The notes beneath the pieces are model-generated. The model worked only from the letters and a program-made list of their open reading frames with translations, had not been told where the DNA came from and did no database searches. A program made the position numbers and the translations under genes. Positions 1 to 50,678 of a stretch of DNA of 50,678 nt are shown here, in pieces. Origin of the DNA: Parasitella parasitica NRRL 2501 (taxonomy: Eukaryota > Fungi > Mucoromycota); NCBI GenBank assembly GCA_025201805.1, contig MU619319.1, positions 1 through 50,678 on the forward strand, in the 5' to 3' direction. The first letter of the stretch is position 1. Each line of letters begins with the position of its first letter.

Positions 1-1625
1 ATTATATGCAATTCTGATATGTAAATTTGTGATATCATGTGATAACTTTATAGATATCGATAAAAACATGGATACCAAAGTTGTTTCCAGATAGAGGTGA
101 GTCAACACTAAGTTTTCCAAGTTAGAACTCGGTTCTACTGCCATTTTAGCAGAAGTTATGAGCAAATATGAGATATTTATGATAAATATTGAAAAATAAA
201 ACTGGTTTTGCAGATAACTTGTGATAGAAAGGTCGCACAGTGGAAAGCAAGTTATGCTCATATAGCGATAATCATGCCTGTACTTATGGCGCATAAGAAA
301 GGCTTTGATTCGCTCTTTAACGCAGCCTTTCATTGATTATTATATATTCATTTTTCATGTTTTCTGCTTCTATAAAGAAAAAGATTTACTGAATCTAAAA
401 TCGGATAATCTGGATAATCAAACTTATCATTTATTGACATAAGGGAGATATACAGTTTATCGTATCTCCGAAACCTCGTCACTTGAACATTTGTGTTCAA
501 ATCACCTTCCCCAGTTCTTAGAAAATATATTAGCCATTGAGAACTTCAAGATCGAAATAAGAAAAGTATAATACAAAACGTTGAATTAACGAGATACGAA
601 AACTTGAGATTACTTTATTAAAGATTCAAATATGCATCTGCTATTTATAATTTTTACAACTACATAAACTTTTGGTGACTTATTTAAAATACTAGTCGAT
701 ACTAATCGATGAGAATAATTTGCAAGCAACGTCATATCCTTAATAGAGTACGATGTATTAGTATAATAAAAGGCTATTGATCTTTGATCTGACGGTACCT
801 TATTGTTTGTCAATCATACAGATCTGTGTTAGAGATAACCTTCTTGATATGAAACAAAGACTTTATTCTCCTGTTTCGACAAGTATAACAACACATCATT
901 GGACAATCACCAATCTTTAATTGAAGTATGCTATCATGATCTCCTATCCTACATAATGGCAGATCATTAGCTGGGATAAAATAAACGGATTTTCCATAAT
1001 TAATTTATATTAGGCCTTTTGATAAGTCTGTAAAATCATTCCTTTTTTGAAAGACTATCGCAAAAAACTTATAATGAATTGTTTTTTAACCAAGAAATCA
1101 TTTAAAAAAAGAACTTTTGACACGTTGATTTTTTATCATACTTTTTCCTGTGATGCATAAAGATGTCAAAATCTAGTTATATCTCGTGAAGGGGTTTCCC
1201 GTAAGCGATTATCGGTATACTAAAGATAAAGATATTAAAAAAAAGGTGAAGATGTTTTTAAAAAGGTTTTGAAGTAATAGATAAGTAAAGCCATAAATTA
1301 TGGTATCAAGTTTTGCTCTTGTTTATTTCGGAAAAATAAGAATACTAAAATCTTTCACTATAAATAAAGTGAAATAAATATAAAGGATAGAATAGGATGC
1401 ATTTACTGATATTACCTTTTGTTCCTTAATGTCCACATAATCATAATAGCTAGCATTAATTTCATAAATATTTTAGATAAAAAGCCCAGAAATTTGCTTA
1501 TAGTTAAATTCGATTTATTTCGTTATAATATGCTTCTTTTAGTATTGATATCACATGCGTATATGTTCATTAATCTTTTGTTCTACAAGATGCGAGTAAA
1601 AAAATTACTTTAAAATGTGCTTTTT

Positions 1626-3808
1626 TTAAGGATGGTAGACGAGTGGAACGTAATTTGGTTCATAAGCAGAACTTCTAACAACCTCACTCAAGATTTCGCC
1701 TTGTTCTAACACAGCTGTAGCATAGCCTTCTTGAAATGCTACTTCACATACACGAGTGCCTACGTTCAGGGCGACTTCTCTTAATTGACTAACACCAGGG
1801 AACAAAACGCCATTTTTTAATTGGGCAGGCGTAGCCATATCAGCAATAGTGCGAGCTGTTTCTAAAAACATATTCGGGGTAACTCTGCTTGCTCTGGATA
1901 CAGTGATACCTAAACCCAATCCCTATAATTTTTAACCGTTACATTTATACATGTCAACAGTAAGCATATTATTATGTACTTACAGGAAAGCTGTAAGAGT
2001 TGTTGCACTGGTTGGTCTTTCCAATTTTACCGTTTGGTAACAGAACATCCTTAAATGGACTTCCAGACGCAAAAATGGCTCTTCCGTCCGTCCATTTAAA
2101 GGCCTCCTCTGCAGTGCATTCTGCATGTGTATCTGGATTACTCAAGGGAAATATGACAGGACGCTCATGGTGCTTGGCCATCTCTCTAACCGCTTCTTCT
2201 GAAAACACCCCACGGATACCAGTGAGTCCTAGCAAGACGGTAGGCTTGACTTGTCTTACGAGTTCCTCCAAGCTCATTTGATCTCGGAGATCATGCTTAA
2301 CATAACAATATTGTCGATCATCTAATTTAGTAGAACGTGGTTGATATTGCTTGCTATGAGGATCGTTCTGATTGTTGGGCGGATGTACGCCTGGATTACC
2401 CAGTAATCCATACTGGTCAAGCATGTAGATCTTTGAATATGCCTCTTCTCGACTCTTTACGCGTCCTTGAGCAACCATGCAGTCAATGATACCTTCACAG
2501 ACACCTACACCGGCTGATCCTGCCCCTACACAAATGATGCGTTCGTTTGACAAATCTTCCTGTGACATGCCTCTTGACTTGAGTGATGCCAATATGCCCG
2601 CTAGGGTGATGGATGAAGTGGACTGAATATCGTCATTGAAACATGTTATACGGTTGCGATCTATACACATCCAACACGGTTTTAGCTATTTTTGCTCCTG
2701 TTATTTGTTTGTTTTCATTTACATTTTGCCAATAAATTATAGGCATGGGGGTATTTGAAGTCTTCGAATTGGATCAGTGTATCTAGTGCGCAAAGTTGCC
2801 AATATAGTTAGTGGATTTGGACCCTTTTGGTTGGTTATAAACTCATTGCATACCAGGCCATCTACTTGTTATTGCAGTGACCCATTCATCGATAAATGAG
2901 TAATAGTCATCTCCCTCTAATCTGGGATGACTCATACCAAGATAGAGAGGGTCGCTCAGCAGATCTTGGTTGTTTGTGCCTACATCTAATACCACGGGCA
3001 GCACAGCTCTTGGTCGAATACCTCCGGCAGCTACATACTATGTGTACATATGAAGAATTTCGAACGTTACCAACCGACTCCTCTGGTCCCTTTACCATAA
3101 TATACTCCTTACCAAACTTAATTTTCCAATTGGGATTTGCATACCGTTGGCACCCAAATCGCCCAGCCCTAATACTCTTGATCCATCAGTAACCACAATG
3201 ACATCCACTTGGTCGTGAGGCCAGTTATAGACCATTGCAGACATTTGACCACGATCTTGACTTGAAAAGTACATGCCACGAGAACGGCGATAAATCGAAT
3301 GCGACATTTGACTTGCAAGACCAACTATGTTGTAAGCATGTTAGAGGAAAATGGTTTTTGCATTTCAAGCAATCCTGGAAATACCTGTAGGTGTATAAAT
3401 GATACCAGCTAATTCTTCAAGGTGTTCCATAATTATTTTGTAATACAATGTTTCATTTCTATCATGTAATGCAGCTAAAAATACGAACTTTGCGAGTGGC
3501 GTTTCACAAGCGTCAAGATTACGCTTGACTCTCAAGAGTTGTTTGTCCATTTCTTGACAGCGAGGAGGGACGAGACCACGGATAGAGAGACGCTCTCTCT
3601 CTGCAATACTGAAAGCAGTGCCTTTGGATAGTAACGGATCGTGAAGAATGTTAACTCCTCGAGAGTGCATAACGTGGACATTTTTATCATGTCGAGGATC
3701 AGAAAATTCATGGTGAGCCAAGCTGGCATTGAGGTGGGAATACGAACGCTGGGCAAAAGCTCTGTGCAAGATATTGCCTTTGGTTGCTAATCGCTTTATC
3801 GATAGCAT
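1626..3808 (-). CDS. Malic enzyme (NAD(P)-dependent), probably mitochondrial; 6 exons
   Basis: Spliced ORFs give [67 protein letters not shown] and [14 protein letters not shown]. Introns are GT-AG. The N-terminus is Arg/Ser-rich and acid-free ([24 protein letters not shown]), like a presequence. Confidence 0.95.
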
Positions 3809-4243
3809 TTTATAATATAAAATATGGAAAAAAGCAAGAAAGATAAAAAAAAGAAGGAGAAATGAGCTATTTTTTGAGTTAAATACTCTAGCTGTTTATC
3901 ATATCGAGTCGTTTGTAATACGATGAAATCTCCTTATTTATGTGTTTATTTGTTTGCCTTTGCAAAGTTCTGGACTCAAAATCTTTTTCTATAGATAACA
4001 AATGGGCAGATCAAAGAAACTGCATTGCTGTATAAAATAATTTCAATAATCACCAATACAAGTCTGCAAATATACCTTATATTAATGAATTTCCTGTACA
4101 AAATTGAGCAACCCATAAATTATTTTCCCAAAAAAGGAAGTGCAAAAGTTCCCACTTTGGAAATTAACGTCGATCCCATTGATTTGATTAGAATAACAGG
4201 GATTTATTTACGTGGGTGGTGATTCATAAATGTACTGTATGTA

Positions 4244-4658
4244 CACTATTTTCACAAATTATTGGCGCACATTTGGAAAAAAGATTGGCGCACATTTGGA
4301 AAATAAAATGGCACACATTTGAGAAAAAACTTGGCGCACTAGTTGAAAAAAGCTTGGCGCATCGAAAAAACAAAATTTGGCGCATAAAAAGGTTTAATAT
4401 TGTCGTATTTGAGGGCTTCTTTACTTTTACATTAATTTTGAATATGAATGATTTTGTACATGAAGACGGCCAGGGAAAACTTTTTGACGACAAAAGCATG
4501 GCTGTTGCAGTCGTGGAAATGGAAGTAGATGAAGAGATGTATCCCATTGAAACGGTGACAAATTTTGGGATGTACCAGGAGCTCAAACCACCTGAAAAGC
4601 CCGAGAAAAACAATGAAAAGAAAGAAGACAGAGGAGATGTCAAGCTAGAGAACAACAC
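4244..4658 (+). mobile_element. Left end of Tc1/IS630-type element, copy A (TIR plus transposase 5' end), cut by an assembly gap
   Basis: TA at 4242-4243, then CACTATTTTCACAAATTATTGGCGCACATTTGG..., the reverse complement of the TIR ending at 8355. Nearly identical to 6721-7071. Runs into Ns at 4659-4668. Confidence 0.9.
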
Positions 4659-4997
4659 NNNNNNNNNNCTAATTCGCAATCAAGTTGGCCGTTGCTCCAC
4701 CTACTCTTGATGCGCAATATAAAACAAAAAGGCTATTAATCAGCTAACTTTCAGCAAATGATGCCCAGGACAATGAATGAAAGTATATACCATGACATTT
4801 TCTCAAAGAGACAAAAATTCATTGTTCTCATATTATTGATGATCATAACGCTATTGTGAACGATCTTTGTATTATTACATTGGTTTAGTTCTTTGTTTAA
4901 GAATACAATAGGGCTTACTAAAATTGAAGATGGCGATCTGATATAAATACTCCCTTTCATAACTTCACATTGATGAAATATAACCTTTTATCATAAC

Positions 4998-6677
4998 ATG
5001 AAGCATATAAACGAATTCCCACCTGAAATTTTTTCCCGAATCTTTACTTACTTGACATTTTCAGAGAAACAAAATTGTGCAAGAACTTGTAAAAAGTGGC
5101 AAAATTTGATCATGCATTCTAACTTTTATGAAGATTTTCATATTGGGGATGAAGAAAACTTCAAGCTATTTAATCAGTATTTCCAAGAAGAAGAAAACAA
5201 GCCTTATCGTAACCAAATCCGTCGTTTGGGGGTTAAGGTCTACTTTAGTAATGCTGCTAAAGCTGAGGCCGTATTAGCTCTGCCAGAAATACATCCCAAC
5301 CTTCAAGAACTCGTCTGGGAGAATGGCACTCCCTACGATACTGATGAATCTGATATATCTAAAATAATTGTTAATGAAAATATTGCTGAGCACTGGAAAA
5401 GAATCACTAGTTTTCAAGATTGCAACAACTACTGTTTGTCCTCAAAGATATTGGAGCATGGTGGACTTTGCAACCTGGTTGATTTGCGTGTGATGTTTGT
5501 GGGAAAAGAGAGATCCGAATTCAAGTGTAATTCGTTAATTCAACAACTTTCGAATGCTCCTAAACTGAAGACACTAAAACTGGAACATGGTGCAATGTCA
5601 CTGAGTCATTTACATCAGCTGCATTGTAACGCACAACAACTAGAGGTTCTTTGGTTACAAGATATGGAATTAGCATATGTTGGTGTGAACGAGCAGAGGC
5701 TCTCAATTTCTCCAAGTAATACATTGAAAGAGCTTCGTATATCTCGCTGTTCGAAAGAATACAATGAAAACATGTTACAGCATATGAAATACCCGAATTT
5801 GAAAACCTTGCAAGTATACTTTTTAGATCAGTTTGACCAGAGATATGGCGAGACCCAGTTGGTCGAATTTGTCTCTCATTGTCCATATCTTGAGACTTAC
5901 GATGTCAACATACAAACAATCACACCGGCAATTTTGGGAGCAATCGATGCAAGTGGAGCCAAATTGAAAAAAATTACGATTACGATATGGTCCGAGGAGG
6001 ACCCTCTCAGACAATTCAAGGATGTACTAAAATCTAACCAGAAAGATTTTGTGCACACGATGAAGATCAACTATTCATATGTTTCTCATTACGATGAAAT
6101 CAAGATGGGTAAAACTTTCGACGCCTTGGAAGCTTTCCCAAGCCTTAAGAATTTAGATATACAAGCTCTAAATTATTATCTTTTCCGGGACTTTCCTCTC
6201 GGTAATTTTTTGAGGAAAAATCTGCATTTGGAAACACTCAAGCTAAAAGATTGGAAGATTGAAAATCCAAACCCCCTAAAGAAGCTTTGGAATGATCTTT
6301 TGAGCGAATTTACAGCAACAACGATAAAAAATTTGGTCTTGGATAACGTTCGTTGCAAAAGTGAAGAATTTGTACCGCTCATTTCGAAAACATGTCCTGA
6401 GCTATCCAATCTAACAATTTCACCTGATTATAATTGTGAGTTCCACAATTATGAATTTCCTGATCATAGCTTTGCTTCTATTACAGTGATTAAGCCACAT
6501 AATCGCTACTACCAAGTGACAACTGACAAGGAAACTAAATGGTATAAGTTCATCAATGGAACTCTTGAAAAAACTTATAAAGAGTCGCCTGATCCAAAAA
6601 AAAATCGACTTGTCTATTTGAAATATAAAAGCTGCAAGGTTTTGAAGATTGGAGATGCTTATATCGATCAACCTTAA
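4998..6677 (+). CDS. F-box / LRR (RNI-like) protein, 559 aa, intronless
   Basis: N-terminal F-box (FPPEIFSRIFTYLTFSEKQNCARTCKKW) followed by repeated PxLxxLxL units. Confidence 0.88.
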   Translation: MKHINEFPPEIFSRIFTYLTFSEKQNCARTCKKWQNLIMHSNFYEDFHIGDEENFKLFNQYFQEEENKPYRNQIRRLGVKVYFSNAAKAEAVLALPEIHPNLQELVWENGTPYDTDESDISKIIVNENIAEHWKRITSFQDCNNYCLSSKILEHGGLCNLVDLRVMFVGKERSEFKCNSLIQQLSNAPKLKTLKLEHGAMSLSHLHQLHCNAQQLEVLWLQDMELAYVGVNEQRLSISPSNTLKELRISRCSKEYNENMLQHMKYPNLKTLQVYFLDQFDQRYGETQLVEFVSHCPYLETYDVNIQTITPAILGAIDASGAKLKKITITIWSEEDPLRQFKDVLKSNQKDFVHTMKINYSYVSHYDEIKMGKTFDALEAFPSLKNLDIQALNYYLFRDFPLGNFLRKNLHLETLKLKDWKIENPNPLKKLWNDLLSEFTATTIKNLVLDNVRCKSEEFVPLISKTCPELSNLTISPDYNCEFHNYEFPDHSFASITVIKPHNRYYQVTTDKETKWYKFINGTLEKTYKESPDPKKNRLVYLKYKSCKVLKIGDAYIDQP

Positions 6678-6710
6678 ATTCAACAACAATTGTCGACTCC
6701 CTCTTATTCG

Positions 6711-8355
6711 CATTATTTATACAAATTATTGGAAAATAAAATGGCACACATTTGAGAAAAAACTTGGCGCACTAGTTGAAAAAACAAAATTTGGCGCATA
6801 AAAAGGTTTAATATTGTCGTATTTGAGGGCTTCTTTACTTTTACATTAATTTTGAATATGAATGATTTTGTACATGAAGACGGCCAGGGAAAAATTTTTA
6901 ACGACAAAAGCATGGCTGTTGCAGTCGTGGAAATGGAAGTAGATGAAGAGATGTATCCCATTGAAACGGTGACAAATTTTGGGATGTACCAGGAGCTCAA
7001 ACCACCTGAAAAGCCCGAGAAAAACAATGAAAAGAAAGAAGACAGAGGAGATGTCAAGCTAGAGAACAACACGACAACCCGTATCTACAAAAGTTACAAG
7101 GAAGTAGAGAAAGAGCAACTGTTTGCTTTTTGGTCTATGAAAAAGGCATGAGTGCTAGAGAAGCAGCCCTGAAACTTCATATCACTACACGCACAGCACA
7201 AAGATGGATAGCGAACGATCAGCGAGATCCTCAAACGTATACCGCAAGAAAAGAGGGTAGTGGAAGACCAGTCGGTAGACCAGCAATTATGGATGATCGT
7301 CATAAAACACATTTGGTCGACTTAATCGACGAAGAGCCTGCAGTAGTGTTGGATCAGATGATGGATAGCCTGACAGCCGAGTTCATTGACCTCGAGATAT
7401 CAAAAACAGCACTGTACAATTTCGTTACCAAAGAACGCAAGATTAGTCTGAAGAGAGCTCACTTCCATTCGGTTGAACGCAACTGCTTGGAAAAGATCAC
7501 AGCAAGAAAGGAATGGGTAGAAAAATGGATGGCCACCGACATGGACTACATGAGCAACTGCGTATTCGTTGACGAAGCAGCATTTCATATCAACATGAAG
7601 CGAGCTATTGCATGGTCAAAAATGGGAACTTGCGCCGTTGTCAAAATACCGAAGACTAGGGCAAAAACAACAACAATCTTGGGTGCAACCTGTGCTTTTG
7701 GTGTTGTCATTATAAAGTAAGACGTCCTCGAGTAATGCCCACTTCCAAGAAAAGAAAAACCGCTGGATCGAGTGGACAAGCTTAAACACAGAGCAAAGGC
7801 ACTGTTACAGGTCATTACTTTAACTTTATAAGCGACACCATGGACGAAATGGACAAGCACCCAGAGATTTTCAAGGACAACTACTTGATCATGCATAATG
7901 CTCCAATCCACACAAATGATGATATCAAGCTTCTTATTGAAAGTCGTGGCTACAGATGCGTCTATCTTCCTCCTTACTCGCCAGAGCTTAACCCTATTGA
8001 GCAATTCTGGTCTATTTGTAAGAGTAAACTCAAACGAGAGAAGCTTTTGAAGGAAGAGACACTCACATCTAGAATCGGAGATGCATGCAATCAAGTGCTT
8101 ATTAGTGATCTTAAAGGATTTTGTAAATACTCCTGTGATAGATTCGATGATTGCTTGAAAGGAATGCCTATCTAGAAATAAAGATTATTTGTCGCATGTG
8201 TCGCATTCAATTTTTGTGCCAAATTTTAATCCATTTATGCGCCAATTTTTTTCCAGTTAGCACGCCAATTTTTTTTCCAAATGTGTGCCATTTTATTTTT
8301 CAAATGTGCGCCAATCTTTTTTCCAAATGTGCGCCAATAATTTGTGAAAATAGTG
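6711..8355 (+). mobile_element. Tc1/IS630-type DNA transposon, copy B, with degenerate left TIR and intact right TIR
   Basis: Right TIR about 8215-8355 ends ...TTTGTGAAAATAGTG followed by TA (8356-8357). The left TIR at about 6711-6800 lacks several internal repeat units. Confidence 0.92.
6858..8175 (+). pseudogene. Decayed DD34E transposase
   Basis: HTH (MSAREAALKLHITTRTAQRW), CVFVDEAAF, and LIMHNAPIH (second catalytic D changed to H) followed 34 residues later by LPPYSPELNPIE. Frameshifts near 7140 and 7718 and a stop near 7785. Confidence 0.92.
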
Positions 8356-8499
8356 TATTAGGATTTATATAAATTTTTCTGCAAAATATATATGTAAGCC
8401 AAGAATAATTTGCATCCAAATAAATATACTTTATTACTATTATTATTAGTACATGAACAAATAGAAAAAAGGGGCAGGAAAAGAAATGAAAGAACAATG

Positions 8500-9558
8500 C
8501 TATAAATCCGTCTTTGTAGAAGGTAAAAGAGCACGATTAACAGCGACAATTTCTGTGTCCTGTTTGCTGCAATTCCTCGTCGACATTGTTGCAGTTGCCT
8601 TTGTAGTATCATTTTTGCTATTACTATTATTCTTTAACGATGAAGATTTCTTATTAGCACCACGTGGTGCTGTTAAATCTCGCCAGACAAAGCAAGAATT
8701 ACCGGCCATCTGTCTCTTGGGTTTGCGGCCTCTCTTCTTTTTGGGTATACTCAAGGCCATATCCATATTTGTGCTGGTAAAAGTGTTGATACCGTCAGCC
8801 ATTACAGCTGTTGTTTCAGTCAAGAACTGTGGGGTATTTTGCAATGAATTTGGAGCAGAAGAATGTTGTAGATGCTGTTTCTTTGGTTGTTGCTGTTGCT
8901 GTTGTTGTTTTTTAACATCCCAGACTGTAGGTTTAATGAACGTCCAACTGCTGCCATCTCTAGCCTCAGGGCGAGCAGCATTTGGTGGTCTTCCACGTTT
9001 TCTTTTCGGACCAAAGATGGGATGGGGATACTCATCTTGTTTTGCTGCGATCTCTTCCTGCTCATCAGCCGTGGTAGGAGGTAAATTTAATGTAGGGGGT
9101 TCCGATAATGAACGAAATGTGAAAGGTGTACAATAAGGCGAGGTAGAAGGTGATGAATTTTGAGAAGAATTTGATACAGAGCGACAGCGGCGAGAATTAA
9201 TATCTGGTGGAGGTAATAAAAAGGGATTTTCGTGTGTAGGTGAAATTAACGGAGAGCCGCAAAAAGAAGATGTAGTCGAGGAAGGAGATGAAAAAGTCAT
9301 AATTGGGCTTGATTGGTAGGGTGACATTGGACTTGTTGAAAGGGAAGATGAGTTGATTGTCGGTTCAATGATGTTCAGCTTATTTTTGTCATCTTTGCGC
9401 CGATGATCTTGCGTTAGACGAATGCTTGGCAGCTGCTGGTTTTGCTGTTCTTCTTCATCGTTAATAGGGAAAATTGATTTGACTGAAGGCAATCTACATG
9501 AATTTAAAGTAGGTGATGGTGGTTGAAGAAAAACTTCAATAGGTGATGAATTATTCAT
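8500..9558 (-). CDS. AT-hook-containing low-complexity nuclear protein (~352 aa)
   Basis: KRKRGRPP and KKKRGRKPK motifs, Ser/Pro-rich region, poly-Q. First ATG at 9558. Confidence 0.8.
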   Translation of the reverse strand: MNNSSPIEVFLQPPSPTLNSCRLPSVKSIFPINDEEEQQNQQLPSIRLTQDHRRKDDKNKLNIIEPTINSSSLSTSPMSPYQSSPIMTFSSPSSTTSSFCGSPLISPTHENPFLLPPPDINSRRCRSVSNSSQNSSPSTSPYCTPFTFRSLSEPPTLNLPPTTADEQEEIAAKQDEYPHPIFGPKRKRGRPPNAARPEARDGSSWTFIKPTVWDVKKQQQQQQQPKKQHLQHSSAPNSLQNTPQFLTETTAVMADGINTFTSTNMDMALSIPKKKRGRKPKRQMAGNSCFVWRDLTAPRGANKKSSSLKNNSNSKNDTTKATATMSTRNCSKQDTEIVAVNRALLPSTKTDL

Positions 9559-11046
9559 TTGCGTATGAAGACTGTACAAAGAAAAAGAAGAAGAAAAAAA
9601 TAGAAAAGTACAAGAAACAGAAATGTAAATCAAATATACCTAATCCAGCATTTATTCTAAATAAAATGGAAACCAGGGAAGCATTTCTACTTCCCAGGCA
9701 GTCCTTAATTTTCCATTTTAGACATTTTTTCTATTTATTTTTTACTATTTTGAGGTATTTTTCTATTTGATTATATTACGTTTTGCGTGTGCCTTGCTTG
9801 AGAAAAAGAAGCGAACATCTTTTTAGTGCTTCTAACAAATTCTTTGTTATAATTTAAAGGGTTACTAATAAGAAGACAGGGAGAAATTGATCTTGATAAT
9901 TGAACATTTATACCAGATCTTCGAATGGCTAAAGTTTCAAGCGTGCTGTAAAGTAAATTTTTGGCCTAAAAGAAATTTTGTTTTAGATATATAATGCCCC
10001 TTTTTAACAACTCATACCATCCTAACTATCAAGAGCTCCTGTATTTGTGCATGAATTTTTTGACATTTCACTCAAAGGATATCTGCCAAGAGAAATCAGA
10101 TCATGACAATGATGTGTAAATAAAATAATATCTGCTTCATTTTTAAAAACACGATAATTTTTCAGAAAATAAATCATCAAAACTGGCATGCGACGAACCC
10201 AGAAAACCCATTTGAAAGACTTAGCTATTGAAAATTGATACTATGGATGATGATTTCTGAATATCTCACTTTCAGACAACTTAATTAAGCTTTTTTTTTT
10301 ATAAATTCAGAGCTTTCCGAAGATTAGCATTTCTACTCATTGCCAGCGGATGACTTATTCCGAGATCTTCTTGTCAATCAACGCTTATAATTTTGGAAGA
10401 GCGTATATTTCATTTTATTAGATATAGCCCTCTGTTGAAGATGATGACAATAGCAATGTAGAAGATAACAGCAGCTAAATACACTTTTTACCGAGGATTG
10501 TGCAAGTAATTGAAAGATGTATGAGACAAGTCAACTAAAACTATCAAGGCCCACACCCTTTTCCATAAACCTAGCTGTAAAAGTGAATAAAATTTCAACG
10601 TTTCGTTGCAAAAGTGTTTAAACTGAAGTAAAAATAGCATACTGCACTTCACAATGGTCTGAATGCTCTCTGAATTGCATTTGTAGATGAGCCATTAGTT
10701 TTAGGGACATACTTTTTTAGCTCAGCCGTATCTTTCGTGTTAAACTCTTTCACTATCTAAAAGCTGCACTTGCTTGAGGAAACAGAAATGTTGCTAGAAA
10801 ATACACGCTCTACGAATTGAACAATTTGCAATCTGATGTCCTGTCCACAAAAAAAGTCATTTCTGATTTTTCACGTTTGCACAATTGACACAGCAATGTA
10901 AACTTTGAATTTCAGTACTCATCTGATAGAAATGATCATACAATGCTTTAATTTTGTTTGGAACAATAAAGAGATCTACCAAAATATGTCAAAAAAGTAG
11001 CAAAAAGCCAATAATATATTCTTTTGGAAAGAGTATATACATTTTT

Positions 11047-11679
11047 TTAACGGTAAGACTTTTGGAAACGGGCACGAGCACCGGGACCACCGAACTACAA
11101 AGAAAAGCTTTATCAATATACTTTGCCCACATACTCGTTTGGTTTATTCCAATTTTTACCTTCTTGGGTTCACAACGACGAGGATCAGCAACGAGAAGAG
11201 TACGGTCATATTGAACGAGAATCTCTTTAATCTCCTTCTTGGCAGCCTCATCGACATACTTTTGGTAGAAAGCGACGATAGCCTTAGCAAGAGCTTGACG
11301 GATAGCATAAACTTGAGAAGTGTGACCTATAAAAAACATGATATATCTCAAATTTCTGCACATCCCTTCCACGGAAAATTTAACAAAAATATACTACATA
11401 CCACCACCGTTGACACGAATTCTGATATCAGTGTTAGCGAAACGCTCTTCACCCAAAAGAAGGATAACTTCGTAGACCTTGAATTTCAAGATCTCGGGCT
11501 CGAGGAGTTCGATAGGGGAACCGTTAATACGGATGAGACCATGACCACGCTTGCAGTGAGCAACAGCAGTGGCGGTTTTCTACATGTTGTGCATCAGCAT
11601 TTATTGCTCATCCACATCTGCAGATATTCTTCCAGTTGCTTTAACTCACCTTACGGCCGAATGTCTGTACAGCTTCCAT
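11047..11679 (-). CDS. RPS16: 40S ribosomal protein S16 (uS9); 4 coding exons
   Basis: Spliced translation [10 protein letters not shown]|[12 protein letters not shown]...IRIRVNGGG|[11 protein letters not shown]...[13 protein letters not shown]|[15 protein letters not shown]. Confidence 0.97.
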
Positions 11680-11687
11680 TTTCGGTA

Positions 11688-11778
11688 CTATAATTCAATA
11701 TAAAAGTTGGTTAAATTTTGATGGATTCGCTGCAGGGCTGTATATATTGATGCATCAATATTGGATGGATGGATTTAC
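11688..11778 (-). other. Putative 5'UTR intron of RPS16
   Basis: AAAG|GTAAAT donor at 11778 and TTATAG acceptor at 11688, 8 nt before the ATG. Pyrimidine-rich leader upstream. Confidence 0.65.
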
Positions 11779-11789
11779 CTTTAGATTGA

Positions 11790-11974
11790 GAGAAAGAACA
11801 AAACTATGGGTTCGATTGCTTTTGCTTAATATGTTGTCCCCCGTCCCTGTTCAATGAAGAGCAGCACAAAAGCGCCTCTTGTCATGGCATCCGGTCCGAT
11901 TATGTTCGGACCATCACGTGAAATGATTAGTTTCTCAATTAAATAACAACTGGAGCATTTACTGAGATTTGTTA
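11790..11974. promoter_or_regulatory. Compact bidirectional promoter between RPS16 and the LRR gene
   Basis: Divergent genes. Contains the inverted repeat GGTCCGA-N6-TCGGACC (11893-11912) and the E-box palindrome TCACGTGA (11914-11921). Confidence 0.5.
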
Positions 11975-12886
11975 ATGTCTCTTCCAAGTCTCTACTCAAT
12001 CTGCTTCGATTATATTACGAATCACACAGAAGATGTCGTCTCTCTAGATGGAATTCCATTCAGACCAGTTGTTGAGAACATTTTACAACATTTATTTACA
12101 ACAAACACTCCGCTAAATTCATCGATTCTATGTGCAATTGCAGATTCACACTCCAAGGAGCTTCGAACAGCACAATTTACATGGACTAGTGTGTTGTTAT
12201 CGAAAGCAGCAAATCGCTCGGCGGTTCCTGCTTTGACAGCAATCTCTAAACATTTCCCAAAGTTTATTACATGCTTAAAATTAGGGCAAAGCAACCTTGG
12301 GGATCAAGACATCTTGTTATTACGTGGATTTACAAATCTTAAAACACTTCATCTGGGAAATAATCCTAATATAACAGATCGTGGTGTGTTATATCTTGCA
12401 AGCATCACCTCTGCAGCGCCATCTATCGGATTACCTTATCTAGAAGATTTATATTTGAGTGATTTACCTGGTATCACTGACAAGAGTCTAAAGTTTATTG
12501 GGAAAATATCAACACTTTTGTATGTTGATATTTCGAATACAAATATCACAGAAGTAGTAGCACTTCGATTTTTACATAAAATGTGTTATAAACGTATCAC
12601 TAAGATTATTAAACCTTTCGAAATAGAGTCTGCTTTTGATATGCGTGCTAATATGAAACTGTACTGGTTTATAAAAGACATGGCATTTCAATACGATCGA
12701 GGACAAGCGGCAAAACCATTAATAGCCGAGGATACGCCCAATTCAATTCAGCCTAGACTTCATTTCTCCAGGGATGTGATGACCATTGTTACTGTAAAGA
12801 GCAAGGAACCAATGGCTAAAAAACGAAGATTGAATACAAATGACTACTTGGCTATGTTTGAAAAGGAGTTTGCTGCCGACGATTGA
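11975..12886 (+). CDS. Leucine-rich repeat protein (LRRC42/AMN1-like), ~303 aa
   Basis: LRRs (LKTLHLGNNPNITDRG, LEDLYLSDLPGITDKSL), N-terminal MSLPSLYSIC, C-terminal KKRRL NLS-like motif. Confidence 0.75.
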   Translation: MSLPSLYSICFDYITNHTEDVVSLDGIPFRPVVENILQHLFTTNTPLNSSILCAIADSHSKELRTAQFTWTSVLLSKAANRSAVPALTAISKHFPKFITCLKLGQSNLGDQDILLLRGFTNLKTLHLGNNPNITDRGVLYLASITSAAPSIGLPYLEDLYLSDLPGITDKSLKFIGKISTLLYVDISNTNITEVVALRFLHKMCYKRITKIIKPFEIESAFDMRANMKLYWFIKDMAFQYDRGQAAKPLIAEDTPNSIQPRLHFSRDVMTIVTVKSKEPMAKKRRLNTNDYLAMFEKEFAADD

Positions 12887-12993
12887 GCCAATATAGAGGT
12901 TGTGATTTGCTTGTTGTACTTATCGAATCATACTAATAAAACACCATGATGATACCAAGATGAAATGATTTATTAATGGATAAAAATTACATG

Positions 12994-15041
12994 TCAAATA
13001 TGTGGGAAATGAAGTGCATGTAATAAAATGCTGACCACTGCAAATGTGCCCTCTCCTAGTACAAATCTACTAGCAATAATAATAATACTAACTTTTCCAA
13101 TCTTTTTATAAGGCTTGCATACATCCATCAGCCATGCTTTATTTGGGGTTGTTTGATCGCCATTAATGAACTTTTCCCAGTAATGGCAAATGAAGCCACC
13201 GACAACTTTTGCCAAAGTAAAACTAGGTGGGCTGTAAATGCCAATAGCAAAGGCGATGCCCTGTGGAACCCACTGATGCCACGTAACCTTCTTGTTTTCT
13301 TTGACAACTGTCAAAATGAAAAATAAAACAGCAAATGCCACAACAAACTCAAATACATGTGGTGGTAAAGGATCTGACAATTCTTGCCATATCCAACCAT
13401 ACCTGCGCTGTAGGTGCTGGGAATTCAGGCCCTGGGATCTCATAAACAGACGTATACAATAAATAGGCTCCTGTAGCAACAAAGGAACTGACCAAGGAAC
13501 CGACTAGTTGTCCATAAAACTGAGCCTTAGGTGATGCGTGTAAAAGATATCCAGTCTTCAGATCTTGCATTAAATCACCTGCTTGTTGAGCACTAGCCTC
13601 GGCTATTCCACCAGCAAATAGGTTAGCTACGATAGCACCTGGTATCAACGCAGATGCAGCAATTTGACTCAATTTTGAGATTCCAGAGACTGGATTAAGG
13701 TCTGTTTCCCCTAATGCACGCGCGCTTAAGATACTAAGAAACATGGCAAGAACAACTGATACAACCGTCATCCATGCTGGCATCATATTGCTACCAAACA
13801 CTATTTTCACTATTGTTACGCATAAAATAATTGAGCCCAAAAGTCCCAAAACTGCTACATAGATTGGTACTTGTCTATCCTGGGGCAAATCCTCTTCTGG
13901 AATAACATCTATATTTTCTGGACTATTGCTTTCTTCCCAGCCAGTATCAAGATTAACTTGCAGTAGATTTTCGTGTTGCTCTATATTTTTATCGTTGATG
14001 CGAGAAAAAATTATAACACGAAATCATGACAACAAGAGTAATCCAGAGAATCCATCCTGTTGCTCCCGTCTTCCAATCATTTATTGATAATAAGAAATTG
14101 GAGATAAAATTCCCCGCCCCACTATACATCCCAAAAGCATTGATAGTGTTGTTGGAAGCCCCTACTAGTCTGAAACGTCAATTTTGTTCAACTTTTGAGG
14201 ACGATGCATCGGTTACCATAGTAATTCCTTGTCCTATATGACTTAAACTTGGCGTAAAATACCATTCCCATGATTTAAAATCGATATAATTCAGTGATAT
14301 CCAATCGAAGACAGGCAGTGCATAGATCACTGGGAAAAAATAAGACGCTAATGTATAGATGGATGATATTGAGAATGCTGATAGCAGTGCTTTGAGTTTC
14401 AAGGACCATAATCGACGAAGTTCATTGAATTCTACCGCATCTTCTTCCTCAATGTCTTGTACCGTATAAAAGTCTCCAATTCTATTCTTTCTTCAGCTGC
14501 ATCATTTTGTTTTTGATTATGCAAAACCCGGATCATCTGTGCTGTTGCTGTACCTGACGGAAATCGAAGCTTTTCCCTGATGATCGTTTGCTTTCGTAAG
14601 GGTATGGCAAAAAACACGCCAGTAAACGCCAAGCCAAGGGACCATACAATAAGCTTCCATGCAGGCAATTTAAGAGGACCAGTGGATAAATCAGAGGTCG
14701 TTAGCTGGCTTAATGCGGGAACAATGCCAACAAAACCAGCAGCCAGTGGCATAGTGGCTGTAGCTACAGCAACTGTTTGCAAGTATACGTTTTCTTTGGG
14801 TCCAAATGACACATGGCAAGGTTTGAATATAGCAAATCCTAACAAAGATGCTTGTAGAGACATCATAGAGATACAACCTGTCTGAAGACTGAAATACATG
14901 TTTGAAAAGCACATGAGACTTCCGATAACCAAACCAACAACAGTGGAACGAAGCTATTGGTCTTTTTAGTTGAAGTATATGTCAATCAACACAAAAACCT
15001 ACCAAATAATCCAGATACCCTTCAGTTTGCCTTGCACTCAT
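12994..15041 (-). pseudogene. OPT-family (YSL-like) oligopeptide/metal-chelate transporter, disrupted
   Basis: Motifs NMYFSLQTG, KENVYLQT, LRFPSGTATA, ALGETDLNPVSG, QAGDLMQDLKTG, GEG. At least 4 frame-breaking lesions (near 14468, 14087, 14020 and 13378) that are not flanked by splice signals. Confidence 0.85.
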
Positions 15042-15822
15042 GATAAACCAAGTTAATTAGTGTATTGGAGCATGATGATAATTTGTCCTTCATACGCGGA
15101 AGACTCAGCTCTTTATCTGCATTAGCCAAAGCGAAGACTTTCCCCAAGAAGCGACTGTCCAAAACCGGAATGTAATTACATACGTATAAATTGATCTTGG
15201 AAATGAATACGTAGTTTTTATCAAACACGATGCACCCAAATCAACACTAGTTGTCTCATGTTTCGTTTATTACAAGGTTGATGGAGGAATTTTTGGGCAT
15301 AGTCTGCTAATAAAATGGAAGGAAGCACCGACTGGACATGAACATTTAGAATACGCTATAGATAATGATCTCAAAATTTCCAAAATAAATGACACTGTAG
15401 ATCCTAACCAGAGCCAAATGGCAGCAGAATTTAACCTACGTATTATTATACCTACAGTAAGTAATAATTCGATTGCACATGTTATGTTGGAATTGTATGC
15501 AAGGTACAACGAGTCCACGTAAATTGATCTTGGTGCTACCTCTGCAAAGCCAGTCAGAAAATATAATTTGGCCCACGAACTAGCTGTGCTAGACAATATA
15601 CATTCGAGCAGTGTTATTAATCTCAATCAAAATTGATAGTAAACACCGTGCCAAATTGTTCATTTTCATCTCCAAATCTCGGTGGAAATATATGTTGCAC
15701 TTGTTTATACAAATCTGCATAATAAAGACAACCAATGATCTCCTGCGATATTTACTCCTTAGTTTGCCTTGCAACAATTTTGCCCCTTCCTTTACATCAG
15801 TGGAGCTGAATCAACTTTTGCA

Positions 15823-17457
15823 ATGTCCAAAACTACTATACGTGAACCAGGTCTAGCATTTTTTAATGCAAATGATCACAAGCAAAAGTTTGATATAGTC
15901 CAAAATAAGTTTGTGGATTCAAAAGAAAGCTTTGATCTCGACGTCGAGAAAAAAAGGTCTTTTTCTCAAAAACTCTCTTTGATCTTTGCAAGCATCGCAT
16001 TAGGGTCTGATGGTTATCAAGCAAATATTATTGGCTCTGTCGAAGCTTGTCTCAGAAAGATATATGGCTCAAGTGTGCTTGCCGACGGTCTCTCTACTCG
16101 TGTGAGTAATGCGATGCTAATTGGTGATATTGTTGGTCAGGTTGGTTTTGGCGTCCTCATTGACCGACTAGGTCGAAAGTTTGGCATCATCACTTGTACT
16201 GTATTTGTGTGCTTGGTTAGTTTGCCCTTTCATTGCATTAAAAATGATCTAATCGTTGAAAATAGGGCATAATCTTGGCTACTGCTTCAAGCGGTGTGAC
16301 CCCAACAGGCTTAGTTTGGATGTTGATCATTGCTCGTGGTCTCACAGGTGTTGGCGTTGGTGGGGAATACCCTTGTTCCAGTGTAACTGCTGGTGAAGCT
16401 GCCGAAGAATCTGGCCGTAGTCGCGGAATGTGGTTAATTCTTAGTGGTAATTTTATCATTGAGTAGGTATAATCTGTAGTGATGGTAAAATCATTATACT
16501 AAACTGAATTCTAGTGTTGGTTTTGTGATAGCTACGATAGTACCTACTATCTTACTAGCTATTTGTGGTGAGGGAGGGCTTGAGGTTGTCTGGCGGTTAT
16601 CCCTTGGCCTTGGGTTGTTGCTACCGCTGAACGTTTTGTATTTTCGCTTAAAAATGTTAAATTCAGAAATGTACACAAAAGAAGCACTCACTCGGAAGGT
16701 ACCTTACTTGTTAATTTTCCAGAAATACTGGCCCAAGCTTTTAATAACTGGTGGCATTTGGTTCCTTTATGATTTTGTATCTTATTCTTTTGGCATTTTC
16801 TCTGATACCATTTTAAGTGTTGCTGTTCCTGGGAACTCCTTGATGCAAACTTTTCAATGGAATATCGTCTTGAATATTTTCTACCCATTTGGTGCTGCTA
16901 CTGGTGCGCTTTTTATTGACCGTATTGGCGCTAAAAGATTGATGGCCACTGGCTTCTTTGTTCAAGCTATTATCGGTATCATTGTAGGTGCAATAGCTCC
17001 TCAAATCATCACCAATGCTTTCCCTGTATTTGTCGTCTTATATGGATTCTTTTTGTTTTTTGGTGAATTTGGTCCCGGAGACTGTACTATTCTTGTATCT
17101 GCTGAAATATACCCCACTGCTATTCGTGGCACTATGTATGGCCTTTCCGCTGCAATTGGTAAAGCTGGTGCCGCTATCGGCACTCAAGTTTTCAAGCCTA
17201 TTTTGGCTGCTTTGACAGAGACTACAGGCAATTCTCTCAAGGCACAAGGCTATTTGTTCATCATTGGTTCATGTATAGGACTTTTGGGGTGTATCCTCAC
17301 AATTTTCTTCATTCCTAATACTTCAAAAAGTTCTAAAGAACTCGATAATGAATTTAGAAAAATGCTTCAAGATAATGGTTATGATATCAATCAGCTGGGT
17401 TATGGCAAAATGGAGAAAACCATGGAAATTAATAAGTCTAAGCAAGTCAAGTGTTAA
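15823..17457 (+). CDS. MFS glycerophosphodiester/phosphate permease (Git1-like); 3 exons
   Basis: ALGSDGYQ, DRLGRK, GVGVGGEYP, GEFGPG, EIYPTAIRG, AAIGKAGA. Introns about 16217-16265 and 16463-16514. Confidence 0.88.
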
Positions 17458-18496
17458 GTCATCCATAAAGAGTCTGATATAAACAGTTACAGGAGAGTAA
17501 AAATTCTTTTTGAATTATCAAGCACTGAGGAGTAACGCAACTGAAATAAGTTTTATGATTTATTGTCTCATAGTTTATAAATGCATAGTTTATATATTTT
17601 TTTCGTCTACTATATTTACTTTGATTTGCACTTGCTGCTATTATCTTTATCCCCCCATAACACACTGTCAAATTTTAGCCATTTAATTTTGATACGTACA
17701 CGCACCAAGCGACGATACAACATAAGACAAAAGAAAATTATCGTTTTCCATAAATGTAGTGAACTTGACATGTATCCAACTTTATTTTATTATATATCAG
17801 CAAAGCTGAGCTTTCTCCATATATCAGGTATGTGAGTCACCAAGTTGTACGTTTGGCTCAATGTGATGTATCATCAGTAAACTATGGAAATCAAATGTTG
17901 AATTAAGACTTGACCTGTCCAGATCAGATCAAAGTGTCAGCCTGGTCCACAATAATGGCAATTTGTTTACAGTAGATATACTCTATAGTCCTATTTACAC
18001 AGATATTACTATCTAATAAACAGTTCAAATAGTATAATATAAACTATTTTCTCTTCTTTAAGAAAATAACATCTATTCATAACATGTCGCCATCAAGAAG
18101 TATAATCAAGGATACCACAAGATAGCTATTGCTATAAAAAAACATCGCACTATATAACTCCAAAGAACGTTGATGGCGAATGTAGTCAATTCAAGTAAAA
18201 TATGACAGTTATTGACCTATTTCACAGCAATATCACTGCTTTTCTCAAAGTACTCTGGATAAGCAAAGAAATTAAAAAGTAAATATAATTATAATTTTAC
18301 TTTTAAAGCCAAAAAAAACCATTCTCAAACTAGGAGAAAATAGCTTGAATCTCTTAAACAAATCATAATGAATCAAAGAGGCAACTTTTTGTAGTATACT
18401 TCGTAGAATCTTATCAAGTATAATTTCACGAAAAAAAACGAAACCATACAAAAACGTCTCACTTAAATTATTTGATTGAAAAAAAAAATAGAACTT

Positions 18497-18569
18497 TGGA
18501 GAAGCTGGGCGTCGATCCCAGTGCCTCTCACATGCTAAGCGAGCGCTCTTCCATTTGAGCTACATCCCC
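18497..18569 (-). tRNA. tRNA-Ala (anticodon AGC)
   Basis: GGGGATGTAGCTCAAATGGAAGAGCGCTCGCTTAGCATGTGAGAGGCACTGGGATCGACGCCCAGCTTCTCCA, 73 nt, folds as a cloverleaf with the G3:U70 Ala identity pair. Downstream oligo-T Pol III terminator. Confidence 0.96.
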
Positions 18570-18903
18570 AATTACTATATAAGGAAGACCTAAAATTTGC
18601 CCAAAAGGAAAATGTTAAAAAATTTACCCTATGCACACACTCTTTCCTTTTTTGGTAGTGTGTTTTACCAAAAATGGATGATATTAGATAATCAATTCTA
18701 TTTGGAGCTTTTGTGAGCGACTGCAAGTATATTCAGAGTTATGAATATAAGCAATTATGCATAAATAATAATCAGGTTCACTCGATCAAAAATTGTTTAA
18801 TTCAAAATGGACAGTTTATTTGGTTGTTATTTTTGAAGAAAAAGAAAACGCGAATATGTATAAGTATATGTTAAAAAGAATGAGAAAGCATCAACTAAAA
18901 AAA

Positions 18904-20595
18904 TTACAAAGTATCAATTTTGCCCATGGCAGCCAAAATAAGACCGGTGAATAAAGGACAAGGTTTCAAAGGACGAGTGATATATTCAGGATGATACTGG
19001 CAGCCGACAAAGAAGGGATGGTCTACTAATTCAACAATTTCCATACGTTCACCAGTTTCATCTCTACCAATAAATTTGAGACCATTCTTTTCAAAGATAT
19101 CAACATGAACAGGATTGACTTCATAACGATGACGATGACGCTCATCAACAGAGGTATTGCCGCCATAGAGTTTGCGAACGGTAGAGTTGTCAGTTCCTTC
19201 TTGAAAAAGAGTAGCGCGAAGGCCAAGACGCATGGTACCGCCCATATGAGTCTTGGAAATTTCAGGCATATATACAACAACAGGTGTCTTCGCATCAGGA
19301 TCCACTTCAGCAGATTGAGCATCAGTCATACCACAAACATTACGAGCAAACTCAATGACAGAGATTTGCATACCAAGACAAATACCCAAGTAAGGAATCT
19401 TGTGCTCACGAGCCCATTTAGCAGCCATAATCATGCCCTCAATGCCACGACTACCGAAACCGCCAGGAACCAAAATACCGTTGCAAGAGCAAACCGCCTG
19501 CCATGATTCGTGATACTTGATTGGGTTAGATTTCAAGGTCTTGGGTTCTAAATCAGAAGCATCAACCCATTTGATGACAATTTTGCGCTTTTGAGCCAAA
19601 CTAGCATGTTCAAGAGCCTTGTATACAGAGATATAAGAGTCATGTAAATCGGTATATTTGCCAACAATAGCAATGGAGACAGATTCATGCAAGTGTTCGT
19701 AACTAGCAGCTAATGTAGTCCAATCCTCCCAGAGCTTTTCACCGGCTAAACGACGTTCATCACTAATTTTGAGGGCATCCAAATTGAGACGACGGCGGAA
19801 GAAATCAATGACACCATGCTCACGCAACAAGACAGGGACATGGTAAACCGAAGAAACATCATGAACAGCCAAGACTTGTTCAGGAGCCACATGGCAAAAC
19901 ATGGAGATCTTGGAAGCAACACTTTCATCTAGACGCTTTGAGGAACGACAAGCAATAAGATCAGGAGTGAGACCAGCTCCACGAAGATCACGGACACTCA
20001 TTTGGGTAGGTTTTGTCTTTTGCTCACCAACAGAACCGACGACAGGGACTAGGGAGACATGGATCAAACAGAAATTGTCATGACCCACTCTGAATTGGAA
20101 TTGACGCATAGCTTCAACAAAGGGAGCAGATTCAATATCACCCACAGTACCACCCAATTCAATAATACAAACATCGGGCTTATTGCCAGAAGCATCAATT
20201 GTGGAAGCAACCTTTTCCACCCAGTTCTGGATAGCATCCGTAACATGTGGTACCACTTGTACCGTTTTACCAAGATAATCACCCTTACGTTCACGCTCAA
20301 TTACCTCTCTATAGATTTTACCTGTAGTGATGTTGTTGATGCGGCTCAGCTCCACATCAAGGAATCGTTCATAATTACCAAGATCGAGATCGACCTCACC
20401 ACCATCATTCAAGACAAATACTTCACCATGATCGAGAGGAGTCATAAGACCAGCATCAATGTTTAAATAAGGGTCAATCTTGATAGCTGTTACACCAAGG
20501 CCCAAGCTCTTCAAAAGGGTACCAGTACTAGAAGCAATGACACCTTTACCAATACCGGAAATGACACCACCGGAGACAAGAATATACTTGGTCAT
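18904..20595 (-). CDS. URA7: CTP synthase, 563 aa, intronless
   Basis: [63 protein letters not shown]. Confidence 0.98.
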
Positions 20596-21820
20596 GAGTT
20601 ATAGTAGAGAGATTTGTCAGACAAAGAAAAGACAGCAAGGTAAAAGAGAGGTTTAAGATAGTAGAAGAGATTATTTATTGAATTGTTTACAAGTGTGCGC
20701 CAAATTCAATGAATATTGAAAGGGGAAGGTGCGAAGCAATGCCCGGATGAGCCTCTCTTTTATACTTTTTTGAATGGTAATCGCCTATTTAAAAAAAATT
20801 TTCACTCGAAAATTTATCAGTCATATGCATCAGTTCCTGAAAAGCATTCATTTGATGACATGAGCCTATTGATCTTTCCTGTATGAGCTGCGGTAACTGT
20901 TACTGAGCATATGTTATGCAAGTCAAAAATTGGGATACAGTACCACAAAGATGGATAGATCTGAACGTAATCTATCATTTACCTGTCAAGAATTTTTGAC
21001 AACTAGTATCCATGGCAACCAGGCGATAACTTATCTCTAGGATCAAACATAATACAGAAGCACCAATCATTAACTGATTACTCTTTCGCATGTCAAATCA
21101 AGCAAGCAAAGGTTCTACAAGCGTGAGAACCTTCTACGAGAGAGCTCGAAATGTGACGATTATAAATTATGGGTTGTATGATGGCACACGAACTAGTTTG
21201 GTCTTCTTCTTCACGCCATAAATTGGTCATCACCATACATACATTGTAATTACAGACAAAGAAAAAAGCATGACGAACAATTTAAGACCTCAAGTGATTG
21301 CTCTTTATAAACAGGTACCGTAATTCCGTTACTATTAATCAATAATTGGATTACTCAATCCAAGTTATAAAAAATAAAAAATAAAAAAATAGCTAGTGTA
21401 TCTTGGTAGAGAATACCCTGCAGGGTATTCAGATTTTTTTCGCCCCAAGCTGAAGGCTGCGTTTTTCAAAAAACGAGAGCTTACAGATGAGCAAGAGATA
21501 TTAACATCGATAAAATTTGGAGAGTATATAATCAAAGGTAAATCTCGAAACAGGTAAATGTCTATCATTTTTAAGCAAGCACTGATGCTATACATAGAAC
21601 TTGAAATGATGTACTACCTAAGAAAATACCGTACCTTACGAAAAAGATACAATGAAATTCAATAAGAAACATGTGCATTGAACCCATAAATATGCAATTT
21701 AGCCATGAGGACAACTGGTTACACCAATCTAAAAAAATATATACATTCAAACCAGAAAGAGTTCTCATTTTCTTCCTTTCTTTTTTCTTTTTCTTCCTTT
21801 GAAAATTTATGCGTGTGTAG

Positions 21821-24800
21821 ATGTTACCTAATTCTCGAACCATTCCACCTAGTATCAACAATAACAATAACACAAACAAAAGTTCACGTGGAAGATCAAG
21901 TTCCGCCATGAATGACAGTTCGATCAAAAAGGGTTTCATGTCCAGATTACTGACTAGTCCAACAAGCAATTATAGTAATAGCTCTAAAGAATACAATGTA
22001 AACAGTAGGCCTAATTATGAGTCGGTTTCGAGCATCCAGGCAAAGGAAGGTCACGCAGCATGGGGCAGTGTTCGCAATAATTCTCTAGATCAAAAGGTAG
22101 GTTTGGATGTTGTTTGGTCTCAGTGCTGCAGCGATCTCATCTTTCAAATAGTCTATAAAAACTGCAGGTAGTTTTGGGAAACTTTTCAAAAAGAAGGCAA
22201 AGGTACACAAACCCTCAAAAAAGCTAAAATTTCTGTATAATTTATTAATAAAATTGGTGAAACCAAACACCAGACAAACGACGACACTGAGGCCATGTTT
22301 GAGGATAACCAACCTAAAGTTAGACCTATACATAGTAACGTTAGAATGCATACCAAAATCCCATTAGCGCCACCGCCTAATTACTCGACAACAAGGGCCA
22401 TTTTACGACCAGACCAGCAGCATTTCCTGACGAACTTGCCAGATCAGTATATAGCAAAGCGCCCAGCCATCACACCGACATTGACTTCACCTCATGCAGC
22501 CAATTTACAGGCACCTCAACCACTTACTGAACACGCGACTATGGATCATAAGCTATCTGAGAAGAGTGTTTTGAAAAAAAGGTCCTCATCAGCATTATCA
22601 TCAGGATCCTACTCCATATACTCGACCTTTGGAGGAAACGAATCAGAATTTTCAATTGAAGAAACCAAGGTGGGTTCAGTTACACCACCTGTACGTGCTC
22701 CCGTTATCGCCACCAATACTAATGACAGTAAAAGATGGGAGAATCCTAGAAATTCACCTGCAGGAGACAGTGAGAATTCCTTTACCACAGTCCTCGAGGA
22801 GCAATTTGAAGACGATGACGATATCAACAGTGAAACCATCACAGAAGATGGCAGCGAAACTACAGATGATGAATTTGTTGATGCGTCAGGGTTTTCTCAG
22901 GAAGATATTGAGCGCGAAAGAAAAATAGCATTGGAAAAGAACCTAGCTAAGCGTCTAAGCGGTGGCCATTTTGGCAGCGCAGGAGGTTTAATGCTTAGCA
23001 TCAACCAGTCTTCTGACGAATTTGACCTACCACCTCCTTTGCCTACCACAGCCAAGCATAAGAGCCAAAAGATACCCGCTGATGATGAACTGGCACAGTC
23101 TTTATTGAAATGGAAATCCCACATTGATAGCAGCAAGCGGTGGAGTATGCATAATAGCACCAGCACATCCTCTAATGCAACTGCAACGGTGATGGAAGAC
23201 ACAGGGGAAAAGCATTTGAGTACAATTACCGTGATAGATTTAAGATCGGCAGCAAATAATACCCCGCATCACATTACTAGTGATCCGATCACAACAAATG
23301 ACGACCAAGAAATATCGGCGCCTGATAAACTTGCATTGAGAAAAGAGGCCGAAGAAGCACTAACAGGAGCCAATACAACTCCTGCAACCAAAACTACATT
23401 TACAAAAGGAGCTGATAGTAGCAGAAAATCAAAGGCTTATTCTACAAGTACATCATTGCTGCCATCACCAGCACAGCCAACACCATTAAAGGCATTATCG
23501 GCCACGGATGCTGCTAAACCAGAGCGGTATTCTAGTAGCGAATTCTCCAAGGCGTTAGATGCAGCTTGGAAAACATCTGACAATACATGGCTTTTATTTG
23601 ATGGTGACAGAACAAAGCAGTTGCAAACGACAGTTCAAATTCAAATCGCAGATTCCGATTCCAACACGAACGTAGACAACCAAATTCAAGAAACAGCTCG
23701 TGCCTTGTGGAATGAAGATGAGAAGCTTGTTGCAAAAGAGAGAATGGCTGAATGGCTTGGCCAAGGGTATGTATTTTGGTCGTTGGCGATTTACAGAGGT
23801 GCTTACACGTTACTATTTAGGAAACCATTTGAAACCGCAGTTCTTCAAGCATACATGCAGTTCTTTGTCTTTACAGAGATGCAGCTTGATAGTGCGTTTA
23901 GAAAGCTATGCAGCAAATTGTACTTTAAAGCTGAAGCACAGCAGATTGATCGCATTTTGGAATCATTTGCAAATCGTTATTGGGAGTGCAATCCAGCGTC
24001 TCTCTTTGGAAGCGCAGGTAAATGAACAAACGAGTATTCCGTGTGTCATCAGAAACTTACATTGTGTTGGTAGATGTGGTGTATGCTGTGGTTTATTCTC
24101 TCTTACTACTGAATACAGACCTTCATGTTGCACAAGGGAATCATGCCAGAATGACACGCTCTGAGTTTATTCGAAACACAATGTCAACTATTCGCGACCA
24201 AAGAGGCCTCGAAGATCTGATGTGCTACGAGAAAAGATCGGGAGAATTCAATCGAACTTGGGAGTCAGACCTTGAGCACACTCTCAAGGAAATGTATATC
24301 TCTGTTAAAAATTACCAAATCCTGCAGCCTCTATCCAGAAAATCAAGCACTGGTAAAAGAGGAAGTTTACTGGGCAATTCTAGAGTGATTGGGCTCAAAA
24401 GAAGCGTGAACTCTATCATCCGCAAATCAGGACGAGAAAGTATGCTGGCAATAGATGGAAATGACCCGACGTCTTCATCTACTTCTCCACCGAGGTCAAG
24501 CTCAAGCTCAAGTTACCATCGGCCCATACCGGCCTCGATGAAATCTCCACGACGAGAATCATGTTCCTCGACGAACTCGAGCGCTGCTTCTTTTAGCTCA
24601 AGATGTGGTTCTCCCACATTGATGCCTCAGCAACAGCAGCAGCATCTGCAGCAACCCATGATGCAATATCTGACCCCAAGTGCAGCGTCTCTTCTCTCAA
24701 ATAGACTCCCGTACTACAAAGAAGGCATAGCCATGCGTAAACACCTTCTTGAAAATGCAAATCACAAAGCACGCCATCGAGAATGGCGTGAGTGTTATTT

Positions 24801-25773
24801 GGAGGTTCAAGAAGGCGAATTGCGAATGTATTCGCTCCAGCCTGGCCAAAATCAGCTAGGAGACAAGAGCCTTTTCCGTCATTCCAGCGCTACTCATTTC
24901 AGTTCACTTGATGTTCATAGCGGCAACAGGCTATCTAGTCGTCCTTCAAGTCCTGCATCGTTTGGCGGTGTTTTTGCAAACACTAGCACCCATAGTAAGT
25001 GGGGAGCCCATTCACAGCTAGTCGGAAAGATCATTTTGAATCATACCCTCTCGAACCCTCTTCCACCGCCCGGCTACAACAAACAACGCCCTCATGTGTT
25101 TGCTATACAGCAATCAGATGGTGGCGTCTATCTTTTCCAAGTGTCTGGTGCAGAGGAAGCGCTTGAATGGGTTTCCGCTTGTAATTATTGGGCTGCACGG
25201 GAGAGTAAGGAGCCATTGTCCGGCGGTGTGGGTAATACAGAGTACGGCTGGGGCGCCTGTCTCAATGATGTTGTTGTGGATTTGGATGCTGTACGTATAG
25301 GCTATGATCAAAAGGTAAATTACGTTCCCACCGAGGATCCCGACTCCATTGTGATAAACGAATGGATACCACCGACGGCAACAATGGTGTCAAGTCAGCT
25401 GGATGAAAAAGCTCAGTATGATGCCCTGCAGAAGCACCTGGCTGAACTGAATGAAGAAATCAACCAACATCGTGATATCAAGAATAAAATAATAATCAAA
25501 GTATTTACAAAAGAGTTCAATGCGGAAAAATCGTAATATATTTACTGACTACATCATCCTCTATAGTTTCCTACAAAATGCAACAACTATTCAAAAGCAA
25601 TTTCTAACTGGGAAGCAAGATCCAAGTATCTATTACATGACATTATCAAATATCAAAATTATTGCGATTCTCTGGAGAAAAGCATAAAATCACAGCAGGA
25701 TCTTTTAAAAGAAGAAGACATTGAATCAAAGCATGATTTCTTACAGGACGTTATCGGCGTGAGAGATATATAG
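21821..25773 (+). CDS. Sec7 + PH domain Arf-GEF (Syt1/Yel1/EFA6-like); 6 exons
   Basis: Sec7 motifs LYFKAEAQQIDRILESFA and YSLLLLNTDLH. PH domain YKEG...REWRECYLEV...RPHVFAI...YLFQ...EWVSACNYWAA. C-terminal coiled coil. GT-AG introns; stop at 25771-25773. Confidence 0.9.
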
Positions 25774-26371
25774 ACCCAAGTCAACAATAATATCCCAAAG
25801 ATTAAATTCTAGAGCATCTCATACCTTGTATCTTTTAGTTGACAATTGATTAAAAAATTATAACCTATTGCTTTAGGTCTTTTTTTTTATATATAAATAC
25901 TAAACACGACGTAATGGCTTTGCCAAAGCATCAATTTTTCGTTGGCCTTGATTTTATATGATTTGGATAGACACTTTTTGATGTTGCGTTTAGTATATGC
26001 TCCGAATTCAACTAAATATAAAGACTTCAGAAATCAGCTCTAGTTCAACAAAAATGATATAAATGATAGCTTTGTAAACAATCTTTCGACATGAATTATT
26101 ATTTTTTGGTTCGTAGCTATCAAATAATGCATATAACCATGAAACTAACAATAGCATTAAAAGTATTCACTTTCAATGCTTGTATATATTATATATTTAA
26201 AACTAATTCACTCGGGAAAACCACATAAACTTTTTCTTAATAATTACTCACAGTTAAAGAAGTGGTATAATGGCTCAACCGCCAAGCACTACAAAAAAAA
26301 AAAAAAAAAAAAATAAAAAAAATTAGTTTCAACAAGCAATCAAATCATTTTGGTATTGAGATAATTGTTTA

Positions 26372-27615
26372 GGTTTATTGTAATCAAGTGCCCTCCCCTC
26401 CTTCATGACAGCTTACAAAGATTGTTAGATGCCGGGTGCACTTGTTCAGCCTACACAGTATCATAACTAAAAAAAAATATTTTATTTCCTTCAAGTAAAA
26501 ATGCAAAAAAGTCGAAAACCTTCCTAATTCAGAAAGTAATAACTGAATATTTCCCAACATTTGAGACAGTAAAATTAAATCCTGACTTGCCACGAAATCT
26601 CGTTATTATTAAAGCCCTGAAGTTAGAAATCATGTATAAACCTTCACATTTTCGATTTATTCTATTAAAAAACAATACATATCAACCATTATTTAGCTTG
26701 TTAATAATGTGTCAACTATGTCATTCGCTTTTAATGGTCGCAAAAGACGCCTTATTGCTATTAATGATGAAGAAGAACAAATGTTAGATCAGTCGTGAGT
26801 CTTGCGGACAAATCAGCACTTGAACAGCCAATTTACTTTCATGATGCATGCACTCAACAACAATCATAACCAAGAAGTTATGCATAATTCTCGCCACAAT
26901 TCCCTGTTAAATGCAATGTCTTTTTAGTTACATCAGCAAAATCGACGACTAAAGACAAAACAACAACGAGACATAATCCAAACATTGAAAACAAGCCAGA
27001 GATTCCTCAAATCGCAGCTACAGCTTGCTTTGGCAGGCTTGGGATTAAATTGAGAATTTGGACCAACAAAGGTAAAAACTGGTTGCAAACACGACATCCC
27101 ATCCAAAACTAGCAAGTTTTCTTTTCTTAGCTTTATTGTACGCCTGCCGCCAAACATGAAGTTCAAAACAAAAACACTTGGAATGTTATATTGCAGGCTC
27201 AACTATCATCAATCCTCCGGCTTCGTTACTAAAGCCATCCATTGGGCTTCGAAGCAAAGTCCAGACATCCAAAGAGAAAGCAGATTACTGGAGTGCCAAT
27301 GCTTTCAAGTCAATGTGCCGCGACCAAGTCTCCGCACTTGCAATTGGTCTTACTGGTGTTGGTTGCCTTTTGTTTGGAGTAACTTTCCCCTGCTTCGACC
27401 CAAACCCCACCTCTGCCAAGCGCACACAATTCAACAATTTAGCCCTATCTTTTTTGTACAGAAAACAGATACTGGGCTCGCCTTTCGATGGAGGCAATAC
27501 TCTTTGAAGGTTAGTAAACAAATATAAAACGTGGAGATAACTCAATATTAATCGAGCGCTGCATCTTTGACTTTGACCTTTTAATACTATTGGGTAAGTG
27601 ACATTCCCACTTATA
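26372..27615 (+). mobile_element. Putative non-autonomous Fanzor1 (TnpB-derived) element with 9-bp TSD
   Basis: Direct repeat AATTGTTTA at 26363-26371 and 27616-27624. The element starts GG and contains a Fanzor-like pseudo-ORF and a structured 3' end. Confidence 0.55.
26718..27507 (+). pseudogene. Internally deleted Fanzor1-like nuclease; 3 exons (26718-26877, 26928-27071, 27131-27507)
   Basis: Phase-consistent exons. N-terminal MSFAFNGRKRR. C-terminal CRDQVSALAIGLTGVGCLLFGVTFPCFDP resembles the RuvC-III 'RDxxSAxAI' end of TnpB/Fanzor. In-frame stops at 26796 and 27157. First donor reads TT instead of GT. Confidence 0.65.
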
Positions 27616-27635
27616 AATTGTTTATAAAAAGTAAC
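27470..27635 (+). ncRNA. Putative Fanzor omega-RNA (scaffold plus flank-derived guide)
   Basis: Hairpin GCCTTT/GGAGGC, long-range stem AAGGTTAGT/ACTTTGACCTT, and a terminal pseudoknot-like GGG-T-AAGT-GACATT-CCC-ACTT just before the repeat. Confidence 0.5.
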
Positions 27636-28015
27636 CAAAATCATCTGTTTCTTCTTTCGGAATTTAGCTTGATATACGGATACAGTATCAAGGTTTGACG
27701 TAATGGCCCAAGCGCAGTTCTATAAACAGCCGAGCTGTATTTTCTTATGGGAAAAAACACGCCCAATGTTACTCGGATCAAGTCATCATGGCAATCAGAT
27801 GGTTCATTTCATCATATGTTTATATGACGGAAAAATTTGAGTGATCTGCACGAGAAACTCACACACACACATTGCGAATTGTGCCTGAATCATCTTTGAA
27901 GGATTATGTGGCTCATTTGATCCCCAAGTCAGTAGATAAGACAGAAGCAAACAAAACCGTGTGACTCTGTCATTGTTTCTTCTTTCCTCTTTTCTTTCTT
28001 ACTCAAGGCGTCTAA

Positions 28016-31000
28016 ATGGTATCTGCCATAGTGGACAATGATGCGGATTGGCAGAACTGTCAGAATTATTCATTCTGTACAAAACCTTTGGAAAAACCTG
28101 CAAACGATGATCGTGATTATCGTTTAATTAAGCTGTTAAATCAGATGGAAGTCCTGGTCATCAGTGATCCTCAGACTGATCGTGCAAGTGCCGCTTTAGA
28201 CGTCCATGTGGGCAGTTTGAGCGATCCGGTAAGTGCATACTTGTCATAATTTTCATCAGTGGCATTTAGTAGTTTTTGATAAACTAGGAACACTTGCAAG
28301 GCTTGGCTCATTTTTGCGAGCATCTGTTGTTTATGGGGACCAAAAAATACCCAAAGGAGAACGACTACTACAGCTACCTCTCAGAGCATTCAGGTACAAG
28401 ATAAATTCTACTTGCTTCTTGCATATAACTAACAGAATACGCTAGGTTATGCGAATGCCTTTACTGGCACAGAGAACACTAACTACTTTTTTGAGGTGGG
28501 GCATCAGTGGCTCGAAGGTGCATTAGATCGCTTTTCACATTTTTTCATTGATCCACTCTTTTCTGAAAGTTGTACAGACAGAGAACTTAGAGCTGTGGAT
28601 TCAGAGCATAAAAAGAACCTTCAATCAGACTGCTGGCGCATTGCCCAGGTGGAAAAATGCCTCAGCAACCCAGATCATCCATGGCATTTGTTCGAAACTG
28701 GTAACCTCGAGACATTGATGGAGAATCCCAAGAAACTGGGCCTTGATATTCGTCAAGAACTACTAAAATTTCACGAAAACTACTATTCTGCAAATATTAT
28801 GAAGCTTACGGTCATTGGCAGAGGTAGGTTCTTATGCTTATAAAATACTAGATCATCCATGCATCCATCATTCACACAAACATATCAGAACCGTTGGATC
28901 AATTGACAGAATGGGCTGTTGAAAAGTTTTCAAGCGTTACAGACAAGAATATCCCTGTGCCATCTTTTCCAGGACACCCATTGACTAGAAATGAACTCAT
29001 GACGCAAATCTTTGTGAAATCAGTAAAGAAAAATCATACGTTTGATATCACTTTTCCATTCCCAGATCAGAATCCCTACTATGAGAGCCAGGTAAGTGTG
29101 GATATATGCGTTCGTAGGCCTAGATTCTCATTGTTTGCCCGTGCAGCCTGCTCATTACATCTCTCATCTAACTGGCCACGAAGGTCCTGGGTCTATTCTA
29201 TCTTTTCTTAAAAAGAAGAACTGGGCTACCTATTTGAGCTCGGGCATGTGTTTTAGTGGCATTGGATTTGGCTTCTTTCACATCGGTATTGATTTAACAG
29301 AACAAGGCCTAGGTAAAAGATCGAGAGTAGACTTTGCATGCGGTATTTTATTGGATTAACATGGATTTTCATAGCTCATTATGAAGATGTGGTGGTTGCT
29401 ATTTTCGAATACATTGAAATGGTAAAGGAAAATGGTGTAAAGAAGTGGATTTTTGATGAGATCAAAACATTAGCAGAGATGGATTTCAAGTTTTCCGACA
29501 AGTGCCCTCCCTCTGAGTACACTTCATTTTTGTCACAACAAATGCAGGAATGTTTGCCTCCTCAATGGACCATTAGTGGAAGTGCTTTGCTGAGAAAATA
29601 CGACCCTGCCCTTATAGAGCAGCATTTAGCGTTACTTGATCCTGAAAACTTTCGCTTGACTCTTGCCTGCCAAGAATTTCCAAATGGCGTGCAACCAACC
29701 AAGGTTGAAAAATGGTATTCAACAGATTATGAAGTGCTTCCTCTCAGCAAAGAATTGATGTCTGTAAGTTTATCAGTGGCTGTGGAAGTTTTGTGATGGA
29801 TACTGATGTCCCCTGTGCTAGAGATTGGCTCATATTTCAATGAACGATGAGTTCTGCTTACCTGCTATCAACGAGTTCATCCCGTCTAATCTCGATGTAA
29901 ATGTAACCGGTGGCTCCACCAAGAAAGTTCAACCTGAATTGATCAAAGACACACCCATAACACGTATCTGGTACAAAAAGGATGACACTTTTTGGGTTCC
30001 CAAGACCAATGTATGGGCTACCTTTAAAAACCCCTTGCTTCTTGCTACACCTCGGAACTCTGTCATCTTGGAGTAAGTAACATATCCTAAACAGTAGTAA
30101 ATCTGCAAGTTTTTTTTATATATATTTATATATGTGTGTATATTTTTTTATTCTGTAGTCTTTATATCAGTTTACTGACAGATTCTCTCTCTGAGTATTC
30201 CTACGATGCAGAAGTTGCTGGTTTGGTTTATTTTCTCAGTCAAGGATCTAAGGGTTTCACCGTAAATATTTCTAACAATCACTGACGAGATGTCTTGGCT
30301 AACACCTTTGCCTAGCTTCAAGTTGGTGGCTACACTGATAAACTACCTTTATTGCTAGAGAAAGTCATTGATAAGATGAGGGACCTTCAGATTGAGACGG
30401 ATAGATTTACTATCTTCAAAGACAAACTTACTCGTGGTTACGAAAACTTTTTTTTGGGAGCGCCTCACCAGCATTCTGCCTATTACATGACATATGCACT
30501 CTGTGAAAAACGTTGGACTATTGGTGATTTCTTGGCCGAGATCAAAGATATTCATATGGAGGATGTTCAAACGTTTATCCCTACTCTTTTTTCCAGTCTG
30601 CACATTGAAAGCTTAGTCCACGGTACATTGGAGCAAGGCCAAGTAGTCGATATGTTTGACCAAATGTTGAAAGTGCTGCAACCTCGTCCTCTTATGCCCA
30701 GTCAGTTTATTGGCGAGCGCTCTGTTCTTCTTCCGACAGGCACCAAGTTTGTCTATGCCCGTCCTGTGTCTGATAAGGATAACGTTAATTCTGCCATCAA
30801 TTACCATGCTCAAATCTGCAATGTCAAGGATATACCTCTTCGTAATCGCCTCAGTATTATAGCGCAGATCGCTGAAGAGCCTTGCTTTAATCAACTTCGT
30901 ACCAGAGAACAATTGGGTTACTTGGTATTTAGTGGTGTTCGTCGCCAGCTGAGTCAAATGGCATTCCATTTGATCATCCAGAGTGAGCGAGACCCTATAT

Positions 31001-31680
31001 ACCTCGAAAATCGAGTGCTTGAATTTTTGGAATCACTTAGATCTGTCATCGAGGATATGGACGAAAAAGATTATCAATCGCAAGTGGAATCATTGATTGC
31101 CGAAAAACTGGAAAAACACAAGAACTTATTAGAGGAAGGGGTCCAGTATTGGCACGATATTAAATCTGGATACTATGAATTTGATGAGACCTCAACAGAT
31201 GTCGAGGAATTGAGAAAAATCAGCAAAGAATCCTTGATAGAATTTTATGACAAATTCATGATGCCCAGCTCTCCTGAAGCCAGCACAATTTCTGTGCACC
31301 TTCAATCACAAAAACCACCAGCAATCCGAAAAGAACGAGAGGACAATTTTACTGTGGATCAGCTATATCCCACACTTGTTTACCTTGGTCTCATCAACAA
31401 AATGCAGGAATCTGAAGAAGACTTCAAATTAAAAGTAAACGACAAGTCTATCCAAATAGAATCCAGCTTGAGTGCGTTCCTGAAGGATTCAATGAATTTG
31501 AACCAGGCCGATATTGATCAAGTTCTCCTGAAATTAAATCAAGGTCCAAGCGGGTTATCCGAACGAGATCACTCGAAACTACCTAAAAATTGCACAGTTA
31601 TTCAAGACTTGGATAATTTCAAGCGGAAAATGACTTTATCGGTTGCTGCCGTTCCTTTTTACCCTTTCACACATGTATAA
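28016..31680 (+). CDS. STE23: Insulysin / Ste23-like M16A metalloprotease; multi-exon
   Basis: [24 protein letters not shown] (inverted HXXEH zinc motif), [44 protein letters not shown]. Confidence 0.95.
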
Positions 31681-32679
31681 TAGAGTTATTTATCATTTTT
31701 ATTAAATTATTTATATACTATAAATGCTATTTGAAAACTTGATTGTAATGGCAGGGGCGGCACTGGTTGTGCAAGTGCATATCCGATTCTTGAAAAGAAT
31801 AGCGAGAGGTTATTATAAGACCACTTTTTTTTTTTCTTTCTTTCTGCAATATGTCGATGTTTATGCACAAACTTGTGGAACTTGGATGCTGAAAGATACG
31901 TAAAAAGTAATCGTATGTATGCATGTGTGTATGGGATACAACAGATGAGTAAATAAGTAGAAAATGCAATTTATGGGACCATAGTATCCTTCATAATGTT
32001 AAAAATGTTGCCAACCACTATGCAAAAGGACAATGTTATAGAGGGTTTTTTACCCACCTACAGCCCTTTGAATTACACCAAAAGATTGCCTTTAAGTTCA
32101 GGTAATATACTGGTGTGATTTTATAGCTTTTGGGGACATTTTATTTTTCCTTCGAATTTCGACATTTTCCATGAGGAAGTATAAGGAAAAAATTGCCATT
32201 TTTACAAAATGCAATTTTTAAAGCGAAAAAGCAAACTTTTTACTATAATGCACCATAACAAAAAATAAGCATCAAAGAGCTCCCTTTTATTTGCTTACTT
32301 TGGATTTCTAATTTATGTTGTTTGTTTTTGATATTTCTTCCAAACATGGTTTTTTAGTTTTTTGACATTTTCTAAAAAATTTCTCTGTAAATCTTAAAAA
32401 AAAAAAGTAATGTGTTTTATAAATCAATAATAAATACATTAAAAATTAGTAAACATAGTATATTTGATATAGAGCTTGGTTAGATAAAATACTTTAAAAA
32501 CAAAAAGCGCAGAATTTGTCAAGATTTTTCATCACAGATAAACTGTGGTGGAAATCGGATTTAATCTCCGAAAAAGCTTTCCTGTATTCTACCCAACTCT
32601 GAAGCTGAGAATATCGCCAGCTTTGAGCCATTGGTATTTATTGACATGGCTATCGATTGGCATGTGAGGTTAAAAAAAA

Positions 32680-32810
32680 AGGGAGTATCATCAAAATCAT
32701 ATACGAGCAACCACGTTTTATTGAAGACTACGTCAAAGCACATCCAACCTGCATCGTAAAAGGTGTCACCGAGAAATTATGTACTGCTTTTGATGGCCTA
32801 TCGCTGTATT
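32680..32810 (+). pseudogene. Small Tc1/IS630 transposase fragment (second HTH region)
   Basis: RFIEDYVKAHPTCIVKGVTEKLCTAFDGLS parallels HLVDLIDEEPAVVLDQMMDSLTAEFIDLEIS in the transposase at 7130-7720. Confidence 0.45.
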
Positions 32811-32937
32811 ATGCGCTGGGCAACTGGAAATTCGATCCTTGCCGAAGGATCCTTCCCTTTTGGGAGGGCATTTAATCTGGGTAGTCTACTTCCATCTCTT
32901 TTTTCTTTTGCACCAACTTATTATTAAATTATAGAAA

Positions 32938-33127
32938 ATGGCAGACCTCGGTGTACCTGATTTCCCATTGTTTAAAAATATAGTCGAGAATGCAGCCAGT
33001 CAGAATGACATTGCTATTGATGATGTGCGTATGGAAAGAAGCTTTACGTATCTCGAATTAATATATGCTACGAGCAAATTACGTATCGAATTACTCGACG
33101 GGAAAAGGTAATACCGCTCTCTTTCCC

Positions 33128-33160
<33 letters not shown>

Positions 33161-34747
33161 TTTACTGGTCTTTTTGCTTATGTATGCAATTGACATTTTA
33201 CATAGTTCATTGAACGAGGAAAGAGTGGCCATATTATTCCCTAGCGGATTCCCCTACGTGGTTGCGTTGTTAGCCATCTGGGCTGCTGGCGGCATTGCTG
33301 TTCCCTTATGCACAGCCCATCCTACACCAGAACAAATCTACACTTTACAAGATTCTCAAGTATCCTTCATTCTCGGCCACCCTGTATTCTCTGATCGCAT
33401 TTCTGAATTATCGGGTGCCACCCAATTGCCCAATGTCATTAAAAACGACAAAACGTTTGTTGCAATGTCTGAGACTGGCAGCATCAATAAGCCCAATGTC
33501 ACATTGTTTGATGCCAACATCGACGCTGGTGCCCTCATTATATACACTAGCGGTACCACAGGCAAGCCGAAGGGGGCGGTTTCCACTCATGCCGTCATTG
33601 ATGCCCAAGCATCTGTACTTGTCGCAGCTTGGTATTGGTCGTCTGAAGACCGTATTCACCACATTTTACCTTTGCACCATATCCATGGTATTGTCAATGC
33701 ACTCATCTGTCCCTTGTACAGCGGTGCAACCGTTGAAATGCATCAAAAGTTTGAAGCCAAGCAGGTTTGGGCTCGCTGGGCTAACATTGATCTACCTCGC
33801 CTAACCGTATTCATGTCTGTGCCCACTGTCTATGCAAAGCTTGAGCAATTCTACAAATCCCAGGATAAGGAAACCCGAGCAATTCTGACTAGGGCTTGTA
33901 AGCAGTTTAGATTTATGGTTTCAGGCTCTGCGTCCTTGCCAACTACGTTAATAAATGACTGGAGAAAGTTGAGTGGAGGCCAAGTGCTACTGGAGCGCTA
34001 TGGAATGACAGAGATCGGTATGGCGCTAAGCCAAGAATATGTGATCTGGGAAAGAGTCCAGGGCACAGTAGGAGTACCGCTGCCTGGTGTGCAAGCTCGG
34101 ATCATCTCTGCAGAGACGAATGAGGATGTCACTGAGGCTAGAAATGTTCCTGGCATGCTCCAAATCAAAGGAAAGACAGTTTTCAAAGAGTATTGGGGTC
34201 GTGCTGATGCTACCAAAAAGGAATTCACCGAGGATGGCTGGTTTATTACTGGCGATATTGCCCAGAGACTAGGACACCACGGGTACTTTCAAATCATGGG
34301 CAGGAATAGTATAGACATTCTCAAGGTAGGTTTTACATGGTGGCAGTATAGCGCATGTGCCTGATTGCGTGTATGATGTATATATAAATATAACAGACTG
34401 GCGGAGAAAAAGTGAGCGCACTAGAAATAGAGAGAGAGCTGTTGTCCTGCGGGTTAAGCATCCAAGATGTGGCGGTTGTTGGTATTCCAGATCATGAATG
34501 GGGGCAAAAAGTTGCAGCTGTTGTCGTGATGGAAAACGGAAAGGTATGGAAAGGCGAATATTGTAAAAAAAAAACAGTATAATCAACACAGCTCTTGGAT
34601 TAGAATCTTGACTTGGCGACTATGAGAAATGCAATGAAGAAGCGAGTGGCAGTTTACAAAGTACCTGCTTTGTTAAAAATTGTACCTGAATTGCCTAAAA
34701 ATGCAATGGGCAAAGTTACCAAGAAAGATATTGTCAATTCATTTTAA
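32938..34747 (+). CDS. ACSF3: Acyl-CoA synthetase family 3 (malonyl-CoA synthetase-like); 4 exons
   Basis: [52 protein letters not shown] further 5' exon is possible because the ATG is preceded by TTATAG. Confidence 0.88.
33121..33160 (+). repeat. (CT)n microsatellite in ACSF3 intron 1
   Basis: Imperfect CT dinucleotide run seen directly. Confidence 0.85.
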
Positions 34748-34879
34748 AATAGATACATTATGTAGAATTGAATTGTTGTTGCGGTATCATCCAAGAATGA
34801 TGTTTGCGTTTTTATATATAAAACTAGGAATTCAAAATAATTGCTTTTTTTTTTTTTGTTTCTTATTGTTTGAACTGAA

Positions 34880-35281
34880 ATGCTTCCTGCAAGCTTAAGA
34901 ATCTCGGTATTTTTAATCATATCACAGCTTGTACATAGCTCACAGCAGCAATGCTTGGGCACTTCCAAGGTGAGAGGCAGCGATTATACTTTTGCATTAG
35001 CTGGAATTAGCAATATCAATAATCCATTGGGCCCTCAAGAAGCTTGCTACTTTGGCTGTGGTGCTCAAATTGTCACTCAATCTTCTAATCGAGGTGATAT
35101 GTCAAGATTGACTTTGATGGATAATGCTGCATCTACATTGATTTCGTCTGGATTTTTACAATCGGGGCAAATCTATTTCTTGGTAAAAATATACTGGATG
35201 TAATGATAATGGTATAAAGGCTAAGCGTGCTCATATCATACAATCTACTAGAATCATTTAGGCATGGAGGATTCAGAAGGA

Positions 35282-35317
<36 letters not shown>

Positions 35318-36309
35318 ACCCATATCTCAATCTGTTTGATGCGCTAATAAATTTCCGCGTTACGATCAGGAAACGGCATCGGCTGTATTCAGGTGCTTCC
35401 GTAAGTTTAGTATCTTTGTAGAGATTGTATATACAAATGCTCATGGGTATCGTGCTATTACATAAAGTAAAAACAGAGTTGCTCATTACCCAAGAGAGCA
35501 TCAGGTCTGCTCAAAGGCAAATACAGCCATTTGCGGATTCTGGGGCCAGGTATTAGGGATAAAACAGTAAATTGAATGAGCTATTTTAACGTACCCCATC
35601 GTAGCAATCCATTCCTCCTCAACCTCGTCCAAAGCCTTCATCTTCATCTGTCAATATCCCAGTTAGTACCAAGAATGAGTCACCACCAGCACACATTGTA
35701 ACCACCACGTCCTCCAGCGCCCTAGCACGGGCTACCACCACCAGAGCCAGAAGACCTAGGCCTACTCGCAATCCACGTCCTACTGTAACTTCTAGAGTGC
35801 CTTCAACAGGGACTGTTAGCACCAAAGTCGAGAGCATTTCTCCTCGTTTGCCAATACAGCCGCCACCACCATCACCATCCATCACATTACCAGCAACATC
35901 CTCTGCCAACGAGATTCTCCCTGAAATTGAAACAATTTCAGATCTTTCACCCTTCATAGACGAAAAACTGCCACTAGAAGAGCAGCCAGCAGAGGACATC
36001 CTGCATCAATTCAACGCTGATGGGCAACATTACCATGTGGTGAGCAAGGATGGAAACAGTCTTGCCCAGGCACATCAAAGCTGTCAAAATAGCCAAACAA
36101 ACATTGGAGGAGTTACATCAGCTGGTTATCAGGCAGTGGCTGAAAACCTGCAAAATGTGATGCTTACCACAGGCAATAAGCTTATTATAGGATCCTGGAA
36201 CGGAGACAACTATTCCTTGCGTGGCAATAACTGTCTTATTTTACAGGTGAATAATGGCATTTATCCTGGAAGTTGTGCAGAGGCAACGGCTGTGCTATGC
36301 CAATCATAA
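34880..36309 (+). CDS. Secreted protein (~380 aa): two Cys-patterned C-type-lectin-like domains joined by a Pro/Ser/Thr linker; 5 exons
   Basis: Signal peptide MLPASLRISVFLIISQLVHS. Exons 34880-35182, 35252-35282, 35370-35400, 35477-35549 and 35605-36309 join in frame through GT-AG introns. Confidence 0.75.
35287..35313 (+). repeat. (AT)n microsatellite in intron
   Basis: AT dinucleotide run seen directly. Confidence 0.85.
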
Positions 36310-36385
36310 GCCGCGGTTGTTAGTTTCGCAAACTCAATAAACCCGTTTTAAATTGTTTTTTTTTATTTTCTTGAAACAGAAAGAG

Positions 36386-37717
36386 CTACACGGCCTCATG
36401 TTTAGTAGTTTCAGGCGATGCTGACGAGTGTGTTGGTAATGCCGATGAATTTGCCGCTGGTGAGGAAGATTCGAGTGGCTTTTGAGGTTCAGGCGCAACG
36501 TCTGATGCCACAGCTGCTGGTGTTGCTGGATCTGTTACGTCCGGCGCTGTTGTTATTGCATCCTTTTTGTCAAGCAGCAGACATCTCTCCAATAGGTTCA
36601 GATAACGTTCTTCGTTCAACCGACCCTTTGAACACGCCTTTTCACATATATTGACAAATTTCATGTTCATTTTGTGCATCGACTCTACGTTTGTCCTCAT
36701 AATCTCAATCTGGGTATTTTGCTTGTCCAATGTCTTTTCCATAAACACACGCTGTATCTCCAAAAGCTCCATATTGAGATCTGACGTACGAGGCCGTTTG
36801 GCAGACAATGTAGGTGGTGCAGGGTTCGCTTTATAAGTTGCTTTCCCCTCGTCGTCGTCGTTGTTGTTGTTGTTGTTGTTGTTGTCATCGTTGTTTTCTC
36901 TATGCTTGCGTTTAAGGATGCAATTCTCGGGAAGAGGGACATGGCTCAAGTAGCTGTCCATGTATTGAAAGTGGTTCCAGTATGAAACGGTTGGTAGTGG
37001 CTGCTGCAGTCCCTGTGGACGGGGCATGATCAGAAATGCCCTCTCAGCGTTGTACTTGGCCATCAATTTATCCCACTTTGTGATTAGCGCAGACTTGCTG
37101 CGATTATCTGCTGTAATGGCGTTGTATTCTGATGAGAGCGCAGTCCACCCGTCGTTGTATTTATCGGCATTCATGCTTGTGACCATGGTGTAGTGCTTGC
37201 GATGCAGCTGAATCAACACCGCCACATTCGCTTCAGACCAAACTCGTTCGAAACCAGCAACGTCGTAAGCGCTGGGAAAACTAGATGGCATTAAAACCTG
37301 TTGATGTGGCTGTGGGGGTCTCGGCTGGACGGGTATAGCTGCGGCTTGCTGCTGCTGGTGCTGTGGTTGTTGTGGGGGCGATGGCTTGGAAGACGATGGG
37401 ATGGACGTGCGGCTGGCATTGGTCGGTTTAGCGCGCGTGTCGATGACAGATTGAGAGGATGCATACGGCTTGATCGGGACGACTTTTGACTTGGGTGAAG
37501 CGCTCACTGTTTGTATGTCAGATTTGGCGTCTTTTGCTGGTGCAGCGACATGCTGTAATGAAGGGGGAGCGTCTGCGGTGGCGCTGGCGCTGGCTATGGA
37601 GGAGGCAGTGGTGGATGGTGTGCTTGAGGAGGATGTGGTAGGAGTCCGTTTACTTACATTGACCATTCTTGCGCCATTGAATGTTTGCGGGACAAATATG
37701 CTGTTGTTGTTGGCCAT
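36386..37717 (-). CDS. Myb/SANT-like (trihelix/MADF-type) DNA-binding protein with coiled coil
   Basis: WSEANVAVLI...WTALSSEY...RSKSALITKWDKLMAKY...WNHFQYMDSYL. The 5' end is uncertain: CAG precedes the ATG and an N-gap lies at 37744-37788. Confidence 0.8.
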   Translation of the reverse strand: MANNNSIFVPQTFNGARMVNVSKRTPTTSSSSTPSTTASSIASASATADAPPSLQHVAAPAKDAKSDIQTVSASPKSKVVPIKPYASSQSVIDTRAKPTNASRTSIPSSSKPSPPQQPQHQQQQAAAIPVQPRPPQPHQQVLMPSSFPSAYDVAGFERVWSEANVAVLIQLHRKHYTMVTSMNADKYNDGWTALSSEYNAITADNRSKSALITKWDKLMAKYNAERAFLIMPRPQGLQQPLPTVSYWNHFQYMDSYLSHVPLPENCILKRKHRENNDDNNNNNNNNDDDEGKATYKANPAPPTLSAKRPRTSDLNMELLEIQRVFMEKTLDKQNTQIEIMRTNVESMHKMNMKFVNICEKACSKGRLNEERYLNLLERCLLLDKKDAITTAPDVTDPATPAAVASDVAPEPQKPLESSSPAANSSALPTHSSASPETTKHEAV

Positions 37718-38037
37718 CTGCTAAGGCTATAAATGTAATATAANNNNNNNNNNNNNNNNNNNNNNNNNNNNNNNNNNNNNNNNNNNNNAAAAAAAAAAAA
37801 AAAAAAAAAAAAGAGGCCCTTCAAGGGGGAAGACAGAGGATGTGTCTTGATTCGCTCTCTTGGACGAAGGTTCTCGTTGAGTGACGTACATTAACCTGAT
37901 GGGATTACCAAGAGCGCGCCTAGACTTGCGAGCGAATGAAAGAGAATTTTTTCGAGAAAAAAGATCTTTGACCTTCATTCCCCTTCTTTCTCCCCTGACA
38001 GCTTCGTAAGAGCAAAACCATATAAAAGAATAGAACG

Positions 38038-38670
38038 ATGTAAGTGTTTACCCACCCTGCACACCAGCCTGATGTCGCAGCACGTACCAACAGAATCACA
38101 TGTAAACAGGTCTTCCTCTGCCCTGAAAATGATCAATCCCAACTCGGATGTTGCTCGACGTGGTCAGGCACTCCAGCTCAACATTACTGCTGCAGTCGGC
38201 TTGCAGGATGTCTTGAAATCAAACTTGGGCCCAAGAGGCACCATCAAAATGTGAGTATCCTGGTCTCTACCATTCAGATCAGTAAAGCGCGTTTTCCAAA
38301 TGCCACGTGTCAACTCGTATGCTAACCCTCTTCTTGAACACAGGCTGGTCGACGGTGCTGGCGGTATCAAGCTTACCAAAGATGGCAAGGTTTTATTAAG
38401 CGAAATGGTAACAGCGTTTTTAGGCTACAGACGTGGTTTATATGGATGTTTTTAACATGCTTGTTGTTCTAGCAAATTCAACATCCTACTGCTGCAATGA
38501 TCGCAAAAGCTGCTACTGCTCAAGATGAAATTACAGGTGACGGTACCACATCTATTGTGTTGCTGGTGGGCGAGCTCTTGAAGCAAGCCGAACGCTACAT
38601 TTCTGAAGGACTTCATCCCCGTGTTATCACCGAGGGCTATGATCTGGCCAAAAAGGAGGCTCTCAAGGTA

Positions 38671-38708
<38 letters not shown>

Positions 38709-39968
38709 ACTAAACGCCAAACTTTGTACAACGTTTTTTTTTGTTAGTTTTTGGAAGACTTCAAGACAACCGACATTGCAATTGACCGTGAACTGCTCGT
38801 GTCAGTTGCTCGTACGTCTCTTCGCACCAAGGTTCATCGCGCGTTAGCTGATGCCTTGACTGAAGCTGTTGTCAATGCAGTTTTATCTATTCACCGTGAA
38901 GGCCAGCCCATCGATCTTCACATGGTTGAAATCATGAAAATGCAACATCGCTCAGAAACCGAATCGAAATTGGTCCGCGGGCTCGTTATGGATCACGGTG
39001 CTCGTCACCCTGACATGCCCAAGAAGATCAATAATGCCTTTGTTTTGACCCTGAATGTAAGTCTGGAATACGAGAAATCCGAAATCAACTCTGGCTTCTT
39101 CTACTCTACCCCTGAACAACGCAATAAACTGGTTGAAAGCGAGCGCAAACATGTTGACGACAAGGTGCGCCGCCTAGTCGAGTTCAAAAAGGAGGTTTGC
39201 AGTGGTGAAAATATTAACTGTGGATTTGTCATTGTCAACCAAAAGGGTATCGATCCTCTTTCTCTGGATATGCTGGCCAAGAGTGGCATTTTGGCCCTGC
39301 GCAGAGCCAAGAGAAGAAACATGGAACGTCTTCAGCTGATTTGCGGCGGCATTGCTCAAAACTCTGTCGATGACTTGACCCCTGAAGTCCTCGGCTACGC
39401 TGGCAATGTTTACGAGCAGGTTTTGGGCGAAGAAAAGTATACTTTTATCGAAGATGTCAAAGATCCTTCGAGTGTTACCATTTTAATCAAGGGCCCTAAC
39501 CCTCATACCATTGCTCAAATCAACGATGCCGTCCGTGATGGCCTCCGCGCTGTCAAGAATGCGATTGAAGATAAATCTGTCGTCGCAGGCGGTGGTGCTT
39601 TCGAGGTTGCTCTTTCTCAGCATTTGATTCAATACAAAAAGGAGGTCAAGGGCCGCGCCAAGATGGGTGTACAAGCTTTTGCTGATGCCATGATGGTCAT
39701 TCCCAAAGTCCTTGCACAGAATGCAGGCTTTGATGCACAAGATGTCACAGTTGCTTTACAGGACGATCATATGGACGGTCATATTGTTGGCATTGACTTG
39801 AAGACTGGCGAAACAATGGATCCTAAAAACGAAGGTATTTGGAATAACTACCGTGTGCATCGTCATATGCTTCATTCATGCTCTGTTATCGCAAGCAACC
39901 TTCTATTGGTTGATGAAATGATGCGTGCTGGCAGAACTTCATTAAAGGGGCCTCAACTTGGAGAATAA
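38038..39968 (+). CDS. CCT6: T-complex protein 1 subunit zeta; 5 exons
   Basis: [61 protein letters not shown]. Confidence 0.97.
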
Positions 39969-40061
39969 ACAGCAAAGAATTATACACGCGCACATATAAT
40001 AATAAAAATAAAAATAAAAATAAATAAAAAAAAAAATGAATGGTGCTTTATTATTAAACCA

Positions 40062-40958
40062 TCAATCACTGAAATATGTATGCTTTAAAGCGTCTTCTGC
40101 TGATATTCTTAGCTGAGGCTGGTATTGCAACATGCGGTTCAACAAGTCGATCCCCTTGGCATCCATGTTTGGGATTGTGAGGCCAATGTTTTGACGAGGG
40201 TCAATGTGCGTTGGCTGCTTGTATTCTGGGAATTGGGTCAAGCCTGGCCACGTTTGTTCAGTGGGAGTGCCCATCTTCCTAAAGATCTCTTGCAGCTGAT
40301 GCTCATTGGAGTTTCCTGGAAACAAAGGACGGCCTGTATACATTTCCGCCATAATACACCCAGCTGCCCAAATGTCAATTGAGGTAGAATACATGCGTGA
40401 GCCCAGCAACACATCGGGTGCTCTGTACCAGAGCGTAACGACTTCATTGGAGAATGTGTTGACAGGAATGCCATAGGCTCTGGCTAATCCAAAATCGCCC
40501 AGTTTCAACTCATCATACTTGTTAATAAGCAAATTCTGTGGTTTCAAATCACGGTGCAAGACTCGGTTTTTATGGCAATAAGCGATACCCTGCAGCAGCT
40601 GAGACATGAAACGCTTTATTGTCGCTGGAGGAAGAGTTCCGTGAGTCAGCTTGGCATTGGCGTCCATATATTTCTTGAGGTCCTGTTCCATAAATTCAAA
40701 AACGAGCATGAGCTTGGTTTGGGTGTGTATCACGTCGATGAGCTGAAGAATGTTTGGATGATTCAACTCCTTCATGAGAGAAATTTCACGAATCGCGGTC
40801 GAAGGCGCCCCTTCCTCTGGGTCTAGGTGGATCTCTTTCAAAGCAACCGTTAATCCGGTATCTCTATTCTCTCCTTTAAAGACTGTTGCGTACGTCCCTT
40901 CACCCAGTTTCTCTTTTCGTATGTATTTTGCTTCAGAGTTGATACCGTTCTGTGACAT
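40062..40958 (-). CDS. PHO85: Pho85-type cyclin-dependent kinase, 298 aa, intronless
   Basis: [57 protein letters not shown]. Confidence 0.95.
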
Positions 40959-41305
40959 TTTCAAAAAATTTGGTACAGGGTAGGCTAGGAAATGTTGTCA
41001 GGTTGTCGATGACCAGTTTAGATAAACAAAAAGGAAAGAAAGCAAAAGGACGAATAAAAAAGATGCTCTCCGGCGGCTTCAAATGTTGGCGTTACATAAT
41101 AGGCGGTAAAAATGAAAAAGTCATTTATTAATGCGATTTTAATTGTATATGTGAGAGCTGCTATTTGTGGATAAGATGTGTGTATGCAAAGCAAAAAACG
41201 AGTATGAGGATATATGACCATCTTATATACATGAAGAGAGAGAGAGAGAGAGAAAGAAAGCAAGAGAGGCATTGCGCTCTCCAACCTGTTTTTTTTATTT
41301 TTATT

Positions 41306-41557
41306 TTAATAGGGCCTTCTCTCTTCTGCAATTTTCTCTCTAACAGCAACAATGTTCTGCTTGACCCAATTATCTTTTTCTCTAAGCTCTTGTTCTTCTC
41401 TTCGCAGTCGTGCAATCTCTTCCTTGAGTTGCTGTTCCCGAGTCAAGAGAGCAGCAGTTGAGGAATCCCGTCTCATGCCCCGTCCCCCATTCGGAGAGTC
41501 ATCCATTATGCTAGCGGGCGACATTTTGGATCGATGGTACGACATTGAGTCTGCCAT
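41306..41557 (-). CDS. Small (83 aa) coiled-coil / leucine-zipper protein
   Basis: Coding-like composition within AT-rich flanks, heptad pattern LxxxxxxLxxxxxxLxxxxxxL, AATAAA downstream. Confidence 0.65.
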   Translation of the reverse strand: MADSMSYHRSKMSPASIMDDSPNGGRGMRRDSSTAALLTREQQLKEEIARLRREEQELREKDNWVKQNIVAVREKIAEERRPY

Positions 41558-41856
41558 TGCTGATTGATAATGAAAAGAAATGAAAGTGTAAGAGAAGAGA
41601 AATAAAATTCCAAATTGTTTATATACAAGAAACGGCAATGATTAGCTCCCCTACTTGATGCCCTTCTTTTCCATCATCATCACCTTTAAAACTAAAATAC
41701 ACAACACCCCTTTCTTTCTTCCAAGTTTCTTTTTGTAAACAAGATCCAAGTGCCCCCCCCCTCCCCTTTTTTAGCATGATATTTCTCTCCTTTTTGTTGA
41801 CTGTAATATAATTTAAATCTGATTTGATTTATATGGTGTGGTGTGCAATATTAATA

Positions 41857-42120
41857 CAGTCAGACCTCAAATTGTATGTTCAAATTGGCATAAATCCGGC
41901 CAAATTCAACTTTATTGATGGTTTACGAATATACTTTTTTTCAAGACGGGCAAGACAGCCTTTACGATGAAAACGATGAAAATGATGAAAACAGTTTGCT
42001 ATCCTGTTGAAGGGATTGGAGCCCAACTCGACGATCCAAATGTTGCTAGCATGTCGAGAACGAAAACTTTAAGAAAACCAAGGCAAAGGCAGACGCCCGA
42101 AAAAAAAAAAAAAAAGAGTT
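41857..42120 (+). mobile_element. Relic left end of a Tc1-type element
   Basis: TA-CAGTCAGACC terminus (compare CAGTCAAACC at 42521), followed by decayed FFQDGQDSLYDEND...YPVE, which resembles FVHEDGQGKIFND...YPIE at 6858. Confidence 0.55.
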
Positions 42121-43012
42121 CCGCTCTACCGGATTCGATGCATTCTGTAGAATGCAGATCCGTATATATTAGGTGCAATAAGAATAGGAATCGATATACG
42201 TTTCCGTGGGTATATAGGACTAGGAGTCATTATGACCAAAACAAGCTAGTTTGTGCCTTCCTCATACCGTACTTGAGAGCACATCAAGTGTCCTCGCTGC
42301 CTCAACTAGTTGACTCTGGGCATCAGATTTATAGCTCGTCGTCGCCTACCCTTTAGCTTCATACATTTTGCATCGACAGACTACTCGAAACATATACATT
42401 TGTAACTCACGAAGCAGTCCGAAAGAGTGCTTGTTTGAAATTGGCCATGACAGAGATGGACCAGATAGCAATCTCGACACAATGTTCGTCGTGCTACGAA
42501 ATACACTTACCTTTGTTGTACAGTCAAACCTATGGAAATTGACGTTTTCACAAAAATAATCGGCGGAAATTGAAAAATAAATGCCACAAGCTCAATTATT
42601 TTTGTCATTTTGGCTGAAAACTTTTGTCCAAAACAGCTAATTAAATTTGGCACTTTCAAGTTGGTCATTAATGTCTTTCTTCTGTCTGTCTTTCTCTTTT
42701 TGACTTGGAACCGAAAGTGTAGGCTTTTTAAATACCATATAAACGACTGTGTTTACAGTAACTGTACCCAACACAATATAGGTGATCACTCTTGTTACTG
42801 GTGTTTTTAGTACTGGGCGGTTTCCAACAGGAGGCCAAGCGATTTTTTTCTCCTATTCATAGAAGTGTTGGATATTTTTTCTTGGTGAATAAAGAGAGAT
42901 CTGGTAATTTATTCTATTTTAGTAATCCATTTCAGTTGAAAAAGTGAGTTTAAACTCTTTTTATTTTGCAACTAATAAGAAATTGGTATTATTTTGCTTA
43001 AGACTAATTACA

Positions 43013-43790
43013 TCAATTTCGATATTTGAAGTTTGAGCTGTTAGCCATATTAAGTAAAGTATCAATACCAAGGCTTGATGAATGACTGAGTAGTGGTGAA
43101 TCATTTGGGAATGGCACGGAATGGCAGCAATGCCAAAATATCTGGGTAACGCGTAACAATATTTGGAGGTTTTTCAGAGTAGCAAAAGATTGGATTGATA
43201 ATAAAGAATCTGGTACTTTGACGCGGCCAATCTCGATCATAGTGTAGAAACGGTGGTGAATTCTCTGTGTCACATAAAAAATCAGTTGGAAACCATTGAT
43301 TTGGAAGGCGAGAATGGGATGTTCATTTTTTAAACAAGTATTTCTTGATAATACAGTCAGCTTTAAAGTGTCTACGCAGAGTGATTGTGTCGTAGTGCTA
43401 TTGTCGCCTGGTTTGACTTCACCATATCCTAGGTGTCTTCCAAATTTTAATTGTATCAATGTTGATATGATTGCATCAGGTCTTATTTCTGGTGCTGTTT
43501 CATCCATTTTATTTGGCCACCTCAAAATAACTTTCTTTGTAGTGTCAGCTAAGATTGCCGATAACAAGGGTTCATAGTATCTTGTCTGAATATCAACTTC
43601 TCCAATTTTGTCCTTCTCTACAATTGAGTCCAAAGGTAACTTCGTGAGTCTATCATACGTACAGAATCAAAAAAAAAGAGATACGAGTCTTCATTCAAAC
43701 ACTGCTCATTCGACTACACTTACAAATCTCCAATCCCTTCAATAACGTTTCCTTTCAATGAATCCATACCAGCAGCCAGAGTTAAAAGTT
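43013..43790 (-). pseudogene. 5'-truncated PD-(D/E)xK nuclease-like hypothetical gene
   Basis: IRPDAII...LGYGEVKP motif. One intron (about 43651-43722) joins an upstream exon ending ...VIEGIGDL. No start found. Confidence 0.6.
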
Positions 43791-43836
43791 AGACCTACGT
43801 CACAAATACAGGGTTTTTTTTTGAATGATTTGTATA

Positions 43837-45335
43837 CTGTATTTTGAGGACAATTCCGCCGATTAAATTTTTATTTCGTGAAATCTCAAATTCAATTTCG
43901 TCAGAATTACCTTTGAAGTTCGTAATAGGGGAGGCTAGCTATACTGTAGTGCTGTATTACTCTGGATCACCTTGTTGAATACGTAAAAAAATTATGATTT
44001 AAATAATGAATCAAAAATTGATGGTGTATCCATCTTCTTCTTCACACTTTACAGTATATCGCATACAATTTTTCAAATAAAAGTTACATACATTTTTAGC
44101 CATGTCAACAAGTGAAAATTCAAACAGAAATCAAAATGTCACAGATCAAAGACATCCACACTCAAAGCGAGGGCCCTACGGGAAAACAACTCTTGAAAAG
44201 CGTACGAAAATCATTGATCAAGTACTGCAAGAAGGTTATTCACCAGCAGAGGCTGCAAAGGAGAATCGTGTTGCAGTTTCGACGGTAAATACAATGGTAG
44301 ATGTCTTTATCAAAGAAGGGCGCTATGATGCCAAAAAAAGAGGAGGGTATAATCAAAAGGTTAAGATAACAAAAGAAGTATCTGACTTTATGAGAGATTT
44401 ACTCGATGACGATAATGTTCAAACACTTCAAGATCTACAGAAAAAGGTACTTGAAGGGTTTGATGTTAAGCTAAGCATCAGTGGCATTCATTTGCATTTG
44501 ATCAACAAAATTGGCTACACTTTGAAAATTGCAAAGCCTTTGGTTACCAAAAGAAATGATGAAAGCACGCTCCAGAAACGCGTAGACTTTGTCACCAAGC
44601 TCACTTCCAGTAACATCAATTACGATAGTAATTGTATTTTCGTAGATGAGTCAGGTTTTACCACTTCTCAAATCAGGAAATTTGCCAGATCCAAGAAAGG
44701 GGAAGCAGCAATTGTCTACAACAAGAAAACCAGGGACCTTAACATTACCATTCTTGTGGCAGTTTCTCATAACGGTATTGAAAAGATCCATGCAAAGATA
44801 GTTCCTGGAGGTACCAACGCCAAGATCTTCCTTGATTTTTTAAAAGTGTTGATCGAATCTTTGAAAGATGAACGTACTCCTCAGTACATTATTTTGGATA
44901 ATGCTCGTATTCACCATGCTATCATTGTTCAAGAATGGCTGGATGAAGTAAATTCCAAGGCAGCAGTACTTCATCAGCTTTGTTTTCTCCCACCTTACTC
45001 TCCTTTTTTGAATCCGGTTGAAGAATGCTTCTCGAAGATGAAGTTGTTTGTGGCTAGACAACCTTTGACGAAAAAGAAAAATTTGACAGCATGTATTGAA
45101 GAAGCAGGAAATACTGTAAGAAAAGAAGACTGTCAAGGTTGGATAAGGCATTCCGTCAGTTTTTTTCCTCGTTGTATGGCCAAAGAGAAAGACCTATAGA
45201 TAGCTAAAAAAAATTCGCATTCAATAAAAATATAATATGCGTTTTTCAACGAACTTCAAGGGTAATTCTGACGAAATTGAATTTGAGATTTCACGAAATA
45301 AAAATTTAATCGGCGGAATTGTCCTCAAAATACAG
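43837..45335 (+). mobile_element. Intact nested Tc1/IS630-type transposon (1499 bp), 87-bp TIRs, TA TSD
   Basis: TIRs 43837-43923 and 45249-45335 differ at 1 position. TA at 43835-43836 and 45336-45337. Confidence 0.96.
44102..45199 (+). CDS. IS630/Tc1-family transposase, 365 aa, DD40E
   Basis: HTH (YSPAEAAKENRVAVSTV), FVDESGF, and ILDNARIH followed 40 residues later by FLPPYSPFLNPVEE. Confidence 0.95.
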   Translation: MSTSENSNRNQNVTDQRHPHSKRGPYGKTTLEKRTKIIDQVLQEGYSPAEAAKENRVAVSTVNTMVDVFIKEGRYDAKKRGGYNQKVKITKEVSDFMRDLLDDDNVQTLQDLQKKVLEGFDVKLSISGIHLHLINKIGYTLKIAKPLVTKRNDESTLQKRVDFVTKLTSSNINYDSNCIFVDESGFTTSQIRKFARSKKGEAAIVYNKKTRDLNITILVAVSHNGIEKIHAKIVPGGTNAKIFLDFLKVLIESLKDERTPQYIILDNARIHHAIIVQEWLDEVNSKAAVLHQLCFLPPYSPFLNPVEECFSKMKLFVARQPLTKKKNLTACIEEAGNTVRKEDCQGWIRHSVSFFPRCMAKEKDL

Positions 45336-45816
45336 TACCTTTACTTCCATTCAGTTAGAAGAATTTCCTTTGGGATCAGGATTTTTTATTCATGTACATT
45401 ACATTCAAGATTTTTATGATCGCGAACTGATACTACAAATAGTACCAAATCGGTCTTGCACTCATTTTGATACATTGATATTAGATGTAAATATATCAGA
45501 CAGAACACTAAGCGATGCGTTCCCCTTGTTAAAAGAAACGCCGTTTTTGAAGAGTTTAGGAGGTATAAGCATCATAATGAGGGATATGATATTGAATTAA
45601 AACAAAAAAAATTAAAAATTACAGGTGCAATAGAATCCTCAAAGAGATCGAAGAAGCTTGAAGACAAGAGAATAAAGGACGACAGTGTTAATCATTCTGT
45701 AATTGTGCTCAAATAATAGGCGCAGCAGTATTCGCAACAGAAAATGGGAGATAGGAGGGGATATAAACAGGAAAGTATTTGCATTTTGCATTTTTATAAT
45801 ACAAAAAAACTTGCAA

Positions 45817-46052
45817 GAGATGCTTGAGTCAGTAGTCCATTATTTGAATGGAAGAACCTCTCTCGACACCAACCCCTGGGTCTTTATCACCTTTTATAGC
45901 TCATAAATGACTCTTGGACTTGGGTTCTCTTTGCATGAGGAGATGCTTGAGTCAGTAGTCCATTGTTTGAATGGAAGAACCTCTCTCGACACCAACCCCT
46001 GGGTCTTTATCACCTTTTATAGCTCATAAATGACTCTTGGACTTGGGTTCTC
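45817..46052 (+). repeat. Direct tandem duplication, 2 x 113 bp (period 123)
   Basis: 45817-45929 and 45940-46052 differ at one base. Confidence 0.93.
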
Positions 46053-46558
46053 CTCCGCACAATATTTGTTTTTAATGGAAGAAATACTAATATATTACTA
46101 TTTTTCTATACAAGGTCCCAATAATACAAGTGCTTACGTCGCAGTCAGTTACCTTGCCAAACACCTTTCATTATAACTAGTAAAGCGATAACGAGGATAA
46201 AGAGAAAGTAGTACACCGTAAAGGTAACCCATTCATCTTACTATAGCAAATTTTATAAACTATTATAAATCCATGTCCTCTCTAACCATTTATTCATATT
46301 GATAAGGCTCAAGATATTTGTTTGAAGCCACATCAGAAACAATTGTTTTTGCCTGACCATTTTAGCCAATATTTCCATTATTTAGAATTCTGATGCACTT
46401 AACAAAGATTGATCAAGGGCTTTAAATAAACAAAACTTTTGCAGTCACCCGCTAATTTCTGTATTTTCAAATGCGAAAGATTGTATTAGACTAAAAGGTA
46501 TCTTTTGCGCTTTCCTGGGAGGGGTTTAAAATAGCAGCTCGTAATTTGATGGCTCAGT

Positions 46559-47200
46559 TTGTGTAATACAGGGCATGAATGGTTTATGAAATGGAAGGAC
46601 TCTAACCTTGATTTTACAAAGAATTGTGTTTTCATTGATGAGGCTCGATTTCACATTAACATGAGGAATAATTGGGCAAGACCAAAAAAAGGCAGTCCAG
46701 CTATTGTAAAACGACCAACAACTAGAGCAATAACACATACTATTATCGGTGCTATCCATTCATCTAGTGTTGTTCATGTTGAGATGAAAAAACCTCCTCC
46801 CAGAAAAGAAAAGAAATCAGCGAGTAAAAAGAGAAAGGTTAAGAATGGTGCAAAGAAAAGGGAGACTGAGGTTGATGAAGAGGATCAAATGATAATAAAC
46901 CAGCAAAAAAAGGCACAACTACTGCGCATTTCGTTAAATTTATGAATGCGCTTCTTGATATAATGGATCTTGATAAAAATTTAAAGGGAAATTATATTGT
47001 AATGGACAACGCCTCGATCCATAAATCCCAGCCAATGATAAGGAAAATTGAACGTAGAGGCAAAATGAAGCGCGATCGATTATTGGCCGAAAAAAATTTA
47101 TTTGCTAGAATTGCAATGATGTGCTCATCAGCGACCTCTATAGTTTCTGTAATCACTCAAAGCGTCAGATTATTAAATGTTATAAAAAAACATCATTCTA
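46559..47200 (+). pseudogene. Decayed transposase of the outer element
   Basis: NCVFIDEARFHINMR and YIVMDNASIH are present. The LPPYSPxLNPIE block and the N-terminal HTH are deleted, and there are frameshifts. Confidence 0.88.
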
Positions 47201-47628
47201 ATACATTTACATATTTTCGATAAAGGATTATATTTAAAACGACAAACATTAATGATAAACTTAAAAGTGCCAAATTTAATTAGCTGTTTCGGACAAAAGT
47301 TTCCAGCCAAAATGACAAAAATAATTGAGCTTGTGGCATTTATTTTTCAATTTCCGCCGATTATTTTTGCCTTTCGGCCAATCATTTTTCTGAGAATGAC
47401 AATTATTTTTGTGAAAACGCCAATTTCCATAGGTTTGACTGTAATATAAAATAAAAGAGAAAGAAAATGCATAAAGTTCTGCACACCACGGTTGTCCATC
47501 AAGTTTTTTTTTGATTTGATGACGTGATGATATGAAAATACGTTTGATTACTTGAATTGAATGCCACTACACTTGTATACTGTAACACACTTTGTGCGTA
47601 GATAAATATTTGTTTCAACGATTGCATA

Positions 47629-47990
47629 CAGTGCGGCTGGTAAATTTTGTCCGTTTTGAAAAAATAAATGGCGCCAGCTGGGAAATGATGGGCGATTTGT
47701 TAGCAACCAATTGGCGTTTTCGAAAGTTTATTTTGTCTTTTTGGGCAAAGTAAAATTGACGTTACTGAGAGTTATTGTCGACTATGATGTAAAGGCTTTT
47801 TTAACTCACTAGTATGATAAAGAACACTTCTTTTTATGAAGATAGACATGAGAATGTCTATAATGAAGGTGGAGAAAGGGCTTTCAGTCCGATGGAAAAT
47901 ATGCTGACCGAAATCAGTAACCAATAGTACTCGAAACCATAGCGAGTCAAACAGCAGAGAAAGAAATCACAGCAAACCAAATCATTAAGA
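47629..47990 (+). mobile_element. Relic left end of another Tc1-type element
   Basis: TA-CAGTG terminus with TGGCG-type internal repeats, followed by decayed FYEDRHENVYNEGG...PME, similar to the transposase N-terminus at 6858. Confidence 0.5.
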
Positions 47991-48406
47991 GTATTAGAAT
48001 TAGTTTGATAGGACTTTTTCAGTCGTTAACAATTTATGGTGATACATAAGCTTCATATTTTTATGAAGGATTGTGTAATTTAGCTTCTTAAACGTATTTA
48101 TATTGCAATATATTTTGATATAGTGATTGAGGCAATGCTACGAGTACTTATGTAGGTCGTTGAAAGAGCTTACAAAAAACAAAACGGAGGAAAAATAAAA
48201 TATGGAACTGTCGGACAGCCATGAATACCGCTGAAAACAGACGAATTGAAAGAAGAAAGACTTTAGACTATCTCAGCAAACATACAAGCAAGATATTTCC
48301 CTAAAGTACTGCGTTCTTCAAATCAATAAAATCAGTTTTTTTTTATTTAATTTACTAAAAGGTGAGAAAATAAAATTAATCCTAAAAGTTGACTAGAGGA
48401 AATAGA

Positions 48407-50385
48407 TTATTCATCGTCTGAACTTTCATTAATAAACTCGCTCTCCCAAATAGGCTTTTTCAGAATGTTGTTTGATTGTTGCTTGGCTTGGGTGATATTT
48501 TTCATTTTTTTTGTTACATACTTTTTACTTTTTACATCCAGGCAATAATCCTACATAACAATATGCAATAAGTACTATAATATGACAAACATATATGTAT
48601 ACCACATACCTTGAATAAATTGAGGCCATTAATATATAACTTGATGTCTCCATTCTTGATTGAATCAACATTGTTTGGAACATCAATAGCATTAATCTTT
48701 TGGATTGCTAGCCAATCATCGTCAACAAGAGATAGTATAAATGATTCGCCTTCAAGACCCTCTACCAGCATTAAAGGCACTGACTTTAACTCAGCCGTGG
48801 TATCGTTACTTGATATATATTTCCTTAAATGAATGAAGCCAGACAATACCAGCTTGAGTTTATCTTTATAGTACTTGGAAGTACCAGGCTTTTTCGCGTA
48901 CTCTGCAGCACTAAGGTCAATATGTTTGGCAGCGTTTGTTGTTACTCTCAAATCAATCTTACAATCGAAACCGTTATCTTTACATTCTTTTGGCTTGGTA
49001 TCTCCCCTAGAACCAAAAATGGGTTCTTGTTAGTCAAAACTGTTTAAAAGTGGTACATTGTGAAGCAAATCACAATAAGTTCACTTACCATCGTAATCTA
49101 ATGCCCGTACCTCGGAATTCACTCTCCATGATAGGACCATGCAGTTTAACAAGATAGTCATTCTCGCTATTTTGCTCATCTGGATCGTATAAATACTCAT
49201 CATGAAGCATTGTTTCTAAACTATACAATAAAACAACATTCAAGACACTTTCTTCTTATCGTCAAAAGTTATACATACATACATTTGTAAATAAATTTTT
49301 TGTGTTTGTTTGTCGCCAGTCTTGATCTCATGTATTCCTTTAATTGTCTTGCTTAGAAATCTTTTTTCATCCTGAATATTACGAAACTTTGTATAGTAAA
49401 AAATTATTAATCAAACAATTCTGGATACAAATTGAATTTTGTTCTTACCTTTTCGATGACATTTTCAAATGCAGTCATATTACAAGTGGAGCGTGTTTGG
49501 ATTTTTGGTGAAGACAACTTTTGAATAATTTGTTGTTGTTGTAAATAGGAGAAGAGATCCAAATGTGAACTTTGAGATATATCAGATATATCTATAATTT
49601 GATTCATTGCAAGTCTATATAATATGGATAATAAAGTTAGAGTCACATTCCTAAAATTGTACTGACAAAACGACGAGTACCTGCAAACTTACGTTTTGAA
49701 ATAGCAGGTTTTTCTGTCAGCGATATCAGTGGCCTTGGCAGTGCTTTTAATAATGGTTCCAACACTTTCGTTGAGATCGTCAAGATACATGAGATCTTTA
49801 GCAATGTGCTAAAAAAAGAATTACAAAGAGGTTAGCAATTAATATTGCTGATACGTGAAACCAATGCAATGTTACAAGATGTTTTTGGCGCTTTGGCAAT
49901 CGTGATTGAGAGTAAGTTGCTTGTGATAATAATGTTGTAGATAACCTTTTCTGTTTCAACTCCTGAATTTCCTCGCAAGCAAGTGTTTTCCAGTATTCCT
50001 TTGTCGTTGATAATTGTAAAGGCTAGAAAAGACGTACGAGATATTATTAGAAGCAACTCATATAGTATAAAATATATAAAAAACTTTACAATGTATTTAT
50101 TGGCTTTCATATTCATGGCCCAATTGCTAAAGTCTTCATTATTACACTTTAATGCTTGCTCAATTGTATATATGTAATCTTCTTCGGCAACTTCACGCAT
50201 CTCAAGGGTGTATGCACCATGAGAGAAAAAGCCTGGAAGCCCGTTTTCTTCTTCATAGTGCTCTTCAAGCCAATCAAACGAATTCCTAAAAAAAAGAGAA
50301 ATGTTATAATTTTATATAAATCTTCGAGAATAGCATACCACACCGGCTTTCTAAGTAAAGCCAGACTTCTCGTTTTTGGAGGCAT
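48407..50385 (-). CDS. Hypothetical protein with C-terminal restriction-endonuclease-like domain; 9 exons, apparently intact
   Basis: GT-AG splicing gives a continuous frame MPPKTRS...PVW|NSFDW...SENDYLVKLHGPIMESEFRGTGIRLRW|GDT...KIDLRV...DLSAAEYAK...KYYKDKLKLVL...|DYCL...SSDDE*. Confidence 0.75.
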
Positions 50386-50678
50386 GTTTGTATCCGGTTT
50401 CTTTAAAAAAAAAAGTCAAGGTAAAAGGTAGGAATATTTTTTTGAAACACACGTTAATGCAAATAGCAAAACCCAAAAAAGGAAGCAATTCAGCTGGAGT
50501 TTGAATAAAAGTTATGATGCTGACTTTTTGAAATTTGGCTAATGGGTTTTTGTTGCTTTTTCATTCTTTATTTGAAAATAGGCGATATTGGGATGTTACC
50601 AACCTTGGCTGTTCATGCTTAGACGTTGCTTTTTATAAAAAGCATGTTCTGGATGCCATTCTTGAAAGCTCTTGGTTT

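Follow-up and report, generated by a model that had tools for sequence, protein, structure and literature searches.

The window analysed here is a stretch of 50,678 nucleotides from the genome of Parasitella parasitica NRRL 2501 (contig MU619319.1). It contains one copy of a repeated element, and this copy sits in the promoter region of an M16 peptidase (STE23-like) gene. The features of the locus, all on the plus strand, are as follows:

26363..26371, +, first copy of AATTGTTTA, lying in unique intergenic sequence, 84 bp beyond the 5' end of the element
26455..27688, +, the real repeat unit of 1,234 bp, read as an internally deleted non-autonomous Fanzor1 copy (homology limits in copy alignments)
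26455..26461, +, left terminal ACAGTAT, with CATAACT and then a poly(A) run after it (alignment of left ends)
26462..27155, +, 5' leader of about 700 bp upstream of the family start codon (5'-end alignment and consensus ORF map)
27156..27297, +, start codon and opening part (approximately 47 codons) of the Fanzor gene (alignment with L021, L024 and L027)
27297..27298, +, internal deletion junction, with GAATGCC microhomology at the break and an in-frame fusion
27298..27507, +, final 70 codons of the Fanzor1 gene (RD codons 27319-27324; stop 27505-27507)
27440..27500, +, two neighbouring hairpins within the final part of the coding sequence, where the tail is best conserved
27510..27685, +, putative intron GTTAGT...ACAG, starting 2 nt past the stop and ending 3 nt before the right end
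27616..27624, +, second copy of AATTGTTTA, within the element and kept across family copies (alignments of 13-17 copies)
27656..27688, +, right end (family consensus ...TTAGCTTGMTATWCCGTTACAGTAT), with unrelated flank next to it in every copy

Limits and ends of the element

The repeat unit 26455-27688 has at least 54 matches in the P. parasitica genome, with a divergence among family copies of 3-13%, and genome-wide patterns for its two ends gave 23 left-end and 30 right-end matches compared to 0 for a control pattern. The flanks beyond 26455 and 27688 are unrelated between copies (11 left ends and 17 right ends), which defines the homology limits. The termini are sharp and bear an identical 7-bp ACAGTAT on both sides in nearly all copies, the left end reading ACAGTATCATAACT... 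and the right end ...CCGTTACAGTAT. In the window copy the repeat shared by the left and right ends stretches to 9 bp (ACAGTATCA), and at its right end GGA replaces the consensus CGT at two positions. Paired ends lie 4.4-4.6 kb apart in full-length copies and 2,284, 1,234, 1,095 or 533 bp apart in shortened copies, referred to here as minis.

No inverted repeat involves the element ends, and neither consensus end resembles the reverse complement of the other; the first-pass annotation had likewise described the element as having no terminal inverted repeats (TIRs). We rejected three other classes of mobile element: the ends do not fit the TC...CTRR pattern of Helitrons, they are not long direct repeats of one another as in LTR elements, and the 3' poly(A) of non-LTR elements is absent. 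Three DNA read runs (X2, X4 and X6) all have the insertion and contain the junction of its right end with the flank at 0 differences, indicating that they derive from the same or near-identical strains, and no empty site was seen among them.

The 9-bp repeat is not a target-site duplication

These limits differ from those proposed in the first-pass annotation, which had described a 1,244-bp mini-Fanzor at 26372-27615, mobilized by a MuDR/Mutator transposase and flanked by AATTGTTTA as a 9-bp target-site duplication (TSD). The 9-mer is indeed present and exact at both places, 26363-26371 and 27616-27624, which favours that model, and the segment between the two copies begins with GG as claimed. 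However, family homology begins 83 bp inside this segment and stops 73 bp beyond it, such that copy boundaries do not coincide with the 9-bp repeat, an outcome that the annotation itself had listed as contrary to its proposal. The second AATTGTTTA lies inside the element and is conserved across family copies, being exact or carrying one substitution in 16 of 17 aligned copies, and it is therefore not part of a target-site duplication. The first is a chance match in the unique flank; upstream of ACAGTAT, other copies have unrelated flanks.

The abundance of the 9-mer is also within chance, with five occurrences in the window where 1.9 would be expected, a count attained by 5 of 100 shuffles, and the 1.34 kb around the element holds eight further direct-repeat families of at least 9 nt. 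Neither the TIRs nor the variable 9-bp TSDs of MuDR/Mutator elements are seen: the ends have no inverted repeats, and where such TSDs would lie, abutting the homology limits, nearly all copies have one and the same 7-mer. The copy boundaries refute the MuDR/Mutator model, which we consider extremely improbable.

The window copy has lost the centre of a Fanzor gene

The window copy keeps both ends, the 700-bp leader, about 47 first codons, the last 70 codons and a 181-nt 3' tail, with the leader missing 13 bp that other copies carry after the poly(A) run. Approximately 3.3 kb of coding sequence, corresponding to the WED, REC, RuvC-I, Ealt and zinc-finger parts, was lost at the junction 27297|27298. 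Of the RuvC triad and zinc finger, this copy thus retains RD alone, with GTDNG, Ealt and the zinc finger falling within the deleted 3.3 kb. An additional base at around 27169-27175 (other copies are 1 nt shorter at 27169) places the ATG out of frame with the remainder, and with its start codon frameshifted this copy cannot make a nuclease.

The coding remnant had previously been taken for a spliced pseudo-ORF ending in ...PCFD. The peptide ...CRDQVSALAIGLTGVGCLLFGVTFPCFD is encoded as proposed, in ORF 27178-27507, but this ORF is one continuous frame because of the internal deletion rather than splicing, and it ends ...GGNTL* at 27507. The identical junction occurs at six other loci (C81, C70, C17, C83:101396, C131 and C99) with unrelated flanks, and the deleted form was therefore copied by machinery supplied in trans.

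Full-length copies encode a giant Fanzor1 protein

Full-length copies, which had been predicted from the window copy to exist elsewhere in the genome, are present and are annotated as hypothetical proteins without Pfam domains. They span 4.4-4.6 kb and carry one gene with 1-2 introns for a protein of around 1,100-1,200 aa, with the motifs GTDNG, an NEHNTSQTC-zinc finger and RD; their C-terminal ORF reads ...VGDRGHG...ITNEHNTSQTC..C...C....C...CRDQVSALAIGL. The motif published for Fanzor1 and TnpB proteins, D-x(125,275)-[TS][TS]-x-x-C4 zinc finger-x(5,50)-RD (Bao & Jurka 2013, PMC3627910), is present in them as GTDNG ... NTSQTCVFC ... CLNPEC ... CRD. Ealt, the alternative RuvC-II glutamate six residues ahead of the zinc finger (Yoon et al. 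2023), is found in N-E-HNTSQT-C, with six residues between the E and the first Cys. The RuvC-I motif DPG has been described as near exclusive to Fanzors (PMC10711439); the family and its homologues have GTDNG at this position, with N replacing P, and the catalytic Asp is therefore retained. Nine Mucorales-type Fanzor1 sequences in the 2013 supplement share GTDNG, and both GTDNG and Ealt match the motifs printed for MCi-6 to MCi-10 (Bao & Jurka supplement). GTDNG is a known Fanzor1 variant and gives no ground for exclusion.

A majority-rule DNA consensus of the family served for reading frames and as BLAST query, and the ORF pieces of the Fanzor gene were searched separately with exons unjoined. 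We found 407 homologues, and E186, C193, C225 and R234 are retained in at least 90% of 44 homologues. Single-sequence searches returned nothing relevant in the PDB, and in Pfam either PF07282 at E 0.024, under the cut-off, or no match; PF07282 was the sole recurrent Pfam family, in 10 of 44 members. The top PDB match of family profiles A1 and A3 was SpuFz1 (8gkh; E 6.2e-7 and 1e-8, 235 aa), followed by Cas12f, the match having needed profiles because single-sequence searches failed to reach SpuFz1. The profile alignment spans RuvC-II, the zinc finger and RuvC-III, and it covers the RD motif, bearing out the proposal that the C-terminal peptide in the window is the RuvC-III 'RD' end of a Fanzor1 protein.

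The AlphaFold2 (AF2) model of the homologue P0027 (pLDDT 74) had SpuFz, PpFz, GtFz, Cas12f and TnpB as its best folds and shows the bilobed architecture of WED/REC plus RuvC/TNB; P0027 aligns collinearly with the element across 700 aa at 25-36% identity, and this fold evidence is the homologue's and not that of the element's own protein. Among the resolved full-length copies we found no intact reading frame, and the five youngest-looking full-length copies (C9:382858-387333, C28:162178-166698, C40:137393-141870, C55:127951-132563 and C25:61433-65993) consist nearly entirely of N gaps.

Together, these results lead us to read 26455-27688, with a probability of around 90%, as a non-autonomous, internally deleted copy of a 4.4-4.6-kb P. 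parasitica DNA element whose only gene encodes a giant Fanzor1 nuclease of the Mucorales 'MCi-8-like' group. The first-pass annotation had correctly recognized a non-autonomous derivative of a Fanzor-encoding element. About 3.3 kb was lost at the GAATGCC microhomology, and the deletion derivative reached at least six further loci through machinery supplied in trans.

How the family may be mobilized

The full-length copies contain the Fanzor gene alone, with no recombinase or transposase gene within them. Candidate partner loci were rejected: the left-end matches C10, C38 and C8 lie beside host genes or an unrelated DDE_3 gene and are stubs of 75-160 bp, C193 has a right-end stub of 28 bp, and C90 is another mini. 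The mobilizing enzyme would probably not be encoded by the element and may act on the short identical end sequences, through a Crypton-like or serine-recombinase-like exchange or as a transposase with a fixed target.

Recombinase-type exchange, by a Crypton-like tyrosine or IS607-like serine enzyme acting in trans, is possible, if well short of probable. A circular junction and the target would share the core ACAGTAT, so that there would be no duplication and one ACAGTAT would be target-derived. Consistent with such an exchange, the element shows a Crypton-like hallmark in the absence of TIRs together with short identical direct repeats at both termini, the same 7-mer standing at both ends of nearly all copies. 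The genome also contains 20 matches to the GCR1_C domain, which is known from fungal Cryptons. Within a single copy, variants at the left end have no mirror image at the right end, which also favours this exchange, although at 3-13% divergence such variants may be later mutations. Cryptons have short terminal direct repeats and a partial Crypton recombinase is present in MCi-2A, a Fanzor element of Mucor (PMC3627910), which further favours an enzyme of this type, whereas the lack of any tyrosine or serine recombinase gene inside the full-length copies argues against it.

It seems rather doubtful to us that a DDE transposase encoded elsewhere, for example of the Harbinger type as in Mucor MCi-5, inserts the element into ACAGTAT as a strongly favoured target and duplicates it. 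The Mucor circinelloides Fanzor1 element MCi-5 lacks TIRs, has a constant 6-bp 'TSD' ATTTAT and carries a Harbinger transposase at some loci, and its architecture is alike in having a constant short repeat followed by CAT... (PMC3627910). However, DDE transposases normally require TIRs, which are absent here, no transposase gene lies in the copies, and a fixed 7-bp target would be unusual.

The 3' tail and its transcripts

The 3' part retained by the minis is the expected site of the Fanzor omega RNA, and the minis could therefore still yield a guide RNA. Within it, the two hairpins at 27440-27500 have a substitution fraction of 0.016, compared to 0.037 plus 4% gaps in the downstream tail, and represent a candidate guide-RNA scaffold. 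The earlier description of the non-coding tail as 'structured' finds no counterpart in its folding energy, which is unexceptional (z = -0.36), and the 13 copies analysed with RNAalifold were too similar to one another to yield a covariation term. An Rfam scan of 25500-28100 produced no match at E≤1, and a tRNA scan found none.

The putative intron at 27510-27685 has its donor preserved in 11 of 13 copies and its acceptor in all 13. An RNA contig of the 533-bp mini at C55:102015-102547 is spliced from this donor to an AG that lies just past the mutated right end of that mini, and RNA contigs of the family cross the right end into the flanks. These observations suggest a speculative, on balance unlikely, arrangement in which the tail is a spliceosomal intron (27510-27685) whose splicing abuts the hairpin scaffold to the host flank, such that the spliceosome finishes the guide RNA and the minis act as guide-only satellites of a nuclease encoded elsewhere. 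If true, this would constitute a new route to a guide RNA.

That the window copy itself is a functional satellite of this kind, its 3' part being transcribed into the flank and the intron removed to give an omega RNA for full-length Fanzors elsewhere, seems to us still less likely. The conservation of the scaffold-like coding end, the retained splice donor and acceptor, and the transcripts that run into flanks, including the spliced RNA from C55, would fit such a role. Against it, X7 showed no expression specific to the window, with RNA depth 0 over the right flank of the window copy at 27731-27952, the RNA contigs that fall on the element mismatch the window at 7 of 149 letters, the tail has no structural signal, and no nuclease gene is intact among the resolved full-length copies.

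Comparison with known Fanzor elements

The window copy itself is an ordinary transposon relic. The suggestion that it pointed to a possibly uncharacterized Fanzor family holds for the P. parasitica family but not for its kind, as similar giant Fanzor1 proteins of the MCi-8-like type have been known in Mucorales since 2013. What the family supplies is defined ends and many copies for this giant Fanzor1 lineage, and it shows Fanzor elements that have no TIRs and a constant 7-bp terminal repeat and that proliferate mainly as internal-deletion minis retaining the putative guide-RNA region.

MCi-8 of Mucor circinelloides, a giant Fanzor1 of 1,067 aa in 2 exons, is the nearest relative in the literature (Bao & Jurka 2013, Mob DNA 4:12). 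By eye, its printed sequence matches the family along the whole protein, in ...MARLQYTTN..MWS..TI.NKLL.., AGTDNGIVKTTETVYFDIERF, PIMFIGDRGHG, ITNEYNSSQTC and CPNAF.S.CRDQVSALAIGLAGLSQLLFGAAFPCFD. MCi-8 is a single copy whose ends were not determined, whereas the P. parasitica family comprises dozens of copies with defined ends and several amplified deletion derivatives. MCi-5 likewise has no TIRs and constant short end repeats (ATTTAT, against ACAGTAT here) with CAT next at the 5' end, and its Fanzor1 protein of around 1,200 aa is comparable in size, but it is 7.3 kb long and has a Harbinger transposase at three loci, and none was seen in the P. parasitica family. The MuDR-type Mucorales elements ROr-4 and PBl-3 as well as MCi-4 are also about 4.5 kb long and carry Fanzor1 with no transposase gene of their own; they differ in having 31-42-bp MuDR-like TIRs and variable 9-bp TSDs, neither of which occurs in the P. 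parasitica family.

Among solved structures, SpuFz1 of Spizellomyces punctatus (PDB 8GKH; Saito et al. 2023) is the best match both of the family profile and, by fold, of the P0027 homologue model. SpuFz1 has approximately 630 aa and is carried by an element of Mariner type that has TIRs and a TA TSD; by comparison, the P. parasitica family lacks TIRs, has DNG in place of DPG, and bears an N-terminal extension of around 500 aa. The P. parasitica genome also encodes PpFz1 (PDB 9CF0-9CF3; Xu et al. 2024), which is of the same fold class (Foldseek E 4e-5, homologue model) but represents a different family, as the C-terminal ORF has no PDB sequence match and the profiles do not reach PpFz1. Because the family shares its species with this solved PpFz1, comparative experiments on the two are feasible.

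Borders of the element

Searching the Parasitella parasitica genome with 26372-27615 returned 54 matches, spread over many contigs and 78-98% identical. The first-pass annotation had bounded the element at exactly these positions; own-genome searches that included the flanks (eight copies) instead place the start of homology near 26455-26470 and its end at 27688. All 11 aligned left ends start with (A)CAGTATCATAACT followed by poly(A), all 17 aligned right ends terminate in ...CCGTTACAGTAT, and the sequences before and beyond them are unrelated. Genome-wide pattern searches found the left end 23 times and the right end 30 times, with 0 hits for control patterns. On the basis of the homology limits, the end alignments and the end-pattern counts, we therefore define the unit in the window as 26455-27688 (1,234 bp). 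Its only terminal symmetry is a 7-bp direct repeat, ACAGTAT, which in the window copy happens to reach 9 bp (ACAGTATCA; 26455-63 and 27682-90).

Stubs of a left or right end, 28-160 bp long, were also seen (loci L054:91-163, L055:88-163, L056:8849-8922 and L061:52-79), adjoining host genes for an SPT23/MGA2-like protein and an aldehyde dehydrogenase, or else a DDE_3 transposase gene. We considered such end-only loci as a partner element and rejected this, as they are truncated relics of one end.

Features of the window and family loci in the P. parasitica assembly (C, contig; L, extracted locus)
To 25814 (mRNA contig end): Sec7/PH-domain gene, upstream of the element
25501-25566, 28228-28286, 28392-28443: GT..AG introns of the flanking Sec7/PH and M16 peptidase genes, from spliced RNA contigs
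26455-27688: window element, 1,234 bp, from homology limits among copies
From near 28007 (transcript/contig start): M16 peptidase (STE23-like) gene, downstream of the element
L030:516-1047 (C55:102015-102547), minus strand: 533-bp mini copy, left end fused directly to the zinc-finger region
C122:55433-56379, C62, C8:341086-341979, C61, C173, C32, C77, C7: deletion subfamily joining ~249 to ~2521
C40:137393-141870, C9:382858-387333, C28:162178-166698, C55:127951-132563, C25:61433-65993: N-filled full-length-sized copies (L049-L053)

The proposed 9-bp target-site duplication fails on the same alignments. The exact 9-mer AATTGTTTA is indeed present at both 26363-26371 and 27616-27624; the second occurrence is an internal, conserved portion of the Fanzor1 family in aligned copies, and the first sits in unique flank outside the element. 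This AT-rich 9-mer has five occurrences in the window where 1.9 would be expected, a count reached in 5 of 100 shuffles, and eight other direct repeats of at least 9 nt lie in the 1.34 kb around the element, so the pair is not above chance.

The element is a Fanzor1 derivative

The C-terminal peptide singled out by the first-pass annotation is encoded within ORF 27178-27507. Single-sequence searches were weak (PF07282, E = 0.024), with no match in the PDB. The 292-aa C-terminal ORF, used as query in an exhaustive search, collected 407 homologues, mostly fragments, some of 700-1,080 aa. A profile built from 44 of them, with PF07282 in ten as the sole recurrent Pfam family, had as its best PDB match the Spizellomyces Fanzor 8GKH (E = 6e-7 over 236 residues), with Cas12f next; a second family profile gave E = 1e-8. 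The element's exons, searched as separate pieces, are collinear over 700 residues with the 713-aa homologue P0027, and the AF2 model of this homologue has SpuFz, PpFz, GtFz, Cas12f, other Cas12s and TnpB as its best folds (pLDDT 74). Published Fanzor fingerprints are present, namely the alternative glutamate six residues ahead of the zinc finger and [TS][TS]xx-C4-RD. The RuvC-I motif is DNG, not DPG, as it also is in nine Mucorales-type Fanzor1 sequences (Bao & Jurka 2013 supplement). The family call of the first-pass annotation was thus right, its anatomy and carrier wrong.

An internal deletion that has itself multiplied

In the window copy, ...GGAGTGCC (27297) is fused to AATGC... (27298) at a GAATGCC microhomology. 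The fusion is in frame, with everything lost between codon ~47 and the last 70 codons; the start, an ATG at 27156, is shifted out of frame by one additional base that follows it. An identical junction with unrelated flanks occurs on contigs C81, C70, C17, C83 (at 101396), C131 and C99, and the deletion derivative itself was therefore copied to new sites. In a sister copy with this deletion, L027 (C81:134826-136059), the ATG is in frame with the fused ORF, whose reading frame possibly encodes a mini protein of ~117 aa comprising the N- and C-terminal Fanzor ends. A second amplified subfamily, with interior ~249 joined to ~2521, is present at at least eight loci.

Many loci have the element's two halves (26470-27297 and 27296-27688) ~3.1-3.3 kb apart, and paired ends are spaced 4.4-4.6 kb on C9, C28, C40, C55, C25 and C29. 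The full-length interior is a single long gene, in broken pieces; a rough, scripted majority consensus has open frames of 508, 440 and ~260 codons and one clear intron. The C-terminal ORF of full-length copies reads ...PIMFVGDRGHG...ITNEHNTSQTCVFCFHKL...CLNPECPNAFKTMCRDQVSALAIGL..., with FSGTDNG in an upstream exon. Five copies of full-length size, those whose ends are best preserved, are assembled as 3.8-4.0 kb of N, and any intact master copy would lie hidden in these.

Transcription and the 3' tail

Flanking genes appear spliced in contigs of run X7, which is therefore RNA. The element lies ~320 bp upstream of the M16 peptidase gene. X7 includes family contigs, none specific to the window copy, whose right flank is uncovered. 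One contig derives from the 533-bp C55 mini copy: transcription runs into the flank, and the RNA is spliced from a post-stop GT equivalent to 27510 to an AG 2 nt beyond the mutated right end (ACTATAT). In the window copy, GTTAGT at 27510 and ACAG at 27682-27685 correspond to these sites, and among 13 copies the donor is retained in 11 and the acceptor in all 13; together these fit Fanzor tails being spliced. The tail interior tolerates deletions, and conservation is highest where the coding sequence ends, in a part with two hairpins. A structured non-coding tail, as earlier proposed, found no support in folding (z-score -0.36) or covariation analysis (none).

At 26283-26329 stands an A-run (~23 A, T, 8 A), at which DNA contigs of three runs all break, preceded by faintly tRNA-like sequence in which ARAGORN and Rfam found nothing. 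An old retroposon may have left the run as its tail.

Mobilisation and relation to known elements

As annotated earlier, no inverted repeat touches the element's ends. This lack of TIRs, together with the lack of a variable 9-bp duplication, excludes the proposed MuDR carrier. No transposase or recombinase gene lies within the element, and no empty site was seen, the three DNA runs (X2, X4, X6) all carrying the insertion. The reading we prefer is mobilisation in trans, either through exchange at a short core of identical sequence or through insertion at a fixed target. The ACAGTAT ends without TIRs resemble the short terminal direct repeats of Cryptons (PMC3627910). GCR1_C domains match above the Pfam cut-off at 20 places in the genome (for example C40:224008-224232 and C175:20160-20399), several of them within open frames 570-930 aa long; these may be Crypton-type elements. 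In MCi-5 of Mucor the repeat is a constant ATTTAT, TIRs are absent and a Harbinger transposase is sometimes present, and our family likewise has a constant 7-bp repeat without TIRs (PMC3627910).

In Additional file 2 of Bao & Jurka 2013, the printed MCi-6 DNA of Mucor circinelloides includes the reverse complement of ACAGTATCATAACT, the left end of the P. parasitica family, and the MCi-5 3' end has ACAGTAT 9 nt ahead of its terminal ATTTAT; going by these printed sequences, end sequences may be shared between genera.

Named matches to the family are P. parasitica 'hypothetical protein BD408DRAFT_...' entries. Identity with PpFz1, the solved Fanzor of P. parasitica, was rejected by PDB sequence and profile searches. 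Compared by eye, the printed MCi-8 of Mucor circinelloides (1,067 aa, two exons, one copy, ends undetermined; Bao & Jurka 2013) resembles the family along the entire protein, including ...CPNAF.S.CRDQVSALAIGLAGLSQLLFGAAFPCFD. Because giant Fanzor1 proteins of 1,067-1,375 aa are already listed for Mucor (Bao & Jurka 2013), the kind is known; the window element is unremarkable, a dead mini copy belonging to this known kind of Mucorales Fanzor1 element.
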